A stretch of 64,000 nucleotides of DNA from Octopus bimaculoides. Taxonomy: Eukaryota. A program made the translations under genes and the position numbers. The notes below the pieces were generated by a model, which was not told the origin of the DNA, did not search any database, and saw nothing but the letters and a program-made list of their open reading frames with translations. The stretch's first letter is position 1; every line of letters begins with the position of its first letter. The DNA lies in the NCBI RefSeq assembly GCF_001194135.2, contig NC_068986.1, forward strand, positions 43,221,418-43,285,417, in the 5' to 3' direction. Of this stretch, positions 1 through 64,000 are shown piece by piece.

Positions 1-19
1 AGGTAGGTAGGTAGGTAGG

Positions 20-82
<63 letters not shown>

Positions 83-98
83 GTAGATAGATAGATAG
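1..98. repeat. (AGGT)n-(AGAT)n compound microsatellite
   Basis: Directly visible tetranucleotide array. Confidence 0.98.
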
Positions 99-1811
99 AA
101 AAAAGGATCAGTTTGAAAATAATCATGCCAAAGTTGATGAGTATGTTTTATAATTCTACATAAGTTACTGACTGCAGAAAAGTAAGCAATTTCTTCGTTA
201 CTATTAGAAGACGCAAATGAGATCCCCAGCTAAAATATCATATTATTAATTGGGATCATCGACGCATTTATTTGATGTACATGTTTCAGCGAGACAAATA
301 AGCCACATTGGTAACCTGTTGTTCATGTTCTACATGATTGACACGTACTGCATTATATATTCAGTACGTATTCGACATCAAAATATTCTAAAACACAACA
401 TAAAAGTTTTAGAAGTATGCAAAGTATTTTTTTTTTATAAATATTCATATAATGTTTGAGAAAACGAAAATAGAATTAATTACAAATGTGAAGAATTCCA
501 ATGCAGAGTATAAACTGTAGCGGCCAAATTGGAATTTCACAAATGTAATTGACAAAATGCAGCATGTTAGTAGTGTTTTAGACAGCACTATTAACAAATA
601 TTATTATTCAAGAACCACATGAGTTACTATTCTTATGAATAGAGAAAATATTCCACATTGGAATCTTTGAATCTGAACTATCTGCTAGAAAAGAATGTAT
701 TCAAAAATGGTTTCAATAAATCAACAGGAGCTGCTTGAAATTCCAGGAAACACACGAAGCGACTAAACCCATGCAAAACGTTATACGTATAGTAATGTGA
801 GTTAAAGGAAAAGAATACCAAGCATAGGAAAGAGCATATAGAGGAAGAGGAGTAACATGAGACACGAAAGATATATTTTCCGATTGACTGCTAATTCATG
901 CTCTTTTGTAAATGAACAGAAACTTAACTTCAAAGAATAAGCATTCTACTTTATAGTTTTAGCTCGATAGTTATATATTTACCTTTCCTGTTAGAGGAAA
1001 CGCGTGGTTGTTTGTTTCATTGCTTATACACAGAAAAATAATAGATAGCAAAAATAGGATCCTTGAAATTCAAACTTCAACAGCCATAAGAAAGTTTTGG
1101 ATGTAAATATATAGTAACTTTCTGGATGAACGTCTGCATCTTTATGAGAAGGAACGAACATAGTAAATATAATATAATATGGTTGGGGAAAATATTGCAT
1201 ATGTCACTAAGTGAAGTTCCAAAAATACAATTGGAAACAATCAATCTCTGACTATGGTGGCTAAATATTCCGTCCGGTAATATAGACACTAAGAATGTAT
1301 CAATATGGATCAGTGAATTATAATGGTGTCCCTGGATGGTCTCAGTTTAATGATTGAAACAAGTAAAGATAATTATTATAACAGTCATACTATTGAGGAA
1401 TTCATTACGATTTGCTAATGATGATTTGATAATGCTATTGAATGAATAATAATTAAAACTACAATTTCATTCATTTGTATATTTAATTATAGAGATCGGC
1501 ATCACCCTAGAGATAACGACAAGATGATAATTTAGCTACACACCCAGAAATTCGCTAGCAATAATAAACATTTCATATTGCAAGGCAAATATCACAATAG
1601 ACCCTTAAATCAACTGCGACACTTGTACTTTTGTGTCATCGGGGTTGAAGGACATACTTTCCCCCGTTAGGTTTCAGCTGGAAAGTATTGAGGTGAATCA
1701 AAAGTTTTGTGATGTTTTGGTAACATATTTGCTTTGTTCGTCAAACTACACAAAAAGCAGTCTAGCATTCAAAGTAGAGGTTATCTTGTTGCAACGCCAG
1801 AAGCCACCTTT

Positions 1812-2280
1812 CTGACAGTTCTTTGATTCCAGTCCTTGTCCTTCGAGAAGTACTCCTTCACTGAATCTTCAGCCTCCTCTTGGTTGATGAAGCACTGCGA
1901 GCGCTGGTGATCCATAGATCGGAACAAGTAATAATCTGAGGGAATTAGGTCCAGACCATATATATTGTGTGTGGCATCGGTTCGATTCCCTCAAGTTCCT
2001 AGAGCTTATTCCAGGTCCTTCGAGCGGTATGAGGTTTTGCGTTGTCTTACCGCAGAAGGGCTGCTCGTTATCACTAACCAATGCCGCGTATTTTTGCCGT
2101 ACAATGGCATACATCTGCTCCAGCTGTTCGGAGTACAGGTTCGCATTGATGGTTCGACCCTCTGGAACGAACTTGTAGTTGATTATCCCCTCGTAATTTC
2201 ACCAGAAGCAGAGCATCACCTTGAGTTCAAAATGCCCATGTTTGGCATCGGACTCCGGAAGCTAGTACTTGACTAAACAC
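1812..2280 (-). mobile_element. Mariner-family transposase relic (C-terminal catalytic half)
   Basis: Minus-strand translation across stops and frameshifts: KVMLCFW*NYEGIINYKFVP..INANLYSEQLEQMY..DNAKPHTARRT..GLDLIPSDYYLFRSM. These match the mariner VMLCVWW, DNA.PH and YSPDLAPSDY.LF motifs. Confidence 0.9.
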
Positions 2281-2366
2281 TGCTTATATACATTAGGATT
2301 ACAGAAAAATATACCCACTCGGATTATTACCTTTTCCTAAAATTTTTGAAATTCTCGTTAGCTTTT

Positions 2367-2399
2367 AGTAATAATAATGATAATAATAACAATAATAAT

Positions 2400-2464
<65 letters not shown>

Positions 2465-2465
2465 T
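2367..2465. repeat. (AAT)n microsatellite, 5' flank of Dong-type LINE
   Basis: Directly visible. Confidence 0.97.
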
Positions 2466-4062
2466 AGCCGCAGAAAAAGGAAAGATCAAAGTATGGCTTA
2501 GATTGATTACCGAAAGGCTTTTGATAGTATTCCCCACATATGTATCCTAGAAACACTAGATATGAACAAGGTAGCACCAGTAATCATAAAATATATACAC
2601 TCTATCTATGAATAAATGGCAGGCAATACAGCTCCAAACAAAAGAGGGACTCCTAAAAACCAAAGCCATCTCCATTAGAAGAGGAATATTCCAGAAAGAC
2701 AGTCTCTCTCTCCACTCCTTTTTTGCTTGGCACTGACACCTTTATCTGACATGCTAAACAGAAATGGATGCGGATACAACTCTTACGGCAAGACAATCAG
2801 CCACCTCTTATACATGGACGATCTAAAACCGTACGCTACAAATGATAAACAGCTGGAAACATTGCTACAAACAGTACATGGATATAACAAAGAAATAAAC
2901 ATGAAATTTGACTTAGAAAAATGTGCCAAAGCAACTTTGAAAAGATGAAAACTAGTTAAGAGTAGCAACATCACACTAAATAAAGCAAATGAAATAAGAA
3001 AATCAGACCAAAGTCAAACATACAAGTATTTAGGAATCAATGAACTAGATAGGATAAAACACGAGCAAAACAAAAAAAACTGCTCTCAGTCTTTAAGTAA
3101 GCTGACAAATACAAACAAAAGTCATACTAACTAACAACTATAAAGATAAAGAAGAAACAAAAAAGCTGCATATCAGATGAAATCCAAAATAAACTATAAC
3201 AGCAACGGATAATGATAAAACGATGGCAAGACTAGCCCCTTCATGGCAAATAGTCGGCTAAACTAAACGCAAAAGAAATAGACAAAGCAAAATCCCAGCA
3301 ATGGCTGAGAAGCCCAGGACTCAAAGCAGAGACTGAAGGATTTTTAATTGCAACACAAGACCAAAGCTTCCCCACCAGAAATTACCAAAACATATTACGA
3401 AAAGAAATATAACAAGTAACTGCAGAATATGTAGAAATGGACAAGAAACAATAGATCATATTATCTCTGGCATCCCAGTCCTGGCTAAGAAGGAATATAT
3501 TCACAGAGACGACGGAGTTGGGACTTACATACACTGGAAGCTATGTCTACACTACGGAATAACAACAGAAAAAGATGGTATAGGCACACGCCAGAAAAGG
3601 TCACAGAACATGAGAAAGCAACAATACTATGGGATATACCAATACACACAGATGGAAAAATGTTGGCTAATAGGCCAGATATAGTTGTCAGAGATCATGA
3701 TGAAAAAAATGTGTTTTTTCATTGATGTTTCAATACCAACAGTCAACAACGTTTCTCCAAAAGAAATGTAGAAACTTTCAAAATATAAAAACCTGGAAAT
3801 AGAGGTAACTCGAACGTAGAGTCTGAAAACAGAAACAATTCCTATCATAGTGAGCGCATTGGATATGATAAAAAAATATTCAGATAAATACATAACAAAA
3901 ACACAAGGACTTACAAATATATATAACATACAGAAAATTGCACTACTAGGCACTGCACACATCCTACGTAAAACACTTTCAATACAGTAACCATAAGAGC
4001 ATCACAGCAAACCACAGCTGTACTCGGTAGTGCAGTGAAAGCACGTGATAAAAATAAGACTA

Positions 4063-4066
<4 letters not shown>
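2466..4066 (+). mobile_element. 5'-truncated R4/Dong-type non-LTR retrotransposon, family A (RT + zinc knuckle + restriction-like endonuclease), pseudogenised
   Basis: RT motifs DYRKAFDS, RRGIFQKDSLSPLLF, HLLYMDDLK; then CRIC..ETIDHI, ILWD, NRPDIVV, IDVSIP, KYKNL, QKIALLGTAHILRK; short 3'UTR running into (AAT)n. Confidence 0.92.

Positions 4067-4135
<69 letters not shown>
4067..4135. repeat. (AAT)n microsatellite, 3' flank or tail of Dong-type LINE
   Basis: Directly visible. Confidence 0.97.
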
Positions 4136-4138
<3 letters not shown>

Positions 4139-4139
4139 T

Positions 4140-4275
4140 GATTTGAACCGGTGAAATGCCTCTAAGCATTTTGTCCGGCGTGCTAACAACTCCAACAGTA
4201 GCTTCAAATTTTGGCACCTGGCGAGCAATTTTAGGGAAGCGGATAATTCGATTACACCAACATCACAACTAAACT
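4140..4275 (-). mobile_element. tRNA-derived SINE family S1, degraded fragment
   Basis: Resembles the reverse complement of the S1 head and tail seen intact at 37925-38152 (ctaagcattttgtccggcgtgctaac). Confidence 0.65.
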
Positions 4276-7050
4276 GGTTTATTTATTTATTGGTCACAAG
4301 ATCCTACTGAAAAGGTACAAAAGACATCGATACAAAGCACAAAAAATGAAAGGGAAAATTAATGAAGTAACAATAAAATTTTAAACAATTCACGAATAGA
4401 TGTGGGGAAATCTCCGATGTCTACCCGGGAAAATGCCACAAATAGCATGCTCACACTGATGTCTCAGGCAAGCGACCTCGCCATTCAGTCTTCTTACCAG
4501 TCTCAACTTTTCAACGAATTTACTGGAAAGCAATACTTCACATTCTATGCTCGCTTTCCTTGTCAAGTAAAAATTGAAAAAGTTGATGAAGGCTTGGCCA
4601 AAGACGAAAGAACCACCCCGAAGATCCTCATTCAATTTTGTTTACTACACAATTTCTTTCTCCATGATTACTAGGGAGATAAAGTGGTGATTAGTTTTCA
4701 CAGGAGACTCACAGATAGCCAAATCCGTCCCATATAAGTTATGTCAGAAATGATTGGGCAGTGATCTTTCGAATGCAGAACGATCTCATCTATATGCGCG
4801 CATCTCAAGCAATCTTGCTGTCGGCACTTCCGTGCCTGTAGTGATTGCCTCCAAACGACAATATCTACGATAATAGTGTCAATATAAGGATTTCTGATAT
4901 TATTCATGGACTCCAGACTGAACGTTTTACAGATCCTCTATAGAATGCTAATGTGGAATTTTCACCAACAGTATTCTCTCATTGGCTGAAGGTTGTAAGT
5001 GCCTGCCGATATTCATCCAGGACTGAAGCGCTGTAAAAGAAACGAGCTTGGAAAAACAGGTCTTACAAACGCAGACACATATACTCACTCTCTAAAAATG
5101 CTGGAGTTGTTGTAACCTCAGTGCATGTCTGCGCACTATCAACTAAGGAATCTCTAGACTTTCACGAAGTGGACGTTGTCAGTAAATTGACTTTCCAGAG
5201 AAAGCGAAAGAGCCAACGCTCTCGTCTATTCAAACTTGAAACGGCGGTAATGTAAGACAGATGCAATGTAGGCGTTCGCCACCGACGTCCTACCTTTCAA
5301 GGATAGCTTCTTCTCAGCTATTTCTGGGTTAAACAGGCCACACCAATTGTCACCTCGTTCCAGTTCTTGTTCAGTTTGAGTCCCGTCTCAAAACCAAGGT
5401 AATTTAACCAGTCCATCCATTCATAACCACACAATACATGACAGCATAGATCTGCCTCTGCAGAAGCCAAGTTGCAAGCATACTGACATTTACTAATATT
5501 GCTTTTGTCACGACTCACATTTCCTTAAGAGTGGTACAGGTCAACTTGGTGTGCTTGGTATCCGAAATTATTACATTGACGTCGTCTGCATATACCAAAA
5601 CAGTCTTCCACACCCTAGTACGCATGAGGTGTCCCTCAACATACCTAGTTTCCGCAGTAGTGACTCTAAAATCAGTCTACATATAAGACACGAGTGTTGA
5701 CAGAGTGCATGATATTGACGATTTCAGGTAGTAATTGACCATTGATAATTTGACGATGTAGCTCCTGAAAATGGAGGCGAAACTGGCCACTTTTCGCAAA
5801 CAGCCGACAAGTATTAGTAGTCGACCCTATCGAAAGCTTTCAACTGATCCAGGTACCGACATGCCAGGTTACTTAATTACCCTTTCTATGATGTATCAAT
5901 TGCGGTAGAGGTTTTCGTGAATTGACCTGTTTACAACAGCACATGTCTGCGCATCTTCAGTCAGACCATCGAGAAGAGCCTAAATCTTTGTTAACAGCTT
6001 GACCTCTGAGTTTTGCAATAGTTATGGAGTGAAAAGTATCAATGTGGACCACGTGCCATCCATCCTCTCCTTACAGAACCGGAGATTCTTCCATGTTGTT
6101 GCCAGTTGTGGTAGACATCTGCTAAATATCGTTGAACAAGTCCGTTACAATAGTGTAAAGATCATCTAGGCAACTTATCCTTGTGCAGTCAGATATGATT
6201 TATCTTACTTCAGTGTCTGTTTTTGGCCTTTCGCAACATCCATATCTGCCAGCGTGATTTGCAGTAATGTGTCCAGTTAGGGTTTGCTTCCTTACTTGTC
6301 CAGAGCAATCGAGCAAAGTTCTATTGAAATGCTCAACGCCTGCTTGTCTAATCCAGCCACTGTAATCTTGACGGACCGAGAAAGAAGCGTTCAGCTTCAA
6401 GTAACTAGGGGACCTGCCTACGAAGTCCATCCTACAAATCCGTGGTCTGTGCAGCCGATCACTTTATATTGTGTAACTTTACGCAGACTAGCCTCCAGAA
6501 AACTTAATGTAAATACAATCTAGACTGGGTGTGGTTTGTCCATGTGCAGAATGGTGCATTCGCGAAATCCTCTCAGTATCTCTCAGACAGTTTCAAACGC
6601 CTGAATGTTAGCGACTGGATCTCTGAAACGTCTGGTGTGTTGTTTGTGTTGTAGATGTTAGGGTTTCTTCCAGTGTTGTTGCTGGGACTGTAATTATCTT
6701 TGTTGCTGTTACATACTGTCGTTGTAGTTGCTTGTTGATTTTTGTGTTGTGGTTGTTGCTGTTGATGGTGATGTTGCTATTTTGAAGTTAATAATAATGG
6801 AGGTCTAGTTTCTGCAGTCACTTTATGTTGGTTTTGAGTGCAGAAGTCTTTGGGACAGTTGGTATTTTCAGTTGTAGCAAGAAGACCTTCTACTCTTTAC
6901 TTCCTCCTGAACTGCATTTGCTGTTATCCTGGGAATTTTATTAGTTTGAGGAACATTGTCCAGTCTCTCACATTTATCGTGATGAGAATTTCCAGCCTCA
7001 TCCCAACCGATATTTATGATTGCCTTCTTTTAGCTTTCAACAAAATATGA
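4276..7050 (-). mobile_element. L1/Tx1-like LINE, decayed (ORF1 C-terminus, APE, RT, C-terminal Cys domain, 3'UTR)
   Basis: Minus strand: zinc-knuckle-like SRRSSCYN (~6860), APE-like WTNHTQSRLDCIYI..GCTDH (6440-6545), LDQLKAFDRV (~5820-5855), KTVLVYADD (~5580-5610), CLRCAHIDEIVLH (~4780-4820), and aataaa repeats at the 3' end (~4280). Confidence 0.85.
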
Positions 7051-7849
7051 TTAGAAGTGCAAGTGTGATATCGCAACACACAAGACAGAAATACATAAAT
7101 AAACCAACATAGAAGGAATTTAACGAACAAAACAGCTATGAGTACAGGCAGCCGGTTCAGAGTCAACTAGGAATGCATATAGTTAAAACATATGGTTGAG
7201 GTTCATTCGAAGAGTTTTGACTGGGATCTTAATTACATCATGCTGAAAACTACATGCAACACGAGCACTAATTTATATTTTGATGAAAAAAATGGGTCCG
7301 CTGCTTATTGTTCATTAAAATATAACAAGAAGGGTTCTATGGAAAATAGAAAAATATTTAAATTTTGTTATATGCACATTTTAAGCACATTAACACATTA
7401 ACAGATATTGAGAATAACATACGAAGATATATAAACGAATTATTAAATCAAACTTCCTTAACAAATCTCCTCATTTATATAATAAAAGTAAAAAGTGGAA
7501 TAACTCTTATCAAGAATATGCAGAGAAAAAGCAAAAGAAGCGATCTCATGCAAAGAAGATAAACTTTTACAAACATGTAAACAGAATATTACCAACTTCA
7601 CACGATAAAAATAAACGTTCAAAACAAATAATATCATGTCCAAACTGTAATTTATTACTTGTATGGATAGCATGTTTAACTCAATTATCTTTTTTTTAGC
7701 ATTGAGTTCAGTGTTTAATATTAGTCTTACTCTTCTGTAATATTCTCTCCAAATATTTGCATGGCTGACTGCGGCCTAATTCTCTGATTTCTGTGTCTAT
7801 GCGAAAAGCATGTGAACACAACAAAAATAATTACAGTACCGGCAACAAC

Positions 7850-8260
7850 ACTGAAACCAGCACCTTTCAGCATTTACAACACAAATACAATACCAGCATT
7901 TACAACACAAATAACACACCAGATGTTCGAGAAATTAGTCGGTAACATTCAAGCGTTTGCAACTGTCTAAGAAGTATTGACCAACAAGATTTCTCGAATC
8001 CACCAATCTGGACATGGAAAAACCACACCCAGTGATATAGATCGTATTTACATTGAGCTTTCTGTAGGCTAGTGTGTATAGATCGCATAAATTTCCACAT
8101 ACATGGCGTTACACAGAGATAAGCCCAGATAATGCAAGGAAAATAACAGAGCAAACCTGAACACATAAAAACATATCAAGCAAATATCTCTGGAGATCAA
8201 ACGTAAAACAAATTTATAATCTAATATCAAAAGATATCCTAGAATTTAGAAACGCAATCA
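7850..8260 (+). mobile_element. L1/Tx1-like LINE fragment (endonuclease region)
   Basis: 7890-8050 aligns in inverted orientation to 6500-6660; motif IWTWKNHT..DIDRIYI. Confidence 0.7.
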
Positions 8261-9959
8261 AGATTGCTAGCAATTAGAAGGAATTTAAAATGCACAAATT
8301 CTCCAGTTTCTATAAAAATAAATGTTGACGTGTAGGTTCTATCTTTACCAGTTTGTTACATAGATACATAACTTTTTCATATGCAATCGAGGATGTATGT
8401 GAGTGTGTAATAGCAGTAACACTGTGTCATATCTAATAATAGGAGTTAAATGTAATTCTTGAAGACAACCAGCTAGAAGGAATAATACTAATTTCCAAAA
8501 TATAAAGTTCAAGAACATTTAAACTTCACACTGATAATTTATTTGTCGACAATAATCCTTGATATCTATACTTCTGAACAGACTGGCATTTCAGCAGAGG
8601 ATTCTTGTAAGAAGATTAGAAAATGTGTCATAAAGGATACAACAGACTAAATAAAAACTTGCAAAGATTATAAATCACAGAAATTCTTTCCTCTTCACAT
8701 GACATTGTGAAATGTTGCTGATAATGTACAGAAATAATATAAGTACACGTCTAACCAAGTAAAGAAATCACACTCTGACAAAATAGAAAATATTATTAAC
8801 ACGGCGGCACAAATGTAAGATAAAAAGTTACGTTGCTTGATAGACAGAAGCATAATTCACAAAATGTCAATATCAAAAATTTTATGTAGCCTTAGTTTGC
8901 TAAAATATCTGACAAAGCAAACCATAAATGTTTCCGAATGCTATAGATATAAAAAAAAAACCCCCATTAAATGAAACTACGAGAATGGAGCCTATATTCT
9001 CAACTGGAAGTAAACAATGAGTAAATTATTTGAATGATGTGCTAACACTATGATAACGGATCTTAAATTAAAATTGAAGTTAAAACTTAAAATATTGAGT
9101 AAGACATACATTTGGTACAGATAAAGACCTGAATAGGAAAGGTTTTACTAAATATGTCTCTCTACTAAAACAGACATATTTTCATATTTGTCATCAACAC
9201 CTGCACAGATAAGATCAATTTCATATTAGCCACTGATCCAATATTTCTCATCACCTCATTATAATCATAATTATAGTTCATAAGTTAGATTGTTTCTGTT
9301 ATGGTGGCAGATAACGCCCCCAGGTATTTTCCTCCCTCATTTTGAGAGTTTGCTGCTTCCTCATAAATATCATTAAGGATCAACATAATGATTCTTGGAA
9401 GAAATCTATGCTTCGGTGAGGAACGGGGTTCTGTTGAAATGAAAATTATACATGCACGCATTATGCTTCGTAAGGGAGAATGTAACGGCTATGATATTCT
9501 AGGATGTTCGTGATTAGATTTGTAAAAAGATCAAAGATAAACATGTAACTGATCAAAGGGGAAGAGAAATTATCAAAGCTATTATCATATCATTTTCTTC
9601 CGAAGCAATTTTTTAAAAAAATCTCACCGAATTGATAATGAACTAGATATGGATAATGAGTGAAAAACTAACACCAATAATATCTGTGTATAAGTTAAGG
9701 AAAAATAACTTAAATAAACACCATAGCAGCCAGCTCTGCAAACGACTACACACAGATTTCAAAAATTAGTCGTGCAGCGCATACTACATATTTCATGCAA
9801 GGCATTTTCAATTTAATGACTAATACTTCCCAAAACTGAAGTCATGAAATCTCAATATACAATTTATATAATCCCCTGCAAATAGAAAATGCTACAACTG
9901 CCCCTACTGATCTTTCTACTGTTAGTATTAATAGAAATAGAAATAAAAATATTAATCAC

Positions 9960-10445
9960 AATCATTTCCACTAAAGGCAGAAGGCCTGATATTTTGGGTG
10001 AATGGGATCTAATCCCGTACATCAACCTCTTTCCATGCAAATGGTCTTTACTTCATCAACCCCAAAGGGATGAAAGGTAAACTCAGCCTACGTAATGACA
10101 ACATAATGTCAGTTCGTCAACTTAACAACAACAATAATAATATTAAGTCATTCTACTATAGGTACAAGGCCTGAAGTTTTCGGGTGTGAAGTCTAGTCAA
10201 TTACATCGAACTCAGCGTTTCACTGGTACTTAATTTATCGATTCCGAAGGATGAAAGGCAAAGTCAGCCACGGACGAAAGCTGCTGAGCATTTTGCCCGA
10301 CATGCTAGCGATTCTGCCTGGTCGTCGCCTTAATAAGGAAAACAACAATAATTATTATTATTATTACTCTAGGCACAGGGCCTTGAAACTTTTGGGGCGC
10401 GGAAGGAGGCTGGTCGATTACATCGACTCCAGCGCCTAACTGGTA
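9960..10445 (-). mobile_element. Cluster of three degraded S1 SINE fragments separated by short AAT/ATT runs
   Basis: Recurring aggcctga..tttgggg..gattacatcgac..ctggtact..ggatgaaaggcaaagtc blocks at ~9975, ~10165 and ~10375. Confidence 0.7.
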
Positions 10446-11020
10446 TTTCCACAATAGCTTATCAATGTATCAACCAGAGGTGACCAGGGAACCCTCACTG
10501 ATTCTCGATCATTATAATCGCCAAAGTAACACCCCTATTTCAACTCTCTTCTCCAATATGTCAATCTGTCTGTTCCAGCATATGTCCCAGAGGACCCTTT
10601 CACGGTGGGCGACGAGTTTTCAACCAGCAGCGATCATGTCTTAACATCAGTTGCAACTAGTGTTTCTGGATTGGAGACAAGATTCGGCCTTCTCAACTTT
10701 TCTATATTTTATGAGGTCCTGTACTTTTTTCCACTTGTCTTCTAGTAATTGATATATGGAGGCTACTCCAGCGGGAGTGGCCCGGTTATTGGTATTGTTG
10801 TTCTTAGTCATCGTGTTTTGCTTCGTGTTTAATTTTGTAATTCCTTTCGTCACTGCTCTTCTTCTTCTTCTTCTTCTTCTTCTTCTTCTTCTTCTTCTTC
10901 TTCTTCTTCTTCTTNNNNNNNNNNCTGCTTGTTTGTGTTACTATCGCTACGTATGCTTTGCTATTCATGTTGGTGCTATTATTATCTTTGTTACGTTGCT
11001 GCTGTTGCTAATATAGCCGT
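10440..11020 (-). mobile_element. Possible ORF1 region of an L1/Tx1-like LINE, containing (CTT)n at 10857-10914
   Basis: AC-rich low-complexity minus strand and a basic ORF (10647-10853) compositionally like the ORF1 region at 30.7-31.1 kb. No diagnostic motif. Confidence 0.35.
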
Positions 11021-11029
11021 CCTCGCATT

Positions 11030-11830
11030 CGCATGGAACTAATTTCATCGAACACGTTGCCTGTTGTTTAGAGAGTTGTGGGCACGTTATGATACTCTAG
11101 ATGCAAGATACCCTTCTCGGTATCTGCTTAATCCAGTTCTGCACCTGTATAAAAGATCGAGCCAGAGAAACGGGAGTCTAACAAACTACGTCTAGACCTA
11201 CTAACTGTCGAGAAAGCGCTGAAGATGCTGTAGCTCCAGTGCACGTTCGCGAATGATGAGCCAGGGCATGGCCAGTGCTCCACCCAGCAAATGTTGACAG
11301 CAAATAGACCGACTGACCAGCGAAACCCGTCCTTTCAACGGAAAATAAAAGAGCAAGCGATCCAATTTTTTTCTGCCATGGAACGAGACCACGTACGGCA
11401 GTCTAGTGGTAATGCATGCGTCTGCTACCTCCACCCTACCGTTCAGAGATGGCTTTCTATCGGGCTATTTCCGGGTAAGATAGGCTACTCTTCTAGTCAG
11501 TTCACCCAAATTCTTTCTTATCTATTCAAACCCCGAATAATTTAACCGGTCTTCTGTCAAACGCTCCACGTTGCTGTCGGGCAGTAAGGACTCCCTCTCT
11601 AACAGCTGAACTGCAGATTCAATAATTTTTCTGATTATGTTTTGCTCTACACAGAATTCCCCTAAATACCTCTAATTTCCACAATATTGTTTCGTGTGCC
11701 ATTACGTACGGAACAAGGGACAGTGGATCCAAACGCATGATGATGAGCGGTTCAGATATAAGGCCATTTACTCTGAAAACAGGGTCGGAACCAGCTGCCG
11801 TGAGGACAGTCGCCAAGCATTGATGATCAA
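11030..11830 (-). mobile_element. L1/Tx1-like LINE fragment (RT and post-RT)
   Basis: RVNGLISEPLIIMR..PLSLVPYVMAHETILWKLE and ALAMPWLIIRERALELQHLQRFLD, which parallel the 33.8-34.5 kb copy. Confidence 0.72.
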
Positions 11831-12429
11831 TGCAATCAAAATCTTTTTATTTATCTAAATTCAACCTGCCTCTATCTATGCCAGTTTACTTACACACCTA
11901 TGATGTTACGTGATGTATAAGTTGTCATGCCAGTACGCCAGTCTGAATACCTTTCCTAGGCGCTTCTTCTACATTTCTAATTAGCTAGCTCCCCTTCAAG
12001 TCTAGAATTTCCTGTCATATTTCCTTAATAAAACCTTATCTACTCTAATCTAAAAGCCCTTATCAGGCTAACTAACTGGTTGAAGATTACTCCCGTCAAC
12101 TGTTTTTTAACTAGTTCTCTTATCCAGTCTCTATAAAGTTGGCGCACCGACAAAGACGCGTACTTTATCCAGTACTCAACCTTTCTAGACCAAACGTACG
12201 AATCACAAATTTTTGGTCGGTGAAGTTGACTACGTTGCAGTTTGGATAACAATTAATATCTATATTCTCAAGTCAAAAGAATACTCAATCTAATACTCAA
12301 TTTGACTGACCTGATACTATTTAGCCATATCTATATTGCCACATACAGGAAATCTAGTCGGCACTTCTCAGACAGTTGGAAACATTAGAACAGCTTTGCC
12401 AGGTTTTCGCACCTTACTCTCTCCAGGAA

Positions 12430-12537
12430 GAGTATATAGCTAAGTGAACTTCGGTGTCATTTGAACTCATAAAGTCGGAAGTTATGCAGCTAAGCACTTT
12501 GTTCGACATGCTAACAATTCCCCTGGCTCACCGTCTC
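12430..12537 (-). mobile_element. S1 SINE head fragment, degraded
   Basis: atttgaactc...gctaagcactttgttcgacatgctaac...ggctcaccg is the reverse complement of the S1 head. Confidence 0.6.
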
Positions 12538-12974
12538 ACTCATAGTAATAGTTATAATAATTGCTTTTAGCGGGCAGGGTATTAGATGCTGCAGCAAATA
12601 TTCTGCTCAACACCAGATTTGCTTGCCAGTTGTTTCACCTTGACCAGTTAAGCCTGTCGCTTAGTGGTGGAAGATAAATGCAACTCTGATCACGAGCAGA
12701 AGTAGTGGAGGAGCATCAAAATCATGTGTTGAAAGCAATTCTTTGGAGTTTGAATAATTCACCTTTGAAAACATGGGTGTTTCTTTCAACATTCTTAAAC
12801 AACCCTTATTCAAGGACCTTTTGAACAGGAAGGGCTACTCGAGCTGAATATTCCAACTACGTCCCACCTGCAAGGTATGTGCTAAGTTATCTTGAAATGA
12901 AAGTAGTGGTGGGTATATTGGGCTTCGTATATTTGTACCCCACACTCACTTTCATGGCTTGCGCTGCTGTCACT

Positions 12975-13037
12975 CAATAATAATAATAATATTAATAATA
13001 TTAATAATAATAATAATGATAATAATAATAAAAATAA
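12975..13037. repeat. (AAT)n microsatellite
   Basis: Directly visible, imperfect. Confidence 0.9.
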
Positions 13038-13039
13038 TA

Positions 13040-14400
13040 CAGAAATTTACACAGTCTTGCAGAAAGTTAAACCAAAAACACATATCAATACATTATATGG
13101 CTACAACTTCAGAGATTCAATCATAATGGGAAGGTATATGGAGCGAACGAGAAAATCAAGATAAAAATGCTCAATGTATAAATAGGGAAATCGAAAGGAA
13201 GAGCAAAATAGCATCACAGTTATGGCGCACCAATACTATCCAATTGATGAGGAACTCACTGCGGACTATCAGTAACTGGAGAAAACCAACTGCTAGCTGA
13301 AACACCTCACCAGTACCCATACAAAACACCATTCACTCACAAAATTATAGTTCAATAACATGCCTATTAACAACCTACAATACCTTACATCAGTTATTTA
13401 TAACCGCCTTGTAATACACCTGGAAAACGATGTCATACTAGAAGATCAAAAGCGGATGTCGGGCAGGGATGTATGGTTGTAAAGAGCAGCTTCTGGTAAA
13501 TCAAACCGTTACAGAGGACTGTAAAAGGAGAAAAACAAACCCCAGTTTGACTTCATTACGAGAAATGTCCTACACTCGACAATGTCCTACACTCATAGTT
13601 ATTGGAGTCTTTCCACACAAATAAGTAGCTCCAACACCTCTAAAATATATCAATTATGCAATTTCAAACTGGAAAACCAGCATAACGCTGGAAAATGAAT
13701 CACAAGTCATTAAAGCTACTCTATACTCATAAGAAGATAAGTTTTTTTAAAGAAACTCGTTGTTCCCCTCCTCCCTGTACTTCTACACTGCTCTCACTCC
13801 ACTTTCAGACATTTTTAATGAAACCGTCATAGATTACAGATGCTATGAACAAACTATAAATCATCCCCTATACACGGTTAACTTTAAACTGTTCGCTAAA
13901 AATACCACAGAACAGAAAGCCCTTGTAAAAATGTCCATAGTTTCAGCAAGGACATCAGGATCAGCACGGGATTGGAAAATGTACCAAAGTGACAAATCAA
14001 TCAGCACTGAAAACACAGCACTCGGCAGAGAAAAAGAAATAAGAATTAGACCATAATCGCCTAGACAAATATCTAGGAATTGACAGACTAGCTAAAATAA
14101 AACACAGAAATGGAAGAGAAAATTAGGAGAGAATACTGCAGAAAATTTAGACTAATATTAAGCACTGAACTCAATGCTAAAAATAAGATAATTGGGTTAA
14201 ACACTCTCGCCATACCAGTCATAAACTACAGCTTCACCACAATATGCTGGAAGATTAGTGAATTGAAGAACGTAGATAAAAACACCAGAAAACTAATAAC
14301 AGCCTACCGAAATCACCACCACAAAGCAGAAACAGTCAGAATATATCTATCTCGCGCAGAAAGAGGACGCAGTCTGACACAGATAGAGAACTACTAAAAA
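13040..14400 (+). mobile_element. Old R4/Dong-type LINE, RT region
   Basis: GCKEQLLVN, ALTPLSDIF, and MEEKIRREY..LILSTELNAKNKIIGLNTLAIPVINYSF..IYLSRAERGRSL, homologous to ORF 59586-60422. Confidence 0.85.
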
Positions 14401-15760
14401 AACATCTTGTGACAGATTTTTACTCAACACTGAATAAATCAGAGAGAAATATCACTGGGCGATGTTATAACATCTGGGGAGACAATGTCGGAGAAAACTT
14501 TCGGGAAATTATAAACGCAAACAAATTAGCAAACGTACGTAGAGATATGTATAACAACACACTTACTCTTGCTGAAATAGAGGATATATAAAATGTTGTT
14601 TACAATAATTGAAATAATGACAATGAATAGTACGCAGTAGAAATTAACAACTCGAACTTAGAAGGAAGTGTTACAGTTAATAAACTACAACATTAAGTTG
14701 ATTATATGCCAGGAGACGAGGCGCACCAAGACCAAAATAATACGGCAGGACATGAGACCCTTCATGAAATAGAAATCACTGCAGAAGCTTTGTTTATAGA
14801 GGACATTGATAAAATCCAAGATGCAAATGTCATATCATACATGAATACAGTATCTCACAACATACAGAAATAAATGATAGAAGACGTCTAACCTATTTAC
14901 AATAAAAAATGTGTAATTACGCCTCTAGCGAAATCCTTCCAGAACCAAAATGCGACTTCGTTAAATCACCTCATATGTGCAGTAGTATCCGTATGCATCA
15001 AAGTAAAGGAAAATGAGACTCAAAAGGAACATGCAAAAACAGCCAAAATGGAAAGAACAAACAAAGAAATTAAACTGCTTAGGCGTGAAGTTTCTATCTT
15101 AGATGAATTATCTAAAGAGAACAACTTCAAAATAGGGAATGTCAGAACAGTGTAGTATAAGTATAAATTAACTGACATGGATTAAGTACTAAAATGCAAA
15201 GAGTTAGTAAATCAAAATCTATGGCTTAAAGCACAACGTATCCATAGGTTTGATAAAAGAGGTAGCTTCTAACTATTCAAAACGGGTGCGAAACTTTTTT
15301 AGAGAGAATTCGGAAAGCAAATAGAAATTAAAGACCCGCTTGAAATGCATGAGGTGGAAACTTCCCGGAAAAGTATATGGAGTGGTAACAAGGTATTTAA
15401 TGAAAATTGTATATGGACCGCAAGAGCGGAATAAAGAATGGTGACTGTAGAACAGAACTGGGAAGCTATCACCGTCAAGGGACTGAAAAAAACCTCATCA
15501 AAGTGTCATAAATAGAAATCTCCTGGGTATGATATGATACCAAACTTGTGTTTGAATGCTCTGGCATCACCACGCTAGCAATTATCTGAGTGTTGTTCTG
15601 ACATAATGAAAAACTCAGAAAAAAACGCCATCTTGGATTACCCAAGAGATAATTTATATGCTGCTTGAAAATGATGAAACGCAAAACCCGATGAGTTACG
15701 GGCCAATTACGTGCCCTGCTACTTCTCTCAAAAGTCATTGCAAATTACCCAGTGAATATA
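14400..15760 (+). mobile_element. R4/Dong-type LINE, N-terminal/pre-RT region (second piece)
   Basis: KAQRIHRFDKR..LFKTGAK, KSPGYDMIPN, WITQE, SYGPITCP. These are pre-RT and RT domain 0/1 motifs of RLE-class LINEs. Confidence 0.7.
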
Positions 15761-16027
15761 CTATGCTTCTCTATCATGCTTGTTGAGATACTCTGTAGGC
15801 GCAAGAAATTTGCACATAGGAACAACATGATTGATGGTTTCCTTTTGTTTGTTACATAAACGACATGGGCTATTGCCGTTCTTTAATATGTTGGTCTGGT
15901 AGATTCTTGTAGGTAGGCATTGATCGTGGGCTCCTATGATAAAGTTTTCTGTCTCTGTTTTTCAGCCAGAAGACACTAACCATTGATGGGTAAGGGCTTT
16001 TTCAACATCAGCATAATTAGCTCTCTT

Positions 16028-16260
16028 TGGGTATTTTTCCTTAAGAGGGTGGTGAGTTAGCAGAATTGTTAGCACGCCAGTCAAATGCTTAGCAGCATCT
16101 CGTCCGTCTTTAAATCCTGAGTTCAAATTTCGCTGCGGTCGACTTTTATCCTTTCGGTGTCGATAAATTAAGTGCCAAAAATAATAACTTCTTTTATTAA
16201 CTACCGGTGCATTGATGAGGATGACAGTGAATTGACAGAAATGCCAGTGAATTGCCACAC
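16028..16260 (+). mobile_element. S1 tRNA-derived SINE
   Basis: ggtgagttagcagaattgttagcacg (box A-like) ... gagttcaaatttcg (box B-like) ... cctttcggtgtcgataaattaagt. Confidence 0.8.
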
Positions 16261-16264
16261 TCAC

Positions 16265-16800
16265 TGATCTTCTTTTTTTTTTTCACAAATTCACCTGGAA
16301 AGGGAAGTAGTACTTTGCTCTCTAACCTCATTTCCCTTTCCAAGTGGAGTTTAACAAATTCGATGACGGTATGACCGAATCAGAAGGTATCTCTCTTCAA
16401 CACTTTCGACCGTGTCCACCACACTTTTTTTGCCTTAACCAACAGACAGAGCTACACCGCCTGCTCTGTTTTGTTAAAGGTGTGTGGTGGTGCGATCTAC
16501 ACGATTCATTCGGCTGATTGTCTGATGTGCCCCACATGCGATAACAACTATTCGACATAAATCCACAAATTATCAATACTCGGACATTGTGCGTGTGCAG
16601 AAAGATTTCGTCTCTGCGCACATCACGGGATTTCTGGAAATTTCCCTCGGTACTACCAAGTCCGAAAGTTCTCCGAAACAGATAAGTTTATCCTCATCGA
16701 TGCCTAATGTTTCCCCGAGAACGTCATGGCTCTTACCACCACTAGATTTCTATATATACCTTACGTAAATTTCCTCCGATCGCATTGTCCTACTAGCAGA
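16265..16800 (-). mobile_element. L1/Tx1-like LINE 3' fragment
   Basis: Reverse complement aligns with 52830-53250 (gttctcggggaaac..ttaggc/t..actttcggac..aatttccagaaatccc) and ends at a T-run near 16275. Confidence 0.7.
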
Positions 16801-17109
16801 AGGCAGTGAGCGCCTGAAGGTATTTCGTATGTCAGGCACCCGGATGCCAAACAATTGTCAAGTAACAAGCTAAATCAAAAACTTTTGAAGAGATAACTAC
16901 GTAAATAATACGCAAGAAAATTTATTGAACATTACCACACATAATTGATTTATTGCAAATGTTTCTGGTGTTGGGTGAATTCCTCATACGTTTAAACAAT
17001 TACTACATTGGTTAAATTAATAGCAGACTGTTTGGTCACCCTACCATCAGGTAACAAATAGTTTTTTTAGGATACTTAAAACTTCTTGCACAATATGTAG
17101 GAAGAATCA

Positions 17110-17503
17110 TGAGTTACTCTTTTACTCTTTTATTTGCTTCAGTCTTTTGACCGTGGCCATGCTGGAGCACCGCCTTTAGTCGAGCAAATCGACCCCAGGA
17201 CTTATTCTTTAGAAGCCTAGTACTTATTCTATCGGTCTCTATTGCCGAACCGCTAAGTTACGGGGACATAAACACACCAGCATCGGTTGTCAAGCGATGT
17301 TGCGGGGGACAAACACAGACACGCAAACACATACACACATACATATATATACATACATATATACGACGAGCTTCTTTCAGTTTCCGTCTACCAAATCCAC
17401 TCACAAGGCTTTGGTCGGCCCGAGGCTATAGTAGAAGACACTTGCCCAAGATGCCACGCAGTGGGACTGAACCCGGGACCATGTGGTTGGTAAGCAAGCT
17501 ACT
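17110..17503 (-). mobile_element. tRNA-derived SINE family S2
   Basis: Minus-strand head aagtagcttgcttaccaaccacatggtcccgggttcagtccc, central tgggcaagtgtcttct block, internal AC/AT repeat, (AAAGAGT)n tail. Second copy at 41905. Confidence 0.85.
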
Positions 17504-19004
17504 TTATATCGATAAAAACATGTAAAAAGTTGGCCGACAAACATAATGACAATCTATATAAAGATCTTTCATTCCATGTTTTTCAAATAAAACAGGAACA
17601 GTATAAATAGTCACAAAAGAAATGTATTTTCCTTCTACATAAATATTTTACAGCGAGATTGTATTACAAAATTATAACAAATGACAATAAATTAGAATAA
17701 AAGTTTTGGAGAAAATAGTCCGTGTGTAAGTTTATAGCTGAACCCCCATACCATGGCAGCTAACTGAAGAAGAGAGGAGAAATTTAAAATATCAAAGAGA
17801 AAACCTACATTCCCAAAACACAATTACCAAACAGAAACAACTAACGACAACTAAGACCGCTGAAGACACAAACCTCTAAAATACAAATATACATGTTAAA
17901 CGAATAATTTAAGTTAAAAAAGATTCGAGAAACTCCACAACTCCAACAGAATATTGACCAACGAAAACTGCACCAGAACGGCACAAACAAAACTGTACAC
18001 AAAAGGCAATATGAAAAATAAGAATGAGAAATGCCATAAATAGATATGTGAAAATCTAAAGCTGAAAATTAATGAACACTTATAAACAACAATGCACGTC
18101 TTTCTGGACAAACAAAAGTACTTCTCATGGATAAAACTCAAAGATAATATAGCATAAACATTCAAAGATACAAGCCTAAGCAACACAGAGTATATTAGAT
18201 GTAAACACAGACATCAATAACGTCAGTCTAAGTTGTGATAATACAGTAACCATCGTTACTAAAAAGGAAAGTAGCTACTTAAATTTACAAAAAAGGGAAA
18301 ATATCAAAAACCAAACAACATGGTAAACAAATAAACAGTAAAAACTTTCAAAATAAAAGAAATCATCTATCAATCTTTAATGCAATCAATAGGAAAACGA
18401 TAAACTGAAAAAGTGAGGCAGTCAAATACAAAAGAAATATAAGATAACAAAAAGACGTGGCCTAAAACGAAGAACTTCTGAGCAAGAGATCCTTGCTTAC
18501 CATCATTCACCAATAGCTTTCTAATAAAACGAACATTTCCATTCCAATCCAAAATGATTTATCAACAATAGGGTTAAAATAAAGTCAATGCAGCACCAAC
18601 ACCAAGAAGTTGGACTACAAAAGTGTCAAGAAAAGAATGGAAAATCAATAAAAGATTACAAAACACGAGCAAAAAGAAATAATTGCTTTTTAGCATTAGT
18701 AAGTAATCGTTACAAAAAAAATTGTTCAAAATAATGACCCCAACACTGGAACAACAGCAAAAGAATAAAATTACACAGTGCCAAAATTACAATTAAAAGG
18801 TACCAGAATATAAAATTCTCAACTTGCTGTTGAATTCAATACTATAGATTTCTTGATTATAGAGTTCCTTTGTACTTTCGATAAATAGAATATTGGTCAC
18901 ACATGCGATACATCTCCAAGCTTTAGGCTCATCCTAAGATGAAGAGGCTTCGGCTAAACATTGAATCACCTAACATCTTCCGAGCAGAGTTATTTCATCT
19001 GAAT

Positions 19005-19198
19005 AAGGCGGTGAGCTGGCAGAATAGTTAGCACGCTGGATGAAATACTAAGAGGTATTTCGCCCGTCTTTATGTCCTGAGTTCGAATTCCGCCGAGGTT
19101 GACTTTCCCTTTCATCCTTTCTGGTCGATAAAATAAGTATCAGTTGAACACGGGAGTCGATGTAATCGATTCATCTCCACCTCCTCCAAGCTGCCCTT
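19005..19198 (+). mobile_element. S1 SINE
   Basis: ggcggtgagctggcagaatagttagc...gagttcgaattccgccgaggttgactt. Confidence 0.85.
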
Positions 19199-19953
19199 GT
19201 GGCAAAAATTTACCAGGATCTATTTCATTGTGTCGAGGAAGATGAAAACTTTTTGAAAACGGTTATAACAAGTGACGAATCGTGCGTCTATGGCTATGAT
19301 TTCAAAACCAAAACTCAGTCTTCGCAGTTGTTGTTGTTGGCACTCCGTCGCTTACGACGTCGAGGGTTCCAGTTGATCCGATCAACGGAACAGCCTGCTC
19401 GTGAAATTAACGTGCAAGTGGCTGAACACTCCACAGACACGTGTACCCTTAACGTAGTTCTCGGGGATATTCAGCGTGACAAGGCTGGCCCTTAGTAATA
19501 CAAGTACAATAGAAAGAGGAAGTGAGAGTGACAGAAAGTTGTGGTGGAAGAGTACAGCAGGGTTCGCCACCATCCCCTGCCGGAGCCTCGTGGAGCATTA
19601 GGTGTTTTCGCTCAATAAACACTCACAACGCCCGGTCTGGGAATCGAAACCGCGATCCTATGACCGCAAGTTTGCTTCCCTAACCACTGGGCCATTGCGC
19701 CTCCACTTGTCTTCGCAGTAGAAGTTCCCACACAAGATTTCAACACATCGAAGAAATCCAAGAGTAGACGAGGCAGATGATCGCTATTCCTAAAAAGGAG
19801 TTCCAAGAATTCGCCCTTGAATGGAAACGCCGCTGAATGAGGTATATTGCTTCAGAAGGGAATTATTTCGCAGGTGATTACGTAGTAAATTGTTATGTGT
19901 TGTAGTTTTCTTTTTATAGCAACAATCCCGATAATTTATGGTCCGACCTCGTA
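19199..19953 (+). mobile_element. Internally deleted mariner element interrupted by a SINE; putative right TIR ends at 19951 followed by TA
   Basis: FLKTVITSDESCVYGYDFKTKTQSSQ|*K (mariner IT.DETWVY.YDPETK.QS.QW) resumes after the SINE; C-terminus EWKRR*MRYIASEGNYFAGD; end ...ggtccgacctcgta. Confidence 0.82.
19329..19706 (-). mobile_element. tRNA-derived SINE family S3, full length, with 11-bp target-site duplication
   Basis: Head gtggaggcgcaatggcccagtggttagg..ggtttcgattcccagacc; (CAA)n tail; GTCTTCGCAGT duplicated at 19318-19328 and 19709-19719. Confidence 0.9.
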
Positions 19954-20884
19954 TAAACGTGAAATTGTCGATATAAAAAAGACATCTTTTGGTTACTACC
20001 CTGCTTATCTGTAATCGATCTCATTTTACCATATATACCTTTACAGAATCACTTCTGTTCGTTTGAAAATATTTTTTTCTGAACTCTATGTCTATGAAAT
20101 ACAAATACTTTGCGAATTAGTGTATCTTCTTTTAGGAGTTTTTCATTTCGGGTAACTGTCTTTTCAAATATCTTATACCATATCTCTATAGCGTTTGCCG
20201 TTCCTTTGTTTATTATTGTCTTTCAAATAATGATTGAGAAAACATTTATTTATTTTTTTGTGTATATTTCATTGTTTTTTTCTTTCTGTATTCCTATATG
20301 AAAATATCTAAAGGAGTGAATGAGCATTTATTTTATTAATAACTAGACAGGCTGCTACAACATATTTCGTTTAATCTGGTAATATCATTATTCGGGTTAT
20401 TTTCATTAGGTTTGTGATAGTCTGGTTAACATATTTATTGATGTTATTATTTCATAGCTCTTTAAAAAATAATAGGTATTTCTGTTGATTCGTAGAAAGT
20501 TCTGTTCATTTAAATTATTAAACAAGTATAAACTATAGTACCATATTCGTGATTTCTACTTTTAGAATTCTTCTATTTTTAAATCTTTGTCACATTTCTT
20601 TTCATGCTTATATTTTATGAGATGTTGTTCGTCACTATTCGCAGAGTGTTTAGGGCTGGGTTATATTGATGTTTTGATGTTACCTTCCCTTTTCATTTGC
20701 TGATGTGAGGTCTATCTTCGTGTTTTATTTGCACGCAGTTTGTTTTATTGATTTGCCTTAGTTCAGTGCATTTGCGTTTTTCTTATGTATTCTGATGTAT
20801 TTTTCTTTTAAGTTTTACATTTCAATTTCAGGTATATTGTTCATTTTTACTAAATGGCCATATGCTCAGTAAACGTCGAGTATC

Positions 20885-21844
20885 GATCTTTTCCTTTTGG
20901 CCGGCACATTGAAAAAATATTTTTTTGTAACTAAACACTTTCAAATTTCGTATACTGGTAGAATGTGTCATTTAGAACATCATTTACTCTTGGCGTTTTT
21001 AAGAAAATTGTTTATTTTTGAAGTTATTTCGTGTTAAAGTTGTCGTATTTCGATAATTTCAACCAAGCAATGACGTCTATTGAGGTGAAAACAATTACTG
21101 CTGTGGTTTGTCAACAAGACGTTCCGGCGGTGTACATTTAGTTTGTCACTGTTATTTCTGATATATTTACATTTGAGATACACGTGTGTATAGTTTAATC
21201 AATTCAGTTATTAGTTATTTTAGCGTTTTCGAAATTGCCTATTTTGTTTGTTGAATTATTTTCGTTTGCTTAGTGTTTACTTAGAAAAAATTAATTTCTT
21301 GATGTGCCGTTCAAAGGGAAAAGATTCCATTTTCCCCCTACAATTTCTTCATTTTTCACATTTTTCCGTAACTCTAACCCTAAAATCCCAACCCTAACCC
21401 TAACCCTAAAACTCCAACCCTAACCGTCACCCTAAAACCTTAACCCTAACCCTAACTCTAAATCCCTAACCCTAATCCTAAAACCCAAACCCTAACACTA
21501 AAACCTGAACCCTAACGCTAACCCTAAAACCCTAAAGCTAAAACAAGTACAAACTCACGAACGAGATCATAAATAGCAGTGACAAACGAAATATACACCA
21601 CCGATAGTTGTTGTTGACAAACAACGGCAGTAATTTTATTCAGCTGAATACACGTCATTGATTGGTTGCAATTACCGAAATACGACAACTTTAACACGAA
21701 ATAATTTTGAAAATATAAACTTTTCTCAACATTACTAAGAGTAAAAGATGTTTTATGTGACACATTCTACCAGTGTCCGAAGTTTGAAAGTGTTTAGTTA
21801 CAAAAAATTAATTTCTCGATGTGCCGTTCAAAGGTAAAGGATCC
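20885..21844. mobile_element. Fold-back non-autonomous element with ~280-bp imperfect terminal inverted repeats
   Basis: 20885-21163 is the reverse complement of 21566-21844 (e.g. ttttgtaactaaacactttcaaa / tttgaaagtgtttagttacaaaa; tcgtgttaaagttgtcgtatttcg / cgaaatacgacaactttaacacga). Confidence 0.85.
21371..21540. repeat. Degenerate interstitial telomere-like (CCCTAA)n array
   Basis: Many ccctaa units with variants ccctaaaa, ctctaa, cactaa, cgctaa. Confidence 0.9.
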
Positions 21845-23109
21845 TATGCATTTAATATGCTTTTGCATATTTGAACATGAAAATGTTAATTGCGGTTGTG
21901 TTTCGTCATTAGAGAATAGCTTCTCCTTTTAGACAAATGTGTGTTCATAACTCATTCGATTCATAAGCATAAAAGGATTCTGATACACCTGATGTTTCTT
22001 CAGCGTGGTGTCTCTTAAGCCAAAAACTGACTAATGGATCTAAGAAGCCTAATAAATTTAACAAGTATGTACGGGTCTTCGACATATTTCTTATGTGTGC
22101 TGGTATCTATAAACCGATGATAAATCGTCACGTGCACGGGGAAGTCAATAATCAAGACGAGGATTTGAATGATCATTCTTAATACGTTCCAACATATTCG
22201 AATACGAATATGCTAATCGCAATTGTATTTTGTCATTGGGGACCAATTTTATTTTGCGTTGGCAGATATCAGCATGCATCAGCAAATAATTTGCTGAAAT
22301 TATAAACAAGATCCACGAACTCTTGTTAGATGCATTAGTTCGAGATGCTTTTGGCTCACGAGTCAAAAAGATGTCGGAACAACGGATGTTCCAGAGTCTT
22401 CTTATGCTAATGAATTGAGCATGTTCAGAACACACGTTTGTCAAAAAGGAGTTGTTCTTCAATGATAAATCACGACAGTAATTAGTATATATGTCTTCAA
22501 ATCTGTTGTAACATATTAAGAATGAATATGCAAGTCATGTTTATTTTTAGAATGAGATCTGTGATATCTTTTCTGTAAATTTTATGCCTAAATACAATCC
22601 TAGTCATGTTTTAGAAGAATATGGATGTAAAATTTTGCACAGAAGCGTAGTTTTTATGCAGCTGTTAACAAATCTACCACGTACCGTCTTGTTACTTTTG
22701 GCGATGCTGATTTCTGCAAGCTTCCAAATGCTAACTGGGGGTTCTCCCTTTAACTTTGCGTTGGATGGGATGATCTTTATTTGCTTTGTTAATTTTTGTT
22801 AAATTTTGTATATTGGAGACAAAATCGTTTTGCTTTCATATGAAGCGCGCTTCATCATTTTCTTTCCATATGATATTCGATTACCGAGCGGTATAAACGT
22901 AATTATAATTATATGAGGTAACACCATTAGTCTCACAAGTCAATAGCTATATAATTCAAATAGTTATTCTTTCCGTCTATATTGGTTGATATTTAACAGT
23001 TATCAAAGTATGTGGGGGTGCGAATTCAGCTTGTAGTCTATATTAAACGCAGAACGGTTTTTTGTCAAACGTTCTTCGGCATTTGTAAAATATACCCCGT
23101 TCTTGTTAA

Positions 23110-23880
23110 AGATTCTTGTTAAGGGTTCTTGTTGGTAAATGTCCAGTACTTTGTCCGCTTAGGAATTATTTCTAAATGTTCAGTCAGTTTACGTTTTTTG
23201 TAACTGCTCCTTCTAGGCTCAATCTCTTTCTGTGCTGGTATGTCGAACATGTCGTAAAACACTTCCATTAGAATTTCCGTCCTTTCTTCTGTATGTCTGA
23301 TTTTTAATTGATTTAGGTGTCGTTTATGCTCCCATCGTTGGCCCTTTATTAAAAACATCATGATTGCAATTCTTTCAGTCACTGCACTATCATGCCAACT
23401 CTCTTTAACTTTCTTGTATACTTTGAAATGGGCTTTGTCCTCGACATTAAAATGTTTAGTTGAATTTTTTGTATTTTGTCTATACATTTTTTCCTTTGGC
23501 AACAATTTGTTGAAAATCGGTTCAATCTTTCGAACGACCATTAGCTCTGCAGACGACTTGTCTGAACTGGTATTCAGATTGGGCGTTATTCTGTACACCC
23601 TTAAGTTAGAACCTTTAGTTAGAACTTCGTCATTTTCCAACGCGTTACTTACTTTTTCAGCGCTCGCTTGAAATTATCAGCCAATCGTTCTGCTTACCCA
23701 TTTGACCTCGGCTGGCAGGGCGGGGTAAACATGCATTTAGCAGAATTTCTTAAACTCATGTCCTGTAAATTGTGTTCCATTGTCCGATATTATGGTGTCC
23801 GGAACACCGTATCGAACAAAAAGTTCGTGCAAGAACTTTATTGCTGCATTCGATCTGTTATTCGTTAAACTTTCCCAAAT
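23110..23880 (-). mobile_element. Ty3/Gypsy-type integrase fragment (rve core plus C-terminal domain)
   Basis: AIKFLHELFVRYGVPDTIISDNGTQFTGHEFKKFC, PRSNG*AER..FKRALKK, YRITPN..SSAELMVVRK, HKRHLNQLK. Confidence 0.88.
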
Positions 23881-25299
23881 CATGTATTCTTGAAAATTTC
23901 AAGTTCGAAAACTAAAGATGTTCAAAACATGTTTTACGATTAACAGTTTGTGCATTAATCACGTTTCAAAATCTTTGAAGAGTTGTTTTTATTGGAAAAT
24001 GGCCTAAGGCAAATGTCTTTACTCGTGATAATAAATTTATTTTCCTGGTGTAAATATCAAAATGAATGGGAAGGAAAACATGGTCTTGGCCATTAAACTC
24101 GATGAATTCGGAAGTTGTTACTTCATGCGGATTAGAAACGAGGCTTCATTTCTTTAACTGTGTGCTATCTGTCTGGATTAGTATTCATGGAAAAGAGTAA
24201 TTCTGATCAAGAATTAATCCAGAAGTAGTGGATTTTATCTAATCCCAGATATTTTCATCTATCAATTTTAATTAAGGTGCGTTAGATTCTTCGATATGGG
24301 TATTACATCATTGCTCTTACGGGTATTTATCATTGTTTTTCTTTCATCATTCATTCATTCGGCATCAATGCTGAATATTTTCTAATACTTGGAAATTTCT
24401 ACTGAAGTGAATCAATACCCATTGACATAAAGATTTTATATTGCTTTTGGGCATTTCACTTTTTCCATTTTTTTTACATTTCATTCTTTAAGAACATAAG
24501 TTGCATCTAAATTTTTTTAAACAAATTCCCTTCATTTACTGAAGAGTTTTGGTTGTTTTTTTTATCGTTTATTTCTTTCGAGTTTATCATTTTAAATCCT
24601 TACGATATTCGCTTCGCGATCTTGTGTGTAATAGGTCTTCTCAAAATATTTCAATTTCGTTTTGGATATATTTTTCCATATAGGAACTAACAATTTCTAT
24701 AAGATTCTTCTTTAGTATATATATTCCTTTCACAGACAGATCCAGAATATTAAGCTTTTATTTGTTTTTGGAAGTTATATCATCATACATATGCATTTTC
24801 ATAATTTGTTACTTTCGGCATTGGATTCCAGCTTCCGCAATGTTATGCTAAACCATATTAATGGAATGTAAAATATATTTTTAGCATTTGGTTAAAACCA
24901 TCCCATTTATAATCAAATAGCGTTTCGAACGTAGTAGGCTGATGAATACGATTTACTTCAGATATTTACGGAGATATCAAAAGATTTTGGCACATTAATA
25001 ATTCGAAATAAAAACAAATGTTTGTTTCATAAACTAATAAGCAATTAAAGAAAATTCACATAACTTGAAAATAATTATTTCTTTCTTAGCCTAAACAATA
25101 TCTTTCGCTTCCATATTCATCTATTTTTATTATTTCGAAGAAAAGCAATGATACAAAACAATCGATCAAACGCCTTGTTGAAATTCTTAATGCTTGGGCA
25201 GAAAATCAGTCGAAGCTCCAAGACAGAGACATCGTCGAGTGAAAGTTTTAGTTTAGATAAATGTATAACTGACTTATTATCTAGTGTGATGGATTTTCT

Positions 25300-27830
25300 T
25301 GGGCAAGTGGTTTTCAGAGTGTTACTCTCATTAAACTCTTGACTACATTTTGGTCTTTGCTCGAAATCTTTATTTAAAACATGGAACCTATTGGGTGATA
25401 AAAATTGTTCTGCATGTTCATGTGAGAAGTCATAATATTCAGTCGTCTTTCTAGGAGTAGTCCATTTCTGTGGCTTTTGTAGGCATTTGAAAAATGCTTG
25501 CTAAAAATGATGATAATGATGATGATGATCGAATCTGGCGCAAATGGAGTGAAAAGAATCCCAATTGACATCATGATAAAGTTCAGGATGGACGTTCACA
25601 AGCTCTACTGGAATTTCTTGAATCTTGTCAGAGAGCCTTCAAACAAGTGGAAAGACGTTGTGGAATAACATCACAAATTCCCAACGTTACGCACTACACC
25701 GTCTAGCTAATGGCTATTCTATTGTTGGTACAAATGGCAAATGAGGGAGGCGCTATTGTAATTATGGACAAAAGAGATTATGCTTCAGCTTGTGAAGAAG
25801 TTTCAAGTGACAAAACTTCATATGAAGAATTACCTGTCGCTCGAAACTCAAATTACAGAGAGGAACTTGACAAAATAATTCTGAAATGGAGGAAAACAAT
25901 TTCATTAATAAGGCCGAATCCAAGATTTTACGAACAGAAAGACGAACACCCGTGTTTTATGGTCTCCCGAAAATACACAAAAAGTTTGAAAGATTTACTC
26001 CAATGCACCCAGTTCGCAGCGGATACAGCAAATATTTCGGAGTGGCTGGATGGCTTTCTACTCTCAGTCGCAAAAAGATCAAGTTCCTATATTCGGGATA
26101 CTTTTATCTAAAATCAACAACTTTTGAACCCGAAGCCCTGTCAAAAACTGTTTCTTCGTAACCATGGATGTTTCTTCCTCATATCCCATTATTGACCACG
26201 ACGCGTGGACAGAAACATGCATGAATGCCTTCGAAAAACAGTCAAACAAAAGTATTCTCTGTAGGTTATTGAGGTTTGTGTTACAAAGTAACACAATGAA
26301 GTTTGGACAAAAGTTTTACTATCAGATGAGGGTTTGCCCCATGGCAGTTAATTTTGCCAATGTCTTCATGACAAAATTCGAGACAGTTACTGAAGACATT
26401 TAATTCTCTACGTGGTCATGAACCAATACTTTGGTTACGGTACATTGATGACGTCTTTTTGTCTGGAAAGGGTCACAAGATAGTTTAATTGAATTCTTGC
26501 ATTTCTGTGACAGATATGCTAAAATTTACGTCTAGTTTATCAAAAACTAGCGTTAAATTTTTGGACACAGAAGTTAAGTTATCTTGAGGCGAAATAGTGA
26601 CAGAGTTATTTAACAAGCTCACATCAACCCAAATTTCCCCCAACCGCCGCTCCGCCCTTCCACATCATATAATTCGGTCAAATCTGAAACCCCAACTTTT
26701 GAGGATAAAACGGATTTGTACTGACATAAGGGATTACTGGAAATATACAAATGTTTTTGTACACCATCATGTCATATTTGGTTACAGTGAATCACGATTA
26801 AAGGAAATAGCAAATGACATAGCTAAGATTAGCAAAGCAAATCAAACCTTCACCCATAATTTTAGCAAACACAGTACAATATGTGACAGAATTCTTTTAG
26901 TGATTAACTGGCACCGAAATTTCGCTGGCAGTTCGAAAATTTTGCATGAAAGTTACCAGCATGTTGCGAAAAAATATGCTCGTTTTAAACAAATATTTCC
27001 TCAGGCGCCTGCTGTAGCCTTTAGACGGAATAAAAATATAAGACAATTTATTAACCTCTATTTATGACTCCAAGAAGACTAACATTGGAGTATCTGCACG
27101 CTTCACCCTGAAAAACAGCCGCAAGAGAGGTAAGCCTTGTTCATTGTGCAACAACATGAGTCAAGCGAATTCCATCAGGAATCATAACAGAAATATTATG
27201 ATTTATACAGACGGTGGGACATGTAGAGATTTCCATTTCGTGTACGTAGCAGAATTTACGAAGCACAACTTGATTTATATTGGTTGTACAGGAGAACAAT
27301 TAAACAAAAGATTTAATGGGCACAGATATGACGTCAGACCCAATAACAGTAGTTCGACAGAAAGATCTGAAAGTGCATATTATCAGAAAATATCTGAATC
27401 TGCTACACTTTCAGTACTCAAAATGCATGAAGAAAAATATTTTTTGCAGGTTATTAACATCACACCCAGGAAGAATAAATAAAATGACAGAAGAATTTCA
27501 TTCTATTTACACAAAATTCTTTTTCCTTTTCTTTTTTGCTTTTTTCTACCCTTTTCTTGTTTTTCTCCTTTTTTTTCTTTCTTCTTCATTTTGCCAGGTG
27601 TAAAATTGAAATTTGAAGACTGATGATGTCATTTTATCAACGTGTGGACGCTGCTTGCTCTCATTCATATTTGGATTTGAATTTCGATAATTTTGAATTT
27701 TTATCACTTTTCATTTTGAACTCGACAAAGACAAGCTTGCTCTCGAAATATCGTTCAACCATAAAATACTTATTGCAATCGCTTCGCGCTCTTGTTATTG
27801 TCTATATATCTCCGTGAAGAGTTACAGCAA
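25300..27830 (+). mobile_element. Penelope-like element (RT + GIY-YIG endonuclease), decayed
   Basis: PVFYGLPKIHK, MDVSSSYP, FVLQSNTMKF..YYQM..PMAVNFANVFM, WLRYIDDVF, QLLRIKRICT; Cys-rich linker (GKPCSLC); VYVAEFTKHNLIYIGCTGEQLNKRFNGHR. Confidence 0.9.
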
Positions 27831-27844
27831 TCCTTATAGAATAT

Positions 27845-27849
27845 TATTA

Positions 27850-27892
<43 letters not shown>
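27845..27892. repeat. (ATT)n microsatellite
   Basis: Directly visible. Confidence 0.95.
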
Positions 27893-27894
<2 letters not shown>

Positions 27895-28452
27895 GCTTGA
27901 CTTTTTGTAAGTCTCCCCCAGAGACCTCAAGTGACAACAAGTTAGAAGTTCAAGTTGGTGTTATGACTAGGGTGTCATATATTTGGTTTTGCATAAAATA
28001 TTGTTCTAGAAAGTGTTTAAGAAAACATAAGAAAATTGTGATTTAAACTTTGAGATTACATAGACAGCATTTTACGTAGGATATAAGCAGTTCCCATGAG
28101 CACTATCTTTTGAATTTCTACCATTTTGGTGTTTCCTGGTATCTGATCTAGGTAGGAGTCAGCTCCTTTTGCTATTATTCCTAGGGCACGTATGACAACA
28201 GGAATTGTTTTAGTCCTCAGGTTTCACATTTTGCCAATTTCTGTTTCAAGATTTTTATACTTGCACAGTTTGTGGTAGGTCTTGACAGATACATTTGTGT
28301 CGATTGGAATAGTCATATCAATGAGGGGGCATGATTTTTGTCTAAAGTCCTTCAATATAATGTCTAGCCTATTCGCATCTATCTTTCTGCCAGTTTGAAT
28401 GGTGAAGTTCCAGAAATGTGAGATGTGGTCACTTTCGAGCACTGGATGTGGT
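27893..28452 (-). mobile_element. R4/Dong-type LINE 3' fragment, family C (endonuclease + distinct 3'UTR)
   Basis: FWNFTIQT..ANRLDII..LIDMTIP..KYKNLE..IQKIVLMGTAYILRK; flanked on both sides by (ATT)n. Confidence 0.88.
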
Positions 28453-28461
28453 TTGTGTTCC

Positions 28462-28462
<1 letters not shown>

Positions 28463-28524
<62 letters not shown>

Positions 28525-28572
28525 CATCATCATCATCATCATCATCATCTTTATTATCATCATTATTATCAT
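28463..28572. repeat. (ATT)n-(CAT)n compound microsatellite
   Basis: Directly visible. Confidence 0.95.
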
Positions 28573-28574
28573 TA

Positions 28575-29880
28575 TTTATTGCCTTTGCAGAGCTTCTAAT
28601 GCTGGTGATGTACTACGGTATCAGCTGTTCACTACCAGTGAACTAAGGTAACACCCGTTATTTTTCGACCACCATCCGGTGTATTCGAGTGGTTCCAAGC
28701 AGTGCTGTTTTCTGCAAGTGATCCACCCTTATTGGAGCCCGTATTTGTTCCGTGTACTTCTCAGGATTTTTAATCACTGCTCCCAGGGTGCCGACAATTA
28801 TTGGTACTACTACCACCTTTTTCTACGACCACAACTGCTTAACCTCCCACATGAAACTCTCGCATCTCTCGACTTTTCTTTCTTCCTTATCGCATATTTT
28901 GTTGTCAGCTGGGCAAGCTATATCTACGATCCAGCATCGATTGCTTTCTTTCTCAATTTACACTATGTTTGGTTTCCTATTCGTATTATAATTTTCGATT
29001 ATGCCTTCGGGTTTATGTTCGTATCACATTTTTGCTCTGTCAAGTCCATACTTGTTGTAAAGCTTCCAATGGACAATCCTTGCTATGTTGTCATGACGTC
29101 TTTTATATTATTCCTGGGATACTGGCGTACATTGACCGATAATATGCCATACGGCTTTACAGTTTTGTCCACAAATTCTGCACTTATCATTTTCCGATAT
29201 GTTGTCTATTCTGTATTTGATGTAATTGGTTCTTAATGATTGCTCTTGGACAGCACAGATTAGAACCTCCGTTTCCGGTTTTAAATCAATTTTAGCCATC
29301 CATAGCTATCTTTTTTTCTCTGTCTGCCTTATCTGCAACATCCCTATGAAATTGTCCATGCATTCTTTTCCTTATCCACCTATTTTCAGTTTCCTTCATT
29401 CTCAAGTCCTTGTACAGTGCTTTATCTTTGCAATCTTTCATCCTACACAAGCCTGACCTTACTTCCAATAATAGTGATTTTGTGGCATTTTTACAAACCA
29501 CGCTATGTTGTTTTCTTCTACTTTAATGCTGTGCTTGCATCCAATCAGTCCTCTTCCCCTCTTTTTCTTGGTACATACTGTCTGTTTGTGTCACTTTTGG
29601 GGTGGATTATCCCATATCTAGTCAGTAACTTCCTTGTCTTTCTGTCTAAGCTTCTAGTTCGTATACTGTCCATGCGATAACCCTTGGTCCGTATCTAAGG
29701 AGTGAAACCGCATAGATGATAGCTTCAATCTTATTCCGTCCGTTTAATTTCGACTTACGGGTAAGTCTCAGTCTGCGCAAGTACGCCACCTTAATTTTTT
29801 CTGTCATTTCTTTCTCCATCAATTTATCCATTTCCAATACCCCCAAGTACTCATAGCCCGTATCATCTATTTTATTTCTT
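28575..29880 (-). mobile_element. R4/Dong-type LINE 3' half, family B
   Basis: YEYLGVLEMDK..KSKLNGRNKIEAI, ICAVQEQSLRTNYIK..CRICGQ..VWHII, QKTALLGTTRI; 3'UTR shared with 53995, 56788 and 56981. Confidence 0.9.
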
Positions 29881-30599
29881 TGAATTGGCCATACAGGCCT
29901 CAAACAGAAGCATCCGGGGGCTGGACAAAACACATGATGAATGAATGACAAAGTAAATAATGAAATTAGTAGGGAAGGCAAGCGGCGCCCACTGATCACT
30001 GCTTCCCGAAAACATTGTTCTTCTTTTCTTTTCTAACAAATTGAGGTTATAAATCTCTTACTTTCATTCAATTGGACCCAAAGTCCTTACAAATGAGGCA
30101 CTAAGCCTCTTAACTTATTTCATTATTTTCCGCCCCGCCGGCGGCCGACCAGGCTCAATGCCTCACTCAAGCACGTCGACGGTGCTAGGTCGGTGTGTTT
30201 CAGCAGGAAGCGGAATGTGTCTTCGGGGAAGGAGTTCATCACCTTGCACAAATCTGTTTCCCACACGACTTCCGCAGCTACCTGCGGAGGCCAATCAGGG
30301 TCCTTAGTACAGGTTAGAACCCCTCCCCTCCGACCTAGTTGTTGTACGTCTAACGACACGTGCTGCACGTCACTCCCGTAAGTTTGTCGTTATTCATATT
30401 GTTAGACATTCACAAATATTGTACATTTCTTATCGTTACTTAGATAAACTAAGCAGGAGCTTGGGGACTTATTTAGTTTGTCTGCATCTGTACCCTTTTT
30501 GGTGTTTATTTGGGATAAGACATCACTCATTTTTTTTTTTTTGTTGCAAAGATAAGATAGCGAATGTGAGTTGTCCGTCCGCTGAAAGGAACAGCCGGT

Positions 30600-33500
30600 C
30601 ATCCGGGAAAGAGAACACCCAAGTCGTAAAGAACAGCAACTGCTCTAGCAGCAGCAACAACAGCAAAAACAACAGCGCACCTGAAGTCTATGAAAGAAAA
30701 TTTCCTTTGCTTTTACCGCCACTTTCTCTATTGCAAGAAAATAGAAATCCATGACAACAAAAATCAGCGACACATGCGAGAGCTCTGCCACTTCCACCGC
30801 TACCGCCGATGACAGCAACAAGCCCACCACCAGCATCATTAAAGAAAAAAATAAAGAAAACAAAACATGCAAATTCACTTTAAACGTGTTGGGCTTTGCG
30901 TGACCGACCCGAGAAGCAAGTGAAGACATTTTTAGAAACGAAAATGAATTAAAAAGTGCTAAGTGTATGTTGCTGAAGTGTGGGAGGAATGTAATACTAA
31001 ACATTCCTAGAAGTGTCCAGCAAAAAGTTAATTTGCGGATAATTCTATATAAAACATTTGGCGCCAAAAGTAGGAAAGTAGAGCAAGCAACACAGAAGAA
31101 AAATGTTTAAAACCAGTTTGGAAGAGCAAAACTTACGTAGCCAGAGGGAAGAAATATGGAACTGATAAAGTGAGGATTGCCTAACAGAAGGTCACAAATC
31201 ATTCGAAAGCTATCCTAACGAGTGACGAACTCATACTCATCCTGAAGAGTATTTTAAGTTAGAGTACTCAACATTCCACCAGAGATAAACATCTCGACAT
31301 AGAACAGAAAATCACGATTCTGCGAATACAGAGAATGCAGAAGCAGAATTGGTTATGACAGGGGATGCAGCTATTAATACAAACTGACCTGGGGCGTCGA
31401 GGCTATCTTGGACTACATAAGCATACCAGATTGCCCAACGTTTCACGTGGTGTTGAGGGCAGAAACGAGGATATCAGCTGTGTGGGTACTCGAACCATCT
31501 CATAGATTTCTGGCCACAACAAAAAAGAGAAGTGACCGCCCCCATTGTTGCCTACACCACTTCCACCACAGCAACATTAGAAGCAGGTGACTACTACATC
31601 TGAAAAAACAACAGTAACAGTAGTAGTGATAACTGCAATCACAGAAGCACCGACAGCAGTAGCAGCAACAACACCAAGAATAACAGTGGAAACGTAACAA
31701 ACAAATCACCAGCATCGGCAGCAGCAAGAGCAACAGCATCAAAATCCCCCCAAACAACATCAACTTCATCAACAAAAAAAAAACACAAAAAGCTCAGCAA
31801 GATTTGCCCCACCCGTGTTCGGAGCAATCAGACACGCCCTGCGATGAGGGAGAGCTAGCAGGATCCTAATTGGCAAAATGTTCATAAATAACACAAAAGA
31901 AAAATGGAATAAAGTAACACCGACATCAACACAAAAGACTGGCAGCTATGACCAGAGTGGAGAGACACCATCGAAAATAAATTCTCAGATGTCTCGCCCA
32001 ACAGCAGCCGCGACATTACAGTCAACAGCATCATCCCCATTACAACCATCACCATCACCACTATCACAGACACCACCATCACAAGCACAAACCAATTCAT
32101 ACAAACATCACACATACTGACTTTATCACACCAGGAAACACACCAAATACATTTGAAAGTCGTACAAACATCGCAACACACAACACCATCATAATAAAAT
32201 GTTCTGAAAGAGTAATGGCGTTCCAGAGAGATATAAGCAAAAGAATATGCAAAGAACTGCTCGTGGAAACATCCACACATACGTATAGGGGCGGAGCATC
32301 TAAATTACTGTAAGTAAACTTTTCCGTTTCTATACCTTGATCTAATATGACTTTGCTCAGAGTAGACAGTATAAATGTACGTAGCTTCGAGTGGCCGTGA
32401 AAACATGACCATCTGCTCAACGACCTTAGGTCACTAAGTGTCTCTGACCGACAAAATTTCATACCCGTCTTCAGTGGATTCGAGATATATTTATCTCCAA
32501 GTCAACCGGGTACCAAAAGTGGAACGGTGGTGTTGTTCTGGAGAGGTCTGAATCAGAAGATTAGGACTATCGCCCTGGAGGCAGAAGGTAAGTTAGTTGT
32601 CCTGGATCTGAACAGTAGTGTAGAAGTTCCCTCAGACTGGTGGCTATTTATGCTCCGACAGCAACAGGAAGTCGGATTTCTTCATACGTTTAGAGGTTTT
32701 CCTAGGAACGTCTCCATCTTTAGTGTTAGTGGGCAATTAGGAGGCCGTCTCCGCGTCACGCTTGGACAGTGTGAGGCTAACGTGTAGAAGAGGGTGTGAT
32801 AAATGCCTCGCAAATTTGCTCAGACATTTCCAACTGCCTGACAGGTACCGATTTGATTTCCCTGATGTGGCAATGTGGCCCTGGACTAATCACATCGGGT
32901 CATCTAGGTCGTATCTAGACAGAGTATTCTGTAAGCTAGTAGATAAAAATAGTATAAGTTATCCACTTTTCAAACTGGTAGGCTGCACTGACCACTAATT
33001 TGTGATCTGTGCGATCGACCTAAATAGACTTAGAAGGCAGGGTCTCGGTTACTGAAAGCTGAACCTTCACTTCCAGCATGCCAAGCTTACAGATACCGGA
33101 TTAGAGAATTAGATATGCGGGAGTTGACGAGGGCAAACGTCAACAACGAATGGTTGTTTGCCCTGAAAATGGCAATTAGAGTAGAATCAGTTAGGTTTAG
33201 TAAGATATATTTGATAGAAAGGAGTGAAGTAGAAGGGAACTTAGAAATTAAGAAAGGGGAGCAGAGTTTTGGAAATGCAGGTAACAATCATGGATATACG
33301 GGATTCAATGATGTGTTGCACGGGTGTGATGCTGCAAATCGCCTGATTTGGATAGTCTGTCCTGTGAGCTTTACTTTTATATTCCAGACTTGTTTGGTGA
33401 TTCTCTTGCAGATATCTACCACAACTGGCGGCAGAACAGAAGAATCCAAAATTCTGTGAGTCAAGGAGCGGTGACTCTGCTGAGAAAGAGCCCAAACAAT

Positions 33501-35150
33501 GGAGATTAGATAGACTTCAAAATTTGGGCCGAGATGTGAGAAAAGAGATCAGCGCTTGTCATCGAGGTGATGCGCAAACATGTGCTATCCCAAACAGATC
33601 TATCCACGACAACCTCCACCTCATGTGATACAGCATAGACAGAGTGAGTAAGGAACCTGCCATGGATGGGGCCTTGATCAATTTGGGTCAATCTAAAGCC
33701 TTCGATAGGGTCGACCACCAAAATCTTAGCGGCCGTTCTGACGGAGGCCGGATTCGGTCCCGTTTTCCGTGGCTGAATCGCTGCAATGTACAGTGATATT
33801 TATTCGGTAGTTCGGATGAATCGTTACCTATTGGAACCATTCACCGTCATGCGCTCGGTCTGTCAAGGATATCACCTCTCGTCTCTTCTTGAGCTCTTAT
33901 TGCGGAAATTGGAGTAGTTGTAAGTCATGACTCGCGAACTAGGATGTGAGAAACCGTGTCGTCATACGCAGACCACATCAGCGTCATAGTGTCGAACAGC
34001 AGGCATATAGACATGGTCGAAACTACTATAAAAAAACGAGTCGGTGACAGGAGCAAAAATTAACCAAAAAAAGCCAATGGGCTTGCACCTCAGCACCCGG
34101 TGAGTCAAGTCCATACTGTGCAATAACTTCGTAGGACGCTGGACGGAGGGACTTGTTAAATTGCTCGGGTCCTGGTTTGGTCCAGATGTCCAAGTGGAGA
34201 AGAGCTGGGATGTGGTGACGAGCAGTGTGGCGAATCTCATCTGAAAATTCGGGCGCAGGAGGCCAATGAATACATCACCTCCTTCATATACTATCACCTA
34301 ACTGTCGTACCTTGCCTCAGATTATGTCAGACCAAACTGGAGCGCATACTCTTCGGCTGTCTGTAGGAAGGGCGCATTCCACTTGACAGTTGCTCGATTT
34401 GCTGTCAATACCCGCTGAATGGAGGGATGGACATGATGTGGCTGCTGATGCACAGACATGCGCCGAGGCTGCGACATCTCAGTGCTTCCTTGACGGTGAG
34501 CAGTTGTGGTCGCCGTTTGACAGACAAGATTTTTCTATAAAGCTCTCGTCTTTTCCTGAGCTTCAATCCTGGTTGAAGCGTAGACCTAGAGGAATAGCGC
34601 CTGGAAGTTAGAGTGTCGTCAAATATTCAGAGTTCTCTATCAGTCGGGCTATGCGGTCGGTGGAATTTCCACTCAGACGTTCTATAGAGTGTTAGTGGCA
34701 GGCAAGTGCGACGATCGTTCTTAGGCAGGCTTTGGGCATCGATGAGAATAGGTTAGTTTGCTCGTCTGTCGTGGAGGACTTTCGGACCAGAAGCCATGGA
34801 TAACTTCCAGAAATCTCTAACTTGGCAGTGCTACCATGGAGCATTTTCGATTCGGTATAAATTCTACAGGCATAGAAGTACCGTCAGCCAAGATTGTCCG
34901 CAAGCTTGCAGAGCGACGAAACTGTTTGGCACACTCTCGTTAGTGCCCGAGAATTGCTGAATTGTGGGCTTAAGTCTAACATTTGCTGTTGAGTGTAGGA
35001 CGGATCTGGTTATTAGTTGAATCCATCGTGAAGATCGCCCCGTCGCTTTCATTTCATCGGGAAGAACAAGCAGTGTTTCTTTGTGAGGTGAGCTCAGTGA
35101 AAGAGGTTGTGTGGTGAACCAGGTTAAAAGGGCTGAAGATTGACACGGCC
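30600..35150 (+). mobile_element. Near full-length L1/Tx1-like LINE (ORF1 with zinc knuckle and Thr/Ser-rich tail; ORF2 APE-RT-Cys), inactivated
   Basis: ORF1 from ~30750 (MTTKISD..), knuckle-like QLCGYSNHL (~31480); APE WTNHIGSSRSYLDRV..GCTDH; RT LGQSKAFDRVDH, SYADH (YADD variant); C-terminal DCP..SDETV motif ~34890. Confidence 0.88.
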
Positions 35151-35164
35151 TGCAGGGGACAGAG

Positions 35165-35340
35165 TTAAGGCGATTGCATTGACTCTAGTGTTCAACTGGT
35201 ACTTATTTTATCGCCCCTCCACCGGAAGGATGAAATGCAAAATCGTCCTCGAATTTGAAGTCAGAACGTAAAGTCAGAAAGCAACGCCTCTAAACATTTT
35301 TATTTGCAGTGGTGACGGTCCTGCCAGCTTACCGCCTAAA
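35165..35340 (-). mobile_element. S1 SINE, degraded
   Basis: ctggtacttattttatc...ggatgaaatgcaaaatc...ctgccagcttaccgcc. Confidence 0.75.
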
Positions 35341-36109
35341 CCATCTCCTGATATCAAATCCCATTTCAATTTGGACCAATGGCATTCAGTGGCAGAATGC
35401 CTTACATATTTAGTTACATGTCTTTATGGTTTGCATTCACGTTTCAACTAGATCCGTTTTTTTTGGGGGGGTTTTTTTCCTTCCAGTATTTATAAAATAA
35501 GCAGCAGCGAAGAATCGGTATCTATTAATGAACTGTCTACCCTCTATTCCAAATCGTGGTACCTTGCACCTATAGCTGACATCATTATTATTTTGAATAA
35601 TGCTTTCCAAATGTATTGCTCAAATTTGAAATGATTTTTTATTCATGCTTCAGATAACATTCAAATAGCAAGTCAATTATATATTCATAGTATATGAAAT
35701 CAATCCGGCTTATCGTATTATATATTTTGTAGGAAATTATTCCAATAAATATTAATGCAAATTATGCGTAGAACCGAATTCTAATTACTTTTTAATACTT
35801 AAATTAGATTTAGTTATATAAATGTATAACATTTCATTAAATATTATATCAAATTTAGAAAATTAACAAGATATGCCAATCACATCATTATATTTGTCAT
35901 GCATCCAACATTTTCTAATGATTGATTTAATATAAGAATTCCAGTTTTTCAGTAAAAGTAGTAAAACCCAGACAAGATTTTAACGTTTGAATATATGATC
36001 ATACCACTCTGCCCATGTTATTGCATATAATCATTTTGAACGTAATTGACCCACTGTGTTGTCTTATATGTCCAAACACAGAGTGATTGGGCGAAATTTG
36101 ATGATTTGT

Positions 36110-36972
36110 TTCTTTCTTTTCTTCTTCAGGAAGAGCTTAGTACATTCGTGAACAGTTAACAGTGTTGGAGAACATAAAGTTTAACGCTGTGTTTGAGAAA
36201 ACGTTAGTTGACATGGAAGACTGAGAACCATTTGAATATTGGAAAAGAGTTACCTGTGTCATGATGATTCGCGCCGGAATTAAAATACCGACATCATGAC
36301 TCTGCTCAAAGCTCTCTGAATAATTTAAAGTCTGTAAGACTTGTTATGGATAGCTGCAATGGAGACTACGAAACCGTGGCCAGCAGGTAGGGACACAGAA
36401 TGCGTTTCGACTGTGCCCACATATCGGAATTGATTATTACAGCTTTGAAATGGGCTTTAACTTAAATGCAGATGGCTATGTAAAGCCGCTAGAAACTGTC
36501 GTCAAACTCTGTCTGGAGAGGCTTGATGCTGAAAGGCCAGATGTGTAGCAGGAGGATTTGTCTCCTTGCCATAATTCTGAAAAGGTTCAGAAGTGTTTGT
36601 CGTAGAGGCTTCACCAATCCGAGCTTCTGTATTCCTAATTACCCCAATTGTAATCCCATGGGTAGCTATGTGATGGGCACGATTGAAAAAGACTCTCGTC
36701 GATCATGGGTACCAAGGCCGAGTTGGTACCCATGATCAAGGAGATGATCGCAGATCATCCCAGGGACGCAATGTAGAGTGCATGCGTCAGGTTCCAGAAC
36801 TGTCTTAGAACTACGGTAGAAGATGAGGCCTGCTACTTTGAGTAAACTGTTATCTTCCAATCATAATCTATTTGATATTTTTTTTAAATCTATAAATTAC
36901 TTTTATTTTTTGGCAGAACATTGTTTTCTTTTCCTTTTATGCAAGCTGTCAAATTTATCCCGAACACCTGAT
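36110..36972 (+). mobile_element. Tc1/mariner-superfamily relic of maT/DD37D-like type, internally deleted
   Basis: YVKPLETVVK..RPDV*QEDLSPCHNS..PNYPNCNPMGSYVMGTIE..ACVRFQ..YFE; putative right TIR ...ttatcccgaacacctgata. The D-D spacing cannot be counted because of a frameshift. Confidence 0.72.
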
Positions 36973-37924
36973 ATAAATGATTATTTTTAAAGATATTTCT
37001 AAACACTTTATGCATTATTGTACTACATTTTTGCGAACTTCACTGCTCACTTTTCCAGCAAAACTCTACTCCACATTTTGATCTATCTTTATCATGCATC
37101 TCATCTGGAAACTTTATAAAATTTAATTCTCTTTCTCTCGTCTTCATGTTTTAACTTTTAGTTAAAACCCAGTATTCTTCTGCAGTATTCTTCCTTGAAT
37201 AAACATTGCAATATATATAGATTCATTTTGTAGAAAAACATATTTATCACATAATTTACAAATTTGCTTTCTCTATAACCTACAACAGTTTTAATGTTAA
37301 AAAACTTGTTCATTTGTTCAATGTTTACAGCATAACAACACTCTTCTAACCTGATTTAACATTCAGTATGAACCAGAATGTGTTTTACCAATAAAATAGC
37401 ATTTACCTACAACATATCACGCAATGACACTTTACATTGACAATATTTTCATTGTCAGCATAAACGCTAAATCCAGGCTTTCTACTTGAACAATTAGCAC
37501 CGTTGTTTCGTATCCAACGTAAATATTTTCTCACTGCATGTATTGGAATTTCACCCACTAAGCTGCATTAAAATCTATTATTTCCAGTTAAAATAAACCA
37601 AGAATAATATCTTTCAGCATAATTTTCGTTCAACATACTGACACTTATCAAAGGTATATTATGGATACGGCGGCTCGGTGAATTTTAAATGCCATAGCAG
37701 TTTTAGTCTCCTATATACTTTCTATGTTCAAATAGCATCTAAGGTTCGATTTTATATGGCCTTACCGTAGTTGGTAAAATAATTTTACAATATTAGTTTA
37801 GGCATGGCCAACATATTAATAACTTTGTTTGGAAATCCTGTAGTGCCGGATTGGATATGCGAATGGAATCTGATATACGGAAAATGTACTGAAAGCGATG
37901 GTATGTATATATATGTGTGCGTGT

Positions 37925-38152
37925 TATTTCTTTACTACCCACAAGGGGCTACACACAGAGGGGACAAACAAGGACAGACAAACGGATTAAGTCGATTATA
38001 TCGACCCCAGTGCGTAACTGGTACTTATTTAATCGACCCCGAAAGGATGAAAGGCAAAGTCGACCTCGGCGGAATTTGAACTCGGAACGTAGCGGCAGAC
38101 GAAATACGGCTAAGCGTTTCGCCCGGCGTGCTAACGTTTCTGCCAGCCCGTG
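37925..38152 (-). mobile_element. S1 SINE, well preserved
   Basis: Clean tRNA-like head with A/B boxes on the minus strand; tail ..ccccttgtgggtagtaaagaaataa. Confidence 0.9.
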
Positions 38153-38159
38153 CGTGTGT

Positions 38160-38219
38160 GAATATATGCATGCATATATACAAATATATATATATATAAA
38201 GAGAAAGAGAGAGAGAGAG

Positions 38220-52300: not shown

Positions 52301-52739
52301 ATAGCCATTCATTTTCGATTTTTCTGATTTAGCTTTTGATCTGTGAGGAAGATTTCTTTCCTCACTCTCTCTCTCTCTTCCTCGCTCTCTCGCTCCCTCT
52401 CTATCTATCTGAACATAATTGATGCATTATTTTCTTGGATTCTATTTTGCCAGACTCACTCCTGAAGTAAAATTCCATAAGAATTCTGTTGCCACTTTGA
52501 GTTCACCTTCTGCTGGTCCTTGCAGCTGTTGTTGAATACCTTTTAGGTCCATCTTGTCACATAGCGCGACAATTGATATGTGAGAGAAGTTTACTTCAGA
52601 AATCATCCTCATTAACATGGTTGCGATATAAGTTTTCATTTGATATTACACCCATGAAAAGGTCTGTGGAGTCAAGGTGTCATATACAAAACCAACAAGG
52701 AGTTAACTGACTACAGTGGAAGACATCACAAAGAATTTC

Positions 52740-53640
52740 TTGTGCTTTTCCAGAAATAATTAAGTTTAGAGGAGCAGACAATCTACCTGGATCTGACAGG
52801 TAATTTAGTGGTACTAGTTGTGAACGAGAGTAAAAGCGATGAAGTTCTCGGGGAAACTTTAGGTTTCAGGGGACTTTCGGACCTGGTAAATTTCCAGAAA
52901 TCCCTAGTCTGGTAGTGCTACCGAGGAACACTAGAAGTTCACGATAAACTCTGCAGGTATGGAAGCGCTGTCAGGTGATAATGTCCGAGATGCGTGTAGA
53001 GTGATAAAACCGCTTTGCATGCATTTGTGCAGTGTCCGAGTGTTGCTGACTCGTGAAGTTATATCAAACAGCTGCTATCGCGTGTAAAACGAATCGCACT
53101 ATTGGCCGAATCCACCGTGAGGATCCATCATCTACTTTTAACAAAGCATGGCAGGCGGTGTTCCACCAGCGTAAGAGGTAAAGCTCTCAGTGAAAATTTA
53201 AAGTTCCATTTGGAAAGGAAAGTGAGAATGGGGAGAAAAGTGTTACCGCCCAGTGAATTTTTTAACAGATGGGTCACTGTGGCAAAATGGGTTTGAGTGA
53301 GTGGCCATAATCTAAGTGTGTGCCTGTAGATTGGAGAATAGGATAGAAAACTCGTACCTATAGTGGTCAGGGTGCTCCTGTGTCTGTGTCCTTTCCTTTA
53401 TTGGCCCTAGTTTGAGTTTCTCTTGTATAAATGGCACTGCATCATTCATGTTAATACATACTTTGTATACTAAGTACGGAGTAGCGGGGTACACAATAAA
53501 TTATATTTACTGCATGGTTTTGCTTTTTGACACTATTATTTTTTTTTTTTCATTTCTTTTACCTATCCTTTATGTAACTCCCTACACAAATAATTTCCTG
53601 TGATTGTGATATCCCCATCATCTATGCTGCTGTAGCTAAC
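52740..53640 (+). mobile_element. L1/Tx1-like LINE 3' fragment with 3'UTR
   Basis: Aligns with 34700-35100 and with the reverse complement of 16265-16800. Confidence 0.7.
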
Positions 53641-53729
53641 AAAAGAAATCATCATCATCATCATCGTCGTCGTCGTCGTCGTCGTTGTTGTTGTTGTTGT
53701 TGTTGTTGTTATCATCATTATTATTATTA

Positions 53730-53985
53730 AGGCGGTGAGCTGGCAGAATCGTTAGCACGCTGGGCGAAATGTTTAGCAGTATTTTGCCCGCTGCTACGTT
53801 CTGAGTTCAAATTCCGCCGAGGTCGATTTTGCGTTTCATCCTTTCGGGGNNNNNNNNNNNNNNNNNNNNNNNNNNNNNNNNNGGGGGGGGGGGGGGTAAA
53901 TAAGTACCAGTTACGCACTGGTTTCAATATAATTGGCTTAATCCCTTCCCCCAAATTGCAGGCCTTGTGGCAAAATTTGAAACCA
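53730..53985 (+). mobile_element. S1 SINE (contains gap 53850-53881)
   Basis: ggcggtgagctggcagaatcgttagcacg...gagttcaaattccgccgaggtcga; preceded by (CAT/CGT/TGT/ATT)n. Confidence 0.88.
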
Positions 53986-53994
53986 TTATTATTA

Positions 53995-56520
53995 TTTTAT
54001 TGTCTTTCCACAGCTGCTAACGTTGAAGATGTACTACGGTGTCAGCTGTTCACTACCAGTGAACTAAGGTACCACTCATTATTTTTCGACCACCATTCGG
54101 AGTATTCGAGCGGTTCCAAGCAGTGCTGTTTTCTGCAAGGGATCCACTCTTATTTCAGCCCATATGTGTTCCATGTACTTCTCAAGATGTTTACTCACTG
54201 TTCCCAGGGCCCCGACAGTTATTGGTACTACTACCACCTTTTGCAGCGACCACAACTGCTTAACTTCCCATGCTAACCTGTGATATATATCGACTTTTTT
54301 TCTTCCTTATCGCATATTTTATTGTCAGCTGGGCATGCTATGATCCAGCATCATTTGCTTTCTTTTACAGTTAATACTATGTCTGGTTTCCTATTATCTA
54401 TCTCATGGTCGTACTGAATCATAAAATCGCATAGGATCTTTGCATTATCATTTTCGTTGATGCCTTCGAGTTTATATTCGTGCCACGTTTTTGCTCTCTC
54501 AAATTCATACTTGTCGCAAAGTGTCCAATGGACAATCGTTGCTATGTTGTCATGACGACTTTTATACTCTTTTGGGGCTAGTGCCGTACATTGACTAGTA
54601 ATATGCCATACAGTTTCACCATCTTGTCCACAAATTCTGGACTTATCACTTTCTGATGTGTTGCCTATTCCGTATTTGAAGTAATTGCTTCTTAATGCTT
54701 GCTCTTGGGCAGCACAGATAAGAGTTTCCGTTTCCCATTTTAAATCACTTTTAGTCACCATAAGCATCTTCTTTCTTTGTCTGCCTTATCTGCAACATCT
54801 CTATGAAATTTTCCATGCATTCTTTTCCTTATCCATCTAATTTCAGTTTCATTCATTCTCAAGTCCATGTACAGTGCTTTATCTTTGCGATCTTCTATCC
54901 TACACACGTTTGACCTTTTTACTTTCAATAATAGTGGTTCTGTGGTATTTCTTTTACATACAATGCTATACTGTTTTCTTCTGCTCTAATGCTGTGTTCG
55001 CATCCAATAAGTCCTCTTCCCTCTTTTTCTTGGTACATACAGTCTGTTTGTGTCACGTTTTGGGTGGGATATCCCACTTCTAGTCAGCAACTTCCTTGTC
55101 TTTCTGATTAAGCTGTTTAGTTCGTCTACTGTCTATCCGATTACCCCTGCTCCATAACTAAGGAGTGAAACCGCCCATGTGTTGATAACTTCAATCTTAT
55201 TCTGTCCATTTAATTTCGACTTAAGAAAGCAAAGATGGTAAGATATGACCAAAGAATGAAGAATAGGTTATTCAGAGTAGATCAGAAGAGCTTCTACAAA
55301 GAAATAAATGGAGAGTGTACACATGAAAAATTGATACCAGATAACATTAAAAGTTAAAGTTTTTGGAGTGACATCTGGAGCAAAGACAAGGAGCACGAGA
55401 AAGATGCTGAATGGTTGCAAGAACCTAAAACAAACAGTAGTCTGTCCACAACAGGCAGAACTGGTCGTCTCAGGGAAGTGAAGGAAACCAGCAAAAGAAT
55501 GGGCAACTGGAAAGGCCTGGGATCAGATGGAGTTCAAGGCTACTGGATCAAAAGATTTGGTGAATGTCATGCACGCATAGCTGCACAACTCAATACCTTG
55601 TTAAATGCCGACCAAGTAACACTAGAGTGACTGATAATGGGTAGCATATTGCTCTGCTTGAAAAACATCGTAAAAAGTAATACGGTAGACAATTACAGGC
55701 CGGTATCCTGCTTGCCAGTTATGTAGAAATTATTTACTGGAATAGTCGAAGAGTCAATGTATGGATATCTGGGAGAAATGAAGTCCTGCCACATGAGCGG
55801 AAGAGTTGCAATCGTAAGTGCAGAGGTACCAAGGATCAGCTCCTGGTAGACAAAGCTGTACTTAGAGACTCCAAGAGGAGGAAAACTAACTTGACCATGT
55901 CATGGATCGATCATCGTAAGGCATACGATATGATCCCATATTCCTGGATTATGGTATGTATTCCATCGAATGTTGAGCAATTGCTTGGAAAAAGTATGGC
56001 GAATTGGAGGACAGAACTGACAGCATATGGAAGAAGCCTAGGGACGATAAAAATCAGGAGAGGCATCTTTCAAGAGAACTGTCTGTCCCCACTGATCTCT
56101 GTACTGTGCATGATTACACTAACGCTGATTCTGAGGAACGCAAAGGCTGGGTATGTATTCAAGAGCCGCCTACAAAATGTTAACTATTTGTTATTGATAG
56201 ATGACCTCAAGTTTTATGGTAAAGATGAAGTCCAAATTTGTTCCCTTTTAGATACGATGTATACTTTCAGTGGTCATATCGGAATGGAGTTCTGACTGAA
56301 AAAGTGTGGTGTGTTAGCCTTAAACAGAAACAAAATTAGATGTGTGGACGGGCTAGCGATACAGTCGGGGGAGGTTATGAAGCAAGTAGAAAAGACGGGC
56401 AATAAGTACTTGGGGATGTTAGAAATGGATGAATTGATGCAGAAAGAAATGACAGAAAAATTTATGGTGAAGTACTTGCGCAGACTGACACTGATCCTTA
56501 AGTCGAAATTAAACGGACGA
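53995..56520 (-). mobile_element. R4/Dong-type LINE family B with inverted 5' part (3' half on minus at 53995-55225; upstream half on plus at 55226-56520)
   Basis: Minus part runs LKSKLNGQNKIE to the RLE domain and 3'UTR. Plus part runs RLFRVDQKSFYKE through [29 protein letters not shown] to LKSKLNGR. Confidence 0.88.
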
Positions 56521-56537
56521 ATTATTATTACTATTAC

Positions 56538-56577
<40 letters not shown>

Positions 56578-56578
56578 G
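56521..56578. repeat. (ATT)n microsatellite
   Basis: Directly visible. Confidence 0.95.
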
Positions 56579-56790
56579 TTGTTCAGTAGTTTTATTTTTA
56601 TAACGTGCTTTCACTTCACTACCGAGCGCAGCTCTGTGCGCCTTGGGTATGTGCTTTGGTTTGCTGTGGTGCTCTTATGTTTACTGTATTGAAAGTGTTT
56701 TGCGTAGAATGTGTGCAGTACCCAGTAGTGCAATTTTCTGTATGTTATATATATTTGTAAGTCCTGGTGTTTTTGTTATGTATTTGTCTG
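56579..56790 (-). mobile_element. R4/Dong-type LINE family A, ~210-bp 3' end
   Basis: Reverse complement matches 3885-4066 (cagacaaatacataacaaaaacaccaggact...taagagcaccacagcaaacc). Confidence 0.88.
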
Positions 56791-56933
56791 CTTGCAATCG
56801 CTCGAATACTCCGAATGGTGCTCGAAAAGTAAGGAGTGTTACCTTAGTTCACTGGTAGTGAACAGCTGACACCGTAGAACATCTTCAGCGTTAGAAGCTG
56901 TGCAAAGACAATAATAAAATAATAATAATAATA

Positions 56934-56975
<42 letters not shown>

Positions 56976-57102
56976 TTATTGTCTTTGCACAGCTTCTAAC
57001 GCTGAAGATGTTCTACGGTGTCAGCTGTTCACTACCAGTGAACTAAGGTAACACTCCTTACTTTTCGAGCACCATTCGGAGTATTCGAGCGATTGCAAGC
57101 AG
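56788..57102. repeat. Perfect palindrome: 122-bp arms (56788-56909 and 56981-57102) around an (AAT)n/(ATT)n centre
   Basis: Base-by-base comparison by eye found no mismatch between the arms. The arms are the family B 3' end. Confidence 0.93.
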
Positions 57103-57394
57103 TGCTGTTTTCTGCAAGTGCTCCACCCTTATTGAAGCCCGTTTGTTCCATGTACTTCTCAAGATTATTACTCACTTTTCTCAGGGCTCCGACAGTTATT
57201 GGTACTACTACCACCTTTTTCAGTGACCACAACTGATTAATCTCTCAAGCTAACCTGTCATATCTATCGACATTTCTTTCTTCCTTATCGCATACCTTGT
57301 TGTCAGCTGAGCATACTATATCTATAAACCAACATCGTTTGGTTTCTTTCTTAGTTAACACTATGTCTGGTTTCCTATTCTCTATGATGATGCC

Positions 57395-57395
<1 letters not shown>
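56981..57395 (-). mobile_element. R4/Dong-type LINE family B, ~410-bp 3' fragment
   Basis: MWSLKKVVVVPITVGAL..; same 3'UTR as 28575 and 53995; (ATT)n on both sides. Confidence 0.88.
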
Positions 57396-57449
<54 letters not shown>

Positions 57450-57469
57450 CATTATTATTATTATTATTA

Positions 57470-57675
57470 AAGAGGCGAGCTGGCAAGATCGTTAGCATGC
57501 TGGACGAAATGCTTAGCGGTACTTCGCTTGTAATTAATTTCTTAGTTCAAATTCCGCCAAGGTCGACTTTGCCTTTCATCCTTTCGGGGTTGATAAATTA
57601 AGTACCAGTAATCTACAATTCCCCTCTCATTCCTCCCCGCAAATTTCAGGTCTTGTGCCTTCAGTAGAAAGGATT
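57470..57675 (+). mobile_element. S1 SINE between (ATT)n arrays (57396-57468 and ~57685-57740)
   Basis: ggcgagctggcaagatcgttagc..gttcaaattccgccaaggtcgactttgcctttcatcctttcgggg. Confidence 0.88.
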
Positions 57676-57691
57676 ATGTTTATGATTATTA

Positions 57692-57740
<49 letters not shown>

Positions 57741-57934
57741 TGTTGTTGCCCTCATCAGCCAGTAACTATATGTTCCATGGTTAATCATGATAATAGCAAC
57801 AGCACCAGTTGTAAAAGTAATGATAAAGAAATACTATTATAATGGCCTTTAACTCCCCTTAGTTAATCCTTTATTTGCTTGATTGTGTTTTCCGTCATCA
57901 GGCTGTTCAAATAGAAATGAATCCCTTCGTATTG

Positions 57935-58144
57935 NNNNNNNNNNNNNNNNNNNNNNNNNNNNNNNNNNNNNNNNNNNNNNNNNNNNNNNNNNNNNNNNNN
58001 NNNNNNNNNNNNNNNNNNNNNNNNNNNNNNNNNNNNNNNNNNNNNNNNNNNNNNNNNNNNNNNNNNNNNNNNNNNNNNNNNNNNNNNNNNNNNNNNNNNN
58101 NNNNNNNNNNNNNNNNNNNNNNNNNNNNNNNNNNNNNNNNNNNN
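57935..58144. other. Assembly gap of 210 N (other gaps: 10915-10924, 50328-50337, 53850-53881, 60722-60731)
   Basis: Runs of n. Confidence 1.
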
Positions 58145-58639
58145 ATATATATTGTAAATTTTGACAAACAAATCATTACTGTGACCTAGCTAGTTCAGAT
58201 ATTGTTTTCTTCCTTAGATCTCACGGGACGAAGCAGAGAACAAATGCGTTTTTACAAAGAAATACAGGCAAAACAAATTTATGGAACGAAAATGAAAGTG
58301 AAGCAAGAGAGAAGAGAAGGCATGTTAATGTTGAAGGTGAAAAAGGAATAATAATAAAATTTATTATTATTATCATTATTATTATTATTGTTGTTGCTGT
58401 TGTTGCTATTGGTGTTGTTGTGTATTTAAAAAGAGTACGTTTTTTCGAAGCGCGTGAGATATTGTTGATTTTCTTGGTTTTGAATATGTCATTTGTATTT
58501 TTGTTGTATAATCTCGTTAATAAGTCAACTAGTATCCCCTGAGGCCATTTGGTTTTGTTAAATTATCGGTGTAGAGTCGGAATTTCTGTATTTAGTTTAG
58601 TAGAAATCTACTCATATTTTTAAAATGGTGTCCGATTTT

Positions 58640-59245
58640 TCGGTCAATTGCCAGGGGGTGAAACCAGAGAGTGGAACGTTTGTTTTAATACCGATATACC
58701 ACCTTCCGAACAAAATATCACGTCCCCCACCATCACTACTAATGCCGACCGAAACAAGAGCAAAAACAGCAGCAGCAACGTTACCAGGCAATTGAAAAAT
58801 AAACTACAGCCACAAGGAAATTGAAAACAACAATAACAACTAAAGCAACAAATTGAGACCGTAGACAACAAAATAAAAAACCAAAATCAAACATCCCATT
58901 CAATACACCTGCACGTTCCACCTTCAACGCCGCCAAAACCATTAAAACATTTTAAAAATCATAAAAATTAAAGGAATTCGTATAACTAGTATAAATGGTT
59001 TCGTCGACATGGACCGCCAAATGTTGGATGTAAGCGAAACGTTCAATATTCCAGGATGAACACAACAACAAACCGAATACTAAACTCAAAACTGTTATAA
59101 ACAAACCGAATGCCAACCTCAGAACAGTTATAAATATATCTTTAGCTAGAAAATGTAGAAAGATAGGACAAACGACACAGTGACAGATTGAAAAGTACCT
59201 CAGAACCCTCTGGAATTCCAAATAATACGCAGCCAGAGGAGAAAA
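58640..59245 (+). mobile_element. Possible L1/Tx1 ORF1-type low-complexity fragment
   Basis: AC-rich Thr/Gln/Asn-coding composition like 31500-32250. No diagnostic motif. Confidence 0.3.
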
Positions 59246-59254
59246 TGTATGCCC

Positions 59255-59320
59255 GTGGGCATATGGCCCAGTGATTAAGAACCCGGATTACTAACCCCAA
59301 GTTCGATTCCAGGCAGTGAC
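59255..59320 (+). mobile_element. Isolated tRNA-like SINE head
   Basis: ggcatatggcccagtgattaag..gttcgattccaggc with A/B box-like motifs; no body. Confidence 0.5.
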
Positions 59321-59344
59321 CTTAATAATAATAAGAAGAAGAAG

Positions 59345-60721
59345 AAGAAGAATAGAACAGGGCTACAAAATTGACAACAGAAAAATAAGCCATCTATTTT
59401 ATATGGATGATTTAAAACTATATGGCAAAGATGATGAAGAGCTTGAAGGACTACGACATACTGTGAAAGGATTCAGTGATGATATCGGGATGAAGTTTGG
59501 CCTTTAAAAGTGTGCCGAAGCCACTTTTAAGAAAGGGAAACTGGTAAAGTCAAGTTCAATAGAATTAGATGTCGAAACAGTTACAATGGAAATTGAGCAG
59601 GAACAAACCTATAAATACCTAGGAATAAATGAAGGCTCTGGTATCCAGCATGCAAGCATGAAAGAAAAGGTTAGGGAGGAATGTTATAGAATAGTTCGAG
59701 CAGTTCTGAAGTCTGAGCTGAATGCATATAATAAGGTGTTAGCCATAAATTCCTTAGAAGTCCCAGTTGTTCATTATAGCTTCAATGTGCTTTACTGGAA
59801 TGCCAGTGAAATAAGGAAAATTGATAGAAAAATCCGCAAGTTACTGACTTGTAATAAGATGCACAATCCAAAGGCAGACGTGGATCGTCTTTACCTTCCC
59901 AGAGCTCGAAGAGGTCGAGGCTTGATCCAGCTTGAACTTACGTATAAAACGACCACAATCGGACTGGCCAAATATCTTGAAACAACCAACGATTGGATGC
60001 TGAAACTTGTTGAAAAACATGAAAGACCGAAAACACTTCACTCTATTCTGAAAGAGAGCAAAATATTCGCTACTGATCTCTTAGATACCCACCACATTGA
60101 TCAGGTTGAAGGATATGCCCCAACTGCTACTGCAAAGAAAATAAAATTAATTGCAAAGACAAAATCACATGTAAAATTAGCTAGCAGATGGGAACAGAAA
60201 CCTCTGCATGACAAGTATGTGGCTCGTAGCAAACAAGCTGATGTCGACCAGAAACACACGCATCAATGGTTACGAAGCTCAGGGCTAAAAGCAGAGAGTG
60301 AAGGTTTCATATTAGTTGCTCAAGATCAATGCTTATTAACCCGGAACTACCAAGCAAATGTGATAAAAAAAATGGAGCTGACCCAAAATGCCGATTCTGT
60401 AATGATGAGATTGAAACTATAGACCACCTAATCTCAGGGTGTAGAATCTTAGCACCTGTAGAATATAAAGCAAGACATGACAGAGTCGGCCAGTATTTAC
60501 ACTGGACAATATGTCGGCATTATAAAATCAAAACCGCTGACAAATGGTATAAACACCATCCTGAAGCTGTAACTGGGTGAGAAAATGTGTCGATTCTCTG
60601 GGACTTCTCCGTACATACCGACAAAACTATAAAAGCTAATAAACCGGATATTTTCATAAAAGATCAGACAAAGAAGATGTGTTTATTAATTGACATGAGT
60701 ATTCCTTGCGATCACAATATA
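59345..60721 (+). mobile_element. R4/Dong-type LINE, 5'-truncated, relatively young; sequence ends at an assembly gap
   Basis: SHLFYMDDLKLY; 278-aa open stretch (YKYLG..LNAYNKVLAIN..DVDRLYLPR..GLIQL..WLRSSGLKAESEGF); CRFC..TIDHLISGC..RHDRV; ILWDF..ANKPDI..IDMSIP. Confidence 0.93.
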
Positions 60722-60881
60722 NNNNNNNNNNTTTTTTTTTTTTTTTTGTTAAATACATATTTTACCTGTGAATTTGCGTGTGTAAACTGGGAATGCATAC
60801 AATGAGCTTCTCTGCCCTAGGTGTTCAGAAAACACTCGGCGAGAAATGGAAGAAAATGAAGAAAGAAGAAAAAAAGACAAC

Positions 60882-60929
<48 letters not shown>

Positions 60930-61110
60930 TCGAAAACTACCTTCGGAATGAGAACCCAAATTCGAAATTCCCCAAGTCACCTGATGAAGATCGGAGGGTA
61001 TATCAGCCGAAACGTTGTGCTAAGAACAAACAAGATGGGGACAAATATCCGTCAAATGTAAATAATGTACGTAATTCTCCATCTCGTAAATATAGAACTG
61101 TATTAACAAA
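60930..61110 (+). ncRNA. Short repeat containing a minimal type I hammerhead-ribozyme-like motif (Penelope pseudo-LTR type)
   Basis: cac CTGATGA (60981-60987) .. cagcc GAAAC (61009-61013) GTT gtg. Core boxes are intact, stem I is cac/gtg, stem II is degenerate. Confidence 0.55.
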
Positions 61111-61910
61111 GCAAGCAGTAAACAAGTAGTAGCAACACCAACAGCGACAGGCGGCCACAACAACGTCATTGACAGCAAGGATAAAACTGCCATGTCAGCA
61201 GTAGTAGCAACAGTGACTGAAGCCCCTGCAGTGACAACAGTGGAAGCGACAGCAAATGAAACAACCGAAGCACCTGCAACAACAACAGCAACTGGAAACC
61301 CCAAACAACAACAACACACAACCTCAAATTAGCATCAAATATTTCAGCAATAGAACACATCAAACCTTCATGCGACATGCCCCTCCTAGACTCGCACTAC
61401 ACACACATCATGTAGGGAAGATAACGGGGAAGTAACCAAATAGAAAACAGTTTTATAAGTACAAAAAATAAAAAATAAATAAAAAATACGCCAAACAAAC
61501 GAACAAATGGAGGAGGTGCTTTTGGGCAACGATCGACCAACACCTCTCCAACAGCAGCTACACCAACAGAATTAGGATCATGATCTCCATCATTGCCACC
61601 AACTCTATCTCAGGTAGCACCATCAAAAGCAAAACAACACCAACAGTGAGCAAATTCCCAACAAGAGCAATAAGAAATCACAACCTACGCCGCTATAAAC
61701 ATATAATAAAAAAACTAATATGCCGCATTTACCAAAATGAAATATCATACACGATAACTACATCACATGAACCAATAACATTCCACCAGAAATAAGTTTC
61801 ATTCAAATTTCATAACACATAATTTTAAACAATAAAAAATGAGAGACATTAGGTTTTATATAAACAAAAGAATATATAAAGAACTGCTCATGAAAATACT
61901 CACAGCCAGC
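61110..61910 (+). mobile_element. L1/Tx1-like ORF1 C-terminal fragment
   Basis: Thr/Ala-rich. The end aagaatatataaagaactgctcatgaaaatactc matches aagaatatgcaaagaactgctcgtggaaacatcc at ~32240. Confidence 0.6.
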
Positions 61911-62019
61911 ATGAAGAACAAAACACTGATCCCTCCATAAGTATAAGATAAGTGATCCATTTCCTCATTCCCTCTTGTCAAACATGGCTGTGCTCAAAAT
62001 AGGCTAGATTGCTCTTGCA

Positions 62020-62600
62020 GCGATATCTGCGCGAAGGTTTGTGTGAGTAGCCACTTATGAGAACCATTCAGTGTCACGCGCTCAATACGTCGGATTGTTT
62101 CATTTTCTCCCTTCAGTATATACCGACTCCTTGACCACCGTTGTAAAAACCAGAAACTTTGAGGAATATCCTGCGCGAACTAGAATGCAGATAATTTGTA
62201 TCGGCAAACGTGACAGACATCATCAAAGTAGGACCACTAAGCATATCAGAGTAAACATGAGACGGTGACAGGGTTTAAAGTTGACCAAAGAGGACTGTAG
62301 ACCCGCAGTTAGACACCACCCAACTCCCCCTGGACAGGTTGGTCCATATTTCAACACATGGTTAAATTGTTCTTTGTTCACTTGGGTAAGAACAGATACA
62401 AGGAGGGGAATGTCACCGAGTAATGAACCTAGAGAAAACTATTTCTGAAATATAGGGCAGAAGCGCTGAAGTCTAAGTCACCTTCGTCATTTATTACCGT
62501 CTAGCCGTCGTGACTTGCCCTACTTCACGTCTGATCAAGATTTAGCGTCTACTCACCCGCTTTTTACGAAAGAGACGCGTTCCACTGGTACACAATAGTT
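62020..62600 (+). mobile_element. L1/Tx1-like RT fragment, old
   Basis: VSSHL*EPFSVTRSIR parallels MNRYLLEPFTVMRSV at ~33820. Confidence 0.6.
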
Positions 62601-64000
62601 TGGTTGGTTCATAGCAGAAACTACTACGCTAGATTTTTTTAAGTCTCATTATCGTGTAAATGGATTCTCAATACAAAATGCGATATTTCTGTTTCACAAT
62701 AGAATAGTGTTAAGGAAATTAAACAAAACTGCAGAGTTTAATAGAGGCCATTACAAAACAATCTAGAGGATTATTTAACAGTAGTAACATAATGTAAATA
62801 CTTTCCTGTTATAATAATATGCAGAGTTAGAAAAGAACACAGGCGTATGGATATCGAAATGAGAGGAGAAAGAACAAAAGAAGGACACTTGTTGAAGGAG
62901 AAAAGGTCAATAGCAATAATGAAGAAAATAATGCAAACAGAACAATTTTATGTATATCAAAAATGAGAAACGTTTGTGATACACGAATAAGAATCTTCTA
63001 AATACAGATTTAAAAAATTTGTTGAAAGTAAAAATGTTGAGCAAATCAAAATATATTAATACAGAAATGAAAAAATATGAACATAAAATAAGAGAGAAAA
63101 AAAGTTTTATACTACTCTAAATCAAGAAACGCCATTTAAAGATTTGAATTATACAATTCTAAAAACATTTTCTCACATTTTATTTACCATTATAAACCTG
63201 GTTTGTTATTCGCTTTTATTTTATTCATTGTCATTTCATTTTTGAAATGTACTTTTAGAATGGCAAACTTGAAGTTGAGATCTGAACAATCATGCCGTAT
63301 TATGTGGTTTTGATTGATGCCATTTCAATATGAACACGTTGCCAGAAGGCGGTAGATTAGTGAATTTGTTATAGAGGCAGATAAAATGTCTCCTAATATT
63401 AAATTTACGTCTCTTAGCATTCTGAGATAATGAACTTGTAAGGGTCGATTATACCATCATTCATTGCAAATTAATAAAATATGTACCAGTGAAGGACTGG
63501 TATTGATATAAATGGCTAAACCTCTCACATAAAAGTCTGGCAGTGTATCTATGTTAGAAATTAATATATTCTTGTTGTCAGAATCTTCAAATTATTACAA
63601 TAAACTATTCTCTCCTCACTGAAAACATAAACTTTGTATTTACAAATTCGACCTTACCTGAAGAAGGATATTACTTACTTTCTCTCATTTGGCAAAAATA
63701 ATGTCTACTATGGTGTCACAGTTGCGGAAGCACTAATCTGTCTCATATGTTCCGAATTTTTGTCAGCAGACTTTATTATTATCTAAAGATTGATAAAGTG
63801 TCAAATATGTTATTACGATGGCTGAATGGATTATAAAGACTTCTTTCTCCAACTCTATATTTCGTATCATGCAATTGTTGAGAGAGTATTATTTTAACTG
63901 CAAAATCCGAAGCTACACAAGTTGAATGGATTTCTAAGCACCATTTATATGACCGACAAAGCCCGCGCTTTCAGCAACGCCTACAGCAGAATACATCCTG

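Follow-up and report, generated by a model that had tools for sequence, protein, structure and literature searches.

Results

Structure of the copy at 53995–56520

The window, that is, the whole stretch of 64,000 nucleotides of Octopus bimaculoides DNA analysed here, contains at positions 53995–56520 a LINE copy that consists of two adjoining parts in opposite orientations. The direct half (53995–55225, minus strand) is the 3' part of the element and comprises amino acids ~576–958 of its protein, the 3'UTR and an (AAT)n tail. Its coding part (54085–55225, minus strand), delimited by translation and TBLASTN, includes a linker, a CCHC motif (CRICGQDGETVWHITSQC) and an RLE motif (RKPDIV...). Beyond it lies the 3'UTR (53995–54084, minus strand), which ends in ...GACAATAAAATAATAAT and was recognized by homology to L001, an independent contiguous relative, and to other copies in the window. 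A conserved stem-loop at about 54039–54075 on the same strand was identified by alignment and by a consensus fold of six family 3' ends, with a stem of 15 bp and two compensatory pairs in relatives. The downstream microsatellite that serves as target and tail (53985–53994, minus strand) reads directly as (AAT)n on the element strand and (ATT)n on the plus strand.

The inverted half (55226–56519, plus strand) is the adjoining upstream part of the element, amino acids ~142–584, and includes an N-terminal extension and the reverse transcriptase (RT) domain up to LKSKLNGR, as determined from Pfam, TBLASTN and L001. It terminates at GGACG/AATTATT and abuts directly on the upstream microsatellite (56520–56577), which TRF reports as 19 copies of ATT and which reads as (AAT)19 on the element strand, here the minus strand. 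The 3'UTR, hairpin and (AAT)n at 53985–54084 all belong to the direct half; since the inverted half has neither 3'UTR nor tail and abuts a microsatellite, it is not an ordinary TPRT insertion of its own. The order on the element strand is thus (AAT)n, antisense segment (amino acid 584 to 142), sense segment (amino acid 576 to 958), 3'UTR and (AAT)n. The half-inverted feature itself is real.

Relationship of the two halves

BLASTN searches of both halves against the window found a contiguous minus-strand copy (29872–28575) that crosses the breakpoint, aligning to the final 135 nt of the inverted half as well as to positions 3–1230 of the direct half. The relative L001, which is 74% identical, likewise runs through the breakpoint, with its positions 307–1619 corresponding to 55223–56524 on the plus strand and positions 1592–2845 to 55225–53985 on the minus strand. 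In addition, TBLASTN with the intact 959-residue relative P0002 placed amino acids 141–583 on the plus strand (55223–56520) and amino acids 576–958 on the minus strand (55225–54085). Judged from these two contiguous references and the intact protein, the halves represent adjacent segments of a single element. The first-pass annotation had proposed this inversion geometry, and its coordinates and strings were exact and in agreement with all three mappings.

A particular feature of the arrangement is that the outer, flank-side end of the inverted half (amino acid 584) meets the start of the direct half (amino acid 576). By our estimate, the ends of unrelated fragments would fall within ~23 nt of each other with a probability of roughly 1–2% (~45 nt out of 2.5–3.5 kb), and chance coincidence is no serious explanation. 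No other possible donor for the inverted half was found within the window by BLASTN.

Overlap, inner junction and sequence decay

The two halves share a short stretch of template. Positions 56497–56518 read CTTAAGTCGAAATTAAACGGAC and the reverse complement of 55204–55225 reads CTTAAGTCGAAATTAAATGGAC, as had been noted for an overlap of ~22 nt; we found the overlap to be one base longer (55203 and 56519), giving 23 nt with two differences. In the copy at the 5' end of the direct half (55203–55225, minus strand; CTTAAGTCGAAATTAAATGGACA) both CpGs are decayed, whereas both are intact in the copy at the flank end of the inverted half (56497–56519, plus strand; CTTAAGTCGAAATTAAACGGACG). Relative to the copy at 29.7 kb (AAACGGACGG), both differences are CpG to TpG/CpA changes in the direct half, which bears out the earlier suggestion of CpG decay. 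Since two CpG sites distinguish the overlap copies, these represent two physical DNA segments that mutated after the duplication, and this counts against a flipped contig. Dating by the overlap proved powerless because the stretch is nearly identical in the independent 29.7-kb copy too.

The inner inversion junction lies at 55223–55225, where AAG can be assigned to either half and no filler is present: the window reads CTTAAG/AAAGCAAAG and L001 reads GCAAAG/AAAGCAAAG. The AKKAK motif in P0002 backs AAG as common to both halves. Taken alone, this 3-nt microhomology would be weak evidence for the joining of cDNA ends. Together with the missing 3' end of the inverted half and the matching breakpoints, it bears out the twin-priming layout that had been claimed for the locus.

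Each half is 63.2% identical to P0004, and the inverted half has four stops and one frameshift against three stops and two frameshifts in the direct half. CpG observed/expected ratios of the halves are 0.55 and 0.66. The independent 29.7-kb copy shows 52.5% identity and 14 stops. The halves thus appear equally decayed and of the same source and age, a comparison whose power is low given the lack of subfamily markers for the inverted half.

Element class and target

The RT domain was detected on the inverted half by Pfam (RVT_1, E=2e-9), and CRICG...H...C and RKPDIV motifs lie C-terminal to the RT in the translation of the direct half. Among PDB entries the highest-ranking matches are R2 proteins, including a weak second stretch that aligns KPD...D (i-Evalue 0.13). 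A homology search returned 596 homologues, and for the 120 of these that were listed the precomputed Pfam hits were confined to PF00078 (RVT_1) and a few cases of PF13966, with no endonuclease family. On the combined basis of RT, C-terminal CCHC and KPD..D motifs, R2 structure matches and (TAA)n-flanked relatives, the element is classed as an RLE-class LINE, as the first-pass annotation had it.

The (TAA)n target proposed for the element also finds support, as (AAT)n occurs in sense orientation on both sides of window copies and of many relatives. All assessable window copies and six copies in the long-read contig L083 keep (AAT)n in sense; the exceptions are four distant relatives with (ATT)n tails. 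At the locus studied here, plus-strand (ATT)n is present on both flanks, which is correct for an element read in the sense of its direct half. Because the target is a microsatellite, no unique target-site duplication can be read.

Among the closest known systems are Dong of Bombyx mori and (TAA)n-specific RLE LINEs of the R4 clade. The element described here, which we call family B, resembles them in having a single ORF of ~960 amino acids in which CCHC and a putative PD..D-type endonuclease come after the RT, in having no APE domain and in being flanked on both sides by (AAT)n in sense. The label "Dong-like" for family B would refer solely to this architecture and target. The repeat library of Octopus bimaculoides is reported to contain a Dong element (PMC9115989).

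Search for further inverted copies

No second inverted copy was found among the other copies in the window, and none of 82 metagenome-derived loci, which were searched for hits on both strands, had the twin-priming geometry. The 80 best-covering metagenome matches were mostly intact and near full-length, and a sample that favours intact copies gives little information on inversion frequency. The geometry was likewise not found in the long-read contigs L083–L087 (about 100 kb with ~19 Dong-like fragments). Across these samples the search for 5'-inverted copies yielded no further example. One candidate in L085 (13.0–16.7 kb), where sense amino acids 380–950 lie beside antisense amino acids 388–1, was rejected. 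The parts look like different elements because their order is wrong, the junction has no tail and the apparent overlap matches at only about 17 of 27 nt (~63%, by eye).

Flanking repeats and assembly

A SINE-like repeat (53732–53984) is situated directly beyond the downstream (AAT)n. On the other side, the (ATT)19 beside the inverted half doubles as the tail of a 5'-truncated LINE fragment of family A (56583–56790), so insertions are nested in the upstream flank itself. Neither the Rfam scan nor the tRNA scan of the window gave a match that could inform on the SINE-like repeat.

At a distance of 270 bp from the copy there is a perfect palindrome with zero spacer (56788–57102, centred at 56945), in which the unique arm sequence is 100% identical. 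One arm contains a family B piece of 138 nt (56788–56925) with an (AAT)6 tail, whose unique part is 100% identical to the adjacent 56974–57102 and ~91% identical to other copies; on these identities it looks like a duplicate of its neighbour and not an old plus-strand remnant. An assembler folding back at (AAT)n/(ATT)n could have produced the palindrome, whose presence makes the local assembly quality uncertain. It also has the antisense inverted-duplicate property expected of snap-back and, by analogy, might be a natural counterpart of the R2-protein snap-back junctions obtained in human cells. Assembled from short reads, the scaffold that forms the window has five N gaps, each at a low-complexity run.

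Discussion

Origin of the inverted arrangement

In our assessment, the most economical account of the locus, and probably the correct one, is a single retrotransposition of the (TAA)n-specific, Dong-like RLE LINE family B that was resolved by twin priming. The matching breakpoints at amino acids 584 and 576 support it, since they are predicted by twin priming and not by unrelated insertions. Points against it are that there is a single example, with no second one in a sample of about 100 mostly intact relatives, that the scaffold derives from short reads and has the suspicious palindrome close by, that primer complementarity is at chance level and that the target-site duplication is unreadable.

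Of the alternatives, an assembly artefact has the best standing, although we consider it unlikely. A repeat contig of ~1.3 kb would have been flipped, or taken from another family B copy, and fused to its neighbours with no Ns between, and what truly occupies the locus would be a plain 5'-truncated minus-strand copy. The same layout, short terminal duplication included, would result from a flipped contig that overlapped its neighbour. The outer junction enters a 57-nt microsatellite where joins are unreliable, the scaffold has N gaps at low-complexity runs, and the nearby palindrome with its identical arms may be an assembler fold-back. Neither junction of the copy contains Ns, however, and the inner junction shares just a 6-nt palindrome (CTTAAG), with no long k-mer. 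Moreover, the differences at 2 of the 23 overlap positions are impossible for the same genomic bases seen twice. The equal decay of the halves fits one old copy, but a borrowed contig of similar age would look alike. Appreciably less probable is a combination of two family B copies with a family A insertion, in which an old plus-strand copy (55226–56519 and 56788–56925, with the (AAT)6 tail) was split at LKSKLNGR by family A (56521–56790) with the loss of ~1.1 kb, and a separate minus-strand copy (53995–55225) abuts it head to head. The plus-strand order of family B (amino acids 142–584), (ATT)19, family A, the last 138 nt of family B and (AAT)6 can indeed be read as one interrupted copy, and LINE insertions are known to be able to delete target DNA. 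This scheme nevertheless requires the breakpoint coincidence of ~1–2%, a head-to-head join with no target between the copies, a family B copy in the wrong orientation for (ATT)n and a family A insertion at a non-target site. In addition, the 138-nt piece looks like a duplicate of 56974–57102, unless the arms of the palindrome were made alike by gene conversion.

An inversion after insertion is marginally less credible again. Under this model the 5' 1.3 kb of a normal 5'-truncated minus-strand copy (amino acids 142–958) was later inverted, and according to the established model one staggered breakpoint produces the same layout, including the 23-nt inverted duplication. One of the breakpoints would have to hit the boundary between element and microsatellite exactly. 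The inner junction has no microsatellite units, there is no element sequence past 56519 and no long inverted repeats are present to mediate the event. Recombination between the 23-nt inverted repeats was also considered and set aside, since the arrangement it requires before the inversion is less natural than the existing one. The least probable origin, which we regard as very unlikely indeed, is snap-back of the first cDNA or a jump of the RT to an antisense transcript. In human cells, R2 proteins have been documented to yield 5' junctions at which antisense sequence is joined to the upstream target (PMC11371274), but snap-back gives a palindrome by copying the direct part, and only 23 nt are common to both halves here; a snap-back origin of the inverted half is disfavoured by this geometry and was rejected. 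A jump to antisense RNA, for its part, leaves the coinciding breakpoints unexplained.

A proposed twin-priming model for family B

Under the twin-priming account, the endonuclease would have nicked the (ATT)n strand (plus strand of the window), and the 3'-OH at ~53994 would have primed on the (AAU)n tail of the RNA, giving a first-strand cDNA from the 3' end up to the LKSKLNG codons (53995–55225), all as expected from established TPRT. The opposite (AAT)n strand would have been cut before the first cDNA extended further. Its 3'-OH at ~56520, with (AAT)19 as the presumed second-strand primer, would then have annealed weakly to the RNA at ...GGACGG/AAUAAGAUU, and a second cDNA of ~1.29 kb would have run from LKSKLNGR toward the 5' end of the element, from 56519 back to 55226. 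The two cDNAs, which in the sequence overlap by 22–23 nt of template, were presumably joined through their 3' ends at the 3-nt AAG/CTT microhomology and filled in, a mechanism suggested by the product. Later the copy would have decayed in place while other microsatellite-targeting repeats inserted around it. The priming step is a weak point, as the AAT-like microhomology suggested for the internal priming site is slight and no better than chance. The (AAT)n primer could pair with the internal RNA site over 2–3 contiguous nt, or imperfectly at 6 of 10, and 6%–25% of element positions equal that.

Comparison with known systems

Twin priming is reported for human L1 (Ostertag and Kazazian 2001, Genome Res 11:2059). 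L1 inserts at poly(A)/T-rich targets with an APE-type endonuclease, and its staggered cuts of ~15 bp leave readable target-site duplications. The copy described here resembles twin-primed human and mouse L1 insertions in its inverted 5' and direct 3' segments, coinciding breakpoints, short duplication, inner microhomology and 3' tail at the target. It differs from the APE-class L1 in that the element is RLE-class and targets (TAA)n, and in that the second primer would be a microsatellite strand. In cell assays 5' inversions were seen almost exclusively with human L1 in human cells, and long 3' overhangs have been proposed as a requirement for them (PMC4245944).

Family B shares its enzyme architecture with R2, whose solved structures are the best PDB matches. 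In R2 models there is a four-way junction, the second-strand nick comes after cDNA synthesis and the nicked 3' end is protected (PMC6895275, PMC11601368, PMC13000458); second-strand nicking follows first-strand synthesis with an offset of only 2 bp (PMC11601368). Unlike in these models, twin priming needs a second-strand cut and RT priming while the first strand is within ~1.2 kb of the 3' end. Given the nick order and 2-bp offset of R2, together with the proposed need for long 3' overhangs, one would not expect twin priming to come easily to the RLE class. Transgene insertions by R2 protein in human cells (PRINT) do show snap-back antisense 5' junctions, in which nascent cDNA or nearby target is copied and for which twin priming is cited as related (PMC11371274). 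Our copy shares with these the RLE-class enzyme and the joining of antisense element sequence to upstream target. It is unlike them in being a natural copy whose inverted part consists of unique sequence, complementing that of the direct part, whereas theirs are inverted duplications in an engineered system.

The literature that we searched contained no paper linking "twin priming" with an invertebrate LINE, and mentioned it with a restriction-endonuclease LINE only as a passing citation. The earlier statement that the phenomenon is not well documented in this class therefore holds for natural RLE-class copies in that literature; antisense 5' junctions, however, have been published for insertions by R2 protein in human cells (PMC11371274). 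Published accounts still treat as unsettled the way in which RLE-class LINEs cut the second strand in cells and make use of it (PMC11601368, PMC11371274).

Implications

One decayed copy does not establish twin priming in the RLE class, and we hold the general proposition that microsatellite-specific RLE-class LINEs twin-prime in vivo to be possible but doubtful. If it is true, the second strand would be cut during ongoing first-strand synthesis, here within ~1.2 kb of the 3' end, and the RT could start at an internal RNA site from a second-strand 3'-OH with almost no base-pairing. Development of R2 and its relatives as tools to insert genes is under way. If a Dong-like element has left a natural copy by twin priming, this would show that early second-strand nicking is possible in the RLE class and that the second strand is able to serve as an RT primer at internal RNA sites. 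In that case genomes rich in such elements would hold a countable record of these events, and fossil copies would provide a readout across the genome of when the second strand is cleaved in the RLE class.

Structure of the Half-Inverted Copy

The window consists of AT-rich eukaryotic DNA (36.7% GC) with five N gaps, and the half-inverted feature at 53995–56519 is real. Reading of the plus strand revealed an (ATT)n run that starts at 53985, before an antisense LINE segment of 1231 nt (53995–55225), which is followed by a sense segment of the same LINE of ~1294 nt (55226–56519); an (ATT)19 run at 56521–56577 was identified by TRF. Read along the element strand, the components are, in sequence, (AAT)19, antisense residues 584 to 142, sense residues 576 to 958, 3′UTR and (AAT)n, as established by the agreement of mappings to the 29.7-kb copy, to L001 and to P0002. 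The geometry proposed in the first-pass annotation, a flipped 5′ part and then a direct 3′ part, was correct, and its two overlap strings were placed exactly and differ by one base. Extended by one base, the overlap of the halves reaches 23 nt and contains two differences, each of them a CpG to TpG/CpA change in the direct copy relative to the contiguous 29.7-kb copy (AAACGGACGG), bearing out the CpG decay that had been suggested.

The two halves are adjoining parts of a single element. The 29.7-kb copy, an independent family-B copy on the minus strand (29872–28575), crosses the breakpoint uninterrupted with 82–86% identity in BLASTN searches within the window. L001, a contiguous independent relative from an ENA metagenome scaffold, is 74% identical and has an (AAT)n tail after an intact 3′ end; positions 307–1619 of L001 correspond to window 55223–56524 on the plus strand and 1592–2845 to 55225–53985 on the minus strand. 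In TBLASTN searches, residues 141–583 of P0002, an intact 959-residue relative, matched the plus strand and residues 576–958 the minus strand.

Class of the Element

The element, family B, is a (TAA)n-specific LINE of the restriction-like-endonuclease (RLE) class, Dong-like by architecture, based on its RT, CCHC and RKPD motifs, R2 structure matches and (AAT)n flanks. The inverted half matches Pfam RVT_1, and downstream of the RT the direct half codes for CCHC and RKPD...D motifs. Homologs are single-ORF proteins of ~960 residues; their listed precomputed Pfam matches are limited to RVT_1 and, for a few proteins, PF13966, and include no endonuclease family. The top solved-structure matches are R2 retrotransposon proteins, with L1 ORF2p ranking behind, and a second, weak stretch of the R2 match aligns the KPD...D endonuclease region. 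Relatives bear (AAT)n at both ends in sense orientation. A 3′UTR stem-loop (GTGTTACCTTAGTTCACTGG.AGTGAACAGCTGACAC, 54039–54075) is conserved in the family, including the family-B 3′UTRs at 28575–28675 and 56974–57074 and those of L001, L002 and L083, and relatives carry two compensatory base-pair changes in it. The stem-loop is likely recognized by the reverse transcriptase that the element itself encodes.

Dong-like copies in two long-read-assembly contigs (L083, 1–12418; L086, 1000–11800) form head-to-tail arrays of three to six, uniformly oriented and with (AAT)n between them, which suggests that each insertion's tail provides the next target. In four distant relatives (L019, L026, L027 and L028; 43–46% amino acid identity to P0002), the repeats that follow the 3′ end are of the (ATT)n type instead of the (AAT)n type, and a sub-lineage may use this microsatellite in reverse orientation.

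Neighboring Repeats

The upstream (ATT)19 doubles as the tail of another LINE, family A, which is a second RLE-class (TAA)n LINE distinct from family B. Its 5′-truncated 3′ end of 208 nt is on the minus strand at 56583–56790, and a longer copy with an (AAT)n tail is on the plus strand at 2463–4066 (to 4134 with the tail); the two are 83% identical across the 3′ end, with a 22-nt indel. To the right of the family-A fragment are a 138-nt family-B 3′ end with (AAT)6, sense on the plus strand (56788–56944), and a minus-strand family-B copy (56974–57385). Family-B 3′ end and tail form a virtually spacer-free palindrome at 56788–57102, centered at 56945, with arms 97% complementary overall. The unique parts of the arms (56788–56921 and 56969–57102) are 100% identical and ~9% different from other family-B copies, and the left arm ends exactly at the 5′ junction of the family-A fragment, with 3 nt in common (CTG/CAG). 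The palindrome could be a natural fold-back ("snap-back") formed with that junction, its arms could have been homogenized by gene conversion, or it could be an assembler hairpin at (AAT)n/(ATT)n.

At least seven copies of a SINE-like repeat that begins GGCGGTGAGCTGGCAGAATCGTTAGCACGC are present in the window (53732–53984, 57474–57589, 38017–38150, 19008–19144, 16051–16177, 35143–35335 and 40641–40745). They are often bordered by plus-strand (ATT)n, and the repeat was not recognized by ARAGORN or Rfam. An inverted repeat unrelated to the LINE is at 20885–21162 and 21566–21843, with 278-nt arms that are 83% complementary and 403 nt apart.

Origin of the Half-Inverted Copy

Twin priming, in which a second target-strand 3′ end primes internally on the element RNA, is the most economical mechanism for the half-inverted copy and a probable one. 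It was reportedly defined, for L1, by Ostertag and Kazazian in 2001. Because the inverted half lacks a separate 3′ end and touches the microsatellite at an internal element position, it cannot be an ordinary target-primed insertion. Under twin priming, the first cDNA would halt where the second primer sits, so that the breakpoints of the halves would meet, and coinciding ends are for that reason predicted. The outer end of the inverted half (residue 584) matches the start of the direct half (residue 576), a coincidence we estimate at 1–2% by chance for unrelated fragments. The inner junction has no filler, only a 3-nt AAG attributable to either half. Microsatellite orientation is equal on both flanks and proper to the direct half, and the orientation rule for (AAT)n is obeyed by all assessable copies in the window. 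Both halves are decayed to the same degree, each having 63.2% identity to the relative protein P0004, with four stops and one frameshift in the inverted half and three and two, respectively, in the direct half. The independent 29.7-kb copy (52.5% identity to P0004, 14 stops) is clearly older or more diverged than either.

The proposed base pairing between RNA at GGACGG/AAUAAGAUU and the 3′ end of the (AAT)n strand amounts to 2–3 contiguous nt, or 6 of 10, which is equalled at 6%–25% of element positions, and no target-site duplication is readable around the copy. No second half-inverted example was found among 82 metagenome loci, the remaining copies in the window and the ~19 fragments that five long-read contigs contain, the relatives surveyed being skewed to intact copies. 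In the long-read contig L085 (13000–16700), sense residues 380–950 of one Dong-like element abut antisense residues 388–1 of another. Both elements break at YDMIPHSW, a conserved motif, and a C-run lies where they meet; the arrangement was rejected as a second twin-primed copy, its geometry not being that of twin priming.

All five N gaps lie at low-complexity runs, a pattern typical of a short-read scaffold. Misorientation of one half during assembly is nevertheless unlikely, as Ns are absent from both junctions and the overlap copies, having diverged at two CpGs, are separate stretches of DNA. The palindrome suggests a different history, in which an old plus-strand family-B copy was interrupted by family A, but this would require several coincidences and was rated highly improbable on that account. 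Less credible still is an inversion after insertion, whose breakpoint must fall exactly on the element boundary, and a snap-back or template jump, which would give the wrong geometry, has the smallest chance of all.

Twin priming in an RLE-class element can be set beside several known systems. In cell assays, nearly all 5′ inversions came from human L1 in human cells; a Nimb-2_DR insert supplied one and zebrafish ZfL2-1 none, a bias that the authors ascribed to long 3′ overhangs (PMC4245944). For R2, nicking of the second strand is described as coming after cDNA synthesis and at a distance of 2 bp from the first nick, and the course in cells has been called unresolved (PMC11601368); Khadgi et al. 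named twin priming merely as a possibly related aberration (PMC6895275). The nearest RLE-class precedent is the "snap-back" category of 5′ junctions among R2-protein transgene insertions in human cells (PMC11371274), although their geometry is unlike that of the window copy. The searchable literature, which excludes most subscription journals, yielded no description of natural twin priming in a LINE of the RLE class or of an invertebrate. The half-inverted structure is of a kind already known and rests on one copy.
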